From Candidatus Nanopusillus sp. (GTDB lineage Archaea > Nanobdellota > Nanobdellia > Nanobdellales > Nanobdellaceae), in contig JAPWTZ010000008.1 of assembly GCA_028275775.1 (NCBI GenBank), positions 1 through 21,759 on the forward strand: a DNA stretch of 21,759 nucleotides, read 5' to 3'. The notes below the pieces were generated by a model. That model ran no database searches. It saw only the letters and a list, made by a program, of their open reading frames with translations, and was not told the DNA's origin. Of this stretch, positions 1 to 21,759 are shown piece by piece. The translations under genes were made by a program, and so were the position numbers. Position 1 is the first letter of the stretch. Each line of letters begins with the position of its first letter.

Positions 1-52
1 CATAAAATTCCTCTTCATTCTTCTTCTTACTCTTAAATAAACCCAGTACCAT
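1..52 (-). CDS. 5' end of an ORF running off the left edge (MVLGLFKSKKKNEEEFY...); function unknown
   Basis: ATG (reverse complement of cat at 50-52) lies 39 nt downstream of the leuS stop on the same strand. The frame stays open to position 1. Only 17 codons are visible. Confidence 0.25.
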   Translation of the reverse strand, partial: MVLGLFKSKKKNEEEFY

Positions 53-91
53 ATTATATAATAAATAAGTTATAAAATATAAATCTTATTA

Positions 92-2899
92 TTAAAGAAA
101 TACAATAGCTGGTTTATATGGCATTGCTCTATTCTTTTTAGATTCTTTTGATTCCTCTTCATATTCTATAATTATATCTTTAACATTCAATTCAGATTTA
201 AACATATCTTTAGCAGAATTTAATAATTCATATTCTTTTTCTCTATCTAGAAATTCATCAAGTATATACATATTTTTCTTTACAAACAATAATATATCCT
301 TGTAGTTTGGATAATTATTTAAAAATTCATCAATCTTATCTTTATTATTTCTTAATTCTTTAAATAATTCATATTTTTCTTTACTTGCAATTATTATTTT
401 TACTTTATCTTTTTTATCATTTATCAATATTTTTAACTTTATTAAATCATCCCTTACAGATTTTATAAATTTTTCATATTTTTCATATTCATCCGTATAA
501 CTTAAATTTTCTGGATATCTTATATTAAAAGGATCCAAACCAATTTTTTCAAATATTTCAGAAATAATATGAGGAACAATTGGATATAAAAATATTGCCT
601 TATATTCAATATATTTATTTATAACTTTTCCATTTATCTTACCAGAAGCTCTCTTTAGATACCATTCAAAAGAATTATCTAATTCAAATATTTTATTAAT
701 AACATTCATATAATTTAGTTTCTCATATTCATCTTCAATTTCTTTCGCCAATTTATTTAATTTATTTTCAAACCATAGATCTATATAACTTTCTTCATAT
801 TCTTGATGTTTATTATAATTTTCTATTGAATAATTATAAAATGATATTAAATATTTCATTACAAATTCTGACTTATTTAAATCTATTTTTGCATCATCAT
901 AGGATGAATTTGTAGACATTGCAATAATAAATCTTAATATATCTGCAGAATATTTTCTTAGAGCATCTCTTAATGATATATAATTTCCTAATGATTTTGA
1001 CATTTTTCTTCCCAATGCATCTACAGCATATCCATTTATAGCAATACCTCTTGGCCAATATTTTTTATCAAATATTGCAACATGATGAAATATAAAGAAA
1101 GATAAATGATTTGGAATTAAATCTTTTCCAGAACTTCTTAAATCAACTGGATACCAATATTCAAATTCTTCCTTCATCCTTTTTACAATATCTCCATATT
1201 TTCTTATTATTTCTTCCTCATTTCCTTTATTCAAAAATATATAATCAAATAAATCATCTTCAATTTTATTTGGATCTATATTTTTTATTAAATGAGCAAT
1301 TGTATAAAATGCCATATATATTGTAGAATCTGATAATGATTCTATTACCCAAGATTTATCCCAAGGTAAAGGTGTTCCCAATTCATTCTTATTATGTGCG
1401 CATGCCCAATCTTTTAGCCAATCAATTTTTTGATGAAAATCTTGTTTTGCATCTTCTGGATAAAAGTTCATATTATCTATACATTCATGGGCAAGTTTTT
1501 TCCATTCAGGATCTGAATATTTTAAGAACCATTGATTATCTATAATTTTTACAATACATAAATTTCCATATCTAGATTCAAATCTTGGTTTTAATGTATA
1601 ATGTACTTTTGCTATATTTTTCTCTATAAAATCTTTAACTATATTATCCTTTGCTTCATATATTTTCATACCACTATATTTTCCAAAAATATCTGTTAAT
1701 ATTCCATTATAATATTCTAAAGAATATATTTCTTTTGTTGCATCTTCCAACTTTTGTATATCTTTTTGATTATTTATTTTCATTTTTTCAACAATCTCTT
1801 TTGCTGGTATATTATATCCAGGAACCTTAAATAAAACTTTCATATTATCTAAACATTCTTTAGCTATTTCTTTATATTCTGTATTTAATAGATCTCTCAA
1901 TCCAATATAATCATATGGAGCATGAGAAGGTACACTCATAACAATACCAGTTCCAGTTTTTATATCTACAAATTCTGCAGGTAATATTGGTACTTCCTCT
2001 TTTGTTAATGGATTTATGCATTTTTTTCCAATTATTTCTTTAACATCAATATCTTTGTTTTTTTCTAATTTATATCCTTGTGCATTAAATTCTTCAACAA
2101 TTATTGTATCTGGTAATATATATTTATTATTACTCTCTTTATCCAAATATATTGAATATTTTCCATTTGGATTTATCCATATATTAGTTACTCCATACAA
2201 TGTTTCTGGTCTTAATGTAAATGCAGGTAATATTATATCTTCATCTTTTAATTTAAATAAAATTATATAACCTTCAGTAGGACCTATTCCAGCATATTCA
2301 TCTGGTCTATCATGATCTCCAACAGGTATATTTGCAATTGGATCATATACTACAGGATGCTTTCCAGTTATAACTAAACCTTTTTCTTTTAATTTTCTAT
2401 ATTGCCATTCTATAAATTTATTATACCATGGATGCAAATATGTTGTATAAAATTTCCTTCTCCAATCTATTGAGCATCCCAAATTTCTTATATCTTCCTC
2501 AGCCTTTTCTACAAAATATAAAGCCCATCCTGCAGGATCTTTTAATTTTTCTATATCTTCATCAGAAACTCCTTCATCTTTTAATTCCTTTATAATTTTT
2601 TCATCTCCATTTCTTAATCTCCATGATTTTGCAACAATTGGAGATCCAGTTAGATGAAAACCTTGAGGAAATAATACATTATAACCCTTTAATCTTTTAT
2701 ATCTAGCAATAATATCTACTCTAGTTAAAGATAAGGCAGTACCAATATGAAGAAATCCACTTACATATGGATATGGAAATGTAACAAAAAACTTTTGTTT
2801 TTCTTTATCAGGATTTGAATAATATATTTGTTTTTCATCCCATATCTTTTGCCATTTTTTCTCTATATCTTTAAAGAATTCTATATCTTTTTCATTCAT
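92..2899 (-). CDS. leuS: leucine--tRNA ligase (archaeal type)
   Basis: 935-aa ORF with an ATG start. Class I aaRS signatures are present: PYPYVSGFLHIGT (HIGH-region variant), KMSKS (GRKMSKSLGN), the CP1 editing block GTGIVMSVPSHAPYDY, the conserved GYNVLFPQGFHLTGSPI block, and a long archaeal C-terminal extension. Confidence 0.93.
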   Translation of the reverse strand: MNEKDIEFFKDIEKKWQKIWDEKQIYYSNPDKEKQKFFVTFPYPYVSGFLHIGTALSLTRVDIIARYKRLKGYNVLFPQGFHLTGSPIVAKSWRLRNGDEKIIKELKDEGVSDEDIEKLKDPAGWALYFVEKAEEDIRNLGCSIDWRRKFYTTYLHPWYNKFIEWQYRKLKEKGLVITGKHPVVYDPIANIPVGDHDRPDEYAGIGPTEGYIILFKLKDEDIILPAFTLRPETLYGVTNIWINPNGKYSIYLDKESNNKYILPDTIIVEEFNAQGYKLEKNKDIDVKEIIGKKCINPLTKEEVPILPAEFVDIKTGTGIVMSVPSHAPYDYIGLRDLLNTEYKEIAKECLDNMKVLFKVPGYNIPAKEIVEKMKINNQKDIQKLEDATKEIYSLEYYNGILTDIFGKYSGMKIYEAKDNIVKDFIEKNIAKVHYTLKPRFESRYGNLCIVKIIDNQWFLKYSDPEWKKLAHECIDNMNFYPEDAKQDFHQKIDWLKDWACAHNKNELGTPLPWDKSWVIESLSDSTIYMAFYTIAHLIKNIDPNKIEDDLFDYIFLNKGNEEEIIRKYGDIVKRMKEEFEYWYPVDLRSSGKDLIPNHLSFFIFHHVAIFDKKYWPRGIAINGYAVDALGRKMSKSLGNYISLRDALRKYSADILRFIIAMSTNSSYDDAKIDLNKSEFVMKYLISFYNYSIENYNKHQEYEESYIDLWFENKLNKLAKEIEDEYEKLNYMNVINKIFELDNSFEWYLKRASGKINGKVINKYIEYKAIFLYPIVPHIISEIFEKIGLDPFNIRYPENLSYTDEYEKYEKFIKSVRDDLIKLKILINDKKDKVKIIIASKEKYELFKELRNNKDKIDEFLNNYPNYKDILLFVKKNMYILDEFLDREKEYELLNSAKDMFKSELNVKDIIIEYEEESKESKKNRAMPYKPAIVFL

Positions 2900-2904
2900 A
2901 AAGT

Positions 2905-2950
2905 AAATTTAAATATAAAAATACTTTTAAAATTATTTTTTAGATTTTAT
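2905..2950. promoter_or_regulatory. 54-bp divergent promoter region between leuS (-) and rps3ae (+), with TATA-like boxes facing both ways
   Basis: The whole spacer 2900-2953 is aaagtaaatttaaatataaaaatacttttaaaattattttttagattttattaa. A/T boxes (tttaaatataaaaa, cttttaaaatta) sit about 20-30 nt from each ATG, as expected for leaderless archaeal transcripts. This is position-based only. Confidence 0.3.
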
Positions 2951-2953
2951 TAA

Positions 2954-3571
2954 ATGGCATATAATAAAAAATATGCTGATTGGAGCAAAAAAGTATGGGT
3001 AGATATATATGCACCTGTAGAAATATTTAATGAAAATAAAATTGGAGAAACACCTGTAAATAAAGATAATATTGAAAATGTTATTGGAAGGACTGTAGAT
3101 TTGAATCTTGCATTTATATTAAACAATTTTAAATACCAGAACTATAAAGTTATATTTCAAATAAATAAAGTATCGGGATTAAAAGCCTATACAGAAGTAA
3201 AAGAAGTAATGTTATATCCATCATATGTAAGAAGGATAACTAGAAAAGGAACATCAAAAATAGAAGATTCATTTATAGTAAAGACAAATGATGGATATGA
3301 GGTAAGGATAAAACCTTTAGTTATCACAAGATTTAAAGCTCATAGATCACAAAGAACTGAAATAAGAAAAACATATAGAAAATATTTGGAAGAAAAAGCT
3401 TCTTCATTAAAATATTATGAATTAATAGAGAAAGTAATAAATTATGATTTACAAAATGAAATAAAACCAACATTAAATAAAATATTTCCAGTTAGTAATG
3501 TTGAAATAAAAAGAATAACAAAAATAAGTCAAATTAAGCAAGAAATTCCTCAAGCAGTAGAAAATAAATAA
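2954..3571 (+). CDS. rps3ae: 30S ribosomal protein S3Ae (eS1)
   Basis: 205-aa basic protein. The N-terminal KKVWVDIYAP...IGET block, the later SYVRR...VRIKPLVIT..RFKA pattern and the length all match my recollection of the S3Ae/eS1 family. Confidence 0.85.
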   Translation: MAYNKKYADWSKKVWVDIYAPVEIFNENKIGETPVNKDNIENVIGRTVDLNLAFILNNFKYQNYKVIFQINKVSGLKAYTEVKEVMLYPSYVRRITRKGTSKIEDSFIVKTNDGYEVRIKPLVITRFKAHRSQRTEIRKTYRKYLEEKASSLKYYELIEKVINYDLQNEIKPTLNKIFPVSNVEIKRITKISQIKQEIPQAVENK

Positions 3572-4720
3572 TTATTTTTTAATTTCTATTAAAAATCCCT
3601 TAAGATATGATAATTCTTTATGAGGAAATATAACTTTATGATCTAAAGCCTGATTAAATTTATACAATATTTCAAATTTCTTATTTTTTCTTCTTATTAA
3701 TGTTCTAATCAATGAATAAAATTTTCTTTCATTCAAATCCTGAGAACATGAAAATGTTATTAAATATCCTTCATCAATTAAATCTAGTGCAATAGAATTT
3801 ATTAATATAAAACTTCTAATTCCCCTTTCATAATTTTCTGCCAATAAATCTGGAGGATCTAATATAATTATATCAAATTTCCTTTTTTCTAAATAAAATT
3901 GTTTCAATATTTTATATGCATTATCATTTATAACATTATAATTTTCTATATTATTTAATTTCAAATTTTTATATAACATACTAATTGCTTCTTTATTTTT
4001 TTCAATAAAATATTTTTCTTCTCCATTAATAATTATACCAAAAGATCCTGAATATGAAAATACATCCAAAACTTTATCTCCATACAATTGACTAACAATT
4101 TTTCTATTTTCTCTTTGATCTAAAAACCATCCAGTCTTTTGCCCCTTTAATATATTTATATAAAATTTTTTATTGACTTCTTCTATTTCAGTTTCATATT
4201 TATTCCCGTAAATAAATCTCTCTACAGGTTTTAAATATGACCTTTCTCTTTGTTTTCCAATACTTTTTTCATAAATTGTAATATCTTTTCCATATACATC
4301 TATTAATACATCTCTAATTATATTAATATTTTTATCAAAAAAAGCATTTGAATTTTGTATTACAAATATATCATTATATTTATCTATAATTAAACCAGAT
4401 AAAAAATCTGATTCAGAATATATTAATCTATAATGATCTTTATAATTTATTGTTTTTTCTCTATATTCTTTTGCTTTCTTTATTTTTTCCTTTATTTCAT
4501 TATATACATCTATATCTTCATTATATGAAAATATTCTAATGTAATGATATGGATCTTTTGGATTTATTATTCCCCAAGCTAGAAAATTATTCTTATATTT
4601 TAATTTAACTAGTTCACCAGGTTCTGCTTCAATTTTTTTAATCCAATTTACAGAAAAAACCTGCCTTCCTCTTATTATTTCTCTTTTTACTCTTTCTCCA
4701 ACTTCAATTTCATATTGCAT
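3572..4720 (-). CDS. PUA-domain class I SAM-dependent RNA (m5C-type) methyltransferase, RlmI/PH1915-like
   Basis: 382 aa. The N-terminal region is PUA-like. SAM motif I is VLDVFSYSGSFG and motif IV is DIIILDPPD. Length and architecture match the RlmI family. The start overlaps the upstream ORF's stop by 11 nt. Confidence 0.75.
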   Translation of the reverse strand: MQYEIEVGERVKREIIRGRQVFSVNWIKKIEAEPGELVKLKYKNNFLAWGIINPKDPYHYIRIFSYNEDIDVYNEIKEKIKKAKEYREKTINYKDHYRLIYSESDFLSGLIIDKYNDIFVIQNSNAFFDKNINIIRDVLIDVYGKDITIYEKSIGKQRERSYLKPVERFIYGNKYETEIEEVNKKFYINILKGQKTGWFLDQRENRKIVSQLYGDKVLDVFSYSGSFGIIINGEEKYFIEKNKEAISMLYKNLKLNNIENYNVINDNAYKILKQFYLEKRKFDIIILDPPDLLAENYERGIRSFILINSIALDLIDEGYLITFSCSQDLNERKFYSLIRTLIRRKNKKFEILYKFNQALDHKVIFPHKELSYLKGFLIEIKK

Positions 4721-6038
4721 ATTCTGTTGATAATATTAAATAATACAATCCTGAATTTATATTACCCATATTTATCAAATCTTTTCCAAATTGTAAATAA
4801 TTGTAAGAAGTAATAGAAAATCCATATTTATTATAATAATAATAATCTAACTGCTCTATTGATTTTATCATATCATTACTAACATAATTTGTACTATTAG
4901 CTACATATAAATAATATAAATTAGATAAATAATCCATCTTTTCAAAACAAGATAGATTCAATGGCAATTGATATTGATATAAATATTGCATTAAATTATA
5001 TTGTTGATCTATTAATGAACATTCATTTTCTTTATATATATTATTTGTTATTGATAAAAATTGAGCCCAACCAAGTGCAGAATAATATCTCCAATATGAT
5101 TCTTGTAAATTATCTAAAGTTTCATTAGCATTTTCTAATCTTGATATTACTTGATATTTTATTTCTTCACATTCATAATTTCCAAAACATTGATAATTAT
5201 TTATATAATTATAAAAATCATTTATATCTTTTTCTAATTCTTCTTTAATTATATTTGGATAAAATTCTGGGTTAGTAACTTTTTGTTCAAAGCATAAACT
5301 TGCTGCTGTATAATAATCTCCCAAAGAAATATAATAATTTACAGTACTATTATTTATTCCACTACATATTTCATATGTTACATTTTTCATAACATCTATA
5401 TAATCTTGAGGAACATTATATGTATTATTAAATTGTTCTCCAAAATATATTTTTTCTAAATCAAGTATTGTATATACAGGAATTATTTTAGAATTATTAT
5501 AATATGGAGCTACCATATATGGAAAATATTGTAAAGTTGCATTTAGTTTATATCTAATACCTTCAACTGGTGCTATTATTCCATTTGGTAACATAAAACC
5601 AGTAATTGGATAATTAACTATTGCAGTTTTATTTGATAAAGCTTCTAAAACAAGTAATGTTAACCCTGCAGTACCAGAAAATCCTTCTGCAAACAATACA
5701 TCATTTGAACTAAAATAATAATCATAATTATTACATTTGTCAGGATATATATTACATGCAGCAACCTTTGCAAATAAATATGCTAAATCATAATCATCAT
5801 ATGGTATTGGAGGAATACTTGCATATACTTTTCCAGAACCTGGAGATATTCTTAAGAAAAATTGTGTAACTTCTCCAGATAAATTATTTGATTGATTTAG
5901 AACTGCCGGAATATATACTGAGTATTCATTACTATATAAAAAGCTAAATCTTTCACTATATAATAAAAAAATCGACAAGAATCCTATCAATATTATAGAT
6001 AATGCAATTAAATAATATAATATAATTCTTTTGTTCAT
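4710..6038 (-). CDS. N-terminally membrane-anchored extracytoplasmic protein with a Lon-protease-C (S16)-like domain (COG1750-like archaeal 'serine protease') and a Tyr/Asn-rich helical C-terminal half
   Basis: There is one TM helix (IILYYLIALSIILIGFLSIFLLY). IPAV...ISPGSGKVY, EGFSGTAGLTLLV and ITGFMLPNGIIAPVEGIRYK resemble the Lon proteolytic-domain blocks (..PGSG.., DGPSAG, ITG.I...G.I.PVGG..EK). About a dozen N-x-S/T sequons are present. The ORF-track start at 6047 is TTG. I prefer the ATG at 6038 (MNKRIIL...). Confidence 0.5.
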   Translation of the reverse strand: MNKRIILYYLIALSIILIGFLSIFLLYSERFSFLYSNEYSVYIPAVLNQSNNLSGEVTQFFLRISPGSGKVYASIPPIPYDDYDLAYLFAKVAACNIYPDKCNNYDYYFSSNDVLFAEGFSGTAGLTLLVLEALSNKTAIVNYPITGFMLPNGIIAPVEGIRYKLNATLQYFPYMVAPYYNNSKIIPVYTILDLEKIYFGEQFNNTYNVPQDYIDVMKNVTYEICSGINNSTVNYYISLGDYYTAASLCFEQKVTNPEFYPNIIKEELEKDINDFYNYINNYQCFGNYECEEIKYQVISRLENANETLDNLQESYWRYYSALGWAQFLSITNNIYKENECSLIDQQYNLMQYLYQYQLPLNLSCFEKMDYLSNLYYLYVANSTNYVSNDMIKSIEQLDYYYYNKYGFSITSYNYLQFGKDLINMGNINSGLYYLILSTEYAI

Positions 6039-6061
6039 TTTATTCAAAATAAAAGAAATCT

Positions 6062-6895
6062 TTATAAACTTCTATTATCCAATAATTTTAAAGATTTAAT
6101 TAATTCATTCGGATTTTTTAAATGAGTTTCTACTATTTTTTGATTATAATTTACTCTAAAACCAATTTTAAAGTAATATATCTTTTTGTTGTCTATATAT
6201 ATAGTTCCTTCTTCTTTTAAAATAAAATTATAAGCATTGTATTTATATGCATCTCTCATAATTCTATTAAGATTATGTCTTATTATTCTCTTTACACCAT
6301 ATAAATTTCCTATATCTTCAGAATAAGGATAAATTGCTCCATAAAGGTTAATTCTTTCAATCTTTCCAATTAAGTTAAATTCGATTGTTCTTTTTAATAG
6401 ATATTGATATATTATTAATTGACCTGAAATCTCCCTTATTATATGGAGAATTTTTTTAATAAGATCTTCATCCCCTTTTGATTGAGATTTAGTAAGATCA
6501 ACAGATTTTACTTCATAAATATTTGCTATAGTTTTCATCTTACCTCCAAAATTTAAGCCATCAGGTTCCCCAACTATTAATACCGGATATCCGTTATAGT
6601 ATTCAATTGATATTAGATAATATTTTAGAGATTTTGTTATTGATTTCACCATATCTTCAAAATATTTTGGAATTCTTTCATCTATTTTACCTTGTCTGAT
6701 ATCTCCAGATAATTCTTTTATAGGCAGAGTTGCAGCTATTGTAAGTATATTTCCATATTTCCCTTTTATATCTTCTAAAACATCCCTCAATCTCTTTAGA
6801 TATGAAATATCATAATTAGGATTATTATTATTTATTTTTGTATTTATTCTTTCTATTAAAGTATCCAATGTTGTCACTCCGTAATGAGTATACAT
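6062..6895 (-). CDS. hypothetical protein (277 aa) with a possible PD-(D/E)xK nuclease-like motif
   Basis: ATG start. It sits 23 nt upstream of the next same-strand ORF (14 nt if that ORF uses its TTG start at 6047), so it looks operonic. I recognise no family. VLIVGEPD(112)...IANIYE(128)VK(130)S resembles the hhhD...hhhExK core. Confidence 0.55.
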   Translation of the reverse strand: MYTHYGVTTLDTLIERINTKINNNNPNYDISYLKRLRDVLEDIKGKYGNILTIAATLPIKELSGDIRQGKIDERIPKYFEDMVKSITKSLKYYLISIEYYNGYPVLIVGEPDGLNFGGKMKTIANIYEVKSVDLTKSQSKGDEDLIKKILHIIREISGQLIIYQYLLKRTIEFNLIGKIERINLYGAIYPYSEDIGNLYGVKRIIRHNLNRIMRDAYKYNAYNFILKEEGTIYIDNKKIYYFKIGFRVNYNQKIVETHLKNPNELIKSLKLLDNRSL

Positions 6896-6925
6896 AATAA
6901 GTAATTAATATAATTCATTTATAAA

Positions 6926-7009
6926 CGCCGCGGGTGGGATTTGAACCCACGCCCCCTTTCGGGGAATGGATTAGCAATCCATCCCCTTGGGCCGCTCGGG
7001 CACCGCGGC
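6926..7009 (-). tRNA. tRNA-Ser (anticodon GCU)
   Basis: The reverse complement is GCCGCGG TG CCC GAGCGGCCCAA GGG G ATGGA TTGCTAA TCCAT TCCCCGAAAGGGGGC GTGGG TTCAAAT CCCAC CCGCGGC G. It has a 7-bp acceptor stem, a 5-bp anticodon stem with a 7-nt loop carrying GCT at positions 34-36, a long variable arm (CCCC-GAAA-GGGG), a canonical T arm and discriminator G. No CCA is encoded. Confidence 0.92.
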
Positions 7010-7030
7010 ATATTAAATTTTTAAAAATTA

Positions 7031-7444
7031 TTATTTATAAGTTGAGATCTTATATTCTATGTTATATAAAACATTATCGAAAGAATATAATAATTGAATT
7101 AATGTATTGTTTTCAATAATTATATTTTTTACATAACATAATACTGACTGATTTGGATATATTATTTCATTTTCACATGTTAAATTATATATATTCCCTG
7201 TTATATTTAATATAAAATTGGAAGTATTTATATATGGCAATTGATAATCAGTTATATTTAAATATAAAGTATTGTTTACATAATTTGCATTATATTGATA
7301 TGGATTTGGATAAAATGTTATATTTATTGGCATGTTTTCTGAATTACTTATATTTTTGCCGAACAATTTATAAAAGACTATATAAAATATTACAAAAAAT
7401 ATTACTGTAAGTACAATAAATGTTATAACATTCTCTTTTTTCAT
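7031..7444 (-). CDS. small N-terminally anchored, sequon-dense extracytoplasmic protein (137 aa)
   Basis: ATG start. An N-terminal hydrophobic helix (VITFIVLTVIFFVIFYIVFY) is followed by nine N-x-S/T sequons. I recognise no family. Confidence 0.55.
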   Translation of the reverse strand: MKKENVITFIVLTVIFFVIFYIVFYKLFGKNISNSENMPINITFYPNPYQYNANYVNNTLYLNITDYQLPYINTSNFILNITGNIYNLTCENEIIYPNQSVLCYVKNIIIENNTLIQLLYSFDNVLYNIEYKISTYK

Positions 7445-7479
7445 TAAAATTTTTTAAGAATAAAACTTAAAAAATATTA

Positions 7480-7686
7480 ATGAAAAAAATAAGAGTATTT
7501 ATTGAAAGATACTTTACTGAAAATAATATTGAATTTAATGGAAACACTATAAAAGATTTATTAAATATGTTAAATTTAGATTCTTCAAGATTTATTATAG
7601 TAAAAAATGGAGAAATTGTAACAGAAGATGATATAATAAATGATGGAGATTATATAAAAATATTAGATTCTGTTTCTGGAGGATAA
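7480..7686 (+). CDS. ThiS/MoaD-family ubiquitin-like beta-grasp sulfur-carrier/modifier protein
   Basis: 68 aa. VKNGEIV...INDGDYIKILDSVSGG-stop matches the ThiS pattern (vNGe.v....l.dGD.iei...vgGG), including the terminal diglycine directly before the stop codon. Confidence 0.75.
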   Translation: MKKIRVFIERYFTENNIEFNGNTIKDLLNMLNLDSSRFIIVKNGEIVTEDDIINDGDYIKILDSVSGG

Positions 7687-7717
7687 ACTTATAATATTTA
7701 AAATATTTTTCTATTTT

Positions 7718-8635
7718 ATGTATGACCCATTTTATTTAGATTATTATTCAATAATTAAAAAATATGAAAACCTTGAAGAATTAGATTATAAAAAAATATT
7801 AATATCTGGAATGGGGGGTTCTGGAATTTATGGAGATTATGTAAAACAAATATTAAATGATAAAGAAATAGTTGTTTGTAAAGATTATTTTTTACCAAAA
7901 TTTATTGATAAGGATTGGTTAACAATATTTATTTCATATTCTGGAGATACTGAAGAAACACTAAATTGTATGAATGAAGCAATAAATAATGGAAATAAAG
8001 TTGTAGCAATTTCTTCTGGAGGAGAAATGGAAAAAATAGCTAAAGAAAAAAATCTATATTATATAAAAATTGATAATAGTTATCCAGCAACAAGATATAC
8101 ATTTCCAGTAATTTTAGGAATAATTTTATCAATATTGGATAAGAAAAAATATTATGAATTATTAGAAATATTAAAAGATTATAGAGAAAGATTAAAAGAT
8201 TTATCAATATTTGTAAATGACGTAAAAAATCCAATAATGATATATACAGATGTAAAACACGAACCTGTTGCTTTAGCATTAAAAATGCATTTAAATGAGG
8301 ATGCAAAATGGTTTTCTGAATATGGAATAATTTCAGAATATAATCATCATGACTTAGAAGGTATATCAAAATTAGATATAGATTTTATTTTATTGAAATT
8401 TAATTATTATGAAAGAATTGAATATAGAATGAACTATATGAAAGATTTATTGGAAATGTATGGAAATAATGTTCTTTTATTTGATTTAAGATATAGAAAT
8501 TTAATGGAGGAATTAGTTTTAGGTACATTATCATTAAGGACCTTTACATTAAAATTGGCAGAAAAGAATAATGTAGATCCATATCATAGTAAAAATATTG
8601 CCGGATTAAAAGTGTTTTTAAAAAATATTAAATAG
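7718..8635 (+). CDS. bifunctional phosphoglucose/phosphomannose isomerase (SIS-domain PGI/PMI family)
   Basis: 305 aa, which is the family-typical length. SIS motifs are ILISGMGGSGIYG and ISYSGDTEET..A...G..VVAISSGG. The C-terminal SEYNHHDLEG resembles the conserved pE.NHNEi.G block of archaeal PGI/PMI. Confidence 0.75.
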   Translation: MYDPFYLDYYSIIKKYENLEELDYKKILISGMGGSGIYGDYVKQILNDKEIVVCKDYFLPKFIDKDWLTIFISYSGDTEETLNCMNEAINNGNKVVAISSGGEMEKIAKEKNLYYIKIDNSYPATRYTFPVILGIILSILDKKKYYELLEILKDYRERLKDLSIFVNDVKNPIMIYTDVKHEPVALALKMHLNEDAKWFSEYGIISEYNHHDLEGISKLDIDFILLKFNYYERIEYRMNYMKDLLEMYGNNVLLFDLRYRNLMEELVLGTLSLRTFTLKLAEKNNVDPYHSKNIAGLKVFLKNIK

Positions 8636-8652
8636 GATTCTATTTCTGATTT

Positions 8653-9255
8653 TTGATGATAATTTTTAAACTTATAAATCAATATTTAGTTATGGAATGG
8701 TATAATAAAGATGAAATGAAAAAGTTCATAACTAGGAAAAACTCTGTTCTTGTAGTATGGGATGTACAAGAAGCTCTAGTTAACTCAATATTTAATAAAG
8801 ATGAATTTCTTACTAAACTTAAAGAATTAATCAACTCTGCCAGGCAATACAATATTCCAATAGTTTACACCAAGATAACACCCTTACCAGAAAGATTTCA
8901 GCCTCCGTACTTAAAAAGAAGATTTGATCCAGGCGACATAGTCAAAGAAGTATATCCCAAAGAAAGTGATATAATAATAAATAAAAACACAACTTCTATA
9001 TTTGTAGGGACTAACTTTGAGCTTATGTTAAGAAATGCTGGGATCAATGTCATTGTTTTTACAGGAATTGCTACAGAGATCGGAGTAGAGACATCGGCAA
9101 GACATGCCCAAGCTTTAGGATTCTTACCAGTAATAGCTAGAGAAGCAGTATCTTCTTCTGACAAACAAGCTCATGAAAGATCTTTAGCTAACATGAGTAA
9201 ATTAATGTTAGTTCTAGATAATAAAGAAATAATAGAAAGGTGGAGTTCTGAATAA
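8653..9255 (+). CDS. isochorismatase-family (cysteine-hydrolase fold) protein; the nucleophile position is Gly
   Basis: VLVVWDVQ carries the catalytic Asp block, [10 protein letters not shown] the Lys block, and [20 protein letters not shown] the region where family hydrolases carry T..CV. The ORF-track start is TTG at 8653. ATG codons at 8656 and 8692 (MEWYNK...) are plausible true starts. Confidence 0.8.
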
Positions 9256-9347
9256 TCAAAATTTTTTAAATCATTTCAAACTTTATTAATCATAATAACT
9301 AGTACTTAAGTAGCTATTTATAAACACAATCTTTATCTAAAATAGAT

Positions 9348-9935
9348 ATGAAAATAGAAATAGATGGTAAATTATTGCACATAATAGAAGGATCAAGTGA
9401 AAGAGTTAAAGATTATATAGATTTTATGAATAGAATTTCTCAAGATCCTGACAATTATACATTAAGTAGATATAGTAAAATAGATGAACAGAAAATTATT
9501 GAATGGTCTAAATCTTGGGGAAAAAGTACTATTATGATTTTAGCATACAATGATTCTAAAGTTGTAGGCTTTTTTCAAGCAACACGTGGTAAATATTTTG
9601 GTCTTGAGAGACAATTTCATGTTGCAGAAATAGCCTATGCAGTAGATAAAGAATTCAGAGGTAAAGGATTAATATACGTTCTCTTTAATGAAGCAATAAA
9701 AAGACTTGAAGGTATAAAAATACTTACCGCATGGGTAGATGAAAGGAATATAAGATCCAGGAAACTTCTAATAAAGTTAAGATTTAAAGAAGCCTGTAAA
9801 ATTAATGAATTCATATACTCTCAGATAGAGAAAACATTCTGTAATCTTATAATGTATATAGGAAATATAGATATAGTTAAGACTAAATTGGAAGAGGAGC
9901 TAGCAAAGAGAAATTATAATTTATATGAAGAATAA
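9348..9935 (+). CDS. GNAT-family N-acetyltransferase
   Basis: 195 aa. VVGFFQ...HVAEIAYAVDKEFRGKGLIYVLFNEAIKRL...AWVDERNIRSRKLLIKLRFKE matches the GNAT beta4-alpha3 acetyl-CoA motif region and the typical C-terminal N..s..l..klGF block. Confidence 0.75.
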   Translation: MKIEIDGKLLHIIEGSSERVKDYIDFMNRISQDPDNYTLSRYSKIDEQKIIEWSKSWGKSTIMILAYNDSKVVGFFQATRGKYFGLERQFHVAEIAYAVDKEFRGKGLIYVLFNEAIKRLEGIKILTAWVDERNIRSRKLLIKLRFKEACKINEFIYSQIEKTFCNLIMYIGNIDIVKTKLEEELAKRNYNLYEE

Positions 9936-10074
9936 TTTATATTGATAGAATTTAAATATTTCAAATTTCTTATGAAATTTTTACTTTGTCAATAAAAGAT
10001 TTCCCGAAAAAGAGTACCACTCCCATCTTTTTAATCAAAAAATAAATAGTAAACAAAAGAAGAAAAATAATTTT

Positions 10075-10962
10075 TTAAGAACTAATATACTTCCATGATA
10101 AAATTATACCAACTATAGAGAGAAATGTAGCAAATACTGTGAGATATATAAAGTCTATTGTTAGATTTGTTTGTATACCGAGTAACATTCCCCTTATTAT
10201 TGCATTTGAATAAGTTAATGGATTTATCTCAGCAATTGGTTTTAACCAGGAAGGCATTGAATTTACAGGATAAAATGCATTGCTAGTAAATAGTAATGGT
10301 AAATTTAATAAATTCATGACTGCCATTTGAGACTGCCATGAACTCGCCCTAATAGCTACCATTAAGAAAAGAGAAGAAAGCCCAAAAGACATCAAGAATA
10401 GAGCAGCATAAGCTCCAAGAAAGTCAAAGATATTTATTCCAGGATAAAAAGACATTCCCAATAATACTGCCACAATTAGAACAATGGTAGCTTGTACTAA
10501 AGATCTAATTACTGAAGATAATACTTTACTTATAATTATGTTACTCCTTGATACTGGAGTCGTTAAAAGCCTATCCAATACTCCTAACCTTCTATCCCAC
10601 ACCATTGACATACCACTTTGCATTGAAGTAAATAATGTTATAAAAGACAACATTCCAGCAGCTAGGTAAGAAAAATAATCTGTTGTTCCAAAAGTTTGTT
10701 TTAATATTTCTTGCCCGATTTTATCAATTATATTTTTCGGTATATTCAATCCAGGTATTGAAAGAGTTGTACCTGAGAAAAGAGCCTGTAAGTTCATTGC
10801 TTTCCCAAAGAGTGCTATCCAAAATATTGGTTGTATAATAGATAATAAAAGGATTACTGCAGACTTGTACCATTTCTTTAGCTCTCTGTTTGTTAAAGTC
10901 CACAAGCCATGGAGAGGAGATCTATCTATATATTCTTCTTTCTTTTTTATTTCCGTAACCAT
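10075..10962 (-). CDS. ABC-2 type transporter permease
   Basis: 295 aa with about 6 hydrophobic helices. It begins 1 nt after the stop of the upstream ABC ATPase gene on the same strand. Composition and length are typical of DrrB/ABC-2 permeases. Confidence 0.8.
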   Translation of the reverse strand: MVTEIKKKEEYIDRSPLHGLWTLTNRELKKWYKSAVILLLSIIQPIFWIALFGKAMNLQALFSGTTLSIPGLNIPKNIIDKIGQEILKQTFGTTDYFSYLAAGMLSFITLFTSMQSGMSMVWDRRLGVLDRLLTTPVSRSNIIISKVLSSVIRSLVQATIVLIVAVLLGMSFYPGINIFDFLGAYAALFLMSFGLSSLFLMVAIRASSWQSQMAVMNLLNLPLLFTSNAFYPVNSMPSWLKPIAEINPLTYSNAIIRGMLLGIQTNLTIDFIYLTVFATFLSIVGIILSWKYISS

Positions 10963-10963
10963 C

Positions 10964-11959
10964 TTATCCTCTAGTTCTTCTTAAAGTTCTTCTCAATGCA
11001 AATACTTCTTTTGAATCAGCCTCTTCATCTCTCATTTTTCTACCTGTATATTCCATATAAACCTCATCCATTGTAGGCTCCGTTATTGACATTTTTAATA
11101 CTTTTACCCCACTCTTTATTAATTTTTCAAGAATTTTGGGGGCCATTTCTTCTCCATCCTTTACTTTTATCCTTAGCATATTATCAACTTTTCTTATATC
11201 AATTATACCATCAAGATTCTGTAATAATTTCATAGTTTCATCATCATTTGAAGTATTTAAAGTAATTACATCGCCTCCTACACTTTCTTTTAATTCTTTA
11301 GGAGATCCTATAGCAAGTATCTTACCATGATCAATTATAGCTATTCTATCAGCATAAAGATCGGCTTCCTCTAAGTAATGAGTAGTAACAAATATTGTCA
11401 TACCATATTCTTTCTTAAGCTTCATAATATAGTTCCAAATTGCACTTCTAGTTTGGGCATCCAAACCTATAGTTGGTTCATCTAAGAATAAAATCTTTGG
11501 TCTACTAATTAAAGACATTGCTATTTCTAGTCTCCTCCTCATTCCTCCGCTATATGTTTGTACTTTTCTATTCATTGCTTGAGTTAATTCAACCATATCT
11601 AATAATTCCTTAGCTCTTTCTTTAGCCACATCCTTCTTTATACCATAAAGACCTGCCATTAACATCATATTTTCCCATCCTGTCAAATCTTCATCAGCAG
11701 TGAACTCTTGAGGTACTACTCCAATAGAGTTCCTTACCTTCGCTGGTTCTTTAATTATATCATAACCATTAACTATAGCAGTTCCTTCAGTAGGTTTTAA
11801 TACTGTAGTTAACATTTTTATAGTGGTTGATTTTCCAGCACCATTAGGTCCTAGAAAACCAAATATTTCTCCTTCTTTAACTTCAAAATTTATATGATCA
11901 ACTGCTACAAATTTGCCAAAAGCTTTAGTAAGATTTATTGCCTTTATTGCCTCACTCAT
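10964..11959 (-). CDS. ABC transporter ATP-binding protein (DrrA/ABC-2 exporter type)
   Basis: Walker A is GPNGAGKST, Q-loop VVPQE, signature YSGGMRRRL, Walker B ILFLDEPT and H-loop TTHYLEEA. A C-terminal regulatory-like extension follows. Confidence 0.9.
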   Translation of the reverse strand: MSEAIKAINLTKAFGKFVAVDHINFEVKEGEIFGFLGPNGAGKSTTIKMLTTVLKPTEGTAIVNGYDIIKEPAKVRNSIGVVPQEFTADEDLTGWENMMLMAGLYGIKKDVAKERAKELLDMVELTQAMNRKVQTYSGGMRRRLEIAMSLISRPKILFLDEPTIGLDAQTRSAIWNYIMKLKKEYGMTIFVTTHYLEEADLYADRIAIIDHGKILAIGSPKELKESVGGDVITLNTSNDDETMKLLQNLDGIIDIRKVDNMLRIKVKDGEEMAPKILEKLIKSGVKVLKMSITEPTMDEVYMEYTGRKMRDEEADSKEVFALRRTLRRTRG

Positions 11960-12179
11960 TTTTTATTATCTTCTCAATTTTCCTTACGGCCTTTTCTATT
12001 TTTTCTCCAATATTCAATATTAGTTCTACATATAATATTATACTGCTTTGGATTCGTTTTTTCATGAAATTTATTATATTTTCATTATCAAATATTCTCT
12101 CTTTATAATTTACCATTTGAACATAATAGTAATAAGAAATATTATCTAGATACAATTTTCTTTCCAATCTATATTGCAT
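11952..12179 (-). CDS. small hypothetical ORF (75 aa) overlapping the ABC ATPase start by 8 nt
   Basis: ATG start. It overlaps the ABC ATPase gene within ...AAAAATGAGTGA.... It is much more AT-rich than the ABC genes. No motif is recognised, so coding status is uncertain. Confidence 0.35.
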   Translation of the reverse strand: MQYRLERKLYLDNISYYYYVQMVNYKERIFDNENIINFMKKRIQSSIILYVELILNIGEKIEKAVRKIEKIIKNE

Positions 12180-12355
12180 AGTTATATTTATTTTTTAATA
12201 TCTATAAAAAGATTTCTATAAGAGGATAATCAAAAAGAAAGAATATAGAATTTATCTTTATAAGACTTATGATCTAAAAAACCATACACATAAAGACTTT
12301 AGAAAAACAAAAGTATAACAGCTAAAGATAATTTATCATTCAAAGATTTTATGTT

Positions 12356-12374
12356 TAACAATTGGATATTGTTA
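12356..12374. repeat. perfect 7-bp inverted repeat TAACAAT-n5-ATTGTTA upstream of the 12431 promoter
   Basis: Read directly from the sequence. It lies about 25-45 nt upstream of the TATA-like box. Confidence 0.4.
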
Positions 12375-12398
12375 CAAAGCCAATACAAATTCTAAAAG

Positions 12399-12407
12399 TT
12401 TAAAATA
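12399..12407 (+). promoter_or_regulatory. TATA-like box (tttaaaata) about 28 nt upstream of the 12431 ATG
   Basis: Its position fits an archaeal TATA box driving a leaderless or short-leader mRNA. In DNA this AT-rich such matches are weak evidence. Confidence 0.3.
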
Positions 12408-12430
12408 CTTTTTTATATAGATTTATTATA

Positions 12431-13282
12431 ATGACTACTAAGTTAGAAAAAATAATTGAATTATTAAATTCAAAGTTACAAAAAGGAATAATTAAAAAGG
12501 AAGATTTTGAAATTTTAAAAGAACTTATAATTCAATATGCAATCCGATATGAAGATTATATAGAAAACGTACACTATTTTGCTATAGGACTAGTTAATTT
12601 GATAGAAATTGGATATGATGAAAAAGATATATCTACAATATTAACAGATATTTCAAATTTGGGAATAAAGGAAATTGACAAAGCACTATTTGAAGTTTCT
12701 ATCTATATTTATGAAAGATATGATGAAGAATTTAGAAAATACTTTGAAGAAAGATCAAAATCTATAAAAAAGATAATCGAATCCTCTCCAAATATTGATA
12801 ATATATTGTATAAATTAGAAGATAAAATAAAAGTTCTCTTCAATGATAATGATAAAACATATATCAAGATAGAAAATTCTATAGAAAACACTAAAAAATG
12901 CGATATACCCCCATTGAGTTATATATATAGTATAATACAAAATTGGCAAAATGGTGACTATATAGAAAAAATAGAAAATATTAGAGAACAAATTTCTTGT
13001 ACAATAAAAAATTTAGAACATATAAAAAGCAATCTAGAAAATATTTTAAAAGATTTAAGGGGTTCTAGATATATAAAAGACATACAAAATATAAAAAGAG
13101 AATTAGATATTTATTATAATGGATTATCAAATATTATAAAAGAACTAGATACTTATAAACAATCTTATATAGAATTTAAGAAAGAATATTTGCCAAAATT
13201 ATTATCCGAAGGTTTAGATTATATAAAAGGGTATATAAATATTAATTCAAATAAAGAAAACATAAATATAAGCCTTACATAG
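12431..13282 (+). CDS. hypothetical all-helical/coiled-coil-like protein (283 aa)
   Basis: Long ORF with an ATG start and Lys/Glu/Ile/Asn-rich heptad-like stretches. There is no TM helix, signal peptide or catalytic motif that I recognise. Confidence 0.6.
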   Translation: MTTKLEKIIELLNSKLQKGIIKKEDFEILKELIIQYAIRYEDYIENVHYFAIGLVNLIEIGYDEKDISTILTDISNLGIKEIDKALFEVSIYIYERYDEEFRKYFEERSKSIKKIIESSPNIDNILYKLEDKIKVLFNDNDKTYIKIENSIENTKKCDIPPLSYIYSIIQNWQNGDYIEKIENIREQISCTIKNLEHIKSNLENILKDLRGSRYIKDIQNIKRELDIYYNGLSNIIKELDTYKQSYIEFKKEYLPKLLSEGLDYIKGYININSNKENINISLT

Positions 13283-13613
13283 AAAAACATTTAATCTTTA
13301 TTTAGTATAGCTCATATAATTTATATTTTAAACCTAATTGAAGTGATTGTTCTAGATGAAACATAGCTAAATTATATATTTTCTTTCATTTAAATTTCTT
13401 TCTCCTTCTTTAAAGAAATCTATTGAATTATTTTTAAGAAAATCCGTATAAATCTTTATTTTATAAATTTTTAATTCTTCTTTTAATTACCTGAAGCATT
13501 TACTATTGATGAAACATATTTAAAACTAGTCCAAATTAGTAATGACTTTTATATAAAATATTGCTAGATTAAAATCATTAAAGAACGTATAAGTTTTAAA
13601 TTTATTTTAAAAA

Positions 13614-13624
13614 ATATAAAAATA
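13614..13624 (+). promoter_or_regulatory. TATA-like box (atataaaaata) about 27 nt upstream of the 13646 ATG
   Basis: Same spacing logic as the box upstream of 12431. Weak evidence in an AT-rich spacer. Confidence 0.3.
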
Positions 13625-13645
13625 CTACCATAAATCAATGATATA

Positions 13646-14272
13646 ATGACAATACTAGAAATAGAACCAAAAATAAAGAACAATCTATTAGATGCGTTTA
13701 GAGATTTAGAAAAAACATTAGATAATATATTAATGAACACGGATAAATTAGCAAAAGAATATTATAATACAAATATAAATCTAGAAAAAATAAGATTAAA
13801 TGCAGAAATACCTTCCGATATCGGTGAATATATCATTGAAAAATACTTCCTAGAATTTATTGACAAAGAAAATAATATTATTGCAACATATAAAAAAATA
13901 GAAATATGGATAAGAGGTGATTATTCTCCATTTCAATCGGAGAAAGATTTTAAATTCGATAGAAAATATTCACATTTATATCCTCCTCCAAAAGAATATT
14001 TAATTAATTTAGATAGCTACTTAGATAATATAGCAACAAATGGAAGAAGAATAGTCAAACACATATCATCATTAACAGAAACAGAAAATTATAGGAATAA
14101 GAAAGTTATTGAAGGTCATAAGATTAAAAAAGTTACTACGAATATTAAAGCAATATCTTGTATAGATAAAAATGCAGGTCCTCTCAAAATTGTTCCTATT
14201 ATGGATAATAAAGGAATAATTAACGGAGTAATATATCACAATAATAGAACAGAAATTACAATTTACTTATAG
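13646..14272 (+). CDS. hypothetical protein (208 aa): helical N-terminal half, beta-rich C-terminal half
   Basis: ATG start with its own upstream A/T box. No family is recognised. Confidence 0.55.
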   Translation: MTILEIEPKIKNNLLDAFRDLEKTLDNILMNTDKLAKEYYNTNINLEKIRLNAEIPSDIGEYIIEKYFLEFIDKENNIIATYKKIEIWIRGDYSPFQSEKDFKFDRKYSHLYPPPKEYLINLDSYLDNIATNGRRIVKHISSLTETENYRNKKVIEGHKIKKVTTNIKAISCIDKNAGPLKIVPIMDNKGIINGVIYHNNRTEITIYL

Positions 14273-14351
14273 AAAATATGACAGTTTTATTTTATTAAAC
14301 TAAATAATGATAGTGATTTAATAATAAAAAATTTTTAAGAGAATGTTTAAG

Positions 14352-14361
14352 TATTTAAAAG
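14352..14361 (+). promoter_or_regulatory. TATA-like box (tatttaaaag) about 30 nt upstream of the 14386 ATG
   Basis: Spacing-based only. Confidence 0.3.
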
Positions 14362-14385
14362 ATTTACTACTAATAAATAGTAAAT

Positions 14386-15372
14386 ATGAATAAGCTATAC
14401 GAAGAATATAAATGGTCAGAATTGATTAAAAATGGAGTAGAAAGATATGGATATAATATAAGAGAAAATTCAAATTCATATTTAGCTAAGTTCTTAGAAA
14501 TTGCTAATAATGATGAAAAAAGAAATCCAAGAGTATATGTAATTGATCGTTCTCTAATAAGAAAAATTATAGAATGTGCTATAACTGAAGAAAGTAATAT
14601 ACAAGATCAACAAGCTCAATTAGAATACTGCATTAATAAATATGTTCCTGAATTACCTATAGATGTTAAAAACACTATAAATGGAAGGGTTATTTCTAGG
14701 GAAGATATACCACAAAGGGATTTTTTAAATAACATATTAAAAAAAGGAGCAAATTTGGATAAAATTATAGATCTATATACACTAAACATAGCTACAGGGA
14801 ATGGATCCGTTCCAAATATATCAAATATTCCAACAATAATATTAATAAATGATGATTTATCTTCTCAATATGGAGTTCTAGCTCCAACAGCTATACATGA
14901 ATTTATACATTTAGCAAATTTAGACAGTCCTAGGTTTCCTGGCTATAAAGATTTGTGGTATATGAAATCTAACTATATTATTACTATTCCTAATAGACTA
15001 TATGAGAAAAATATAAACTTATATAAGATAATCAATGAACATGTAAAACCTTATAGTCATCTTTATAGAAAATATGAAAATATAGAAATCAAAATTGATG
15101 AATTTATAACAGAATTAACAACAATACGTATATTAGAAAATGCAAATATGGAAGATTTATATCTAAACAGAAAAAAATTTATAGAAGAAGTGCTTAATCA
15201 AATTATAGGAAAGAAAAAAGAAGTAGGGATTAGTAAAATTCCTAGAGAAGATTATTTAATTTCTTATCTAACAGCATATGAACTATTAGAAAAAAGAGAA
15301 ATATCAAAAAATATTTTTGAAACTATAGATGAAGTATTAGAATCATATATTGAAGATAAGTTGAAAAGTTAA
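14386..15372 (+). CDS. hypothetical cytoplasmic HExxH (zincin-like) protein (328 aa)
   Basis: HEFIH lies at aa 171-175 (nt 14896-14910). It is preceded by a hydrophobic strand (PTIILINDD) and by GVLAPTAI, the usual strand-plus-helix context of zincin active sites. There is no signal peptide or TM helix. Confidence 0.6.
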   Translation: MNKLYEEYKWSELIKNGVERYGYNIRENSNSYLAKFLEIANNDEKRNPRVYVIDRSLIRKIIECAITEESNIQDQQAQLEYCINKYVPELPIDVKNTINGRVISREDIPQRDFLNNILKKGANLDKIIDLYTLNIATGNGSVPNISNIPTIILINDDLSSQYGVLAPTAIHEFIHLANLDSPRFPGYKDLWYMKSNYIITIPNRLYEKNINLYKIINEHVKPYSHLYRKYENIEIKIDEFITELTTIRILENANMEDLYLNRKKFIEEVLNQIIGKKKEVGISKIPREDYLISYLTAYELLEKREISKNIFETIDEVLESYIEDKLKS

Positions 15373-15634
15373 GAAATTTTTATAAAATTTTTAATTAAAT
15401 TATGGCAATTAAAAATTAAGAAAGCAAGGAAAATCATTTTATATTCATTCGATGATAAATATAAAAATGATTCTTTCTTTTTATGTATAAAACTATATAA
15501 ATATTTAAAAGTAATTTTAGATATAACTATATAGCTTTAGATTTTAATATAAATGTTATTACTGATTTATATCTTTTAGTTAATTTGAATACAATCTTTC
15601 ATTAAAAAATATAATAAAATAATTATATAGTTAG

Positions 15635-17065
15635 CTATCTACTCATCTTTTCTAATTTTTTCTTAACATTAATAAGAATCCACTTATAATATGTACTTTC
15701 ATGTGAAAAATAATCACACCATGCTCCAATTTTTCCAATATTATCTTTAATACGGAATAATCTATATGCAAGAATCGTCGATAAATAACTTGATTTATCA
15801 AATTTATTTATTTCTTCAATAGCATCCAATATTTTTATAATTAATCTTCTTTTCTTTCCATATTTTTTAACTATATGGTCCAAAAGTTTTATCAGATAAT
15901 CTAAAGTTAAACTATATTTACTTATTATGCCTTTATATATTTCTTCCAATATTTTAGAATCTGTTATAAGTTCATAAGGATCTCTTTTATTTAATTCATT
16001 TTCTAAATATTCTAAATCTTTTTCAGAATTTATTAATCTATATAATCTAAAAGAAACAAATTGAGGATAATATTTTAGTATATTTGGATATTTTGAAAAA
16101 AGATCTTTTCTCATTAAATTTATAACATTATATAATCTATCATAATCTATAAAATTATACTTTTTGTTATTTGTATGAATTATTATATATCTAACAATTC
16201 TTCCTCCTTTATTTATTAGCTGATTAAATATTTCTAATTTTATTTCTTGATTTATTTTTTCATTAAGATATATATTTTCAAAGTACTTTGTTAGAATAAA
16301 TAAGAAATCTTTTGCCTTTATTTTTTCGAAATTTATATTATCTATAAGATCTATAATCGACGGATCTTTAATAATTTGATTTAAAAATAATTTTAAATCT
16401 TCTTCATTTTGTACTTTATAATATAAACCATTGGAAGAAAATATATTTAATAATTTTGAGAATTTTTCCTTTGGAATCTTATCTTTTAACTTTATTATAA
16501 GATACGGTCTTCCACTAAAACTTCCAATAACTTTTATTATAAAGTCTTTTGCTATCTTAATATCTATGTCTTTATCAACGATTAGATTTAAACTCTCAGA
16601 TAAAGCTGTATACATAGTAATTTTTAGTTTATATTTTTCATTTATTAGATATTCCAATATTTCTAATAAAACATTTATTCTTTCATTATCCAAATTTTCT
16701 ATGTTTTTTCCAATAGCTTCTATTATAAATGTTGTAGATATTTGAAATACATCTTCATATTTTATTAACATACCTATCAAATCTTCCAAAACTTTTTCAT
16801 CAAATCTTTCTTTAATTAAATAAATATAAGTTAGGAATTCTTTTGGAATATGTAAAATGGTTTTTTCCTTAACTAACCATTGAAGATATTCAATCAACTT
16901 ATCATTATTAATTATTTCTTCAACAGCTTTTTCACCTTTTAATTTTATTAAGTAAGATATATTTTCTTGAACAATTTCTTTCATTTTTTCTATATCTAAA
17001 TTGTCATAAATTTCTAGATATTCAGTTTTTGTTATTTTACTTAAAAATTCTTCACAATATTCCAT
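15635..17065 (-). CDS. hypothetical large all-alpha protein (476 aa)
   Basis: Long ORF with an ATG start and helical-repeat-like composition. No catalytic motif is recognised. It is convergent with 14386-15372 and divergent from 17523-18374. Confidence 0.6.
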   Translation of the reverse strand: MEYCEEFLSKITKTEYLEIYDNLDIEKMKEIVQENISYLIKLKGEKAVEEIINNDKLIEYLQWLVKEKTILHIPKEFLTYIYLIKERFDEKVLEDLIGMLIKYEDVFQISTTFIIEAIGKNIENLDNERINVLLEILEYLINEKYKLKITMYTALSESLNLIVDKDIDIKIAKDFIIKVIGSFSGRPYLIIKLKDKIPKEKFSKLLNIFSSNGLYYKVQNEEDLKLFLNQIIKDPSIIDLIDNINFEKIKAKDFLFILTKYFENIYLNEKINQEIKLEIFNQLINKGGRIVRYIIIHTNNKKYNFIDYDRLYNVINLMRKDLFSKYPNILKYYPQFVSFRLYRLINSEKDLEYLENELNKRDPYELITDSKILEEIYKGIISKYSLTLDYLIKLLDHIVKKYGKKRRLIIKILDAIEEINKFDKSSYLSTILAYRLFRIKDNIGKIGAWCDYFSHESTYYKWILINVKKKLEKMSR

Positions 17066-17221
17066 AAATATAATATTTAATCTTTAAATTTTAGCCTTTT
17101 TATTATGTATTCATCAAGAATTTTAAGATAGAGGATTTACAACCCGACCAATAAATAATATTTCATTTGCCCTTAAGTTTATATTATAAATATAAATGAC
17201 CTATTGTTATTCTATTATTGA

Positions 17222-17413
17222 ATAACAGGATTATATCGTGAAGCTATAATAATTGTAAACCAAGATGAATACTTAATTAAAGCATTTAAAATCGCTAACA
17301 GGAATAAAATAACTATTTATGACTCCTTATTCATTGCATTAGCTAAATTAGAGAACCTTGAGTTAGTAACATCTGATATAAAACAATACGAAATTGCAAA
17401 AATGAAGGAGTAA
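17222..17413 (+). pseudogene. 5'-truncated PIN-domain (VapC-like) toxin relic
   Basis: The frame reads ITGLYREAIIIVNQDEYLIKAFKIANRNKITIYDSLFIALAKLENLELVTSDIKQYEIAKMKE-stop. ..ITIYDSLFIALA....L.LVTSD is the typical C-terminal half of PIN/VapC, carrying the third and fourth acidic positions. The frame is closed by TGA at 17219-17221. There is no start codon, and the N-terminal ~70 aa with the first Asp are missing. Confidence 0.6.
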
Positions 17414-17522
17414 ATGCTCAGTTGATATAAGGAACATCAGATACAACTAAAATTTTACTACATTAATTAAAATTATAATTTTATTACATTCATGAAATTT
17501 AGACATAAAATAATGAAAATTT

Positions 17523-18374
17523 ATGAAAATTTATTATTATTATCATTTAATAATGCCAGAAGATAAATACGATTTAGATCTTTTTATAAAAAATAGTTTT
17601 GATGAAACTATAGACTATCTTAAAAAGAATAATATACAAATTGGAAGACTATCATTGAGAACTTTTGAATCTTTGGAAGAATTTCAACAAATATATAAAA
17701 CAAATGAGAAATTTAAGTTCGCAAGATATGTTTCAGAAAAAAGAGAAATACAAATTATAAAAAATGGACTAAAAGAAGTTATAAATAGCAATATTAACAA
17801 TCCAAATAAAATTTTTATTGGTAATCTATTTACTATAAAACATAATGGAATACTATGGCCAGTATATAAAAATGATGATGATATAGAAAATATTATAGCA
17901 AAAACTATTACAGATTCGATAGTAACTCATGAAATTGGGCATCATATAGTTGGTTACGATGACTGGAGAGCTTCTGCATTTGAATATCTAGTATATTTCT
18001 ATAAAAATGAATTATACAAATATCCTGAAGTTTATGAAATTATGAAAAAGAATATAGAAATATGCAATGAATATATAAAGAAAAAAGATCCGTCATCACC
18101 TTATTCTCTAGGATCACCTCTAGCACCTTATGCCTTAGGATCATGTTTTGCAAATGATCTTATATATATTTATGAGAATATTTCAAATAAGGATAAAGAA
18201 TCACCGAAAATAAATATAAAAGATACAATAGAAAAGCTTAAATGCGTCTCCGAAGAATGGGGTATAGATATAACTAAGATACTTAATACATTGCTTAAAA
18301 CTAATGAAAGTTATACTGATATAAACAAAATAATTTATACATTAATTAAAACCCTGATGTTATTATATCAATAA
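17523..18374 (+). CDS. hypothetical cytoplasmic HExxH...E (gluzincin-like) protein (283 aa)
   Basis: HEIGHH lies at aa 136-141 (nt 17928-17945), with Glu154 18 residues after the first His (RASAFEY). There is no signal peptide or TM helix. The true start could also be Met11 (MPEDKY, nt 17553). Confidence 0.6.
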   Translation: MKIYYYYHLIMPEDKYDLDLFIKNSFDETIDYLKKNNIQIGRLSLRTFESLEEFQQIYKTNEKFKFARYVSEKREIQIIKNGLKEVINSNINNPNKIFIGNLFTIKHNGILWPVYKNDDDIENIIAKTITDSIVTHEIGHHIVGYDDWRASAFEYLVYFYKNELYKYPEVYEIMKKNIEICNEYIKKKDPSSPYSLGSPLAPYALGSCFANDLIYIYENISNKDKESPKINIKDTIEKLKCVSEEWGIDITKILNTLLKTNESYTDINKIIYTLIKTLMLLYQ

Positions 18375-18448
18375 TATTTAGACAAAATAAAATCATGAAA
18401 TAAATTTTCTAGTGTATTAAATGTATTCTATTAAAACTATAGTAAAAA

Positions 18449-20086
18449 TCATCTAACAAGCACACGAGACCAGGGAGAAGGTAATCCTTGCTTTTTACTA
18501 TATGCTGCATTTAACAGTGCAACAAATAATGGATGCGGATGTAATGGCCTACTTCTAAACTCTGGATGAAATTGAGTAGCTACAAAGAAATAATGGTTTG
18601 GTAGTTCTATCATTTCTACTCTTGGAACATCAGATCTCCAAGCTGAGAAAACAAGACCCTTTTCAGTTAGTATATTAAAGAACTTAGGATTTACTTCATA
18701 CCTATGCCTATGCCTCTCTACTATTTCGGTTGTTCCATAGATTGCATGAGCTATTGTACCTTCAACAATATTAATCTTCCTATTACCAAGTATCATTGTA
18801 CCACCAAGCTCCTTAATATCTTTTTCTTCTGGTGTTATATCAACAACTGGATATGGTGTGTTTGGATCAACTTCTGTTGTATGAGCACCTTTGAGATTAG
18901 CGACATTTCTTGCAAACTCTACTATAGCTAATTGCATTCCATAGCATATTCCAAGAAATGGTATATTATTCTCACGAACATATCTAATAGCCTCTATTTT
19001 ACCTTCAACCCCTCTAGCTCCAAAACCTGGTAATACAATAACAGCATCAGCATTATCAAGTTCTTTAATCTTTGAGTGATCTTTTTCAATTTCCTCAGTA
19101 TCGCACCAAATAATATTTGGCTTAATCTTTAACTTAGCAGCAGCATGTTTTATAGCCTCAACAATACTTATGTAAGAATCATGAAGTTTCACATACTTAC
19201 CACACATGTATATATTAACTTCATCTTTACTATCCTCAAGAGAGTTTACAAAATTTATCCAATCATCTAGTTTAGGTTCTTTAGGTTCTAATCCTAATTT
19301 TGTTACTATATATTTTCCAAGACCTTGTTCTTCTAAAATGAGTGGCACTTTATAAATTGTATCTACATCAGGTGATGTAAATACAGCATTAACTGGTACA
19401 TTTGTAAATAAAGATATTTTCCTTTTAGTTGATTCATCAAGCAACTTTGGCGCCCTTGCAATTATTATATCTGGTTGAATACCAACTCTTCTAAGCTCAG
19501 CAACACTATGCTGCAATGGTTTTGTTTTAAGTTCACCTGTAGTTGATAGCAAAGGAACTAAAGCAACATGAACAAATAATACATCATTGGGCATCTCAAG
19601 CTTCATTTGTCTTGCAGCTTCAAGGAATGGTAATCCTTCATAATCTCCAACAGTACCTCCAATCTCAATTAAAATTATATCTGGTTTTTCACGTTTCGTT
19701 ACTAACATTATTCTTCTCTTTATTTCTTCAGTAACATGAGGTATTAATTGAACTGTCTGACCTAAGTACTCTCCTTTACGCTCCCTTCGAATTACTTTAT
19801 AATAAACTTGACCACTAGTTATATTATGATATTTAGGAATTTCAACATCAAGAAATCTTTCATAATGCCCTAAATCTAGATCTGTTTCACCACCATCAAA
19901 AGTTACAAACACTTCACCATGCTGGAATGGATTCATTGTACCAGCATCCACATTTAGATATGGATCTATTTTAATTGCTGTTACATTATAACCTCGAGCT
20001 TGAAGTATTTTTCCAATAGAAGATGTTGTTATACCCTTTCCCAATCCAGACAACACACCTCCCGTAATAAATATATACTTAGTCAT
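18449..20086 (-). CDS. pyrG: CTP synthase (glutamine-hydrolysing)
   Basis: 545 aa. The N-terminus is [16 protein letters not shown]...[38 protein letters not shown]. The class I glutaminase domain has GICYGMQ (nucleophile Cys), HRHRYEVN and HPEF. Confidence 0.93.
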
Positions 20087-20663
20087 TATAATTATTTAAT
20101 TAACTTTTTAATAAGTTTTGACTACTGGACTTTTAACATTTTTTTAACATACTTTCATGCTTAAATTAATCTTAAATCAAACATAAAATTTAACATTATA
20201 TACGTTCATAACATATTATTCCATCTAATAAGCTTCTAATTATTGATAGAAGAATAACGAGCCGTCCTCCAAAAGATATTGATGCTCATAATTTAAAGAA
20301 ATTATAGACACTAAGTTTATTTTAGATAATAGAAATAAAAAAGGAATTGGAGAAACTTAATATTTATATGATTTATAATCTGCTTGAATATTCAAAAAAA
20401 TAGAATTTTTTAACTAAAATTTATATCTTTTTATAAATATTTTTAAATTAAAAAACATTATTTTAATGCTAGGCCTTTTTGTCTAATATTATTTTAATGT
20501 TATGGATATGCCGTTCCATATCTTAAAAATTCCTCCAATCTTTCTTCAGGATGATCACTAATTCTTTCAAGATCTTTGCTATTAGATAAATCAAAGCTAT
20601 CTATCCTAGCATCAAGTACGTTATAAGCTTCTAGTTGTTTATTACTCCAATCATAAGATATGA

Positions 20664-21578
20664 TTATATTTGGATTGGTACTATGGTTCCTCCAATTTCT
20701 TTTAATGTAATAAATGTATAAATGGTTGGAGAATATCTTAATAATTCTTTAGGATCTGCATTCTTCCATAATTTATAATAGAAATCTTTTAATGATGCAT
20801 CTGAATTTCTTAATATCTCATCTAAATTATATTGGTTATATAATAACCAACTTCTAGGTACTCCTACAATTCGAGGACGTGATATATCCACAGCAGCTCT
20901 CCACACTCTGTCATCAATTTTGCTCCTATACTTAGCTGTTATATCATCATCTATCCTTCTAACTTGCTCAAGATAATTATTAATATCATTTGTATCTATA
21001 TTTGCCATCATACTATCTCTTATATTTTTTATAGCATCAATGTTCATCTTCTCAGTGAAATCTGCGGAGAATCTAGCAAACACCCCAGCATATGGAGCTA
21101 TACTCATTTTATTTAGAAGTACCATTTTATAACCTTGTTGATAGTAAGAAGATAATGCTGGTTGTATAAATATTCCATTCTTTTCCAAAATATTTAGAAG
21201 TTTTCCTAAATTTGGCATAGAATCAAGAGATATATAAATAGTTACTTCTTTGGGTTTTAAGAAAGGATCGTCATCACCATATTGATAAACCTTAATTCCG
21301 TCTATCTCCCCATTTTTTAACATTTGTATAAAATCATAGCTCCTTAAAACATTATACATTTCTACTGAAAGTGGAGAATGTATTTTTATTCCAGGCCATG
21401 GAGGTGTATCCTTCTTTCGATGATCGGCATCTTCTGACAAACGTTTGTTTGCCAAAACTAAAAAAATACCGTCTCCTCCCAAATAATCAAGATCATATTT
21501 ACTAGCAAGATTCAAATAGTATTCTCCTAATTGACGAGCTCCTTTTATTTCTTTTCCAAATATATCTTCTAGTCCCAT
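20664..21578 (-). CDS. hypothetical protein (304 aa); the C-terminus may be frameshifted
   Basis: ATG start with a TATA-like atatttaaaaata about 20-32 nt upstream. Amino-acid composition is ordinary and it uses CGN Arg codons. No family is recognised. Confidence 0.65.
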   Translation of the reverse strand: MGLEDIFGKEIKGARQLGEYYLNLASKYDLDYLGGDGIFLVLANKRLSEDADHRKKDTPPWPGIKIHSPLSVEMYNVLRSYDFIQMLKNGEIDGIKVYQYGDDDPFLKPKEVTIYISLDSMPNLGKLLNILEKNGIFIQPALSSYYQQGYKMVLLNKMSIAPYAGVFARFSADFTEKMNIDAIKNIRDSMMANIDTNDINNYLEQVRRIDDDITAKYRSKIDDRVWRAAVDISRPRIVGVPRSWLLYNQYNLDEILRNSDASLKDFYYKLWKNADPKELLRYSPTIYTFITLKEIGGTIVPIQI

Positions 21579-21733
21579 ATAGTATATATCTTTCGAAATA
21601 TTTTTAAATATTACGTTAATAGTACCTACGTACTAAGAGTATAAATAAATTTTATAAAGATTATATACCACTAACTAAAGCAATTAAAAGAAAAGATCTA
21701 AATTTAAGTATTTAAATATATAATAACTCACGT

Positions 21734-21757
21734 GTCGGATAACCAAGATTATCCGAC
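21734..21757. repeat. perfect 9-bp stem hairpin GTCGGATAA-ccaaga-TTATCCGAC at the right window edge
   Basis: Read directly from the sequence. It is locally GC-richer than the surrounding spacer. Confidence 0.5.
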
Positions 21758-21759
21758 AT

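Follow-up and report, generated by a model that had tools for sequence, protein, structure and literature searches.

The question that this locus raises is whether a run of five large open reading frames, lying between an ABC exporter operon and pyrG, is one functional unit, the remains of an inserted element, or something else. The window (the whole 21,759-nucleotide stretch of DNA that was analysed) is a Nanopusillus-type nanoarchaeal contig, and homologues carry the names Candidatus Nanopusillus or Nanobsidianus. A preliminary description had seen in the 6.3-kb stretch a candidate defence or conflict island or an eroded integrated element; the five frames that it reported, here called genes A to E, lie exactly where it had put them (Table 1) and resist classification as it had said. 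None of them has a match at or near the cut-offs in Pfam, NCBIfam, PHROGs or PADLOC, the last giving no known defence family in A–E, and a search of PDB sequences (with profiles for A, C, D and E and the single sequence for B) found no match. We consider that the stretch is probably a single strain's haplotype of a zone of chromosomal plasticity in which close relatives among the hot-spring nanoarchaea (Nanopusillus/Nanobsidianus type) differ, a flexible region with decayed toxin–antitoxin cassettes, and neither one functional unit nor a recently acquired or mobile element.

Table 1. Positions of the genes and gene relics in and around the five-gene patch.
Feature	Position	Strand	Description
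ABC exporter operon (ATPase and permease), left flank	10075..11959	-	90–97% identity and syntenic in relatives
o75	11952..12179	-	small ORF overlapping the start of the ABC ATPase gene
Gene A, 283 aa	12431..13282	+	soluble, accessory; no family detected by sequence search
HEPN toxin relic	13308..13447	-	codons 1–46 of 122, frameshifted at 13376; in 363-bp spacer
Gene B, 208 aa	13646..14272	+	orphan, fastest-evolving of the five
Gene C, 328 aa	14386..15372	+	soluble, zincin-like; HEFIH at 171–175, invariant E243 on downstream helix
Gene D, 476 aa	15635..17065	-	no family detected by sequence search; fixed anchor of variable region
Serpin gene 3'-end relic, probable	17126..17182	-	tblastn E = 0.002; blastn 82% over 65 nt
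VapC (PIN) toxin relic	17231..17427	+	5'-truncated, frameshift near end
Gene E, 283 aa	17523..18374	+	soluble, zincin-like; HEIGH at 136–140, conserved E154
pyrG (CTP synthase), right flank	18449..20086	-	96.5% identical in L005/L006

Comparison of gene order shows that the region is accessory, with A, B, C and E each present or absent independently among close relatives. Gene D served as bait in scanning the metagenomes. Of about 55 related loci that were fetched, most have it intact and three have it split or apparently frameshifted (possibly disrupted); its site close to the ABC operon is constant while its surroundings vary. In the three genome loci that were retrieved through C, D is in each case a neighbour of C. 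From locus to locus, the genes A, B, C and E, the HEPN-MNT and VapBC cassettes, a serpin gene and even pyrG may be there or missing; the position of pyrG relative to D differs across haplotypes, and pyrG is not a stable boundary. In the 28 loci that span both D and the flank on the ABC side, the interval between them runs from 264–286 bp (empty, as in L029, L033, L047 and L056) up to 7172 bp. Haplotype counts are non-independent, since many of the metagenome loci come from related samples; with this reading, intact copies in the 28 intervals number 20 for HEPN, 19 for MNT, 17 for C, 14 for A and nine for B, which is partial in one more. The gene adjoining D on its other side is vapB in six loci, L7_240 in five, E in five, pyrG in four, the serpin gene in four and a vapC relic in two. 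C is next to D in most haplotypes, and E in relatives usually sits directly downstream of vapBC; either association could reflect function instead of ancestry.

On the reading that we favour, the plasticity zone would flank D, a clade-specific conserved gene sited near the ABC exporter operon, and would contain A, B, C and E as lineage-restricted, fast-evolving genes that are each independently promoted. It also holds what is left of two toxin–antitoxin cassettes, one on each side of D (HEPN-MNT towards the ABC operon, VapBC away from it), each lost by a deletion of about 0.5 kb. The content of co-occurring strains would then diverge by deletion, tandem duplication and homologous exchange.

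Breakpoints of the losses were mapped against intact relatives. On the ABC side, a deletion of approximately 540 bp took out the gene of the antitoxin MNT together with the last two-thirds of HEPN, with its junction near 13308–13317, at a TCATAT microhomology. The same HEPN relic occurs in L023 and L060. L005/L006 have an intact HEPN-MNT pair at this site, as do L009–L011 at the matching position on the ABC side. The truncated PIN fragment noted in the preliminary description is real, and corresponds to the C-terminal part of VapC, which relatives have intact at 131 aa; here a deletion of approximately 510 bp removed vapB along with the first half of vapC, and a similarly shortened vapC (49% of length) is present in L048–L050. 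The serpin gene adjoins D in L002 and L010, and is duplicated in L002. The vapBC deletion and the short serpin relic together account for the 457-bp spacer. Compared with VapBC (PIN) type II and HEPN-MNT type VII systems, the relatives' pairs at these exact sites are intact, overlap in the canonical way and carry the Pfam domains to be expected (PIN; HEPN with NTP_transf_2), whereas the window has non-functional fragments only (PIN residues 66–131, HEPN 1–46) and has lost both antitoxin genes.

The suggestion that the patch is compositionally deviant does not hold. Its GC content is 21.2%, against 24.5% in the window, and the island genes (19.9–24.2%) match other lineage-specific genes and therefore do not mark the patch as foreign; values for comparison are 20.7% for o382, 17.9% for o137, 21.9% for o305 and 24.0% for LeuRS. 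It is the conserved enzymes, GC-richer than the rest, that stand apart (ABC 32%, pyrG 34%). The spacer lengths are as first described. TATA-like boxes, proposed as a feature of the island, are not a property of it because they are found across the whole window: hexamers starting at −32 to −25 precede 12 of 15 independently spaced genes, the box of gene A starting at −32 and gene E having no clear one. Separate promoters and the independent assortment of the genes speak against a single five-gene module.

The genes of the patch evolve fast. Estimates of dN/dS, in which the NG86 value of dS is unreliable at a genomic GC of 24%, are 0.37 to about 0.8 for A, B, C and E, 0.19–0.34 for D, and 0.05–0.26 for non-island genes other than o277; non-synonymous change is several-fold faster in the island genes than in their neighbours. 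For a Yellowstone clade of nanoarchaea, a genome-wide pN/pS of 0.159 has been published (PMC6142677). Relatives of A (dN/dS 0.40–0.53) are 85% or approximately 60% identical, and A is missing from L009 and L010, while L011 has just an 18-codon relic of it. B is 38% identical to its positional counterpart in L005–L007 (dN/dS 0.79), and copies of D are 67–92% identical. The small o75 (dN/dS 0.77) varies by haplotype: some copies are 81% identical and others 40%, and elsewhere it is a relic or absent.

The two HExxH proteins noted at the outset are not a chance finding, as 0.019 motifs would be expected in 1578 island residues and both are conserved family-wide. Their description as cytoplasmic also agrees with our analysis: C and E are soluble like the other three, no protein of the five has a TM-like segment (highest KD19 value ≤1.17), and no secretion or membrane signals were found in any of them. 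In both families the HExxH motif and a Glu downstream of it vary little or not at all, one relative of C having HExxQ instead. AlphaFold models of C and E (pLDDT 78.8 and 79.6; pTM 0.84 and 0.82) both place strands first, then the HExxH helix, then a Glu-bearing helix. The best Foldseek matches for E are zincins, namely selecase (probability 0.69) and M1 aminopeptidases (TMq 0.33–0.39), all with E > 1. In these respects C and E resemble the gluzincins (clan MA(E), including minigluzincins such as Methanocaldococcus jannaschii selecase, and the M1 aminopeptidase catalytic domain), which likewise have the HExxH helix after β-strands and a conserved Glu on the following helix (14 residues past the motif in E, approximately 35–68 in C). 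They differ in having no significant sequence or fold match and long helical C-terminal extensions, and C has in addition a conserved N-terminal region with a VYxxxR strand (V50 invariant; Y51 and R55 nearly so). Since each carries the gluzincin-type HExxH...E signature, C and E are most likely zinc-binding proteins that cleave peptide bonds; they have nothing in common beyond the motif, and belong to two unrelated new families of probable zinc proteases. The C family is confined to nanoarchaea, with 0–2 copies per locus. The E family is likewise restricted but multi-copy (246 cluster representatives; dN/dS 0.37–0.50), with up to four tandem hits in one locus, L052, plus a paralogue, E2. The true start of E is probably M11, at 17553.

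The variation of C bears on the first alternative. At least six allele classes of C exist, with 38–55% identity between them, and they do not track the clades of D. L060 has the HEPN relic of the window together with A (83%) and B (84%), yet its C is only 43% identical, and in L009 and L010 the dS of C between classes is 0.56–0.67, against 0.22–0.32 for the flanking genes. On the reading that we favour, C is kept as several old allele classes swapped among otherwise similar backgrounds. Such shuffling is what might be seen in a true conflict or defence island, in which the accessory genes, above all the two polymorphic zincins (C and E) next to the toxin–antitoxin cassettes, would act against viruses, against rival strains or in a symbiont–host arms race; frequency-dependent selection would explain both the allele classes and the presence/absence polymorphism. 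Strain-level variation in content, the clustering of toxin–antitoxin cassettes, tandem amplification of E and the raised dN/dS, which within classes reaches 1.17 and 2.61 (small counts) in the active-site segment of C (residues 166–255), are consistent with it, and archaeal dark-matter islands are reportedly enriched in conflict genes (PMC6393860). However, overall dN/dS is below 1, A–E have no signals for secretion or the membrane, haplotypes with an empty D-to-ABC interval exist, and the genome of the window has lost both cassettes. Toxin–antitoxin genes are, besides, simply abundant in thermophilic archaea. There is no significant PADLOC match for A–E or the extra genes of relatives except MNT (a candidate family), to which the match of L7_240 is marginal (E 0.005, 15 bits). 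The deep allele classes at one position, their incongruence with the flanking phylogeny and the occasional tandem second copies recall multi-allelic loci under balancing selection, such as polymorphic toxin/immunity and restriction specificity genes; unlike these, the alleles of C are homologous over their full length, no immunity partner co-varies with C, and C has no secretion signal. A conflict role for the patch is plausible but unproven, and we judge it rather unlikely as an account of the whole.

A second possibility is that the genes are remnants under little constraint that reductive genome evolution is removing, their variability reflecting stages of erosion and not function. The relics in the window (HEPN, PIN, serpin end), the A relic and frameshifted E of L011, the split copies of A, MNT, pyrG and D elsewhere, the nested series of interval contents from full to empty and dN/dS values of 0.4–0.8 would all fit. 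Nevertheless, the frames of C, D and E are intact in dozens of haplotypes, catalytic residues are invariant even at 30–45% identity, dN/dS is below 1, and the tandem duplication of C and E, like the swapping of alleles, is a gain, not a loss; we regard the explanation as unlikely. An eroded mobile element or provirus inserted between the ABC operon and pyrG, for which the orphan genes, toxin–antitoxin remnants, long spacers and an IS605-type TnpB a few kilobases away in some relatives might speak, is very improbable and was rejected, as the window has no integrase, transposase (as the preliminary description stated), capsid gene, or att or other flanking repeat, the nearest tRNA is 5 kb distant, GC is typical of the genome, the genes keep their chromosomal position in fetched GTDB species genomes and dozens of metagenome contigs, pyrG is an unstable boundary, and no relatives were found in IMG/VR contigs (A, C, D, E) or phage genomes (C, E), nor a fold match to the C model in BFVD.

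What stands of the preliminary description is an accessory, variable patch with toxin–antitoxin debris; the single module, the foreign composition and the integrated element do not. Its idea is partly supported and, on the grounds it had itself named for abandoning it, neither refuted nor established. The plasticity zone that we prefer fits a known class, the archaeal dark-matter or flexible islands of Makarova, Wolf and Koonin, which are enriched in conflict genes (reviewed in PMC6393860). Shared features are a run of uncharacterised genes at a fixed chromosomal site, variation between close relatives and interspersed toxin–antitoxin cassettes. The patch differs in being very small (0.26–7 kb), in a genome that we take to be only about 0.6 Mb, in having no recognisable defence system or integrated element, and in that an essential gene, pyrG, moves within it. 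The left part of the window, from o382 up to and including the ABC operon, has the gene order of L008–L011 at approximately 84–97% amino-acid identity, except for the hypervariable o277 (approximately 50%), and in L009 the collinearity extends back to LeuRS and S3Ae.

The interval between the ABC exporter operon and pyrG (12180-18448) is probably a flexible part of the chromosome of the ‘dark-matter’ kind, which is anchored on the conserved gene D and owes its content to deletion, tandem duplication and homologous exchange between co-existing strains. The preliminary description had placed five unclassifiable ORFs here, designated A to E below, and their coordinates proved to be exact. No match at or near the curated cut-offs of Pfam, NCBIfam, PHROGs or PADLOC was obtained for any of the five; the neighbouring genes and the extra genes of relatives were scanned against the same four collections, with no match at cut-off. 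Searches of PDB sequences with A, C, D and E as profiles, and with B as a single sequence, gave no match. A weak similarity of A to GINS/SLD5 (E = 0.03 as a single sequence) receded to E = 0.5-0.8 once a profile was used, and was rejected. Source annotations read only ‘hypothetical protein’, apart from a ‘nitroreductase’ label (JGI) on a 298-aa paralogue of C (in L002 and the cluster of P0204/P0215), for which there is no Pfam support. The homologues are named Candidatus Nanopusillus sp., N. acidilobi, Candidatus Nanobsidianus stetteri or ‘Nanoarchaeota archaeon’; the lineage given for the Nanopusillus-type nanoarchaeon is Nanobdellota; Nanoarchaeales; Nanopusillaceae. The window is a complete metagenome contig of 21,759 bp, the size of the longest contig listed for the exact-sequence clusters of A, B and D and for the cluster of P0032, a near-full-length homologue of E. 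The features are collected in the table, in which L numbers denote related loci and o numbers other window ORFs by length in amino acids. E probably starts at M11 (17553) and not at 17523, M11 being the first residue in most homologues and in the 273-aa gene called by JGI.

Coordinates of features in the window and of selected genes in related loci
Feature	Sequence	Coordinates	Strand	Remark
o277	window	6062-6895	-	277-aa orphan
tRNA-Ser	window	6925-7010		beside o277
A	window	12431-13282		
HEPN relic	window	13308-13447	-	residues 1-46 of 122-aa toxin, frameshifted
B	window	13646-14272		
C	window	14386-15372	+	
C-D intergenic stretch	window	15531-15599	+	between converging genes
D	window	15635-17065	-	
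Serpin 3' end, short relic	window	17126-17182	-	~57 nt, in second long spacer
PIN (VapC) relic	window	17231-17427	+	residues 66-131 of 131-aa protein
E	window	17523-18374	+	
pyrG	window	18449-20086	-	
Spacer	window	20087-20663		577 bp
o304	window	20664-21578	-	304-aa orphan
C paralogue	L002	946-1842	+	298 aa
Serpin	L002	10034-11404	-	456 aa in relatives
Serpin	L010	12700-13467		456 aa in relatives
HEFGHLVGLPDP protein	L002	12192-12959	+	255-259 aa in relatives
HEFGHLVGLPDP protein	L005	11517-12296	+	255-259 aa in relatives
TnpB/OrfB	L006	638-1447		IS605-type

The comparison draws on about 55 related loci, many of them from related samples, which were found by exact-protein look-ups, a scan of GTDB genomes with C and a scan of metagenomes with D, the bait for most of them; their genes were mapped by tblastn. 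The left part of the window (o382, o445, o277, o137, o305, o200, o195 and the ABC operon) is collinear with contigs of three GTDB species genomes and with one metagenome contig of 94 kb, not every listed gene being present in every locus, and in L009 the sequence extends back to LeuRS and S3Ae. Amino acid identity to relatives in this part is ~84-97%, with the exception of the hypervariable o277 (~50%). In each of the three genome loci retrieved with C, D is the neighbour of C. Copies of D show 67-92% identity and most are intact, those of L058, L059 and L044 being split or apparently frameshifted, and the position of D near the ABC operon is fixed; all other content is variable. Among the 28 loci with both ends present, the interval between D and the ABC-side flank ranges from 264-286 bp, where it is empty (four loci), up to 7172 bp, between flanks that are 89-98% identical. 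Intermediate intervals hold the toxin-antitoxin cassette HEPN-MNT alone (four loci) or C together with HEPN-MNT (four loci), and others are progressively fuller; the intact copies number 20 for HEPN, 19 for MNT, 17 for C, 14 for A and nine for B, and some intervals additionally contain a phosphodiesterase, two more small genes or a second copy of C.

On the other side of D, the adjoining gene is vapB in six loci, a three-gene set (L7_240/198/220) in five, E in five, pyrG in four, a serpin in four and a vapC relic in two. E is present in 20 of the 26 loci with enough flanking sequence, mostly directly after the cassette vapBC; L052 has four tandem hits to E, and a paralogue, E2, is also found in ten loci. 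All of A to E occur together in L017 and L048-L050, and many haplotypes are without one to four of them. The uncharacterised genes are independently present or absent at a conserved chromosomal site, as expected of a flexible, dark-matter genomic island, and the single five-gene module that had been envisaged does not hold, because the genes have separate promoters and vary independently of one another. Archaeal dark-matter islands, for which an enrichment in conflict genes is reported (PMC6393860), are the closest described category. The region is a fresh example of this known kind, with two undescribed, lineage-restricted, zincin-like families, one of which (C) is notably multi-allelic.

The 5'-truncated PIN relic of the preliminary description is real: it is 89% identical to the VapC that is intact in relatives, has a frameshift at its end and is accompanied by no vapB in the window. 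A second relic, of a HEPN toxin, had not been described. Alignment of the DNA with intact relatives indicates that a deletion of ~540 bp, at a TCATAT microhomology, took MNT and most of HEPN, and that another of ~510 bp took vapB and the 5' half of vapC. The window thus has neither an intact antitoxin and PIN pair of the VapBC type II kind, such as is present in L002, L005 and L009, nor an intact HEPN-MNT type VII pair, which 19-20 of the 28 related intervals retain. The two longest island spacers (363 and 457 bp) are explained by the HEPN and vapC relics. The same HEPN relic is found in L023 and L060, and a similarly truncated vapC in L048-L050, so that the deletions are not private to this contig. 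The window version would, on the reading that we prefer, be one in which both toxin-antitoxin cassettes were lost and A, B, C and E were kept. The serpin adjoins D in relatives, and the vapBC cassette of L002 is flanked by a direct repeat of 83 nt (71% identity), which was considered as an att site and rejected, as it is a duplicated serpin 3' end; the repeat hints that vapBC was inserted there.

The two HExxH motifs reported for the island are present, against 0.019 expected by chance in 1578 residues, and none of the five proteins has a hydrophobic segment. For C, a search of 5.8 billion proteins gave 31 homologues, and a profile search of 1.84 billion representatives gave 12 hits, none of which links C to a known family. 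Two of the 12 are distant and come from GC-richer genomes, which we take, on amino-acid composition alone, to be nanoarchaeal; both still have HExxH, and one lies among genes for an AAA_14 ATPase and a PIN protein. H171, E172 and E243 are invariant in all members, and H175 is replaced once, by Q. The AlphaFold model (pLDDT 78.8, pTM 0.84) predicts two strands followed by the HExxH helix (165-177), a disordered loop of variable length (179-210) and the helix of E243 (237-252), and this modelled order is the gluzincin layout. Foldseek found no significant neighbour of the model in the PDB (best E 0.38) or BFVD (best 0.17). In two of 16 members there is a match to MPTase-PolyVal with E = 0.008; six of the 16 also match NurA below threshold (16.8 bits, where the cut-off is 21), which was dismissed as noise.

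The E family comprises 246 cluster representatives, all unnamed or nanoarchaeal. The invariant residues H136, E137 and H140 sit in a helix (121-143); E154, in the helix 147-161, is invariant in an alignment of 23 sequences (A3), and a divergent E2 paralogue has Gln in its place. The model (pLDDT 79.6, pTM 0.82) has the same order of strand, HExxH helix and Glu helix as that of C, and its best Foldseek matches are zincins, namely selecase (probability 0.69) and M1 aminopeptidases (TMq 0.33-0.39), all with E > 1. Both proteins have two features of zincins of the gluzincin kind, a conserved HExxH within an α-helix and a Glu in a downstream helix, E243 in C and E154 in E, which would be the third metal ligand. 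From these observations, we infer that C and E work like soluble zinc metallopeptidases, putative ones that are filed under no existing family. They are not paralogues of one another, as hhalign aligns the 13-column motif alone, with 0.9% probability. Assignment to the ImmA/IrrE (Peptidase_M78/DUF955) regulators, which are linked to toxin-antitoxin systems or mobile elements, was rejected, there being no Pfam match in C, E or any member of their alignments; no Pfam-recognised HTH regulator lies beside C or E, and the neighbouring genes are without any Pfam domain. Some relatives have a further protein, with HEFGHLVGLPDP and Cys residues downstream, that is absent from the window and looks archaemetzincin-like by motif, the sole Pfam support being a sub-threshold match to Peptidase_M6. 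It adjoins E and E2, so that such haplotypes hold three or four HExxH genes in ~8 kb.

Against orthologues, and with dS estimates that the AT-richness of the genome makes approximate, NG86 dN/dS spans 0.40-0.53 for A, 0.37-0.74 for C and 0.37-0.50 for E, stands at 0.79 for B and is lowest of the five in D (0.19-0.34). Genes outside the island, o277 excepted, give 0.05-0.26, and the annotated enzymes and ribosomal protein among them 0.05-0.16. A Yellowstone nanoarchaeal clade has a genome-wide pN/pS of 0.159, and hypothetical proteins in that study carried an excess of non-synonymous SNPs (PMC6142677). At least six classes of C can be told apart, which share 38-55% identity with one another. 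A single D clade (at least 85% identity, single linkage) holds C of class 1 in seven loci, class 2 in seven and class 3 in two, together with at least nine loci that have sequence on the C side of D and no C. L060 resembles the window in its HEPN relic, A (83%) and B (84%), yet its C is only 43% identical. Between classes, dS is 0.56-0.67 for C and 0.22-0.32 for flanking genes in the same loci (L009 and L010), and the divergence runs along the whole gene. Taken together, these observations point to old alleles exchanged by recombination, as opposed to recent rapid divergence. Within classes, omega near the active site of C (residues 166-255) is 1.17 and 2.61, with few substitutions. The C-D intergenic stretch, which is called as a 33-aa ORF in L005 and L008, is 84-91% conserved in both as a peptide, and DNA homology to loci of other C classes stops ~20-30 bp beyond the D stop codon; the stretch appears to travel with C of the allele class found in the window. 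The orphan o277 is only ~50% identical to its positional orthologues in L008-L011, in contrast to 84-96% for its flanks, with NG86 dN/dS of ~1.0, and could represent another locus that behaves like C.

A novel conflict or defence module had been proposed, and a true role of this kind for the locus is plausible, though in our view less likely than not. In its favour are the clustering of toxin-antitoxin genes, the allele classes of C, the elevated dN/dS and the expansion of E; there is no known defence marker at the locus. In PADLOC-DB, a collection of known anti-phage defence systems, A to E and o75 have no match, and among the genes of relatives MNT is the only convincing match (candidate PDC-S09), with L7_240 matching the same candidate marginally (E 0.005, 15 bits).

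Pure decay would account for the relics, to which can be added an 18-codon relic of A and a frameshifted E in L011 and, elsewhere, split copies of A, MNT, pyrG and D. It does not account for the invariant catalytic residues, the intact frames and the gene gains, and as the whole explanation we regard it as rather improbable. A flexible region anchored on D remains our preferred reading. An integrated foreign or mobile element, the other half of the earlier proposal, can be dismissed, because GC is genome-typical, the position is syntenic, there is no integrase, transposase, tRNA target, att site or other repeat flanking the island, and no viral relatives were found for C, E, D and A in IMG/VR, for C and E by tblastn against phage genomes, or for the fold of the C model in BFVD.

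Nanoarchaeota live as obligate symbionts, their genomes are very small and, to our knowledge, almost nothing is known of how they handle hosts, viruses and rival strains. Although the locus alone reveals no new mechanism, it shows that an ultra-small genome can still maintain a flexible region, short but intensely rearranged; the conserved D, along with C and E, offers testable candidates for symbiont-host or symbiont-virus interaction, and the locus is a convenient marker for strain-level population genomics of hot-spring nanoarchaea. As a long shot, C, and perhaps the amplified E family, might be a polymorphic zinc-protease effector or specificity determinant, with old alleles held by negative frequency-dependent selection and shuffled by recombination among co-existing Nanopusillus strains, acting in a strain-specific interaction with the host crenarchaeon or against viruses. 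Were this so, an archaeal symbiont with an ultra-reduced genome would have a conflict locus of a new kind, and the targets of C could, for example, be host proteins at the cell-cell contact.

The preliminary description stands as regards the ORFs, the HExxH motifs and the PIN relic, and its interpretation is supported in part; its remarks on composition and promoters do not hold. The island genes, at 19.9-24.2% GC, are not deviant, the other lineage-specific genes of the window ranging over 17.9-24.0%. The island mean of 21.2%, against 24.5% for the window overall, is low mainly because the island has more intergenic DNA, and the supposedly GC-richer flanks are merely the most conserved enzymes (ABC genes 32%, pyrG 34%). 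TATA-like boxes, said to precede each plus-strand ORF, are not clear at either candidate start of E (17523 or 17553) and are not specific to the island: they stand before 12 of the 15 independently spaced genes window-wide, as hexamers beginning at -32 to -25 relative to the ATG, with 0.23 expected per 15-nt window. Their positions imply general leaderless archaeal transcription, such that the transcripts of this organism would mostly be leaderless. The tRNA-Ser is the sole RNA element found by Rfam and ARAGORN.

The placement of pyrG relative to D differs among haplotypes (L005, L007, L014-L061): it lies beside D, beyond vapBC-E or beyond the three-gene set, and it is gone from this neighbourhood in L002, L009 and L011, an unusual mobility for an essential housekeeping gene. 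Homology to relatives ends ~35 nt beyond the pyrG start, at another rearrangement breakpoint, and the spacer and o304 that follow have no counterpart in any fetched locus. An IS605-type TnpB/OrfB, not present in the window, is inserted near o195 in L006, L018, L054 and L055, and is a possible driver of local rearrangement.
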